Shown here: positions 1-64,000 of the stretch, piece after piece
How the letters are laid out: every line of letters starts with the position of its first letter
Position numbering within the stretch: position 1 is the first letter of the stretch
NCBI GenBank assembly: GCA_904063045.1
Contig: CAJFCJ010000021.1
Span: 876,367 to 940,366, forward strand
DNA from: Dimorphilus gyrociliatus
Taxonomy: Eukaryota > Animalia > Annelida
Direction of reading: 5' to 3'
DNA: 64,000 bases
Position numbers and translations under genes: made by a program
The notes under the pieces: model-generated
Database searches by the model: none
The model's input: only the letters and a program-made list of their open reading frames with translations
Told to the model about the DNA's origin: nothing

Positions 1-87
1 GTGCAGTTTATACGATTAGCATTTCGTAAGGAGATGTATACATCATACGAATGGTATAAATACATATATATATATACAGTATATATG

Positions 88-126
<39 letters not shown>

Positions 127-1683
127 CGCGCGAAAGAAAATGATATATAAATAGAAAAATCATATTTATTTGCATTAATTATTACTAAGAAATTATATTA
201 ATTATAATTAGGGTTGGGTTAGAACTTAATTGATTCAATTTACTTTATTACTTTTCACACCCAAAACTTCTAAAACAAACAACAAACAAAACAAAAACTA
301 TAAGAAACAAGTTTTATAGTAAACTTATAATAATCTATTATTATCATCATTATTATCATCATCGTCTTCGTTATCATTGTAAATCTTGTCTATATTTATC
401 TTGAAAAACTGTTTAATTCTACTTTTTATACTTTATAACTGGGTGTAATTTAATTAATTAATGTTGCTATTAAAGTTTAATAGGATCCTTTTAGCATTGT
501 AGAAAAGTAAAGTGGATAAATGAATGAAGAGATGATAAGGAGGAAATGGAAGAAGCGAAGAGAGGAGGAACGGTATTAGTGTTGGTGTTAGTATGTATGG
601 GCGTCAGGGAGGGAGAGAGAGAGAGAGAGAGAGATAGGATATATAAGATAGATAAAGAAATAGTTAATGAAAAGAACAAGTAGAAAACGATAGTAACGTC
701 GAAACGTTGTCATCTCTATTTTCAATCGTAGAAAATGACCATCTGAAAAAGAATTATTTGAGAGAATGGAATATATTACAAACACAACAAAATACTGCTA
801 AAGAATGGAATAAATGAAAGATCAAAAAATATATATACACAACCATACTGATATTATAGCTGTATAAATATGAAAAAAATGACTGATTTCTTAAGAAATA
901 GTAAGAAAAGTAGCAGTTAATTTCTCGTTCTGATTCTTTCCGCCCACTTTCGTATTTTTCTATGATGATTAGACGAAGCAGAGAATAGACGCCAATTAAT
1001 CGCCTCAAGAAATGAACACAGACTACCCAATTTTCATCTACGTACATTTGTTAGAAAGAAACGTCTAGTAGGACGATTAGCCGCACTCGTTCCTCCAATT
1101 CCTCGTAGCTCTTAATCGATTCGAACACTCCACCCTGAGAAATTATAGGCTTACGTCTATCCTTTAATAATCTTACTATTTAGAGAAACTACGGACGAAT
1201 AGAGCGTTTTTTTCTCACTCCTCTCTTTCACTTTCTCTCTCTCTCTCTCTTTCAGAAAGTTCTATTATTAACTCTTAATATAAATCGACCACTACGCAAA
1301 GAGATCCATTTAGTTTCTTTTATTTACATTTTTAGAATTTATTATGTGTCTCTTTTGCTTTATCTATTCAGCATCTTTTATCTCTTTTCCTACTATTTCA
1401 ATTGGTTAAAATCACTAAAATTGATAATAATAATAGTAATAATAATAACAATAACAAAACAAATAAAAAATCTTATGACCTTACGGTCATTGACATTGTC
1501 TAATTTCTTAAACGCTGTTGACCTCACGACTCGATAGCCTATGTCATGTTTATAGCGCCATCTGCATTGCTGAGTATTAACCGTAAGAGATAAGGTTAAT
1601 TGAGTGAAAAATTCCTTGAAAAATATATTTGTCTATATTGTTTTATGTAAATTGAAAAAGAGAAATGTGGTTAGGAGAAGTTT

Positions 1684-1692
1684 CTCTACCTC

Positions 1693-1750
<58 letters not shown>

Positions 1751-1766
1751 ACTCTCTCTCGCTCTC
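1684..1766. repeat. (CT)n microsatellite
   Basis: Long ct run, which generates the spurious SLSLS/ERERE ORFs at 1604..1930 and 1633..1833. Confidence 0.95.
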
Positions 1767-2828
1767 TATACTTTACATATATACTGTATATACTGTATAT
1801 ATATATAAATCTTTTTTTAGTTGGATGGAGCAAATTAGGAAAGAGACAAAAAGAAGAGAGAGAGAGAGAGGAAGAGGAAAAGAGTATTATAGATAGAGGA
1901 TGTGAACAGAGTGGACTTCTTTCTGCATAACCAGGTTTCCTAGCCGAAGAGGGAATTACGTCCGGAACAAATTCATTTTACGCCCTACTTCTTATCCTAC
2001 ACTCTTAATTTATTTTAGTTGGTCTACGGACATTATCTATGTACTAAAAAAGTAATAGATTATCAGATGAATATGTAAATTAGCCGTCTTAAAAACAGTA
2101 TAATTAATGCTTTAAGGACTTGTAAAGATAATTAGAGACGCCCGTGTCGTCTATTGATTAGACTGTAATGTCGTTTAAATCTTCACCAAGTTTGGTTCTC
2201 TTAGCAAACTTCTAAAGTAGCAGGAAAGAAGCATTAAGAAAGTAATTTGTTAAATTTATTCGTTTTCTCGACGAATTTAGCATGCTAATTTAAATTAGCA
2301 TAATATAATGTATATTTTAATTTATTCTAATAGCTATACCATATATTTTATATCTGTAATCAGCTAGACGTTTAAACGATTAATGAATATTTATAAAGAC
2401 TATAACCTTTCTATCAAAATATATATAGTATGTTATGTATCTACTGTATGTTCCACTCTATCAATCCTATATATTTCGTTTAACACTATATTCTTTATAG
2501 AATACTTCAAACTCACATACAGTCCCTACTATTAGATTTTTACCCGTTATTATAATTATTGTTTAATTACAAATAATTACCTATATAACGACAGAAAGGG
2601 TAAGTAACCTTTCTTAATTAGTCAATTAAACATTGAAAATGTTATACTAACTACACTATATCGTGTATCAAGCTGCAGAGAACCTTGGAAGAGGGGAGAG
2701 AGGACAGAAAAGTGAAAAGAGCAAGGAAGATATACATACGTACATATATATCAATAAATACTCTATACCGTGTATATAGTTTATATGGTACATATATAAA
2801 TATGTATAGTAATATATACAGAATATAA

Positions 2829-2833
2829 GAGCG

Positions 2834-2877
<44 letters not shown>

Positions 2878-2905
2878 TGAGAGTGAGAGACAGAGGCAGA
2901 CAGAC
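2829..2905. repeat. (GA)n/(GACA)n compound microsatellite
   Basis: gagcgagc-(ga)n-gacagaca run read directly. Confidence 0.9.
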
Positions 2906-5003
2906 AGACAGAGAAAGAAAAAAAGGGAGAAAGATATAAGTAAAAATATGTATGTAATGGAATGTTATAGGATGAACATGAATTAGTTGTTTATAAAGTA
3001 AACAAGCTGATTTAATTAATTAATTAAAATACATCTTGAATATCTGATATTCTAAACTCTTTAAATATCCTTCATGCTATTATTATTATTATTATTATTA
3101 TTAATTAAAACTATTAGCTGTAGTTGTTCTTCTATCTTCTTCTTATCTCAAAAATCGTTTATTCTTCCTTTTCTTTTTCATAGCCGTCTTCTTCTTTTTT
3201 TATTTCTTATTCTCAACTCTTTAAGTGCATTCTATATTTTTTCTTCTATAATTTTCCCTCCTTTGTTCCATCTATCTCCCTAATAAAGATCTTAAAATAG
3301 ACTATATTTTTTACATAGCTATCGCTATCCTATTAGAAACGCCATCTATTGACTGCTTTTAGATATTGCGGTAGAAAGAAGCGTTTCTTCTCTTCACTCT
3401 ATACAGAACACTTTATTAAGCGCCCGACACGCGCATAAAATGTAAAGTTTTATTCTTCCGTAATAATGTAGCACATTATATAGAATGCCACAAATGGTGG
3501 GACATAAAAAATGGAGAAAAGAGACGAGAAACGTACGCTATGGCAACCTTTAAATGATTAATAGAATGTATTAGAAATATTTGAATAAATACAAACTACA
3601 CATTGCTTATATTTTTGTATTTTATTTTTAGTTGTTTGTCCCTAATTTTTTATTAAACAAGTTATCTTCTAATCCTGCTAGAGGTTAAAACGGAAATATG
3701 TAATTAACTTTTACTGATAAGCTACTCTCCTATGCTCTAATTCCGAGAATAAGGAACAGTGGGCGTAGAAAATCCGTAATCTGAGAAAGACATTCTCGAA
3801 AAAACAAACGATGTTCTCTCAATCATTCTCAACCTTTTCACCTAGTTACTAAGAGGATGATTCGGAGTTTAAAAGAGTCCGAGTGATGGATAACGTAGAC
3901 AATAATTAATAATAATAGAAATGTTTAATCATACTTTTTGCTAATTTATTATCTATCTATAAAGTTATTGCCATATATATGTACTTGATATAGTACGAAT
4001 ATAAATACAAGTGTATATGTACAGTATACAAGAAGGAATATAGTAGGAGAGAGAGAGAGAGACAGTGAAATAGAAAGAGTAAAAAGATATTAGAATCAAC
4101 TAATAATCATCTGTATTCATCTTCGTTCCACCTACAGCAAATGATAGATAATACGATAAAAACATAGAATTATGCACAATAAAGGATATTTGACAATTTA
4201 ACATTCTCTATTAAAAAGTATAACTCCTATTACAACGAAGAAACTAATAAGAAAATAGATAGACCATTACCTCGTTTATAAGTTTCTCCATCTTCTTTCT
4301 TTTCTAGTTGAATTTTTAAGGTCTGAGAAACGAGGGATTAGCCGAATAGATGATTAATAATCCCTGGAATGTTTTTTTTTTTATTCATAAAAAATTTATG
4401 AGAGAAATTCGCAAAATAGACATTTCTCATAAGAATTTCAAGATAGGAAAAAAGTAATAAATGAGCAATCCATTCCTATAATTTATAGATTAAATTTCTT
4501 AAATATTCTCACTTGTTTTATTTTTTCAGATGTCAAACTAGAATAATTCCTTAATTATTAACAAATTCGTCATCCACTCTTATTATCTCCGATCTTCTAC
4601 GCATAGAAAATGGACAGTTCGATTACTTTGACGGATGAATCGGTTTTTTTTCCCTTTTCGATAATAGGCCTAAAATCGCTAAGCAGCCAGCCAAAGGCTA
4701 TCTTTTTGGATAATTCATCAATTTAGACTTATCTACCCTATTCAGAGTAGCATATTGGCACTTTTTTTCCTTTTATTCCGATAGAGAAAGTTATCGTTAT
4801 ATCACTAATGACGATAACACTCATGATGATATTTCACTTCATGAATTATATATAGTGTACAACAACTACAGTCTATAAAGTTTTATCTATACTTTATAAA
4901 GTAGATATACACATTTAGATATGGATTTTACATAATAAATATTTTAGAAACCTTTCGAACGACATTTAAACCTATTCAATATAAAATTCACTTTCTAGGT
5001 AAA

Positions 5004-5255
5004 ATGAACGCTCTAGAGAAACGTATTTTGAACAGGAAAAGGGACCGCTTTCAAAGCGTCTTTTTTAATGTCAATAATCAACGCCTATTAAAAGATCTCG
5101 TTGGACAAGGAATAGTTTTAAAGGGTACTTTAGAGAAAGTTCAGGTTTCAAATAAAATTTTTTTTTACATTGATATTATAACTTTTATTTTATTTACTTT
5201 TCATCTCTCTCTCCCCTTTATCTCTCTTTTTTCATTCTTTCTTTCCTTCTTTCTA

Positions 5256-5333
<78 letters not shown>

Positions 5334-6360
5334 CCTCTCTCCCTCTCCCCCTCTCTTTCCCTCTCCCCTCTTCTTTATTTATATATTCTTCTTCCCCAAA
5401 TAGAAAAATAAAGACGTCAATGAAAAATTCTCCCTACTATTGAAAGATTTCGAAAAGGAACCGCTCTCTTTTCAGAAGATTTGTTACAGTTTGGAAAATA
5501 GAGGGTATGTCAATTTGCTTGACGAACTCAAAGCTGAACTAATTGTAGAAGAAGGGAAATATAGACCGAATAATTGGATGATTTCCGAAGCTGAGCAATT
5601 CAGCTCTGTTAATGTTACGTACGAAATTGCTAAAAGATTTGCGGTTGCTGAACTTCTATGTAAATTTTCCGTAAAAAGACGCACTAAAGATTTAATAACC
5701 GAAAGACATCTAATACAATCAAAAGTAAAGGAATTACTTGGAAATATCAATAAGTTAATCAAGCATACAAATCAAGAAGGAAGTAGGGATGATGGAAAAA
5801 ATTTCGATAGACAAAAATTAATCGATTTAGATTTGGAGACTAATAAGAAGAAAGCTTTTCAATTAGCATCAGAGAAAATCGAACAACTGTTCAAAGTTTA
5901 TCAAAGTCTTGAAAGGGAAAATTCTATATTTAGAATTGAAAGGGAAAGCTGCTTGAAACTGCTAAATTGTAATAATAAGTATTCGAGAATAGATGAAATA
6001 TTAAAAGAAACTTTAAAGGACGCTTCTACAGAGGTCGACAAGGTCAAAACCTCGGCTTTGAAAGAAAGGAGCAATTGTTCTACCCTAGATTCAAGAGTAA
6101 GACAAATAAAACTCGATACGCAAAGGAGTTTATTAGTGAAGCAAGACGAAATTGAAAATTTGAAATATTGTCTGGTGGAGAAAGATAAGAGGATACGACA
6201 TCTAGCGGAAGAGAACGCAAAGAATAGACAAAGATTTGAATTTTACGAAAGAGAATTACAAATAGCCAAGACAAGAAATTTAGTTCTTGAAAGGTCAAGA
6301 GGATTATGCTACTCTTGGAAAGACGTTGTTGGAAATTTTAAAAGAGCAGATCTCAAATAG
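5004..6360 (+). CDS. CARD-like death-fold domain + long coiled-coil protein (2 coding exons)
   Basis: Exon 5004-5144 (donor cag|gt) splices in phase 0 to acceptor aatag|AAA at 5404, in frame with ORF 5440..6360. The spliced N-terminus (ILNRKRDRF...LLKDLVGQGIV...EKVQ...LLLK...SFQKICYSLENRGYVNLLDEL) follows the Apaf-1-type CARD pattern; the rest is heptad-rich. Confidence 0.75.
5259..5328. repeat. (CT)n microsatellite inside intron
   Basis: Lies within intron 5145-5403. Confidence 0.95.
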
Positions 6361-6660
6361 TTGGTTTATAAAACCGTTTCTTTTCTCCCCCTTCCTTCTC
6401 TAGCCCTCACCCTTCTCTCTCGCTCTCTCTCTCTCTCTCTCCCTCTCTTCTCCCGGAAGAGCCTTAAATACCTTTTATTATTCATTAGGTGACAGATATC
6501 ACAAAAAAATCAATGTATTTCCGGTAACGTCCTAAATATTATGTTGATAAGACGTTTCTCCTTCTTTATTATTTACATGAAATAAATAAATTTTTACTTT
6601 TTTTTTTCAACGAGACAGTCATTTAATAAACTTTTTTTTATTATGATTTAAAACTTCTTA

Positions 6661-8713
6661 TTAGACGCCCAACATAAACGCTTGTTTACTAGGTGGAATG
6701 CTACCGCTCTGCGAAGTATTCGCCAAAGGATTGCTCAACGTTGCGTTGAATGTTCCCTTTAATACTGTATCTTGTATGAGTGGATTAAATTCGTACGTTC
6801 CCGGTCCTGGTACATTCTCTTTTGATAGGTTCTTAAATCTTTTATCCTTTGCGGTCAATGGATTATTTGCTCTGCCGGTTATTTTTGGAGCGTACATATT
6901 CGGAGCTAAATTAAATAAACACAACAACAAAAAAAAGGCGATAAGATAAAATTTTATCAAGTTTTTTGAATACTTAAATTGGATGCAATTAATTTGTGTT
7001 TTATACCTGGATTACTTGGATCCGTTTCATCTACAATTATATCGTGGGGCGGAACGAAACGCCCACTTGAAACTTGGAAGGCATTGTGTCGTTTCTTAGC
7101 TTCCGTTGTCCTAGGCGGTGCCAGTTCTCTCTTTATTAATTTCGTATGAGCCTTATGAACATCGTAGGATCCAGGAGCAGGTGTATCCTAAATTAAGGAA
7201 AATTGCGGTGTAATAAACTCTATTAATTATTTATAAATCGTATTAATACCTTAATGATTGCTTCAGCTTCAAATCTATTTGTGAGCGATTGGAAATTGGC
7301 TGATGCATTATCGTACTTAGGTTTAAATGGCACTTCTTTGGGTTGATAGTGAGATGGGCCAGGGTTAGCAGTTTCAGTTTTTGTCGCTAAACCGTGCGAC
7401 CTTGGTGCGGTTGTTCCAAATACTCCCCGTCTTGTCGATTCCATGTAAGCTTTTCTCATACTTTCAGAACCCATACCGCCGGCATTGTACGCCCCTGGGC
7501 CTGGACCGCCTCGATTCTCAGAAATGAATCTGACACTAGTTTGACCAAAAGGAGATTTCTTAAGGCCACTAACTTTTCTTAGAGCGTCTAAAGCTTGTCT
7601 AGGATCGTTATAAGCACCTGGTGCTGGTGTACTTTCTTTCATCCTACCGAATCTCTGAAAGTTAATAGAAATCTTTTAAAGTATTTGTCGTTAATCCTCG
7701 CTTTTACCATTTCATATTATTTTTTTTGCGGTATATGTTTCTCGTTACAACTGTAAAACAACATAAACTGACAAAACTGACATACAAACAAAACAAAACA
7801 AACAAACAAAACAGTATCTACAATAACAACTTACCATACTTTGAGAACCGAATGGCGGATGTTCCGGAGAAAACTCAACATTATCCACATTATTCTTTTG
7901 CAGTTTATCGAATTGACTTGGTATTTCATATTTTCCCGGTCCGGGAATTCCTTCTTTCTTCGCTTTAATTTCAACTATTTCATTATATCTAGGTATAATT
8001 GGATCGGGTTTGCCTTTTTCCGAAACGGCGATATTTAAGTTCAAAGCTCTTGTTGACCTCTTTAAATCAACTTCGTATTCTCCGGGTCCGGGCCCCTCTC
8101 TACCCCCAAAAGTAAATCTTTGACTCGTTCTCTTACACCACTGTGTTCCTTTAAAGTCCGATTCGACTTTATCTGTAGATACTCTATAATAGGCTGGTCC
8201 TAATGAGACGTCTCGTTTGGGCGGTTTTTGCTTTTGTAGCAGCCCATCTTCGGTTTCTTCGTAACCGTAGGCCTGCTGAGGAACTGGTATGGATGGGGCT
8301 TGAGCAACTTTAACTGGTTTTGTTCTCGCCATAATTAAAACATTTTTTGCGTGGGGAGCCTCAATTTTAACTGGTGAAGCTTTTTTCTCTTCAAGATTAT
8401 ATTGGCCTGGTCCCGGAGTAACTTCTGATTTGTGTTTAAATCGACCCTCCTTATTCGAGAGGGAACTACCACCTTTAACTGTTAATTGAATAGTACCCGG
8501 GTCGTATTGCCCCGGTCCAGGTAAAGCCGCTGTAGTTTCAATTTGCGATGGAAACGTTTCACGGCTTGTCATGGATAAGAATGGAGCATATCCATCTATT
8601 TGAATTTTCTTTGGATTAGGCGAATCCATATTGTAGGAGCCGGGACCGATATTTTTCCCAGTACTTCCTATTAGATTGACGAGACTTCTCTCTGCTCTAT
8701 CGTAGACTGACAT
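6661..8713 (-). CDS. STPG2: Sperm-tail PG-rich repeat-containing protein 2 (SHIPPO-repeat ciliary protein)
   Basis: Exons 8713-7835, 7654-7250, 7187-7007, 6905-6661 with GT-AG boundaries in phase. Many PGPGxY repeats; the segments YDRA...GPGSY...APFLSMTSRE...PSIP...YGY...LGPAYY match STPG2 from memory. Confidence 0.88.
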
Positions 8714-8881
8714 CTGTTTATATCAAAATTAATTAAGTTTTCTGTTTATTTAAATTTAGGAAATCATTGAAAAAATTACCCTGATTTGTTCGGTGAAAGA
8801 TCGCAAATTAAGTAGAATATTACTTTTAATAAATGTAATTATAATAAACGATAAATATTGAGAAAAAAATTATCCTTAATT

Positions 8882-8894
8882 GTAGTCTAGCAAC
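8882..8894 (-). promoter_or_regulatory. Candidate RFX X-box upstream of STPG2
   Basis: Minus strand GTTGCTAGACTAC resembles the X-box GTTGCTAGGCAAC; about 170 nt upstream of the ATG of a ciliary gene. Confidence 0.4.
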
Positions 8895-9594
8895 ATCATC
8901 CCCATATTGTTTCGCCGTTTCCAAGCATGTCTTCTCTAGGATGGTATATTATTCCGAAAATACTTTTAATGTTATTTTTTAACGGTAGAGGCAAGCCAGG
9001 CTTTTGGTCTAGACGCGCACTTAAAGTCTCGTGGAACAACGTTAAGTACGACCTTCACCCACGCCATTTTCAAGAGGCGCCAAGCACGCTTTACCTTCTC
9101 TCTTACGATATATATCCTTAGTAAGTAGACAGTTTGGCTATTTATAATTCTTCTATTTAATTTTCAATAATTCTTCATCATTACCACAACTAATTGTTGG
9201 TAGAAATGTGTTTTTGTTAGCTAGTTCGGAGGCAAACCGGTTAGATCCGGTTGGGGAAAATTCCTCTCATGCTTTCGCTGGAATATCCGTTAAAAATTCA
9301 AAAAAAAATCCCTATTTTGCGTAAAAAGGTACAAAATTTAATAGAAAAATGGTAATAACCATTCGAATATTGGCACATGGACTCTTTGAGATTGTAGGCC
9401 ATTTTCACTAGGCCAATATTCGGCTTGATATGAAATTATAATTAACTACCTACCGAAAAGTGTTTAACGAATTTTAACGATTTAAGACGAACGATTACTA
9501 CTTAGTGTATCAAATATGGAAAATACATATTATAAGAAATCAATAAGCCCTTTTTTTAAATAATTACGCATTTATTTAAACCGGCTATAACCAG

Positions 9595-9604
9595 AAAATG
9601 GCGG
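9595..9604 (+). promoter_or_regulatory. YY1-like motif near the Ran transcription start
   Basis: AAAATGGCGG matches the YY1 core, about 140 nt upstream of the Ran ATG. Confidence 0.4.
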
Positions 9605-9742
9605 TTTCGTAAGAAAAACGTTAAGCTAACGTTTTCATGAGTATATATAGTGCAGTTTATCCGTCTATTTTTCATTAATGGTTTATACCTTGAATGGTCT
9701 AGCTAACTGTTTTTAAATATGCTTATACCAGGTATACAAAAT

Positions 9743-10949
9743 ATGGCCAAGCCAGAAGAAAATATGCCGACGTTCAAGTTGGTTCTCTGCGGAGATGGAG
9801 GTGTTGGAAAAACAACTTTTGTCAAGCGCCACATGACCGGAGAGTTTGAAAAGAAATATGTTGGTAAGTAGAATATAATTTGGAACATTAAAAAAAGTAT
9901 TTTAGAATGGACTTGTACTTGAATATTTCTCTTTTCATAGCTACATTGGGAGTTGAAGTACATCCTCTCGTGTTCCATACAAAGAGAGGACCTGTTCGCT
10001 TCAATGTCTGGGATACGGCCGGTCAAGAAAAGTTTGGAGGTTTAAGGGACGGCTATTATATCCAAGGTATGGTATTTAACCACCGAAATAAGGCTTATTC
10101 AAAAACCAATAGGATTCGTTGATAAAAGCAATGTTTTGTCAGTTTTTTTCGAAAGAAAAGGAAAGCTTTATGATTGAATGATAATTTTCAAAGTGGCGTC
10201 CTATAAGAATGAATGATTGAATATTATTAAAAGTTTTTTGTTTCTAGTCAATTCTGTCTTAAGCTATGTAAACATGTGAAATTCGGTAGCTGAGCAGACT
10301 GAAAGAAAAAATTTTAACTTGAATAGTTTAATTTACATATAATGCAGAATGTGCTCTTTTATACTTTTTTGAACTATACATACTCAAACAAAATTTGTTT
10401 TGTTGTATTATCGACCTGAATAATAAGACAGTTTTTTTACTCTATTTTTTTAACAGGGCAATGCGCAATCATCATGTTTGACGTAACAGCAAGATCAACC
10501 TACAAGAACGTTCCCAACTGGCATCGTGATTTGGTCCGTGTTTGCGACAATATCCCAATTGTGCTCTGCGGAAATAAAGTTGACGTGAAGGATAGAAAAG
10601 TAAAGGCTAAAACAATCGTATTTCATAGAAAGAAGAACTTGCAGGTAAGCTTAAAATGAAGAGCAATTAAGAGATAAGGAAAATAAACACTTCCGGCTAA
10701 ACTAAATTGAAATTATTATTTTCCAATATACAGTACTACGATATCAGTGCAAAGTCGAACTACAATTTTGAAAAACCATTTCTATGGATAGTTCGTAAAT
10801 TGGTTGGAGATTCTAATTTAGAATTCGTTGAAACACCAGCTCTTGAACCACCAGAAGTTCACATGGATCCAAATCTGGCTGCCAAGTGGGATCAGGAATT
10901 AGAACAAGCAAAATCCGTGGCTTTGCCTGATGACGATGATGATCTGTAG
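9743..10949 (+). CDS. RAN: GTP-binding nuclear protein Ran
   Basis: Exons 9743-9863, 9941-10066, 10457-10644, 10734-10949 total 651 nt (216 aa + stop). Motifs [31 protein letters not shown]; acidic tail PDDDDDL. Confidence 0.99.
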
Positions 10950-12924
10950 AGATTTATAACGAAAAGTTTAAGCGGATATTAATAAAAATTATTTAAAAAA
11001 CTTTTTATTTCGTATACGTAAAAGTTGCTGAAAAAAATCAGTCTGATTAGGTCATTTTTTGCGCTGTAACCCACTGGGCATGATGATAAACTATAAATTA
11101 TATCGCTTCAAACTTTCCTTGAAGTTTTTTTTAGTACAATACAGATTTACTACATAAGATGGATCTTAAAATTTTACTTTTCAATAATGATTTTACTTAA
11201 ACAATTAATTATATTTTTTAAGTAGATGATCTACCCGATTCAAATATTAGCAAGGAAACTAGAAGGAAATACTCCATATATATACATACAGTATATCTTT
11301 GCAGTTCAAACACTTGAAAGGAGATTCTCCCCCTAATAAGTCTCTCTATATGGGAATATACAGCAAATACTATCAAGTTGACTAATTCGTAGACTGTTAT
11401 TCTTCCGATATAAGCTTGTTTTGTTTATTTATATTCTTTCAAGAGGCCTATCGTAATTTGAATTATACTTGATGCGCAATTAAAACTAAAGAGTGTATAT
11501 TGGCTGCATATTCTTTATCGTAGTCTAAAGACTAACCTAACCCAACCATGTTAGATAATAAATAATACTAAACGTCTTGGATGCTTCTGTAGACGTTTTC
11601 GAAAATTAGCATTCTAAAAGGGAATATAAAGCGTGTAAAGTTGTATTTATAACTCTGTTCAATATTGAAAGAAGAGAAAAGTAGAAGAATTTAACTTACA
11701 CAACACAATACAACCATAATACTTTATTTGTTTATATTTCAAGTAAATCGTGAAAAGAGAGTCTATCTTCACTATTTATATTTATCGTTCAAAACGATTT
11801 TTCCCTTCCCTTTGCTTTAACTTTGTAATATGGAATTTATTGTAACCTGAAAGGCTAGCGGTACAGCGACCTGTACCGTTCTAATCTAACTGATTTGTAA
11901 AGTGTAATGAAAGCATATTCTACTATCTATATGCTTTAATTGTCAAGTTTGATAGAATTGTATATCGGTACCTTACCATAATTAGTTAACTAAAGAGAGC
12001 GTTTAAAAAACGTCACTTATTTATAGCTAGATCATTACTGCGGGAAAAATGTCAATTTGAAAAAAGGCTCCTTTTAGCATTTTCGTTAGTTTCTTACAAG
12101 AAAGAAGGTTAACTTAATCATTAACGCTTTTACAAGCCCGTCTACCCTAGCTCTTTACCTAGCGGAAGTTCAAATTTCAACGGTTTTGACAGAAAATATT
12201 TCGGAAAGAGGGCGCAACTGCTAGGGATTGAGAAATATTTCCATCTGTGCAGTTTTCTCATACTTCTCTATCAACTACGCCCCCTACAATTTACACTCGT
12301 GACCTTAGTATCTGGTAATTGATAAAGGTACATCTAGATAATAGGTTAAAGTCACTTCCTTTTATTCCGGCCAAGTAGAATACAATACTTGGCTTTCGAC
12401 TGACACCTTTCCTCTCCGAGACTGATGTCCAAAGGTGTAATTACTAGTTGGCGAAACGCAATAATTGATAAGTAGGCTTAAACATAGAAGAGAGTAGAGT
12501 TCCATTCAATTCGATAGATACGAATGTCCTAGAAAATGGCAATAATAAGAAGAGTCCTTGTACTTAAAGTTCCTTATAGTTTTCTAATTTTTAACTAATA
12601 GTTAGTATACTGTTTAGTTAAAGAATAGGTTAAAAGGGAGATAAGAGTCTAAGTAATAAGTACAACATAGTCTATTAAATTTAATAAATAGACAAGTATA
12701 TATTGACTGATGTATATAGATGTGAAATCTAAATATTTAATACTACTTTTCATTCCGACGTCCTTTTTCTGTTGATTGACTGCTTTCTTTTTGCAATTGT
12801 TGCTGTTTGTTTGTTGTGGTACAAGTCATCCATCGTTCCTTCTTAGACTCACTTCTATCCTTGTCTCTTTTGCGGAAACAACAGATAGTTCCAACAAATA
12901 GAAATAAACCTGTGAAAAGAGACA

Positions 12925-14330
12925 ATGAATATCGTCATTAGATTCTTTATTCTTCTATTAAAATTTATTATTGATGCCTTCGGCGATATTCTCGTCAAGT
13001 TTGGATTGAGATTAGAACCTTTAACTTTTGAAACCGTTTGCAAAGGATTATCTAAACAAGCTAAATCTGATTTGCTACAAACTGAATATGCTAAGAATAA
13101 CTTTATGGTGCTTATTGAACATATTACCTCATGCGATGAATTACCACTCACTGGTCATTATTTTACAAGAGTCTGGATGATTAAACTATTAGAGTTAAGA
13201 GTCAGAGTTCAAAGATGCTTGAAAGAGGATCCTTCTATTTATAAGGTTCCTCTAACACGTCCAGTATTTTTTGTTACCCTCATGAGAACTGGTAGTACTT
13301 TTCTTCATCATCTTCTATCGCAAGATAAAAATTGGAGATGCCCCGAACTGTGGGAATTGGAGGATTGCGCACCACCGCCCGGTGGACAGGACGACTCTAG
13401 GAGAATTGCAGAGAGTAGATTGAAATGGAGTAAGTAGAGAAGATTGGGATAGGAAAGCCTAATGTAAAATATAATAACATAAATTTCTATTCCATCAGAT
13501 ATATCGAGTTGTCTAATGGGATGGAAAGACGTACAAAAGACGCACACATTCGACCCTCGCAATCCGGAAGATTTGGCTTTTATCGGTTACCTCGACGGTC
13601 ATTTTGTCGGTTCTTCACTTCTCCATCGCGGAATGGAAGGAGAATTTACCGACTACTTTAGAAATCAGTCGGAGAAAATTCAAGATATTTACGAAGAGAA
13701 TAATCGAGTTCGAATGCAAATGATTTGTAAAAATTCAGGTAAATAATATAAAAGACATTTTCCTCTTTTAACTATAAGATCCATAATTCTTTCTTTAAAG
13801 ATATGACAAAGAGACGATTATTGGCTATGCATCATACATCTCCTGTTCATTTAAGAGCTCTTCTAAAAGCCTTTCCCGATGCGCAAATCATCACAATTCA
13901 CCGAGATTTCGTAGGACAAATGAAATCGTCTTGCGAATTAATTAGAACAATTTCTAGACCTACTAGAAGACTATTCATAAAAGATAACGAAGGCTACGGT
14001 AGAAGAGTTTTGAATTCGGTCTATCACGACGCTGAAAAGTTGGTTAAATGGAGGAGGGATTGCAACTTTGAAAGTAAAGATTTTCAGAGATTCGTCGACG
14101 TTCACTTTAAAGATTTAATAAAGAATCCAATTGAAACCGTACAACAAATATATAATCAACTGGATCAAGAATTAACAACAGAGGCCAAAGAGAATATGAC
14201 TAAATTTTTGTCAAATCATAAAAAATCCAATGCCAAAGCTAAATATAACATTGAAGAGTTTGGATTAACAGAAAATCAGATAAGACAAAAATTCAAGTTC
14301 TATACAGACTATTTTAAAGTAAAAACGTGA
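12925..14330 (+). CDS. PAPS-dependent sulfotransferase, Sulfotransfer_3/Stf3-like (paralog 1)
   Basis: Exons 12925-13429, 13499-13738, 13801-14330. 5'-PSB-like RTGSTFLHHLLSQD, FPDAQIITIHRD, and FVDVHFKDLIKNP motifs. Confidence 0.85.
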
Positions 14331-15234
14331 AGGTAGAAGAAGATTGAAGATTGAAGATTAAGGATCATTGAAAAGAAAACTATATTAAAGTGATAATTAT
14401 AATGATTAAACTTTATTTATTTATCTTCTTCCTCTGTTGAATATATCCCTCTCCCCCTATCATCTGTACTCCTCCCTCCCTCCCTTATTAGTAGATTTCT
14501 AGTCTTTTTTACCTGTAAAAAAAGAAACAAATAAACGAATTGACAAACATACAAACCTGAATAAACAAAGGAAAGATACAAACTGTACTTTCACTTCTGT
14601 ATCAATCATATTCTAGATTAAAAAGATCTAGGCATAGTGTGTGTGTGTGTGTGTATGTATGTGTGCGCTTGTTTGTGTCCAAGTCTCTTTACGTAAGCAT
14701 ATATATATATATATATATATATATCTATTTTCATTATATATGCCACTACAATAATCGTTTATTGGAATGTAGAACAACGCGATAATGCGAATTTGGTTTA
14801 AGAGAACACTCCGTCCCCTTTAGAGCACATCAAAAGAAATAAAAAAAATAGTAATATTACTTTTTCTTGATAAATAACAATTTGTACTAATAAATAACTT
14901 ATTAGGCTTACTACACTCAATTGACGGACCTTCAGGCAATTAGTCAAATTTATTTATATATTTAAATTAATATGCATATTTATGCAATAATTAGGATTGT
15001 AAAATATGCAAATGTGGTTCCTGGTTTTGGATTTTGAACACAATATTATACACTGAAAACGGTTCGTTTGTACCGCGCTACGAATACGATAACTTATCAA
15101 TTTATCTAGGCCGACAATATGGGAATAGATCAATATTTTTTTTATTTACGTTTGATATAAAAACGCGATCTTATTCATTTCATCTTAAAATGTTACCAAG
15201 TATTTATTCTCTATAAAAAAAAGATAAAGAAAAG

Positions 15235-16683
15235 ATGCATATAATTCTAAGATTTATTATTCTGACTATTAAATTCATTGTCGATTGGATTGGAGACTTT
15301 CTTCTTAACTTTGGTGTTGTTTTATGGCCCCTCTCCGAAGATTCTTTAACTTCCGTCATATCTAAGGAAGCGAAAATGGAGTATGAAAGCCACAAATATC
15401 TTAGAGATTCCTTCCAAATGTTTTCTAATAATCTACCACTTAGAACTACTTTTCCCGCTACTGGTAGACTCTTTTCGAGAATATGGATTAAAAGACTTTT
15501 AGAATTGAGAGTCAGAATCAATAGAAGCCTAAAAGAAGATCCCTCAATCTACGACGTTCCACTCCGAAGACCAGTGTTTATAATTACATTAGCTAGAACC
15601 GGTAGTACTTTTATGCACTGTCTTATGGCTCAGGATCATAGATGGAGATGTCCAGAATTATGGGAATTGGAAGATTGCTCACCGCCACCCGGTGAAAAAG
15701 ACGATAAGAAGAGAATTTCTGAAAGTAAATTAAAATGGGGTAAGGATAATTCAAGTTTTCAAGAAATTCATAATGATAATATCCCTCTCTCTCTCTTTCT
15801 TTCTTTCCTTTTCAATAGATCTAACTTCGGTATTCATGGGTTGGAATGACGTGAAGAATACTCATAATTTCAACGTTCGTACTCCCGAAGATTTACTTTT
15901 CCTCTATCATTGCGATTTTCGTTTTGTTCAATCTGCATTGGTGTTCAGTAGTTTGGAAAAAGACTTTACAAATTATATAAGAAATCCAAAATGGAATGAA
16001 CAAGTTGAATTTGACGAAAATTTAAGAACTAGACTAAAAATGATTTGTAAAAATAGCGGTAAGCTTTACTTTCATTCATTCATTCTTCTTTCCCTCCTTC
16101 CTTCCTTTCTCCCTCTTTTCCATTATTAAATTATTAATCATTCTATTGTTCAGATATGGAAAATAGAAGGTTATTAACCATGATCCACGCCAGTTCAGTT
16201 AACGTTCCATCACTTCTAAAGGCTTTTCCCGATGCTCAAATTATAACAATACACAGGGATTCTGTTAGTACAATGAAATCGGCTTGCGCCCTAATTCATT
16301 GTAATATTAAAGCCTGTCATAGAGTATTCGATTCGGATAAGATTGGAGTTGGTAGACGCTTGCTTAATTACATGAAATTAGATACGCAAAAGCTAATTAG
16401 TATGAGAAAAGATGATAATTTAAAAGCAGAAGGATTTCAACGCTTCATCGATGTTCATTTTAAAGATTTGGTTAAAGAACCAATAAAAACAATGGAGAGC
16501 GTCTATAAGCAGTTGGATATAAAATTTGACGAAGATGTTAAAAGGACCATGTCGGCTTATTTGGCGAGACATAGGAATTCAACAGCAAAAGCAAAGTATA
16601 CATTGGAAGAATACGGCCTCAGTGACAATGTTGTAAAGAATGCATTTAATGACTATAATAATTTCTTCAGTGTAAAAGCATAA
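15235..16683 (+). CDS. PAPS-dependent sulfotransferase, Sulfotransfer_3/Stf3-like (paralog 2)
   Basis: Exons 15235-15739, 15819-16058, 16154-16683 with the same intron positions and phases as paralog 1. Motifs RTGSTFMHCLMAQD and FPDAQIITIHRD. Confidence 0.85.
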
Positions 16684-18597
16684 AATGACATTTAAAGTAT
16701 GATAATTTACGAATGATTTAATAATTGTTATATTTAAAATATGAGAAAAACAACTTTCTGCATTCTAAAAGCGAATTCAAGATTCAAGATTATTGAACAT
16801 CATTTTTTTTCCTCATCCACTTCTCATGTCCCTCATTCCCTTTTCGTGTATATTTATGTGTTTGTCATCTTAATCATTGATTAAATGAATGAATAAACTC
16901 ACAAACAAGTGAATAGTCAGTTAAAAACAAACGCTTTGTTTTTATTTTCACTCAAATAGAATGTAACTAGCACAAATATCTTTACAGGTGTTTTACGTTC
17001 GTAGAAAGAGACTTACTGACGATTGAAATAATGTTGAGAATAGTGTTGAAAAAGCAAATAGAAACAATTTACTAATTAATGACATTCTCATTAAAATTAA
17101 CTAAACATGATTGAATTTAATGTAACATTGCAAGTCATCATGGCGAAATATGCACATGTTATATATATATACTGTAATTATATATAGAAAGTATACTAAA
17201 TATAGAAAACACGCCACTCTCGGGCAATACACCTTTGATCGTGGTGAATTTTTCGAATTCACTTTTCTTCAATTTGAATTTATTCATAAAGTATTTAAAT
17301 TATACTTGATTGTAATATTCATTGCGAACAAATTGTATCTTATGTTATATAACAGTAAAGCTTATAGTATAAATTTTAATATAATTAATTATTATTTTGA
17401 ATATTTTAATTGGTTAATTATCACTCTGCTGATAGTTTACTTGTTACCTCTTAAAAGTCTTAGAAGGACTATCTATTCTCATACTCTGTACCTTATCTCG
17501 ACCTATATCAACAAAACAAAAGGCCTGTCTGGGACATTTAGGCTTAAACGGCATACTTTAACTTTTTTTTTCTCTCTAATTTTAGTGAAAAATTTCAATG
17601 TTTTCACGATTGTTAAGTAATTAAACGGATTAAACTATTTTTGAATAACCTTCATTTACCCTTCAGTATCTTATTACAACTTGTATATCTTTACTTTCAC
17701 TTGGAAAGACGTTTAAACTGGAAAATGATCTTTTTCAAATCCGCTTATTTCCCCCAAACTAGTCTGCTGTTGGATTTAATCAAAAAAATGAATAAAAATT
17801 GAATGCAGACTATAGGCCCAATTGCCCCTGTTCAAACGGTAAAGGTTAATGGGAAAAGGTTTTTGGTAAGAAATAGCTGAGCCTTTTAGCACAGATTTTT
17901 CACTCAATACATTCTTCTGCCTTTGAATTTTTGCAGTTAAAGAAGCAAATAAGAAACGACAAAATAAATTGAAAAATTTACAAAATAGCTTTTTGTCTCC
18001 GCCCCTCTCTTCTTTTCTGAATATTCATTTCGTCGCTTTTGTTATGAACTTTTCGCTTTTGGAATTTGAAGGAGTCGCGTGTCTGAAAATAACTCTCCTC
18101 AATAATTCAGATACTGATAAGATGTAAATGAATGATAAGAAAGCTTCTGTTCAATATAAAGACAAGTGTATGCTTGCTTTTCAGAAATTCATTCCCTTTT
18201 AGCTCAAATCTCCAGTTTTATAATTCAATACATTTTCGTATATTTATTGAACAGAGTAACGTTAAATTATTCTTGTTAGACGCTTTAAAACAGTTTCTTT
18301 CAATATTCTTAAGGCTTTCCTTCTCTATCCTTGTGTAATTTTTCATTAGTAGAACATTCGATAATTCAACAATGAAATCCGCTTGTTCAATAATTCATTC
18401 ATGAAAAATTGAATTGGACGACGATTATTGAACACTTGGAAATTGGAAAATTTCTCTATTTAAATGATAGGATATTCTAATTTGTAATTTTAATATTTAA
18501 ATTATGTAGCTATTACATGAATAAATTACCATTAATTAATTAGGTAATATTATTTGTGAAAAATAATCCAGTAAATCAATTAAATAGATATTTTTCA

Positions 18598-19003
18598 ATT
18601 TTTTCTTTGTCATCCTGTCCACCTGGCGGCGGTGCGCATTCTTTCAATTCTCATAATTTCGGATCCATTTTCATTTATGATTCAGTAAAAATGTACAACC
18701 AGTCGTTTTCATTAATGAGGTTAAGCGTCTGATTTAGCTTGTCGCGAATCATGACATTAAAAACCATTCTCGTAGTAGCCGAAGAGTGGCCATTGTTTAA
18801 AAAACACTTAACCCATTCAATAAAATTTCACCTAACGCCAGGCTTATTCTACAAGTCTTGTTGAGCATCTTCCGTTTGCGGATTTATTAATTCTTCAGCG
18901 TTTAAAGGCCATAAAACTATTATTAAACCTGGTTCAATAAATCACCCAATAAGGTTAAAGATAATCTTTATAGATACAAGTAAAATCTCATTATTATATT
19001 CAC
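18598..19003 (-). pseudogene. Inverted, degraded exon-1 copy of the sulfotransferase
   Basis: Minus strand reads (GTG)NIIMRF..GDLLN..VLWPLNAEEL.., then SLMKTTGCTFL, then L*ELKECAPPPGGQDD, with stops, frameshifts and an internal deletion relative to the two intact paralogs. Confidence 0.85.
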
Positions 19004-20507
19004 ACTCTTTCTCTCTTCCCACTCGAAGGTGTTGAGTGTTGAATCGAAGTCTCTACATTCAATCAAGATCAAGGACTATATAATAATAATATTCAACTAT
19101 AGAATGGCTGTTGTAGACAGTTTCATAAGAGGAAAGTAAAATCTTTGGAGGTTTGAATATTTTTCACTTTCATTTGTTGTTATAAAACGATTGAACAAAA
19201 TTTTTTTGTTCGCATGAATAGACAGTCAACAGATGTTTGAAATAAACATAAACATTCATAATTAAATCTACTACTCCCATTTTAGTTGTCTCTCTTTTTC
19301 ATACAGAATACAAACATGTGTCACTTGAATATTTTTATTATTATGCACTCTGAACGATAGAATCAAAATTGTACAGTCAAATGTTTCATTGAAGAGGAAG
19401 AGAGAGAGAAAAAAAAGAGAGAGTTTGCGTGTATGTGTGTGAATGCCAGAAAACTAAAATGCTCACTATCAAGAGTAGATTCTATTTGGATTTTCAGATT
19501 TATAGAAAAACAATTCTCATACAAAGATGTCTATTCTCCGAATTTGAAGAGTTAACTTTGCAAATTATCTAGAGTAATGAAATGAATTAATCAGACGAAA
19601 CGGATTTAGAAAAATGGCTAAAGGAAACAAAATATTTATGAAAATAAAAAAAACAAGATGGCTGAAGGGGAAAAGGATGCATAAACTGTAATACATTGTA
19701 TTTTGACTATATGAAGAAGGTGGTATTTTATTCGATGGTTTACGATATATATTGATATATTTATGGGACTTTTTGGTGATATGACAACAAAAGCAATTAA
19801 TAAACTAAATTTGTAGAGGATATTTATAACTGAATAGAATAATTTATATGGAATATAAAAGTTTTAATAGTCGGTGTAAGGTTTAAACGTGTTTTTGCTT
19901 TTCTGAACTAAATGATAAGATTTCTCTGAATAATCTATGTTGAGAGGCTTATCTGGTAAATCTATTGAAAATAATCTTTAATTACTTCAAATGAAAACAA
20001 ATACGTGTACTTTCTAATATATTCGATTAGAGGAAAAAAGAGAAGAGACACCAACAAACAACAGCTTTTATTATTCCATTTAAATAATATGTGATGAAGA
20101 AGAAATGATGAATAGATAGAATAATTTCACTTAATTTATTTATTGTCCTTTTTCTTTGTTATTCATGTTTTTACTTTTGAATTATAACAAACTTTTTCAT
20201 TTTGTAATTAACGATAGTTGCTTATCGAATAAATTACTTTTTTCCCCTCGTTCTTCTTCTTCTTCTTCTTCTTTTTCTTCTTCTTAAACAACAAGAACAA
20301 CAACAACAGTTCCCTCTCTAAAATCTCCATTTAGTCTACTATTTTCAAATTTTTCTACATTTCTACTATATCTCCCTACTTCTCCTATCTAATTATCCTA
20401 AACACTATATACTTGTTACACTTACCATCGTTAGAAAATAGAAAAAAAGAGCCGCTATTCAAGAAGCAGGTAACGTAACAAAAAGATTATTAAACGACAA
20501 ATAGTCT

Positions 20508-21123
20508 TCATCTTCTTGAACAAGAGCATGACGTACATGTTGAACAGTCGTCGTCCTGCTTTCGTGGAGGACTAGCTATGACTAAGACTTGAGATACTTT
20601 AGGTCCGTGATTATTGTGATTTTGAGGAGGTAGGTAAATCATTGGCGCGGATGGAGCCGTTATTTGACTTGGCGGTCTAAAAGCCCTCGGTCCATAGTCA
20701 TTGTAATTAATAATGGGTTGATTAGGGCGGGGGAAAGGAGGTCTAAATGGAGTACAGAAAATTGATCCAGATTTATCGTAACCGCCTGGATTATGATAAA
20801 GAGGAGTTTTGTTCATAAGATCTAATCTTCTTCTACTGTAGATTTCTTGGTTTTCTTCTAAATCCTTTAAAGGTTTAGTTAATTTCTTCTCCCTTTTCTT
20901 TTTAAGTTCTCTAATAGCTTCAGGATCCATTTCGTTCATTTGAGATTTCAAATCTCTTATCTGATTGAGCATGACTTTCATTAAATTCTTTTTAGTCGAG
21001 TCCTTAGAAGGAGCAGGAATACGAGTTTTCGTCTTTTCTTCCTCTTGAAGACCATTTTTCCTTGGCTTGTACTCCTAAATGAGAACACAAAAAAGCGAAG
21101 ATGATAGAGAAACAGAGATAGAC

Positions 21124-21176
<53 letters not shown>

Positions 21177-21922
21177 AATAAAGAAAGATAATTAGTATTA
21201 GGAATGTATATACTGTATAGTTGTATAATTTGAAGGGAGAATGGAACTTTAAAATTGTACTCAATATAAATGAACTAAAGCTTTTGAATAAGGGTAACAG
21301 CTAGAGAAAACAACAAGAAAATACAAACCTTAACTAGGGCGAATTCGGCCGTTTGCGTTTGAACATTAGAATGATTGACTGTTTGCAACTGGCCAAATGT
21401 TTGAGTGGAAAAATCTCTATGTTTTAAAACATCGATTCCATCTTCGAAAACGACACTCGAATCAACTTTGACCCTAAGTGGAGTTTGAGTAGAGTGATTT
21501 TCATATCGTCTAGGAATATCATCGAGATCTATATCCTTCCATTTCGGTTTTGAATGCTTAATACTTTCGTACGTTGCGTTTAGAGGCGATTCCGGATATT
21601 TTAGACTACTTCGCCATGGAACTTCGTGATCGAACAGAGGCGAATTGGGTGTAGACTTTCTATGATTGAAATCTATAGGAGAAATTGACACAGATACGGG
21701 AGATACAGATTTTCTTCGTATATGTATCTGTTTAGTGGTAGTAACATCCTTTTTGACTAGTTCTACTCTTTGATGTTTAGAAGGGTCAAAAGACTCGTCA
21801 AGATTAATTAAAGGCACTTCTTCAGGCTCAATCTGTACTGGTATGCTTTCCGGTGCCTTATTGAGCCAGGATTCTAAATTGTTGTCGCCTCCTTCCAAAT
21901 CGCAATCAATTAATGTCGACAT
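20508..21922 (-). CDS. Uncharacterised low-complexity protein (2 coding exons)
   Basis: Exon 21922-21329 (donor aag|gtttgt) joins in phase 0 to exon 21074-20508. Ser/Pro-rich with a short coiled coil and a Cys-rich tail CSTCTSCSC; no family recognised. Confidence 0.65.
21126..21168. repeat. (GA)n microsatellite in intron
   Basis: Read directly. Confidence 0.9.
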
Positions 21923-24900
21923 AAATACCAGTTGACAGTCTGTAAGGAGAAGAGCATTAGATAATTTAAACAATCTTTTTGCCAGAAGGACGGAGAGAAA
22001 GCGAAAGAGAGGTATGGAGGAAGAGGGAAAGACTAAGCGAGAAAGTTGACTGACTGACTGACTTAGTGAGTGGGAGGGAAGAAAGATAGGAAGGAAGGAA
22101 GGAAGGAAGGAAAGAAAGGAAAAAAGATATCGAACAAGTTGTATACAGTATATAGAGCATTGTCTGAAAAAAAAGAGTAACTAATTAAAGAGATCAATTG
22201 TTCAATATTTTTTATGTTATAGCGTATAAAAGTTGTTTATATTACGTCACAAAAGATGGAAATACATAAAGATGTATTACTACAGCAAAACAACTAAAAA
22301 GGTCTATTATAATGCTATAATTATGTTTAAGGCAAATACAACACAACGTATATTTTATATAGTAATTTATTTATACCATTTTTTAAGACTTGAACAAAAT
22401 GTCCATACAATTCAAAGACATATATCTTTTCTTTTCTCTTCTAAGAGAATATAGGCTATAATAAACTATTTCCTGGATTAACGGTCCCTTTTTATTAGTC
22501 TATTCAAATTTTTTCTTTTTTCTCGCTTATTGTCTTATTTTGACATGAAATACCATTCAGATATTTTTAATAAATATCCAGAGGGAGCAGCTATAGAGGA
22601 TAAGCGTTAAGCTTATACTTGTATATATATTTATATATATATTAGTGTATATAAAACATACAAAATTCAACACCAAATACCAAAAGAGCTCAAATATTAT
22701 TAACTTTGAGAGAAGGCTAAGATTTTAAATAAATAAAGATTTGTTCAATTTCTAAGCCTATTTTATTTAAATTGACTACGATCTCTGTTCAATAATTCGG
22801 ATTTGGAGGAGTAGAATAGAAGAAAAACTAAATAAAAAATTAGGATATTAATCCTCTGTGATAAGAGTAGTAGGCTGCCTGACAAGAGAAAGAGAGAGAG
22901 ACAGAAGTAACGGAAAGCTATAGAAATTTCTAAAACTATAAATATATAGATTCTATTACTCTCCTTTTGAACGTTTAGATAAAGCCAAGTAAAATATCTA
23001 TTTATCAAGTATGGCGAAAAAAAATGACAATTCCACGCAAAGTTAATCAAACAAGTGAGAAAAAGGTATATACAAACAGAATAAGACCCTATAACAACTG
23101 AATATACGCTTTAACTAATCCAATTCAATTATTTATTAAGTCTCATTTTGGACCAACAATAAAAAAACGTTTTGTGTCAAGATAAAAGGTGCGAAGAGAG
23201 AGAGAGAGAGAGTCATTGCTTTCTTCTTATTCGAAAATAAATATGCTATGTATATAAACATAACAGTTCATTGCAAAATACGGTATAAATCTACTAAGCT
23301 AGAAGAAGTATTTGTCTCCTACTTGATCATCCTAACATAAATTCTTTCTCTCTCTCTCTCTCTCTCTCTCCCTCTCATAAAAGAAAATGAACCGTCAATG
23401 CATTCTAGGAAACTAAAATCAGTGAAATCTATTGCTTATCAACAATCTATTCTATTGCTCAATTGGTAAAAATTGAAAGAAATGTAATAACTTACTTTAT
23501 GGTGTGTATGAATATACCGGTACGTAGGCAATGTGTATAATCAATGCAGCGCAAATGAACGTGCTGCCTATTGATTGGAACTAACAGAGCAGCAAACTTG
23601 TTTGAGCAAGCATTTCTGCCAATATTCATAATTCTCCTAGGCCCAACAATTCATATATCTTTCCTTAGATATAAAATACAAATACAACAAATAATAATTA
23701 AATTTTTTATTGCCTTATTTTAGTTTCTTTCAACTTTTTCTTTCCGTTTTCAAGTAAAGAAAAGAGAAAGGAACGAGATAAGAAGTTGTTGAATAAATAG
23801 AAGAAACTCTCTCTCTCTCTCTCTTGCTTGAATAAAGATAAATTCTCTCTCTTTTAGCTTTTTGTTATATTTATTTGATATCTATTATAATATTTATAAT
23901 AACCCCGACAAATTGTTGTTTTCTCTATCAATAAAAAATGGGAAAAATTTGAACATTTCTTCATTAAATCTCTTTATTTAGACCCTGTTCTTTTCTCTCA
24001 TTCAAAAAATATTAATTAATATTTATTCTCCTTCACAAAGCAGTCTACTAAACTTTAATTCGATCAACTTACCATTACTATTGCCTATACATTTATAGAA
24101 TGCAGAGGGCGTCACCCTACATCTATTCGTAGTATTCTGAAGGATCATATTATAATAAGATTGATAAGAATGCACGAATGATAACAGCTATCTGCAATAG
24201 TAATTGATTTTTTGTTTATGGATAAAAGGCAAAATTGGAAATTACCAATTGGTTTCAGCAAGAGACAAGACGTAAATCGTATGAAACTTTCACTAATCAG
24301 ATTAGGGCCTATACAGTTAACTAATAATTCCTTCACATTGATAAATAACAATCTTTCGATTGGCGAGATGAAAGTTATAAATAAGTGCATTGTAAGTTTA
24401 AAATTGTTTTTACTCTACAAGTAAATCAATAGAAGAAGATGATAAGAAGATCATGCCTATTCGTCTATTTATACATATATATTAGTATATATTCTTTGTA
24501 CTTGTCGTCGTCGACAAATAGTTGACATTTTATTTCGTTTTTGTTGTTTTATTGTGGTCTTTTTTCTTATAGGCCTATAATGATTCATAGAGAAAGGTAC
24601 TTTTCATCTTGTCGTTGTCTTGTTCAAGTAGACTTTTATTGAAAATAGACAGGTGCAGTAGAAAAGTGTGTCTTGTTTATTATACATTATATATACTTTT
24701 GAATACAAAAGAAGGAGGATGTTTGTTTGATGCGCACAGACGATATAAAAATATTGAGACAGAAAGGAAAAAAGACGCAGATTTATACAACCATCGAATT
24801 AGACGCTTCTTCTCTTTCTTCCAGCTATTCGTTTGCTTATTATTTATTTCTTCTTCCCTTCTTTCTTTCCTTTTTTTTAGAGATAGTATAAAATAATATC

Positions 24901-24940
24901 ATGCTGTCTTTTAATCGCGGTAGTGTTTTAGTCATTTTAA

Positions 24941-26190
24941 CTAGGCCTCCGTTGATGCTTGCGTATTAATAACATTCTTAGGTTGTCTAGTTCTTTGTTG
25001 ATTAGAACGAAACGAGGCGTAAGCGGGTGGAGCAGTACCCGGTAGAGGTTTTTCTTCGGGCATATAATCAAGAAAAGTAGGTGGTTGGTCGCAGATCGTG
25101 TCGTACGAAGGCGGACTAATAACTGATATAGATGGACCTGGATTTTGGATTAAATATAATAAATAATTGACTTAAATAGCAATAACCCATAAAAAAATAA
25201 AGAAAGGGAGAAAGAGAGAAAGAATGAAAGAATGACAGGTTGATAGATACATAGATAGATAGATAGATAGATGGATAGAAAGAAGGAATAGGAACAAATA
25301 AAAAATTATCTAGATTAAGAATCATTGTCCTTGATTTTAAAGAGTGAAAATAATCAATAAACGATTTACATTTATTATTTAAAACTACTCGAAAAATAGG
25401 TAAAAATAAAGACCTAATAAACTTTGATAGTCCTATTACTCTCAATCTTAATACTTGTCTTTTAATTTTATTTATTAATAACTTACCGTTTGACTGCTCG
25501 GCTGAATTTCTATTCGTTGTAGAATTATTAGCCCTTTGCTGCCTTTGCCTAGCCAATCTCTATTCATTTCAGTTTTCAAACAAAAATAAATAAACAAACA
25601 TTATTTCGATTGTGGAAGATAATATAGGATAATGTAGGCTTACTTACATTTTGTCTAAATTTAATTATAACCAGTATGGCGACAGTTAGAAAGACAATAA
25701 ATAGGAATATACAAACGCACGCCATAACGATTAATAGTTTATCAACAGTTTTCAAGTTCTTACTCGAGTTGGCTGAAAGAAGGTAACGTTTATTTACTTG
25801 AGCATTTTTCAACTGCAAATACTCAACTAGTCATTCCTATAAATTTTATACTAAGTGTCGTATCCTTATTGTAATTTCCACTTTGACAATTTAGCGAAAC
25901 TTGAATGGAGGAACCGTACAACTTTTTGGAATTTGTTATATTCCATGGACAAAAACGAAACTCTTGCCCGAAGTGTACATCGTAGATTTCAATCAAATCT
26001 TTTGGGCAATTCTTTATTGGACCAGAGCCAGTAATGTTCATTAGAATAGATAATTTACTCTCATTGGATGACGTCTCAACCCTCCACGACGATACGGGAT
26101 TCTTAAGGGGATTATACGAAATAATTTCCTCCTCACCAGGTTGTAATAATAATTTTTCTAAATGAAAGAATGAAAGAATGAATGAATGAA

Positions 26191-26221
<31 letters not shown>

Positions 26222-26491
26222 GTCTAGTGAAAAAGCCAATGTCAACTATTTACCTGTGGGTACGGCTTTAGGAGTTTCCGTCGTACGGTATGGTGTACCA
26301 AACTCGTTATGCTTGTCTGAAAGATCAGTCTCTCCTATTTCACAATTACGGCAAGCATGCGTACCATTTTTATATCTGACACATTCGCAATATACACTAC
26401 AGTGTAAAGGACACTGGTTATCGTTTGATGAATTTAACTGGAAAATCGTTGTTAGTATGAAAATCACTTGGTATTTTAAACAAAAACGCAT
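24941..26491 (-). CDS. Single-pass membrane protein: signal peptide, Cys-rich module, CUB-like domain, TM, PPxY tail
   Basis: About 5 exons. Signal MRFCLKYQVIFILTTIF; CPLHCSVYCEC..CRNC; CUB-like W-x-VET..C..D.IEIYD...RFC; TM LLIVMACVCIFLFIVFLTVAILVII. The last exon (acceptor tccag|GTCC near 25138) encodes PPSY and PPAY. The CUB-to-TM splice junction is uncertain. Confidence 0.65.
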
Positions 26492-27244
26492 TTTCTCCTT
26501 CTACTTTTACGGCCAACTTATAAAACCAACCGACGTGAGCATTTACTTTATTCCAAACAATCTGCTAATATGATAAGATAAGGCACAAAATCATAAAAAA
26601 AAGTAAAAAAAGAGACCTTTCACTCTATATATCAGATAGGTGGCGTTCGTTTTTATCTGAATTATTCATAAGTCAACACGTAGTTTAAACACAGTTTTAT
26701 ATACAGTATTTATTTAATTGTTGATAATACTTTATAAAAAGCTGATTCTCTTTTATTTCACTTGGAAATTTAGTTAATTAATGAATAATTTACTTATTTA
26801 CTTCTTTTTAACGGCAAATCAATCAATTGTATTTTTTTTTCAAAATTCTTTCAAAACAATACCAAATGTTTGATTAAGGCTAGAAAAAGTTGCATAATCA
26901 TAGAGAAGAGAAGAGAGGAGAAGAGAAGAGAGGCCAGCGATGTAAACAAAACAGTCCGTCATAATTAATAAACGATGAATAGATAAACAATGCGACACAG
27001 TTAAGATTATGTAATCTATAAACAAAACAACAGATACAGTACACTGTTTACAGTATATACCAATTATAGTGTAAATATATTTTTTTAAAATATACTTCCG
27101 GTATTTTTCGTTGTTTATCTTTCGCATCTCTGCCGAGATATTCAAACACTCCTTTAATAGTTATTAGTAATATCGCATAATTAAAATATATTTAGCCAAT
27201 TATACTGATACAACAGCATAATGAAGGTTTTACGATATAGACCG

Positions 27245-40571: not shown

Positions 40572-40894
40572 TTCAATTTTTGTGTTTTTTTTCTTTTGTT
40601 CTACAAACTCTTACGATTACTCAAACAGAGAATGAAAAATGTTGGTGGATGGATGGTTTAGTTATGGAAAGTGTATAAATTCTCTCGAGTAAGTGACACC
40701 TAAAGATTGATTGATTGATTACTTACTGCATTCAAATTTTTCATAGAAATCATAAGAATTATCTGGTTCGTAGTCTGATGTGCTACTTGAATATACATTG
40801 TGTAGCCAGCATTTGTTGGACGATTGATGATGATCTAATGATCTTTATATCATTTCTAATAGTTTATTAAGTTATGTTAAGAATGTTAAACTAC

Positions 40895-41221
40895 TTACTT
40901 GCAAGCTGTATATTGTGTACAGATCCCTTTACACTCTATCAAGGGAATATACTTGTAATCGTCACCAGACCACTCGGGTGGTATAAAGTGATTGCTTTCA
41001 ATATGATAATTAGGGTCTCTTCTATAGATACAAACTGGTAAAAAAAGAAAGAAGCATCTATAAGCAGATAGCAACTGCCCAGTGTATTCAATAAGATAGA
41101 AAAGTGGTAAAGAGATGATATCACGCATAACAAAATTGACTGTTTTACCCGTCTCCTCTATAGATACGTTCATTTTCAATGCAAATATTAAAAAAGAAAG
41201 TAACAGCATTTCATAGAACAT
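40895..41221 (-). CDS. Possible exon(s) of an unknown secreted protein
   Basis: Hydrophobic N-terminus, a non-repetitive Cys-containing segment ending at a strong gtaagt donor; the downstream exon is unresolved. Confidence 0.3.
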   Translation of the reverse strand: MFYEMLLLSFLIFALKMNVSIEETGKTVNFVMRDIISLPLFYLIEYTGQLLSAYRCFFLFLPVCIYRRDPNYHIESNHFIPPEWSGDDYKYIPLIECKGICTQYTACK

Positions 41222-42241
41222 TTTCCTCTTCTTCTTCTTCTTCTTCTTCTTTTCTTCCTCTTCTTAATTTGCAAAATGATAAGTAAATTAAATACTGGTT
41301 GATAATTCTTAAAACACACAATATGTACGTGATATTTTCCACTGTAAGATATCAATATTCAATTTTCCTATTGAGTCTATCTTTCTTGTTTGTTTCAAAA
41401 TCTATATGTTGTAGACTAGATCAGTAGGAATAAAAAGTCACCTTCTCTTCCAATTTCTATGGTGTTTACTAATTGGTGATTATGAGAAGGAAACGAAACA
41501 AGAAACTCTCTATATAGATAGGCAAATAAATACATGCGTTTGCTTTGCAAGTGGTTTTCTAACAGAAAGAGAATTTCAGCTAAGAGAGCAGACTTCTTAG
41601 CGATTTGTATATGTTCATTTCCAAGAAAATTACGATGGGTTCATGGACTAGTGAGAGAAAGATCGTAATGAAATATTAATAAAGAATATTTATTACGCGT
41701 CAAAGATAGCTTAAAAAGTCATTCTGGTTTCCTATAAATGATGTAGGATTTTTTATTTACATTTACTGAATTTGCTCCATACTCGTCCAAAACGGTTTGG
41801 TCAACTTACGTCAATTGAATAGCACATTTACCCTCCTATATAATTGGGCTATTGATTACAGACGGAAATTAGTAACAAACTATCAGGGCAGAGTAATTGA
41901 ACTCGTTACATTGGCATTTCTTTACTAAGAATAAAAGAGTTTACAAAGGAAAAAGCATTAAAATTAAAATTCCAAGTATAATAAATAATTTATAATTAAA
42001 ATCTCCAACGAGTATATTCAAGCCTTTCCCTCTGGGATTCGTTTAACCATTCATTTTTCCAACAAACATCTCACAGCTACTGTCGTTTTTTATACTCTTT
42101 CTAATTATCGTATAGGAGAGATTATACGCATTATATTGCATAACAAACAATGGTTTTTAGATAACAAACAGCCTTAGTTGGCTATGTGATATGTCTATGT
42201 TTAGAATCGAACATACTAATTAGCATCACAATCAACAAGTC

Positions 42242-42314
42242 GGTTCCATAGTGTAGTGGTTATCACGCTCGCTTAACACGCGAGAGGTCCTGAGTTCGAT
42301 CCTCAGTGGAACCA
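42242..42314 (+). tRNA. tRNA-Val(AAC), fully paired copy
   Basis: 73-nt cloverleaf with all stems paired and a downstream T-run. Confidence 0.96.
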
Positions 42315-43627
42315 TAATTTTTTACTTTTCAATCCAATAGAAAAGATATATTGAATATTGCGTTCTATGTATGTATGTATGTATGTATGTATTTACGTAT
42401 GTGTGAAAGACAGACAGACAGAAAGACAGAGAGAGTACTCTTTACTGTCTAGTTTTACTCTGCAATTAAGCCTTGTTCGGTTTCGCCAATTGAAACCATA
42501 TAGAATTATTGGCATGCGGACGGTAATATCTTAATAAACGATAATCAACTTGCTTTTTCACTTGGTGAAATATGCAAGTCTTTTCAATAGACAGCCGCTG
42601 TAAATTATAGAGGAATAATGAATGATATACGTTGTTTCCCATAGGCTAAAGACCGCTTAAAAACTTTCTTTTTGACTGTAAGAATGGGAAGGAATTAAGA
42701 AATGGCGTGAAGAATTAATAATAAAAAGCATTAGACAATAGATCATTTCTTGTTATATATAATATATAGCTCTGCTTTGGCACTTTCTTCTTCTTCGTAT
42801 GTTGGAACAGAATCTTCTAAAGTTTTAATAATTTCTTCAAATCGTTTATAATTGCTATACCATCTATCCATTTCCGTTCAATTAAGTTGATATAGTAAGG
42901 ATGAAAGGTAGCCTGTGTTATATGCGTATTGAAAATGAACAAGAAAAACAAAACTTTTGATTAATGTGCGAATCTTGATTATTGTCATTTTTGGATTGTT
43001 AAATAATGAGCTAAGCTTCGGAAAAGAATTAATAAAGTTACGTGTAGAATATTTACGAGTGTTGGTTACTGTTTAGCCTTAATAAATCATTATATAAAAC
43101 ATTAATACAAGTTGAAATAATGTAAAATTGACGAGCTGTCTTTATTTTTGAATAGTTGTGTTTTTTGGATTGAACTCTTCCTGGTAATATTTTAATTATA
43201 CTTTCCCTTTGCAAACAAAATTCCAACGCTCTAGTAACTTTACTTGTAATATCGATACATTTATTCATTTATTGATTAGACTGGTATTCATTTTTCCTTT
43301 CTTCCACCCCTCTACATATAAATAAATCTCATTTACACAATTACCTAACATTTACCTTTCGTTCAATTTCCATTCAATTCCAGTCTGTGAAAGGACGTCA
43401 TTGGCTATTTTTATTTCTCTCCTCCTACTATTCTCTGCCCTTCTTTCCATTAGGTATTTGTCTTTATCCAGTCTTCTTACTCTTCATTTTCTACAATCTA
43501 CTTATCCGTATAATCTAATGATTAAAGTCTAATGTATATTTCGTTTCTTTCTATTCAATCATATTCAGTTCAATAGATCTTTTATTTTCGTGTTTTCCAT
43601 TCTGTTTAGGTTACGGGATATAGGAAC

Positions 43628-44797
43628 ATGGCGAATTCGTTATTGCTTTTCGACGAACTGGAATGCGGATTATGCTTTGATAGACTTTTCGAAAATGATC
43701 CTAGAAGTTTACCTTGTAATCATAAATTCTGCTTTGTTTGCCTTATTGGATTGAAAAGTGATAAAGATGATCGTTCGAATACGTTCACTTGTCCCCGATG
43801 TAATAAACAACACGTTTGGCCTCTCAACGGTCCGAATGGCTTTCCAACTTGCTTGAATTCCGATACTTCAGATTCCGCTTCCAAAAGATCCGTTTCAAAT
43901 GCGTCCTCTAGAGCTCAATCACAAACCACACTGAGAAGGTCTGAAGACAGAGTGAATCATTGGCTAACACTCAATCTACCTTCGAGCAGACGCGATAAAG
44001 AATCGCTGGATACCACTTCGACCGTCTACCTAAATTCCAACAAAGAATCGTCCACCGTACTCAGTCCGCGTGCAATCAGCATACACGGAGTCCTCTGTGG
44101 AAAGTTAATAGATGGAATGCTAAATCATAATATTAACGAATGCAAGAAAGACGACAGTCGACAATTACCCAAAATATCTTTGACAAACAAACAAGTGAAT
44201 TTCCTTAATCATTGCAACGTCGCCTACGAAAACGTCAGAAAGGAAATAAGAAGAAATAAAGAAAGATTAACGGACGATATAAGTAAAAAATTACATATGT
44301 GTATAACAGAAGTCGAAAGTCTAGTTACAAAATTGTGGGATGGCACTATTAATAGAAGACAAGCGAGGCAAAAGTTGAGTCTGCTGGAGAGGAAACATTT
44401 CGTGCTAATTCCTCTCCGAAACGTCGAAATAGCTAGATTTAAAAGAAACGATTCGGAAAATTCAATATTCGACAGTTTTATTATGGCAAAGGAAAGGAAT
44501 GAAAACAGCTTTGAAGAAAATGTCAAACTTTATAAGGCGATTGTTAAGGGAAACTTTGAAAAGTTTCTTTCTGAAATTGAACAAAACTTTAAAGATCTCA
44601 TTAAACAATTGGAATTGAATAAGAGGAAATTGGATAATGAAATCATTCAAAAGATAATGAATGGAGGTCAGAATAATTTTGAATATCAATTCGTACCGAT
44701 ATTAGATTTACAAATTGGGCGTTTTAAAAGAGTGACAATACTTGAAAGTCGTAGAAATTTTATGCAAAGTTTGAGCGAAACAATGTCAAGATGTTGA
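43628..44797 (+). CDS. RING-HC (TRIM-type) finger + coiled-coil protein, intronless CDS
   Basis: CGLC..LPCNHKFCFVC..CPRC gives a C3HC4 RING, followed by a Ser-rich linker and a helical C-terminal half. Confidence 0.85.
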   Translation: MANSLLLFDELECGLCFDRLFENDPRSLPCNHKFCFVCLIGLKSDKDDRSNTFTCPRCNKQHVWPLNGPNGFPTCLNSDTSDSASKRSVSNASSRAQSQTTLRRSEDRVNHWLTLNLPSSRRDKESLDTTSTVYLNSNKESSTVLSPRAISIHGVLCGKLIDGMLNHNINECKKDDSRQLPKISLTNKQVNFLNHCNVAYENVRKEIRRNKERLTDDISKKLHMCITEVESLVTKLWDGTINRRQARQKLSLLERKHFVLIPLRNVEIARFKRNDSENSIFDSFIMAKERNENSFEENVKLYKAIVKGNFEKFLSEIEQNFKDLIKQLELNKRKLDNEIIQKIMNGGQNNFEYQFVPILDLQIGRFKRVTILESRRNFMQSLSETMSRC

Positions 44798-45160
44798 CAA
44801 CTCGTTCATCTTTTTCTCTTCTATCCTTTTATATCAACTTTGTATCATAATCTAGTCAGATATTTTTTTATAATTAATCTTTAATAAATATAAATAAATA
44901 CTGTTGTTTACTACTGTTTGTAGTATGCGTTGACAAGTTAACGACAATGAACAGTGTCTGCCAACGTCGTACAATATTCGTAGAGTAATTAATTAATCAA
45001 ACGCAAAAGTTACTCTTCACTTTACAGTAAAGCCATCTATTGGTTCAAAAACACAACGAAAGTCTTTATGTCTTTATTTTGTTTCACAAGTGTTATGAGT
45101 TAGCATTTATTGAACAATTTTATTCATACTCATTTATTAAGTGACTGTTATTAATGTAAC

Positions 45161-45193
<33 letters not shown>

Positions 45194-45429
45194 TACATTT
45201 GTTTATTGCGCTTGATAATCATGTCTACAATTAATTGAAATATCTCCAAGTCCAATCTGAATAGTAGTGTGAAAATAATTGAATTATAACAGTCAAAATA
45301 GTAGGTTTCTATAGTGAATTAAAATATCAATCAGTCGTCAGACTATTGTATTGTAAAAGTAGTTTGTGTGTTTTAATATGAATTTGGTAATGAGAGATAT
45401 TTTGAAGATAATATGAAAAATTTACTTAC

Positions 45430-46115
45430 GATATCCGTATAATTCAAAATTTACAGATCCATAATGACCACTTGTTGGAATTATACGAAAATATTTAGTT
45501 GAAAAAATTTTATTAGGTAGATTTATACGCTTTGTTGTATTCCAAGTAGCAGCCGTTAGACCGTCAAATATCTTGTTTTCGTTTCAAACACATTAATATC
45601 TTTAAATACAAATAAAATGAATACTTTTATACTTACAACAACTATGCCATTTTCTTTATATTCAATTAGAGAATTTGCTTCAGTGCCGTACTTGACTTTG
45701 AATTTTCTTGTGTAATATTTTTCATTAACTGAATTTGTAATAAAAGCCGAACCTAAAAGATCTAGTGCGTAGATGTCGTACAAGTTGCCTTTAAATTAAA
45801 AAAATCAACATATTTATCTCTTTACTAAATACATTTTTAAGAATTTCCTATTGTTTGAAAAGGAAAAGGATATTTACCAAGAGCAACTTGTACATAACCA
45901 TTAGCGTAATTATTGGTATGCCACGAGGAACCATTCCAAGGAATTTCTATTCTACTGAAATGTGCTTTACCCGAATATGTATTACTGGCGGTAAACGAAG
46001 AATCCGGAAAAAGTGTTTTATTGTAGATTCCAATCTTAAAATTTGTGGAATGCTCTGACGATTCAACATATTCACACTTGAAAATATATATGACAATGAG
46101 CAAGACCGCGGTCAT
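45430..46115 (-). CDS. Secreted F5/8 type C (discoidin) domain protein, 3' end unresolved
   Basis: Signal MTAVLLIVIYIF. Exons give SSFTAS..SW..YVQVALG | NLYDIYALDLLG..KFKVKYG..YKENG | IFDG..KYFRIIP..FELYGY; a donor at 45430 implies a further exon. Confidence 0.8.
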
Positions 46116-46604
46116 TTGTGGATTTTCTCTCCGTAAGTTTGGGTATAATATAAAGTTGCTTGTGAAAGACATATAAATAACTTAAACACCGGTCAATTTA
46201 TCAATAAGTCACCATAATGGAAAACAATAAATTTGATTAATAAATAAACAAATAGCAAAAGACAATTTCAGCAAACAAGAAGAGAATAGCATTCCTCTCT
46301 TGCATTGATAGTAGCTTGGAAAAATGTTTCCTATACTCTTTTCTCTAGTTCCCTTATCACTTGGATAGTCCCCTACAAGTGTTGCCCTACAAAGAAAACC
46401 GATAGAAAACCAACTAGTCGTTTTATTATTAATCAGAATAGTTTATTCGTTTTCGTGCATTTAGATATATTTCAATTGCAGAAATGAAAGAAAGATAATT
46501 GAAGATAACCTTCCTCTCATTCTAAATCCTTTATCCTGTTTCAAAAACGAATTTTAACTTTTCTTTCTTTTCCTTTTTCAATTCGATCATTTCGCTGTTC
46601 GTTT

Positions 46605-46805
46605 CTAAGCAGAACCTTCCATCATTTTATCATCTCCAGACCAATCAACGTCAGAAGCCATAACTAGCTGTTTAACAGTTTAATAACAATTAATGAAATG
46701 TTAGATATACCTGTACAGAATGATTATCTTGCCAACCTGACTAGCTGCCAATACGCCCATAACTACAACGTATAGAGAAACGAGTGTCTTAGCCAGAAGA
46801 TTCAT
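46605..46805 (-). CDS. Candidate small secreted peptide (43 aa, 2 exons)
   Basis: Exon 46805-46737 MNLLAKTLVSLYVVVMGVLAASQ joined in phase 0 to 46667-46605 LVMASDVDWSGDDKMMEGSA*; sits downstream of a TATA/Inr pair. Confidence 0.4.
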
Positions 46806-46853
46806 GGTTTTCTTTCTTTCCTTTTCTGTCTTGTCTTCAGTGAAGATTTAAGC

Positions 46854-46891
46854 GAATGATGATCTACAGACAGTCTTCAGCACTTTATATA
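46854..46891 (-). promoter_or_regulatory. TATA box + Initiator
   Basis: Minus strand TATATAAAG (46891-46883) lies 31-34 nt upstream of TCATCATTC, an Inr-like sequence. Confidence 0.5.
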
Positions 46892-47775
46892 CCCTCTTCT
46901 CTTACCGCCAACATCTGCTGAATGTTGCTATTTAAATAGTGAAATATTTAATTTAGTCATTTTTTTTTATATAAAATATAAAGAAACGTTTTCTTACAAA
47001 TAGAATTCTTTTACTTTTTCATCATAAAAGATTCTTTATTCGGAATAAATAAAGAAAAAATTTCTAGACTATTCTCTTTACATTTTTTTTATATATAGAA
47101 ATATATGACGCAAAACGTTGAAGTGCAACAAAATAGAAACGCAACGATGCTTAATGTAAAAATCTTTTGAGGAGATACTTTGAACAAGCCACGGCTATCA
47201 AACCATCATTTGTGTCATAAAAGCGAGTGGGAGCTAGCAATGAAAGTGCTATAAACGTCTATATCTACTGTATAAATTTATACAGTATATGTATAGTATA
47301 TAGAGGTTAATTTCTTTTCACTTTAAACTACTACTACAACATCATCAACAACAACTACTACTACTGCTTCTACTATCGGTAAACCCTATTTACAGAAGAA
47401 CCCTTATCAACACGTTTCTTTCAATCTCTCTTAATCAACGTTTAATTCATTAAAAGTTACCGACAACAAAAGAAGTCTTCAAATGGTTGATTTGAACAAG
47501 AATAACTAGTGCCCTCCTTTAACAGCCGTCTTTTTTCTATCCTATAAACTCTTGTAAAATAGGATACTTAATAGAGGAATAATATTTAATATTTAACTCT
47601 AATGAAATTATTTAGTGTCACGTAAGTAATTTATTTGTTCAGCTTATCAATAAAACAAAATTGCATACAGCCTATCATCAAACAAATTATATACATCATT
47701 CAATGAAAAATGTAGCATATATAATTTATTAAAAGTTATAAGACGTCTTTTTTTACAACAATCGCAAGATTTTCA

Positions 47776-50700
47776 TCAAGTAAATACAGCTGTTTCCAAA
47801 GTTCTCTTAACAAAATATCCATACGCCTCAATGTCCGTAGTCGTATTTTCACCATTCAATATTCCATATTCAGCCGGAATTATAAAAAATGAACAAACGC
47901 TTTTCTTGCGCTAAAATAGAAATCAAAACGGTTGTATTGGCAATATATAATTGTGGTTGTAGTTATTGTCCTAAATTTTACGTGAATAAAGAGATAAAAC
48001 CTCAAAATATATCATCGATTCGTTAATATTTCCACTTAGTGTAAATCCATAAGAATGACAATGCTTTAATGCTACTATGCAATCTTTTAAGCAACCAACA
48101 AACGACTTTATCTCGAATTTCATCATCTCACCACCTAAACTATGAAGAAACTTCTCTGCATGCCCAGTTGCCAAATGATTATCATAAAAGCTATTTATAA
48201 ATTCTAAATCTATTTAACAAAATAAAAAGCAACCCTTGACACAAGCAATTGTTAAATCTACAGAATAAAGATGAAAAGAGGGGAAACAATTGTTTTACAT
48301 ACTTTCCTTTTCAACTCTGGCTATTAAATTTTCCTTTCCTTCATTTCTATATCAAAAAAAAGTCTTTGAATTAATTAATATCTCATTAGCCGATTACCGA
48401 CTAATTGCTAACAAACAACATATACGGTCTCTACTTACTCTCTAACAATCTCTTCTAAACGTTTCTTCCGTTTCAGTTTTAACATTTCACCAAAGTAGTA
48501 AAAATATGGGTTAATAATTGAATTAATCGGAGCAAACACAATCACAATCCAAGTATAGGCTTCGTTACTAAAATATAATTCAACGAATAAAGATGTTATA
48601 CCTAAAATTGAAAACAATTAACAACAACCCAAATTCAAAAAACTAACAATAAACTACAATAATTTACCCATCAGAGATATCGGAAGCCAACATAATACAT
48701 TTGATAATGTTATCCAATAAATAGATTGCGAAATAAATACTTTTTCTTTATTTATACTAATAAAACTCCTATTTCGCTGATTAATTAATTTTATGACGCA
48801 AATGTACACTATTGAGTTAATTATTGCTATCAAAAACATTAGTATTCCATAAATGGCGAATGAATACAACGTATCCTCATCTTTATTGCTCCGGACTTGA
48901 AGTTTAAAACATATTGGCGAATTGTTTAAAAAGTTCTGAAAAGTTGGTAAAACAAACACCAATCCATTGTTATAGAAAACATCTTTATCGTTAACAATTA
49001 AACAGTTGACGTTACCTCGTAGAACAAGATAGGAAAAATAGCCAGCGCTAAACTCACACACAGTAAGCTAATGGTACTTGCGCTCACAACTTTAATACCT
49101 AAACGAGGATTCAAAGGAAATTTGATGGCGTAGAATCTTTCGAAACTTATACACAGAAGATTCAACGACGAGTATAATACAGAAAAGTTCATCATTGAAC
49201 CCAAAAATTTACAAAACAATCCCGAAGTCCACGCTTGTTCGTACTCGAAAAATTTCCCTCTGAAATAGACGTCCGCCGAACCAACAATCATTAAGTACAA
49301 ACAAGTAATTAGGTCGGCAAAAGACATTGAAATGTAAAAGAAATGCGTAGGTCTCCTGAAATGGAATATCCTGAACAAAAGCGATAAAGAATTACCCACA
49401 ATTCCACAAATTGCGTAAAGCCATAGAATCACTTTCAGAGCATTGGACGCCAAAAGATCGGAACAAGTGTTGAATAGAGAAGTGGAAGGAAAACACGATT
49501 CGATAGATTTCAAATACTTCCACGCAAAGCAACACAAAATGAAATATTCGCTTTTCACTATCTTTACACTTTTCAAATTTGAAATGAGAGTTTTCACGTT
49601 TTCCATTGGAAATTTCGTTTCCGACAAATCCAACTTATGGAGGCGATTCTCCCTCAGAAACCAATTGTCCATCTGCTTTATTGCGCAACCTCTAAGCAAA
49701 AGTACAACCAACTTAGCCAAATTGGCGAATGCGTCTATCGACAGAGAATTTATCTTGGTAAAAGATAAATCAAAGTATCTGACATTCGAGAAATATTTCC
49801 CGCTCAACAATTCAGTTAGAGGATTAAACGACAAATCCAAATGTTGCAAAAGAACATTCGGAATTTTCATAACGTTTTTCATAGATTCAAGTTTGTTTCG
49901 TTTCAAATTCAACAAAACCAAATTTGGCGCGTCAAAGTGAGCGATGAAATCTCGTATATTGCAATTTTGTATTTGAATACTCGCCAGACTGTTCGATTGG
50001 AAATTGCCGTTCAATTGTCTGTAATTTTCAATCAATAGTTGTTTAGTTCCTCTCAGATGATTAACGAGAGATAAATGAAGAGTTTGATATTGATTGGAGG
50101 ATGTGCAAGAGAGATTATAGGCGGGTGACAATGAACAATGGGGCGGATAATCGTTAGTGCGATTAGGACAGAAGACTTCGTCATTAGCATATTTGCAATT
50201 GATAATACCGTCACACACTTTTGTCATCTTTAAATATAACAATTGATTTTTACATTTGAAAAATCCGCTTGGTCGAAAATCATCTTTATTCGAAGAAAGA
50301 ATGCAAATGAATACAACTTGGCCAATGTGTTGCCGACTACAGATTATTACCGCAATGTAGCTCGTCTTCATTATACCAACAATGATTGATACCGTCGCAA
50401 ACCTGTTCGATTGAAATACAGTATTTCGCAGTTTGGCATAGAAATTCGCCTTTATCGCATGATTGTTTTTCACAGTTTGCCAAATCTGAAAGTGGATAAA
50501 GTTTTGCGTTGGAATTTCCATTGGAATTATATTTCAAATTGCATGTTTTTTGATATTTTGAACTATGATAAAAGGAATTGAAATTTTAATAACTCGGTAA
50601 TGATTAAATTATTACCGTAATTGATAAGTTTGTTTCAAGATACCGTAACAACTGTCCCAGTCCTCATCTTCGAAATCAAGACAGTTGTAGACCATATTAC

Positions 50701-53700
50701 ACTTGTACGATAAATTTATACAGGTTTTGTCGCAATAAAACTGATGCTGAGGATTACATTCTAACGGAACGGACGACTGTTATCTATAAATTATCGTCTA
50801 AATATGTTCACCTTCGTACTGCTTTGAATATTTGAGCCGTTTCTACGTATTTGAAAGTTAATGCATTTCTCATCGGTGAGATCGAAACAATTTCTTTCGT
50901 CGTTGCAGACATCTTTCAACTTTAGACATTGTCCATTTGCGCAGGAACTGTTGATCGTGTTAGGTTTATTGGCCGAATAATCTTTCTACTACGAAGTTGG
51001 TTACCTTTCTGCTTGGCTACACCTTAATTTTTCTTTTTAAAGATATTTGAAATAAGGAATTTGTGAATAGATTCGAATGATAAAGATAAGATGTTTATAT
51101 TACTGCAAAAACGCTCGTCTGATTTATCGGCACAGTCATGTTGAAAGTCGCAAAAGAATTGTATCGGTATTCTTTGATTAGAGGAGGGACAATGAAAGTG
51201 TTGATTAGGAGGACAATTAATTTCATCTTCTCCCGAGAAGCAATCATTTTCACCGTCGCAAACGTTAATGTAGCTTATGCATATTTCATCTCTGATGCAA
51301 TGGAAACTAGATTGCGGACATTGAACCGATATATGTGTATAAATATTCCAATTGTGGAGGGAACTCTTCGAAGAGGCTGTTGTAACGTTAAAGTGAATTT
51401 CATTAATAATCAAACCAAATTGAACAATCGCCGACAAACCGAAAGATTTTTGACAAAGGAACGGAGCGTCACTTTTTGCAAAGCAAGAAGTGGATACTTT
51501 TTTAAAAGTTATCGAGATTATTCTTGCATCGAAAAATCTTCTCCTTACGTAAAGGCATTTACTCGTTTTATCGATAGTTATCGGTGCTCTATATAAGAAA
51601 AGTGAAAACATCCTAGATCTTATAGTCTCTTCACTTTTGTCTTTCGTAATATTTATCTTCTGCAAAGTGAATTAATGGATTAATTACACTTATTATTGAC
51701 TGTGTTTGAATAAATGCAACAAGTTTTCCATTACAATATAGTCGATATACGACGATAACAGCTCCAATGGTTTATTTGTCTGAGTTGTTAGAACCTTCTT
51801 CCCTTCGGAGTTGGACACTTCCTTCAAAACTGAAATTGCGAATGAACTAATACTTTTGACTCGTTAATTGTGTTTGTTGTTTACTAGCAGGATGACTTAG
51901 CAGCAGTGTCTCGCCGCCTAGAATAGTAAAATAGTTAACCACCAATTTAGAGTTTGTATTTGACGGATTGCCGTATGGCAAAGAGAACTCTAAAAAGAAT
52001 AAATAACTATAAACATGGACTGGAAAATTTAACGGTTCGTCTAAAAGAGTAAGATTCTTTTCTCTGCAGAATCTATCCATATCCAGTATGGTCATCTTGT
52101 CTTTCGGTTTGATTAAGTAATAGCATGTATCTAATATTTTGTGACTATATTCGTATTTACAATCTGCGACAGTTACTTCAAAATTTTACAGTATTCGTTA
52201 GTATGTAAGGCCCCTTACCCATCGTCTTACGCCTAACGCATCTGATTAGGAATGTATTAGTTATTCTTACTAATTCACTTTGAATATTAAAACAATGAAA
52301 TGTTATGAGAGTATCTTTTCTATTAGAGATTATCTTTCTACTTACTTGTCGTAGGCACTGAAACCAGGAAATTCTCTTCTTGTTTGTTTACAATTTTCCA
52401 GTAAGGTATCATTTCTTTCGCAGTTTAACTCGAACAATTTATAAAACGCGCCGTAATTGTCGAATGCAGCATCGAAAGGTACTAGTGTACCCGATAGAAA
52501 TCCGAAATGTTGACATATTAGATCCACCTCAAAATCTTGCATTGAATTTACAGAAAATCCAATCCAATGCTTTGAACTATAAGACTGAAGAGAGCCCTGA
52601 TATTCTTTTACATGTTTATCAACTCTTTCGTACAGGTGATACTTTTGTTTATTGTATAATCTAAACTTTTTATCTAGAAAGAGAAAGTAAAAGAGACGAT
52701 GAAAGAAAATTATTCTATCGGCTCAACGGCAAAATGATAAAAAGAATACAATCGACTTTTTATAGATTCATCATCTTTCAAGCAAGGAATGTTGAAGAAG
52801 TAGGTATCGTAAGAAGGATTTTGTATTGAACAAGAAATGAAATCTTCGCCATCCTTAATACAATTTGTAAACGTCAAATTATTCGTCATATTTCTCTGTC
52901 ACATACAGTATTACAGCAATTATAGTATAAACTAAACTTCATAAAAAAATGGACGCAGTAAATTTTGATAGGCCAACTTTTAATTAACAGTTAAAATTGT
53001 TTTTTCGCTGTAAATTATTGTTTTTGGTCTAAATTTCTATAAAAAAAGGGTTATACTTACGTCATTTTCATCAATTTTTTATTTATTTGGCCGCACTTCA
53101 TAATTATTGGAACGGTCACTTGACATCTGATTTGGCATTCAAATAGATGTTGCAAAAAACATTTTTTTCAACATCTTTGATTTTCTAAGTTATCTTTATC
53201 AATTAATTGTTAATTTCATTTATATTACTTTATTTTTATTGTACTTTTTTAAATATGACGTGGAGTAAAGACATTAGGGAGCTTGTATTCAAGAAATACA
53301 ATGAATTACAAAAACTACAAGCCACTGCATGAGCTTTAGGAATGGCACCCTCTTCTGTTAGCAATGTTTTAAGGTATCAAACACCAGAAGAGGAGAATAG
53401 AGGTTGTCCAAAGAAACTTATGGAGAGAGATATAGGCAGGATGAAGAGGGCTATACAGCAAATGAAAATAAATAAGGAGAGGGTGACAGCAAGAAAAATT
53501 TTGAAAGAGTTAGATGTAGATGTTAGCCTATTAACCATTCAAAGGGAGCTGAAAAAACAAAAATTTAGGTATAAGTGAGTTAGCCAAACAACAAATCTTA
53601 CAAAAAATAATTGCAAGAGGAGAAAAAGTTTCTGTCTTCAGATGATCAGTGATAATCTAGACTGGTCTAAAGTAATTTTCACCAATGAGGCTAGATTCTC

Positions 53701-55802
53701 ACTGAGTGGGCCAGATGATTTTTGTACATGGACCAAAGATGGTGAAAAAGATTTCAGAGTGACGAAAAATATGGGCAGAGGTGGAGTAATGGTCTGGGGA
53801 CTGATAATATTTGATGGAATATTCGAGATTTGGTGGAAAAGGAAAAGGCTTAATGGTGAAAATTACAGCTGTTTTATTGTGGAAGATGTCCTTCCTGTTA
53901 TCAAAGAGATTGAGGCAAAAATGGGGAGGAAATACATCTTCCAGCAAGATAATGCTGGGTGCCACACAGCGAGGATGACTAAAGAGCCTTTCAAATGAAT
54001 GATATCCATCCTCTTGATTGGCCAGCAAAGAGCCCCAACCTCAGCATAATTCAAATCCGAGGATGAATTGTGGAAAAAAATTGAAAAATGCTCGTATGAG
54101 CTTATAAAAGAGCAGCCAGGGTTGTTACCATGTCCAAATGATGGAATGGGGCATAGAATCAGGCGATGTATCGAAAAAGAGGGTAGTCATATTCAAAAAT
54201 GAGAATAATAGGAACATTTTTGTTGGTTTTCCAATTATTATGAAGTGCGGCCAAATAAGAAAAAAGAAATCAATAAAACAGTACATAATATAAACAAAAA
54301 AAAAATGATGTAAAATCTTACCTAAATCGTATTTGAAAGAAAATTAATATATAAATTTAAGCTTCATCTAACATTTTATGAAGAAAAAAATTAAAAAAAA
54401 ATCTTTTTTCTTTGTGAAAAACATTTTTAATATGTTGGCCTATTCAAAATTCGACATGTTCCAATTTTTATGAAGTTTACTTTATACAGTATATATACTT
54501 GTAATCGTAGTTTTATTTCGGTTACTTTTGAACCGCAAAATCCGTATTCCTATTAATTGATGGGTATTTGATATAAGAGGATAATTATAGGCTTCGTAAA
54601 ACTATACTACAACCTCATTTTCCCTGCTATTTGTTAAATTAGCAATACTCCCGTCAAGTTTCATTGATAATTTCCTACAAATCTTGTCACCAATTTTTAA
54701 TTTTGACTCTTCAACATCGTCGTTCGAAAGGTTTATTGATAAAGAATTAAATGAATTCCTATAGATAAACTGTTCGGTTGATACGATTAAAAAATTAACA
54801 AATCTCTCTTCAAAAGAAATATGAATATATAGGTAGATAATATAGGTGAAAATTAGGTCACTACTCGTTTGAACTAACCCTTAACCTCTCCTCCTGGGAA
54901 ACATTCTGCAAAGTTCTCTTTATTTGTTGTCTTATTTAATTGTTGAAAGAGAGGAATTTGAGTGAAAAATCCACCGATATGTTTAACTTCGTGAGAGATT
55001 GTTTGGCTCTGTAAACTGGTAAACAGAGCTTTACTACATATCTCTTCATTTCTTTGCAATTGATAGGAAATACGATAATTTATCTCATTCCACCTTACCA
55101 GTGCAAGAAATTGATTTGAACGTTTGTTTTCTTGTATATAAACATCTGCATGTTTTTATATGAGAATTTCTATTATCGTTATCTTCGTTAAAAATAGCCA
55201 AAGCTTACTTACAAGGAGAATTCGCAATTGCGCATTTTATACAAACAGATGCATATTTCGTACCTTCATCGTTTTCCACATAATTACTGAATGACAGAAA
55301 TGTAAAAGGGAACATTCAATCAATCGATCAATCAACCTCTTTTGGATTTGTAGAGGACAATACAACTTACAACTCGCAGCAACTTTTCATGTTGTACGAC
55401 TTGAGAAGAAAGTAGTTGTTATCTTCCGGATCTTTGACTAACCATAAATGAGATAAACATGAATAAAATGGACACAAGTTGTCGCAAAATGTTTGCCCAC
55501 TTACGTTTTGAAGAGGGACAAAGAAAAACTTGATGATAGAGACTATCATATCCAAATTGAGAGCAAAATTTTCCGTAAAAGTGACGTCTACATTTCTCGT
55601 ATTTCAGTGGATATTTCAAATTAAATTGCCCTAAATATACATATATTTTACCAGTAATAAAACTTGAAGTTTTGTTAAATATCTCCAAATGAATCCTTTC
55701 TTTATTTGTAAGAAAGGAAGAGGCAGAGGTGGAGGAGATGGAAAAGATGTTCGTTTGCTCTATCAAATAGACTAAAAGATACTTTAGAAAAGTATCTTTC
55801 AT
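47776..55802 (-). CDS. GRL101-like LDLa-LRR-7TM receptor, paralog A, with kinase-like C-terminal extension
   Basis: Signal exon at 55802; SRCR-like modules (ICQHFGF..LNC..LENC); about 6 LDLa repeats (CDG..DC..GEDE); LRRs; class A 7TM (GNSL, ISFERFYAI, CWLP, PINSIINPY); in-frame exons continue to a stop at 47776. The N-terminal exon structure is only partly resolved. Confidence 0.85.
48790..50470. repeat. Near-identical paralogous tract (copy in receptor A)
   Basis: Matches 57430..59115 (offset about 8645), including introns. Confidence 0.95.
52923..54489 (+). mobile_element. Tc1-family DNA transposon (IR/DR type), decayed, inserted in an intron of receptor A
   Basis: About 1.57 kb, flanked by TA. 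Imperfect terminal IRs (TAGTATAAACTAAACTTCATAAAA.. vs CTGTATAAAGTAAACTTCATAAAA.., both containing ..ATAGGCCAAC). Inner IR TATTTGGCCGCACTTCATAAT at about 53085 and 54238. Confidence 0.92.
53255..54202 (+). pseudogene. Tc1 transposase pseudogene (DD34E family)
   Basis: Motifs WSKVIFTNE, VMVWG, FQQDNAGCH, WPAKSPNL. In-frame TGA at 53330 and 53576, a frameshift near 54000, and catalytic D to N and E to Q changes. Confidence 0.92.
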
Positions 55803-56139
55803 TGCTATTTTGTCTGGGATTCTAAATGAAATGTCGGGAGACTAGTCTAAAAATCCTATCGCCCTATTAGGCTTTTCGGTAACGTCTATCAGCTAATTGT
55901 CCTGATTTGATGAAATATTCTGTTAATCCTGTTCATTACTTTTCTATATACAGTATGTTTATACTCTTATTGTCTCTTTATTATTTCTAACTATCATTGG
56001 ATACGTTAAGAGAATTCAAGAGAACCAATTAGAAGAACGAATAAATTAACTTTATATTATGTTTACTAATTATTCATTTTCTATTGTCAATGACAACGTA
56101 AACAATACTGATAGCGAGATTCTTTTTCTTTCTGAATTG

Positions 56140-59100
56140 TCATTTCTTTGAATTTTCGATAGATATCTTTTTCTGCAATAAAAGACGAATAAGCAGTCCG
56201 AAAGAGTAAATATCCTTCTTGTTGCTGATGTCGTTTGAACGCGTTAAATATTTTGGAATCACGTAGAATTTTTTAGATTTATTTCCAATTGTCTAGAAAT
56301 GTAAAGCGATTTCATCAATATATTAATAAAATCTCAACGTTTTCAAGGGAAAGAGAAAAAGAGAAAGTTGACAGAGAATCGTCTAACTTCGTAAAGTAAA
56401 AGGAAAGTTTTCAAAGATATTTTAAAAATACTTTACTCGGAAAAAAATTGTCGTTTCGTTTAAATTTCCATTCAATGAAAATCCGTGTTGATGGCAAAAA
56501 TTTAACGCAGTTAGACATTGTTTAACGAACTTGTAGTATGTCAAATTTCTATAAAATTTCCAATCGAAACCAAATGTACAAAGGTAATTCTTTATATTCT
56601 CGCTACTTAAATGATTCGCTCCCATATTCTTCATAAACGTTATATCTACAAAAATAAATTAATCATCAATAACTGGCAATAACCCTCATTTGTATAAAAC
56701 ACTTTCCCTTTTGCTTCAAAGAGAACCACAAGTCAACCTCAATCTGTTTTCTACGACAACGAATGACAAATGCTCGACATATCGTTTCAGTCAGTTACTT
56801 GGCCTACCTTCTCTGCAATTTCTTACGTATCTTCTCTTTCTTCAGATGTATTGCTTCTTCAAAATTGTACATCCATGGATTCAGAACCGAATTAATCGGT
56901 GCCAAAGCAATAACAATTGAAACGTAAATGTTGTTACTATAACTTACCTTTAAAAGTAAAGAAAGAATACCTGAAACAAAAATTTTCTACTTCTTATTCC
57001 GAAGTAATTTGCGTTATGGTGAATGTATGAAATTGGAAATTTTAAGAAATCTTCCCTCAACACTTTTGTAAGGATTTCGCGAAATGTCGAAAACTCTTAG
57101 TTTTTCATCTACTTCCTAGGAAAGGCTGACAGAAAAATTCTACTACTAGACTAATCACAACTGAAAACATATCAGAATTTCGTCAGACTTTTCTGCTAAA
57201 AACAACATATATATTAGACGTCTTCAAGAAATCCTTCAACAAAACAGTTCATTACAAAAACATTCCAATAACACACATTATTCGTAACGTTTCAAAAATC
57301 ATAATCTACCTAACACCGATATTGGAAGCCAACATAATACATTTGATAATGTTATCCAATAAAAAGAATGAGAAACGGATAATTTCTCATTCTTTGAACT
57401 AATAGATTTCGTATTTCGTTCACTAATTAATTTTATAACGCAAATGTACACTGCTGAATTAATTATTGCTATCAAAAACATTAATATTCCATAAATGGCG
57501 AATGAATACAACGTATCCTCCTCATCTTTATTGCTCCGGATTTGAAGTTTAAAACATATTGGCGAATTGTTTAAAGAGTTCTGAAAAGTTGGTATAACAA
57601 ACACCAATCCATTGTTATAGAAAACATCTTTATCGTTAACAATTAAACAGTTGACGTTACCTCGTAGAACAAGATAGGAAAAATAGCCAGCGCCAAACTC
57701 ACACACAGTAAGCTAATGGTACTTGCGCTCACAACTTTAATACCTAAACGAGGATTCAAAGGAAATTTGATGGCGTAGAATCTTTCGAAACTTATACACA
57801 GAAGATTCAACGACGAGTATAATACAGAAAAGTTCATCATTGAACCCAAAAATTTACAAAACAATCCCGAAGTCCACGCTTGTTCGTACTCGAAAAATTT
57901 CCCTCTGAAATAGACGTCCGCCGAACCAACAATCATTAAGTACAAACAAGTAATTAGGTCGGCAAAAGACATTGAAATGTAAAAGAAATGTGTAGGTCTC
58001 CTGAAATGGAATATCCTGAACAAAAGCGATAAAGAATTACCCACAATTCCACAAATTGCGTAAAGCCATAGAATCACTTTCAGAGCATTGGACGCCAAAA
58101 TATCGGAACAAGTGTTGAATAGAGAAGTGGAAGGAAAACACGATTCGATAGATTTCAAATACTTCCACGCAAAGCAACACAAAATGAAATATTCGCTTTT
58201 CACTATCTTTACACTTTTCAAATTTGAAATGAGAGTTTTCACGTTTTCCATTGGAAATTTCGTTTCCGACAAATCCAACTTATGGAGGCGATTCTCCCTC
58301 AGAAACCAATTGTCCATCTGCTTTATTGCGCAACCTCTAAGTAAAAGTACAACCAACTTAGCCAAATTGGCGAATGCGTCTATCGACAGAGAATTTATCT
58401 TGGTAAAAGATAAATCAAAGTATCTGACATTCGAGAAATATTTCCCGCTCAACAATTCAGTTAGAGGATTAAACGACAAATCCAAATGTTGCAAAAGAAC
58501 ATTCGGAATTTTCATAACGTTTTTCATAGATTCAAGTTTGTTTCGTTTCAAATTCAACAAAACCAAATTTGGCGCGTCAAAGTGAGCGATGAAATCTCGT
58601 ATATTGCAATTTTGTATTTGAATACTCGCCAGACTGTTCGATTGGAAATTGCCGTTCAATTGTCTGTAATTTTCAATCAATAGTTGTTTCGTTCCTCTCA
58701 GATGATTAACGAGAGATAAATGAAGAGTTTGATATTGATTGGAGGATGTGCAAGAGAGATTATAGGCGGGCGACAATGAACAATGGGGCGGATAATCGTT
58801 AGTGCGATTAGGACAGAAGACTTCGTCATTAGCATATTTGCAATTGATAATACCGTCACACACTTTTGTCATCTTTAAATATAACAATTGATTTTTACAT
58901 TTGAAAAATCCGCTTGGTCGAAAATCATCTTTATTCGAAGAAAGAATGCAAATGAATACAACTTGGCCAATGTGTTGCCGACTACAGATTATTACCGCAA
59001 TGTAGCTCGTCTTCATTATACCAACAATGATTGATACCGTCGCAAACCTGTTCGATTGAAATACAGTATTTCGCAGTTTGGCACAGAAATTCCCCTATAT

Positions 59101-62100
59101 CGCATGATTGTTTTTGGCAGTTTTGCAGCTGAGAAAATGGCTTTCGAATGTGCGTAATTGGTACGTTGTTCGAGTAGAATTTTAATTTGCATATTGTGTC
59201 ATTTGTATATCCAATATTCTTTTCCAAAATAGGACTGTTAAATGTACTATTTACCGAATGTTTTTATTATATTGTGCTAAATTGTCTACATATATTGTGT
59301 TTCGGATTTAGTTAGGATTCGTACGCAAACGAGGAAATCTTCATCCGAACCGTCTAAGCAATCATATATAAAGTCACACTTGATTTTTAAGCTTTCACAT
59401 TGATTATTGCAATATATTTGATGTTTATGGTTGCATTCTTTAAATAGGAAAAGAATAGCTGATGTTAGTGAGTTTTGTTTGGAAAATTTTGGCGAGTTGT
59501 CATACTTTTGTGTAGATTATGGTTGATTGGAAATTTTTCATTTGCTAAGCAGTTTTCGTCACTTTTATCGAAGCAATTAATATCGATATTGCAATGCTGA
59601 GCGTGTGCTATGCATTGGCCATTATAACAGGGGCTGTAGAATGATTAGATTTTTCATTATTATCGTTAATGTCATTGGAAAACTATTTGATAAATACAGT
59701 TTGTCTTCAGAGCATTTATCCGTCTCTTATTAATGAAATGACACACGCAGAGTTGAATAAACTATTTATCAATCTCCTATTATATAAAGCTAACCGCAAT
59801 TTGTTTCGTCAGATTTATCAACGCAGTCGGTTCGATAGTTGCAAATATATTGCAGTGGAATAGTTTGATTTGTATGTAGGCAGTAGAATTTTGTTTCAAT
59901 ACTGGGACAATCGAGTTCATCTTCTCCTGCATAGCAATCGTTTTCACCGTCGCAAACGTCCACGTAGCTTATACACATTTCGTCCTTTCTACATAGAAAA
60001 GTGGAATTCGGACAAATTACAGGTGTTTTCATATAAAAATTCCAGTTTTCCAGAGAAAACGCTTGAAATTCTATTGGTATCCGGATTTCAGTTGGAATAA
60101 GGAAAGTATATATAATTGACTGTTTAATACAAAGAATGATATTGAGAAGAAATCACCATGAGATTTTTGGCAAAAGAATGGAATGTTCAAATTAAGATGA
60201 CAATTGGCATAAGTTCTTCTGTATATTTTTATTGTATGTATGAAAATTAGTGTCCTGTAGACTTCCAGCACACTGCATTTATTTTTCAGCACAATCGTGT
60301 TATAACTGTTATAAAATGCTTCAAACATATACTGATTTTCCACTCTCGAAGAGGCTGTGTCAAGCTAAACGAAGATAAACGTTGAAAAAACAAACAAACA
60401 GATAACTACGAGATGGGCCGTTTGATTAAAGAAAACTATACTAGGTTATTCAAATGAATTCCCGACCAGAAGAACGAAGGCATATTCGTCGGTGTTGTTA
60501 AAACACTCAAACCATTCGGCGTATTGTTTTCTTTTAGTACTGTTTGTAAACAATTAATTAATGTTTCGGAAGGCGCTAATTAGCTAATTCCGCTGTAAAA
60601 AAACAATTGAACTCGACTCGTTATTGTACTGATATTAACTTGAAGGTATTTTTAACGTTGATCGCTTGCTTTGAAGCATAACATTGTTGTAATTTTCCAA
60701 AATTAATGATTCTTCGCTTGGATAGTCGAAATAATAGAATTGAAGAAGAAGAATATAGCGAAAAATTTCAGTGCTAAAATTTAAAGGTTCATCAATTATC
60801 GTTAAATTTTTCTTTAAGCATTCTTTTTCCATATCCGGTATTGACATTTTCATCTTTGGTTGAAAAGTATAGTAACAAGTATTGAATATTCTATGGGAAT
60901 TTTCGTGTGGACATTCTAATAAAAAATCGTAAGTCCTTATGATAGAGAAGAGAGTGAGAGCGAGAGACTAAGGTAGATAGATAGATAGATTGATCAATCA
61001 ATCTATTTCACTCTGAACAAACCTTGCAATTTAGTGGATTTTGTGCACTTTATCTGAAATATTGTGTACATTTCCTCACTTTCAAATCTGGGCCTTGAAT
61101 AACAACCATTTATGTCTATTCTATACTATATATACTTTTAGCATATAAACTCACAGAGTTGTCAAATTAGTTTCAAATGGACTCAGCAATTGACAGTCTT
61201 TGACAAGTTGACTGCTTCTTTTACACGACAAGTCGAATAAATGGGAAAAGTCAAAGTGAACTATTGACCTGTCTCTCAACGGAATCATTGTTCCGTGTAA
61301 AAATCCAAAATGTTTACATATCAAATCCAATTCGAACTGTTGCAACGAAATCGTAGAAATACCAAGCCAAGCAGTCAGATTAAAATACTGAATATAACCC
61401 TGATATTCATCCAATATATCCTTAGTATCATTTGCGTATAGATATCGATTGTTAATTGCGCTATACAACCTATATTCTATAAGGAGGAGTGAAAAGCAAA
61501 AATATTAATAAATACATTGCGCTGTATTCTATCAATTAGAAATCACCAACTCTGAAATTGTTCATCTTCTTCGCAAGATACATTGAAAGATACCGTCCCC
61601 TGAATTGAAGCCGTCATCCTACAGACGAAGGACGATTCCTTATCTTTTATACAATTCGATATAAACGATAGATTAGTCGCATTTCTCTGAAACGTTTAAA
61701 TTTGACAGCTCTCTAAGTCAAAATTGTATACAGTATATTGGGTATAATCTTACAGATAGTCGAATTTCATACTCCTGGAAGGATAATCCGCAAAAAAGTT
61801 TATTATTCTGCAAATAAAAATCAAAGATTTAATGTAAAAACGTGAATTTCTACAAGAATAAACAAGCGTATATTAACCTTTTCATTTTCGAATGACGATA
61901 GAGTAAAGTATTTCGGCTCGAGAATCATCGATATACTTTTACAGATTTTCATTCCAATCATTATTTTTGCAGCTTTCGTCAACAATTCTGGTCTTGAAAG
62001 AATTTTAAATGACATTTCCTGAAATTTTCTATTAAACACAAGCGGATGGTGTGAATTTATGTTGAGTATTTGATATTCATCTAATTCGATAATAGGAAAT

Positions 62101-63099
62101 TTCTCAACAACTATTAAGCCGATTAAAAGAAATTTTCAACTGAATCACCTATTATTTCTCCAAAAATACATTCGATAGTCTGTCGAGTAGTTTTTATCCT
62201 TTCTTTGAGAATTGGAATGTTGCTGTTGTTGTTGAATCGAGATATTTCTATGCCCTCGTTTAATTCAAATATATTTTTGTTAAATAACGCTCTTCTACAT
62301 ATATCGTTCTTGTCCTTCTTGTAGATAATGTTGTAATTTCTATTTTTCCATCGTAAGAATGCTAATAATGCGTTGCTTTTTTTGTCTTTCCTCTTTAAAA
62401 AGATATCTTTTATAGAAGAAAATTTGACGATTAGGAACAGCGCAAACGGCATTTATGCATTGAATTAATAATTACACGAAACTTTACGTCTATGGCATTT
62501 TAGACATATTTGCTTATATGTTGAAGCATCGTCATTTTTAAAATAGTCGCTATAGATTGGCAGGGAAAGCACGCATGGAAAAGTAGACGAATAGATGATG
62601 AAATTGTTTCTACTTACAATTCACAACATACTTTAGAAGTCATTCTTATTTCGAAATAACTCGAATTCAACGTATCTATTCAATACATTATTATTTTTAT
62701 TGAACGATTATATCACTGATTGATTGAACAATATATTGAAAATACTTTAAGATTTTCTCAAAGTTTATTCTTTCAGTTTTTAAAGTATCAGAATGACAAA
62801 ATCTTTTATATACACAACTACTTTTTACCTTCTTTACCTTCGCACGGATAGACGCTATGATATAAGTTGTCGAATCCGAGTTTATAGCAAATTGATTTGT
62901 AACTATTTTCTTTACATTTTTGAAATTTAAACGGAAATTTTAGATTGAAGGATGGAAAAATTGTAAATAGTTTTCCAGACACGGTTGAAGCAGTTTGTTC
63001 ATGAATATCTAATCTCAATAAACTTTTACTGTCAAGAAATGACTGACAAACGCTTTTTATTAAACATAAAAACACTACTTTTCCAATCGTACTTTGCAT
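56140..63099 (-). CDS. GRL101-like LDLa-LRR-7TM receptor, paralog B, with kinase-like C-terminal extension
   Basis: Signal exon at 63099 homologous to 55802; SRCR-like ICKHFGF; LDLa repeats; LRR-7TM; TM7 exon 56970-56808 (PINSVLNPWMY); in-frame exons continue to a stop at 56140. Confidence 0.85.
57430..59115. repeat. Near-identical paralogous tract (copy in receptor B)
   Basis: Matches 48790..50470; the two ORF-track translations differ by one residue (SDLLAS vs SDILAS) over 457 aa. Confidence 0.95.
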
Positions 63100-64000
63100 A
63101 TCTATTCAATAGAGCGCTCAGGTGAAGAGGGAGAGAGAGAGCGAAATAGAAACGCCATGTTTCTCGTATTATTCAATTTTTTTTTAAAAACAATACAGTA
63201 TATGTCTAATTATGTTAAAATAAGGTTTTTTTGTATTTTTTTTCACTTAAAAAGCAATATCAAGTATCTTTTAAAAAGTTATGTAAACATTGTTTCATTT
63301 ACCTGTTTGTTTATTCTCTTTCTCATTTAACCATTTTAACATCATTAACGAGTGCATACTGAAATGAATCTGTAAAAAGAACCAAGGGAGAAAGAGACGG
63401 AGAGTCAGTCATTAAACTAATCGTTCCTACTACAGTAAGTAAAACGGTATTGTTTTCTATTCTCCTTGTATTTGAATGTCAGTTAATGTCTGTTTAGTCA
63501 ATATAAATATTCAATAAATTCTGGAGCTTGAATACAATTATTCAAGTGATTTGTTTTGCTTGAAAGCAAATAAGCGTATTCATCAGCAATCCCAACCATC
63601 TCAAATAATAGAAAGAGAAAACGTATTGTTCAACAAGATTAGGGGCTAACCCTTTCAACAAGACTCTTCAGAAAGATGTCAATAACATAATGGGTCATTT
63701 AATTATATCGCGGAATATAACTTTGAAATGGGATCATCTCTATTCATCTCCATTGATTACAATTTTTCAGAAATACGAAGGAAAAGGGTTAGTCTTTCTA
63801 GCTGGTAAATTATAAGATTTCGTATACTGTATAAAGACCAACCGCCGCAAACATTTTACCGATGTTCCTTCAAGATGATGAAAATGTTCCAGCTTTAAAA
63901 CTATGCTTTGAATTATCGATTTAACGATTTACTATTGTTGTATTTAAATGCGCTAATCAATCGTTCATCTTGCCCCGATCAATGTCTACACACATAATCA

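Follow-up and report, generated by a model that had tools for sequence, protein, structure and literature searches.

Evidence for a kinase-derived cytoplasmic tail in a large LDLa-LRR receptor family of the annelid Dimorphilus gyrociliatus

The window analyzed here, a stretch of 64,000 nucleotides from contig CAJFCJ010000021.1 of Dimorphilus gyrociliatus, contains two related receptor genes on the minus strand, gene B and paralog A. The parts of gene B that concern us are the following.

57661-58928, minus strand: exon coding for one LDLa module, the LRR block and TM1-4; RNA-contig joints 58928|58996 and 57580|57661
57310-57580, minus strand: TM5-6 exon, matching positions 134-221 of the Pfam 7tm_1 profile; phase-1 donor G|GTAGAT
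56971-57309, minus strand: TM6-TM7 intron, 339 nt, GT..AG, splice sites read in the sequence; retained in the sole RNA contig covering it
56808-56970, minus strand: TM7 exon, 163 nt; contains NPWMY and a basic stretch; joint 56808|56750
56707-56750, minus strand: mini-exon, 44 nt, coding for a linker of about 14 residues; a 44-letter contig piece between two joints, phase 2 in and phase 1 out
56646-56706, minus strand: intron with a non-canonical GA..AG boundary; joint 56645|56707, plus-strand ends CT..TC, donor GAAAGT
56437-56645, minus strand: first kinase-like exon, 209 nt, 69 aa, with hinge/alphaD, alphaE (..CLTALNFCH..) and a catalytic-loop remnant
56339-56386, minus strand: candidate "optional" exon, unused in the transcript seen, where the RNA contig goes directly from 56437 to 56292
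56140-56292, minus strand: second kinase-like exon, 50 aa and a TGA stop, with an APE-like ..VIPKY.. and alphaF ..KKDIYSFGLLIRLLLQKK..

The large exon of gene B scores 44.1 bits against 7tm_1 (cut-off 30.5) and 32.5 bits against LRR_8 in Pfam. Upstream in the gene, the open reading frames 59790-60032 and 58982-59227 correspond to Ldl_recept_a, for which the Pfam scores in gene B are 61.8 and 30.3 bits. The LDLa, LRR and rhodopsin-type 7TM exons are linked by GT..AG joints in RNA-derived contigs, and the receptor contains both an ERF (DRY-type) motif and NPWMY. With LDLa, LRR and rhodopsin-type 7TM in one gene, gene B reads as a GPCR of the LGR/GRL101 type. The TM7 exon forms one open frame, ..APINSVLNPWMY..KKLQR, and ends at the phase-2 donor AG|GTAGGC.

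The TM7 exon of gene B is spliced to the mini-exon and the two kinase-like exons. The evidence comes from contigs of the public run X1, whose record type is unspecified; no run on record as RNA was found. The contigs are regarded as RNA-derived because introns with GT..AG ends on the strand of the gene are skipped. One X1 contig of 1027 nt aligns with zero mismatches, carries the joints 56808|56750, 56707|56645 and 56437|56292, and continues to 56065, so that the 3' UTR reaches at least this position. The sequence-only reading had placed the exons correctly, including a TM7 exon without a stop and with a phase-2 donor, and the peptide strings that it quoted agree with the translations. It had called for a search for the junctions 56808>56750>56645, and both were present, as 56808|56750 and 56707|56645. 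The contig joints correct it on two details: the second exon, given as 56750-56701 (50 nt), is in fact 56750-56707 (44 nt), either length being in frame, and the exon 56386-56339, regarded as optional, is skipped. Without splicing at the TM7-exon donor, a TAG at 56806-56804 would terminate the protein immediately; this stop is uninformative because all phase-2 GTAG/GTAA donors create one.

The same 1027-nt contig is unbroken over 56808-57353, and the 339-nt TM6-TM7 intron is therefore retained in it, with no joint there. When this intron is read through, an in-frame stop occurs at 57301-57299. Because splicing of TM7 to the tail was seen in the intron-retaining contig only, we infer, rather than observe, that TM1-7 and the tail are present on one gene B mRNA. 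Assembled contigs hold a single path from which variants are dropped, and a form spliced between TM6 and TM7 could go unseen.

Paralog A has the same layout, as listed here together with the tract of gene B that resembles it.

47776-48601, minus strand: tail of paralog A (sequence reading and tblastn)
48601-48439, minus strand: TM7 exon, 163 nt (sequence reading)
48346-48303, minus strand: mini-exon, 44 nt, GTATGT donor (sequence reading)
48209-48001, minus strand: first tail exon, 209 nt (sequence reading)
47910-47776, minus strand: last tail exon, 44 aa and a stop (sequence reading)
57301-59123, no strand assigned: A-like tract, introns included; a blastn comparison of both gene regions gives 97.4% identity with 48659-50478 in paralog A

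In both genes the TM7 exon, mini-exon and first tail exon measure 163, 44 and 209 nt, and the intron phases are equal. By tblastn, identity is 43% between the TM7 exons and 30% between the first tail exons. The 97.4% tract stops exactly at the TM6 donor, and divergence outside it is strong. In paralog A, the spliced TM6|TM7 junction was seen as a contig loose end at 57318, the HRD position reads F-T-L-S-G, and there is no ATG near the start of the first kinase-like exon.

The tail is not confined to these two genes. Its first exon has at least 146 matches in the 78-Mb genome, and at nearly all retrieved loci with a tail-exon match and a readable upstream flank, the LRR/TM1-4, TM5-6 and TM7 exons precede the tail in the same orientation. 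Of 24 family loci, 21 have a correctly phased mini-exon candidate of 44 nt, compared with 4-12 loci for other lengths, and the phases of the tail introns (2, 1, 0) are conserved in the family along with this linker exon. The dN/dS of the tail exons is 0.15-0.55, thus below 1, in seven closer paralog pairs. By an arithmetic estimate, a 69-codon open stretch has a probability of about 0.004 at 32% G+C; because of this value, the open homologue in paralog A and the matches throughout the genome, the open first tail exon is more than chance. The receptor-tail gene order recurs on contigs with 21% G+C that come from another organism. Searches of public protein collections met the module only as short orphan open reading frames, because intron-blind gene calling on genomic contigs misses three small exons. 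Among 1.8 billion representative proteins, a profile search turned up no long receptor from another phylum that bears the tail. The proposal that the receptor carries a kinase-derived module on its cytoplasmic side is supported by the fusion of TM7 and tail in the RNA-derived contig, and by the same layout in paralog A and dozens of further loci.

Comparisons of the tail with known proteins used either single exons or family members in which one open reading frame holds both kinase-like exons (L032, L015, L010 and L054). Contiguous modules and single-exon fragments were aligned separately (A2, A3, A4, A5), with A2 representing the first tail exon and A3 the last. All 60 PDB profile matches listed are kinases. 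Those of A2 align on alphaE just N-terminal of the HRD position, and the top one is CaMKII (E=0.0075, on alphaE). A3 matches PERK from APE to alphaF, and the last tail exon of gene B reaches the Pfam Pkinase profile at positions 161-199 with E=0.015. Two separate exons thus correspond to two consecutive kinase segments in the correct order and spacing. Among 1.8 billion proteins, HMMER reached P0031, a true Pkinase protein (135 bits), at E=4.4e-4, and hhalign of the module against a true Pkinase protein gave a probability of 96% over 127 columns. Language-model features likewise place the tail near kinases. The curated Pfam threshold is unmet, the best Pkinase score being 15.2 bits, under the cut-off of 31.7; in three Pfam scans covering 63 sequences, Pkinase appeared at E<=1 in just 1 of 9, 2 of 26 and 1 of 28 family members.

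The AlphaFold model of family member L032 has a pLDDT of 92.5 and a pTM of 0.85. All Foldseek rows listed for it are kinase-domain proteins, with a best E-value of 8e-3 and none at E<=0.001; best E-values near 0.01, both here and against the PDB, are non-decisive alone. VIA-align, in which models that lack a clear relative often reach a best Z of 7-8, gave Z scores of 10.7 for Rad53, 10.5 for RNase L, and 9.6 for both TBK1 and PEAK3. The alignments with Z of 10.5-10.7 span 105-112 of the 118 residues, and kinases or pseudokinases account for nearly all of the 50 best neighbors. An Atlas shape search gave TM values of 0.71-0.74 to kinase clusters. The best-kept columns of the family are the His that ends alphaE (..FCH.., invariant) and the D-I-x-S-F-G that opens alphaF (nearly invariant). 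In kinases, both belong to the structural core and are not catalytic. The tail therefore has this core, an alphaE ending in His and the start of alphaF, within a kinase fold. Descent of the tail from a protein kinase is supported by the independent profile, HMMER/hhalign and AlphaFold-model lines. The resemblance to the kinase alphaE/catalytic-loop and alphaF patterns, recognized originally by eye, is borne out by profile, HMMER, hhalign and fold comparison, and the profile and AlphaFold/Foldseek searches suggested for the tail did find kinase-fold similarity.

Several kinase parts are missing from the tail. The family consensus at the HRD position is S-L-N-G (FSLNG replaces HRD in the first kinase-like exon of gene B), the catalytic-loop asparagine is missing from the conserved positions, and there is no DFG, the segment leading to the APE-like turn being shortened. 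The N-lobe, with its glycine-rich loop, VAIK lysine and alphaC glutamate, is absent, since only the 14-residue mini-exon separates the module from the basic stretch after NPWMY; the L032 model and the alignments start at about the hinge. At the other end, the module stops about 10 residues past alphaF, and helices alphaG-I are absent. Exon reading and family alignments therefore uphold the earlier remark that HRD, DFG and a full N-lobe are lacking. The description of the tail as a degenerate kinase C-lobe holds for its origin, and fails for its extent, as a full C-lobe or complete pseudokinase is not present. Judged from alignments and model, the tail is a half-kinase remnant of about 118 residues, running from about the hinge to alphaF. 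With the N-lobe, HRD, DFG and alphaG-I gone, phosphate transfer by this domain would be impossible.

Four other explanations were weighed. The family architecture might be real and gene B itself decaying or poorly spliced, so that the intron is kept, the receptor is cut after TM6 and no tail is made. The sole contig covering the TM6-TM7 intron would fit this, as would the length of that intron (339 nt, versus a TM5-6 to TM7 gap of about 50-150 nt in other members), the donors GTAGAT at TM6 and GA instead of GT at the end of the mini-exon, and the near-identical A/B tract that stops exactly at the TM6 donor. However, all exons of gene B are open and keep the conserved residues of the family, the intron-retaining contig itself has the three introns farther downstream spliced out, and a spliced form may exist among the variants that assembly drops. 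Decay of gene B is therefore unlikely, though it deserves some weight. We hold it to be distinctly improbable that the exons after TM7 form a small gene of their own or are non-coding passengers of the duplications; indeed little credence is left for this. An ATG does lie near the start of the first kinase-like exon of gene B (MKNMG..), and a word search returned only short stand-alone predictions of the module, but the former has no counterpart in paralog A and the latter are products of intron-blind calling. Moreover, the TM7-to-tail junctions are seen in an RNA-derived contig, and the conserved phases, the 44-nt linker and a dN/dS below 1 in the tail argue for a coding continuation of the receptor.

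The tail could also be a lineage-specific small alpha/beta domain, with a likeness to kinases that arose by convergence, or by the pull of the tools toward a common fold, and without shared ancestry. Pfam scores far under threshold, the lack of a Foldseek match at E<=0.001 and the frequency of best Z scores of 7-8 among models without a clear relative would be expected in that case. It is nevertheless a poor prospect, since the two exons match consecutive kinase segments with the right order and spacing, kinases make up the 60 listed PDB profile matches and almost all of the 50 best structural neighbors, the Z scores reach 10.5-10.7 over almost the whole module, and a kinase was found at E=4.4e-4 among 1.8 billion proteins. 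Catalytic competence as a split kinase, for example with another gene supplying an N-lobe-like protein in trans, seems scarcely conceivable. With their exposed faces, alphaE and alphaF would call for some partner, and no other support for a split kinase was found, whereas the HRD aspartate, DFG and the catalytic-loop asparagine are all missing from conserved positions and there is just the room of a 14-residue linker ahead of the domain.

The best overall explanation, to which we give a probability of about 0.72, is a large family of LDLa-LRR GPCRs with a non-catalytic, kinase-derived tail that is likely a protein-binding module. Genes B and A are members of this very large family, whose rhodopsin-type receptors belong to the LGR/GRL101 kind. 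Behind helix 7 and a short basic stretch, the 44-nt mini-exon leads the cytoplasmic tail into a folded domain, about 118 residues long, that descends from a kinase. This domain retains the core from about the hinge through alphaD, alphaE, the catalytic-loop remnant, a short hairpin and the APE-like turn to alphaF, and has lost the N-lobe with its ATP site, the HRD aspartate (now S-L-N-G), DFG with most of the activation segment, and alphaG-I. It most likely acts as a docking or scaffold module attached to the receptor, much as SPIRE KIND binds a formin peptide, and it might dock a signaling partner or pair receptors. The probable contact surfaces are the faces of alphaE and alphaF that normally lie under alphaG-I, and the conserved basic R-K-x-L-Q-K-K/R at the end of alphaF.

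GPCR tails are usually short and disordered, and serve as substrates for kinases and arrestins. A kinase-fold module permanently attached to a rhodopsin-class receptor and kept in more than 100 paralogs suggests another way of coupling a 7TM protein to the cell interior. As a tentative extension, which we regard as possible but doubtful, the approximately 150 receptors may form an unrecognized animal class in which a built-in docking domain of kinase fold serves for signaling, sorting or pairing, either in addition to G proteins and arrestins or in their place. If so, the receptor repertoire would have expanded in the manner of chemosensory or immune receptor families. A natural minimal kinase core of alphaE, alphaF and the intervening loop that apparently folds alone would also be relevant to pseudokinase evolution and protein design.

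We found no publication describing a kinase-remnant tail on animal receptors of the LDLa-LRR-7TM class. Gene B shares its ectodomain and 7TM architecture (Ldl_recept_a, LRR_8, 7tm_1) with LGR type C/GRL101-like receptors. Its nearest named matches are gastropod GRL101-like proteins and the coelacanth relaxin receptor 1, at 23-25% identity; the word search with the large exon gave 3 matches in all. A second word search, started from a gastropod relative's 7TM, yielded 815 GRL101-like proteins, and the module was absent from all 120 that were retrieved. In the 121 retrieved gastropod GRL101-like and related proteins, the tail after NPxxY has a median length of about 37 aa, and none has a Pkinase Pfam match or a tail-profile match. 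Weak A2 matches at residues ~690-776 of 1100-aa gastropod proteins lie N-terminal to the 7TM and were rejected as chance. The gastropod tails are thus short and without the module, in contrast to the kinase-remnant tail and the expansion to at least 146 copies here. A paper on GRL101 makes no mention of a kinase-like tail (PMC8286064).

Pseudokinases such as RNase L, PEAK3, IRAK3 and the kinase-homology domain of receptor guanylyl cyclases likewise have a kinase fold without catalysis, and the first three are among the best structural neighbors of the L032 tail model. They are complete two-lobed domains, many of which bind nucleotides, whereas the tail module has neither the N-lobe nor alphaG-I. 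The KIND domain of SPIRE, a kinase-derived, non-catalytic partial domain, binds the FSI motif of formin (PMC11231147). In being kinase-derived, non-catalytic and partial, it resembles the tail and provides the best functional analogy for it. KIND retains the entire C-lobe, roughly 200 aa, whereas the tail module ends after alphaF at about 118 aa. KIND was absent from the Pfam families matched by the 63 family sequences at E<=1, and it is not known from any 7TM receptor.

Fusions of 7TM receptors with C-terminal kinase-fold domains have been described as GPCR-TKL/K and GPCR-TK in choanoflagellates and sponges and as GPCR-bigrams in oomycetes and amoebozoans, none of them functionally characterized (PMC12716839). 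Sponges are the only animal lineage in which that study found GPCR-TKs, and the 7TMs of the choanoflagellate GPCR-kinase fusions cluster with no other GPCR family (PMC12716839). These fusions have a 7TM followed by a C-terminal kinase-fold domain, as proposed here, but they carry complete, Pfam-recognizable kinases on other 7TM families, whereas the receptors in Dimorphilus combine an LGR of the rhodopsin-class 7tm_1 family with a truncated kinase remnant that scores below the Pfam threshold.

Gene B, a receptor gene with LDLa, LRR and 7TM parts, lies in eukaryotic sequence of 32% G+C with short GT..AG introns. LDL-receptor class A modules are encoded by upstream ORFs of both gene B and its neighbor, paralog A. 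The receptor features are as follows.

61154-56065 (at least), minus strand: gene B
58928-57661, minus strand: large exon of gene B with the LRR block and TM1-4 (7tm_1, 44 bits)
57580-57310, minus strand: TM5-6 exon of gene B
56970-56808, minus strand: TM7 exon of gene B, reading ..APINSVLNPWMYNFEEAIHLKKEKIRKKLQR and ending at a phase-2 donor
48601-47776, minus strand: 3' part of paralog A, which neighbors gene B and is of the same kind

The sequence-only reading had proposed that the TM7 exon continues into exons for a degenerate kinase C-lobe, and its exon coordinates and peptide strings were correct when the sequence was reread. Only one public run, X1, holds the gene B stretch, and its type is not on record. 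Eleven short segments of gene B are absent from the X1 contigs, and ten of these are bounded by GT..AG on the gene strand, which makes it evident that the run derives from RNA. One 1027-nt contig, which extends to 56065 and has zero mismatches, contains the joints 56808|56750, 56707|56645, and 56437|56292. In RNA, therefore, splicing joins the TM7 exon to the exons that follow it, and the junctions from 56808 to 56750 and into 56645, which had been named as a check on the fusion, are both present. The second exon, proposed as 50 nt, is 44 nt in the contig (56750-56707), and an exon described as optional (56386-56339) is skipped. With these two small corrections, the observation is real. The 44-nt exon keeps the frame, and from the sequence and the contig joints the tail of gene B reads ..KKLQR-R-KQIEVDLWFSLKQK-D-ITFMKNMG...

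The same contig is continuous from 56808 to 57353 and retains the TM6-TM7 intron (57309-56971, 339 nt; donor GTAGAT, acceptor TTTCAG), which contains an in-frame stop. The intron is unspliced in the sole RNA contig that covers it, yet the three downstream introns are spliced in that contig. Because the intron is retained and no joint across it is listed, a single gene B mRNA for TM1-7 plus the tail is not demonstrated. In other family members the gap between TM6 and TM7 is several times shorter. The intron after the mini-exon (56646-56706, minus strand) has GA..AG ends and is removed in the RNA contig; all ten other joints seen in gene B are GT..AG, and paralog A has GTATGT where the mini-exon donor of gene B is GA. 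Splicing of gene B itself may be imperfect.

Paralog A contains a TM7 exon of 163 nt, a mini-exon of 44 nt (donor GTATGT), an exon of 209 nt, and a last exon of 44 codons, with intron phases 2, 1, and 0, identical to those of gene B. Its spliced TM6|TM7 junction is spelled by a loose contig end at 57318. Protein identity between the two genes decreases along their length: it is 99.8% for the ORF with the large exon, 84% for TM5-6, 43% for TM7, and 30% for the first kinase-like exon. On the DNA level, a 1.8-kb tract (57301-59123 versus 48659-50478) is 97.4% identical, introns included, and stops exactly at the TM6 donor, with strongly diverged flanks. Judged from the sequence, the tract looks like a recent gene conversion between old paralogs.

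Genome-wide (77.9 Mb in 349 contigs), the two tail exons of gene B gave 63 and 55 matches as queries, and a profile of the first tail exon gave at least 146 genome matches at E<=0.001, few of them with internal stops. Nearly every locus examined that had sufficient upstream sequence shows the exons for LRR/TM1-4, TM5-6, and TM7 ahead of the tail exons, all in one orientation. Of 24 distinct loci, 21 have a candidate 44-nt exon (AG before, G[T/A] after, right phase) separating TM7 from the tail, compared with 4-12 loci for other lengths from 38 to 51 nt. For seven closer paralog pairs, dN/dS on the tail exons is 0.15-0.55. The same gene order is found in another organism of about 21% G+C (Logan contig of SRR23372228, L061:1-2457; also L062 and L063), where the LDLa/LRR/TM1-4, TM5-6, and TM7 parts are followed by a 110-aa ORF that combines the two kinase-like exons, so the family extends beyond the D. 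gyrociliatus genome. Taken together, the structure of genes A and B, the genome copies, synteny, mini-exon, dN/dS, and the 21% G+C contig exclude a chance ORF, and the same combined results exclude a tail that belongs to a separate downstream gene.

Most of the tail-exon matches are situated on small contigs (C34 to C322), several on each and some opposite in orientation, as at locus L019, where two tail copies face opposite ways. This clustering points to tandem arrays in stretches where assembly is difficult. One copy (L018:472-1761, contig C109 of the assembly) has a 430-aa ORF that runs from LDLa, LRR, and the first TM helices directly into the kinase-like tail, without TM3-7, and may be an internal deletion or chimera of the family.

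Single tail sequences match kinases weakly. For the last exon of gene B, the Pfam Pkinase match covers profile positions 161-199 with E=0.015 and 15 bits, and only a few other family members match Pkinase at all. A profile of 28 sequences of the first kinase-like exon (A2) had 110 matches in the PDB at E<=10, and the best 60 of the 110 all have the kinase fold; the best match was CaMKII (E=0.0075), over the end of αD and αE up to the residues before HRD. The last-exon profile (A3) matched PERK alone, over the stretch between the APE-type turn and the beginning of αF (E=1.3). A profile of nine members with both exons in one ORF (A4) was searched against 1.84 billion representative proteins and yielded 37 proteins at E<=0.001, almost all of them short ORF-type predictions that belong to the family; with this profile, built from fast-evolving copies, the tail was not found in other phyla. 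A single A4 hit, P0031 (251 aa, E=4.4e-4), is a true kinase by Pkinase (135 bits), and hhalign aligned the tail module with it over 127 columns, from about β4/β5 to αF, at 96% probability. P0031 is itself degenerate, with I-N-R-E-L for HRDL and G-Y-F-G for DFG. Language-model features likewise indicate kinases.

The tail of a family member about 30-35% identical to gene B in the two exons (L032:1270-1623) was modeled with AlphaFold2 from 27 aligned sequences (pLDDT 92.5, pTM 0.85). The model has two long helices, one at 35-52 and one at the C-terminus (91-117), together with a short helix and two short strands. With Foldseek against the PDB, the rows listed were all kinase-domain proteins (best E 8e-3; TM by query 0.5-0.6). 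Among 48,161 representative chains compared by VIA-align, high scorers were Rad53 (Z 10.7; 112 aligned, 3.5 Å), RNase L (10.5), TBK1 (9.6), and PEAK3 (9.6), and nearly all of the best 50 are kinases or pseudokinases. A shape search of the ESM Atlas returned kinase clusters at TM 0.71-0.74. Kinase-fold similarity was thus found by the profile and structure checks alike (A2, A4 with hhalign, the AlphaFold2 model of L032, Foldseek, and VIA-align).

The αE histidine and αF aspartate of kinases are structural-core residues. The tail keeps a hydrophobic αE with an invariant terminal His (..ALNFCH..). It also keeps the opening of αF, a nearly invariant D-I-x-S-F-G, and about 12 residues ahead of that an APE-like ..F-x-I-P.. 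turn. The whole N-lobe is lost, since the mini-exon, all that comes before the domain, supplies just 14 residues. In the HRD position, gene B has F-S-L-N-G and paralog A has F-T-L-S-G, with S-L-N-G conserved in the family. DFG is gone as well, along with most of the activation segment and all that follows αF. The sequence-only reading had noted the absence of HRD, DFG, and the N-lobe, and all three are missing in the alignments and the model. Its fusion of a receptor with a kinase-like module is borne out by the RNA-derived joints, the family profiles, and the fold of L032, which support the reading of the tail as a kinase remnant, truncated and devoid of catalytic elements, that splicing attaches to an LGR-type GPCR.

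With these parts missing, we infer that the domain can neither bind ATP in the usual site nor catalyze phosphotransfer. The tail is most likely a non-catalytic protein-binding module attached to the receptor, and a scaffold role is the best inference for it. Candidate contact surfaces are the αE/αF faces normally covered by αG-I and the conserved basic R-K-x-L-Q-K-K/R end, which might bind a partner, another receptor, or the membrane.

In their ectodomain and 7TM region, the LGR type C/GRL101 receptors are of the same kind as the A/B family. The kinase-like module is absent from the 121 gastropod GRL101-like and related proteins retrieved, whose tails are short, and a paper that discusses GRL101 describes no such tail (PMC8286064). 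None of the known GPCR-kinase fusions has been functionally characterized (PMC12716839). Among the open-access papers and preprints searched, none describes an LGR whose tail resembles a kinase or pseudokinase; undescribed as it is in that open-access literature, the architecture can be grouped with two known kinds, the GPCR-kinase fusions and the KIND-like modules.
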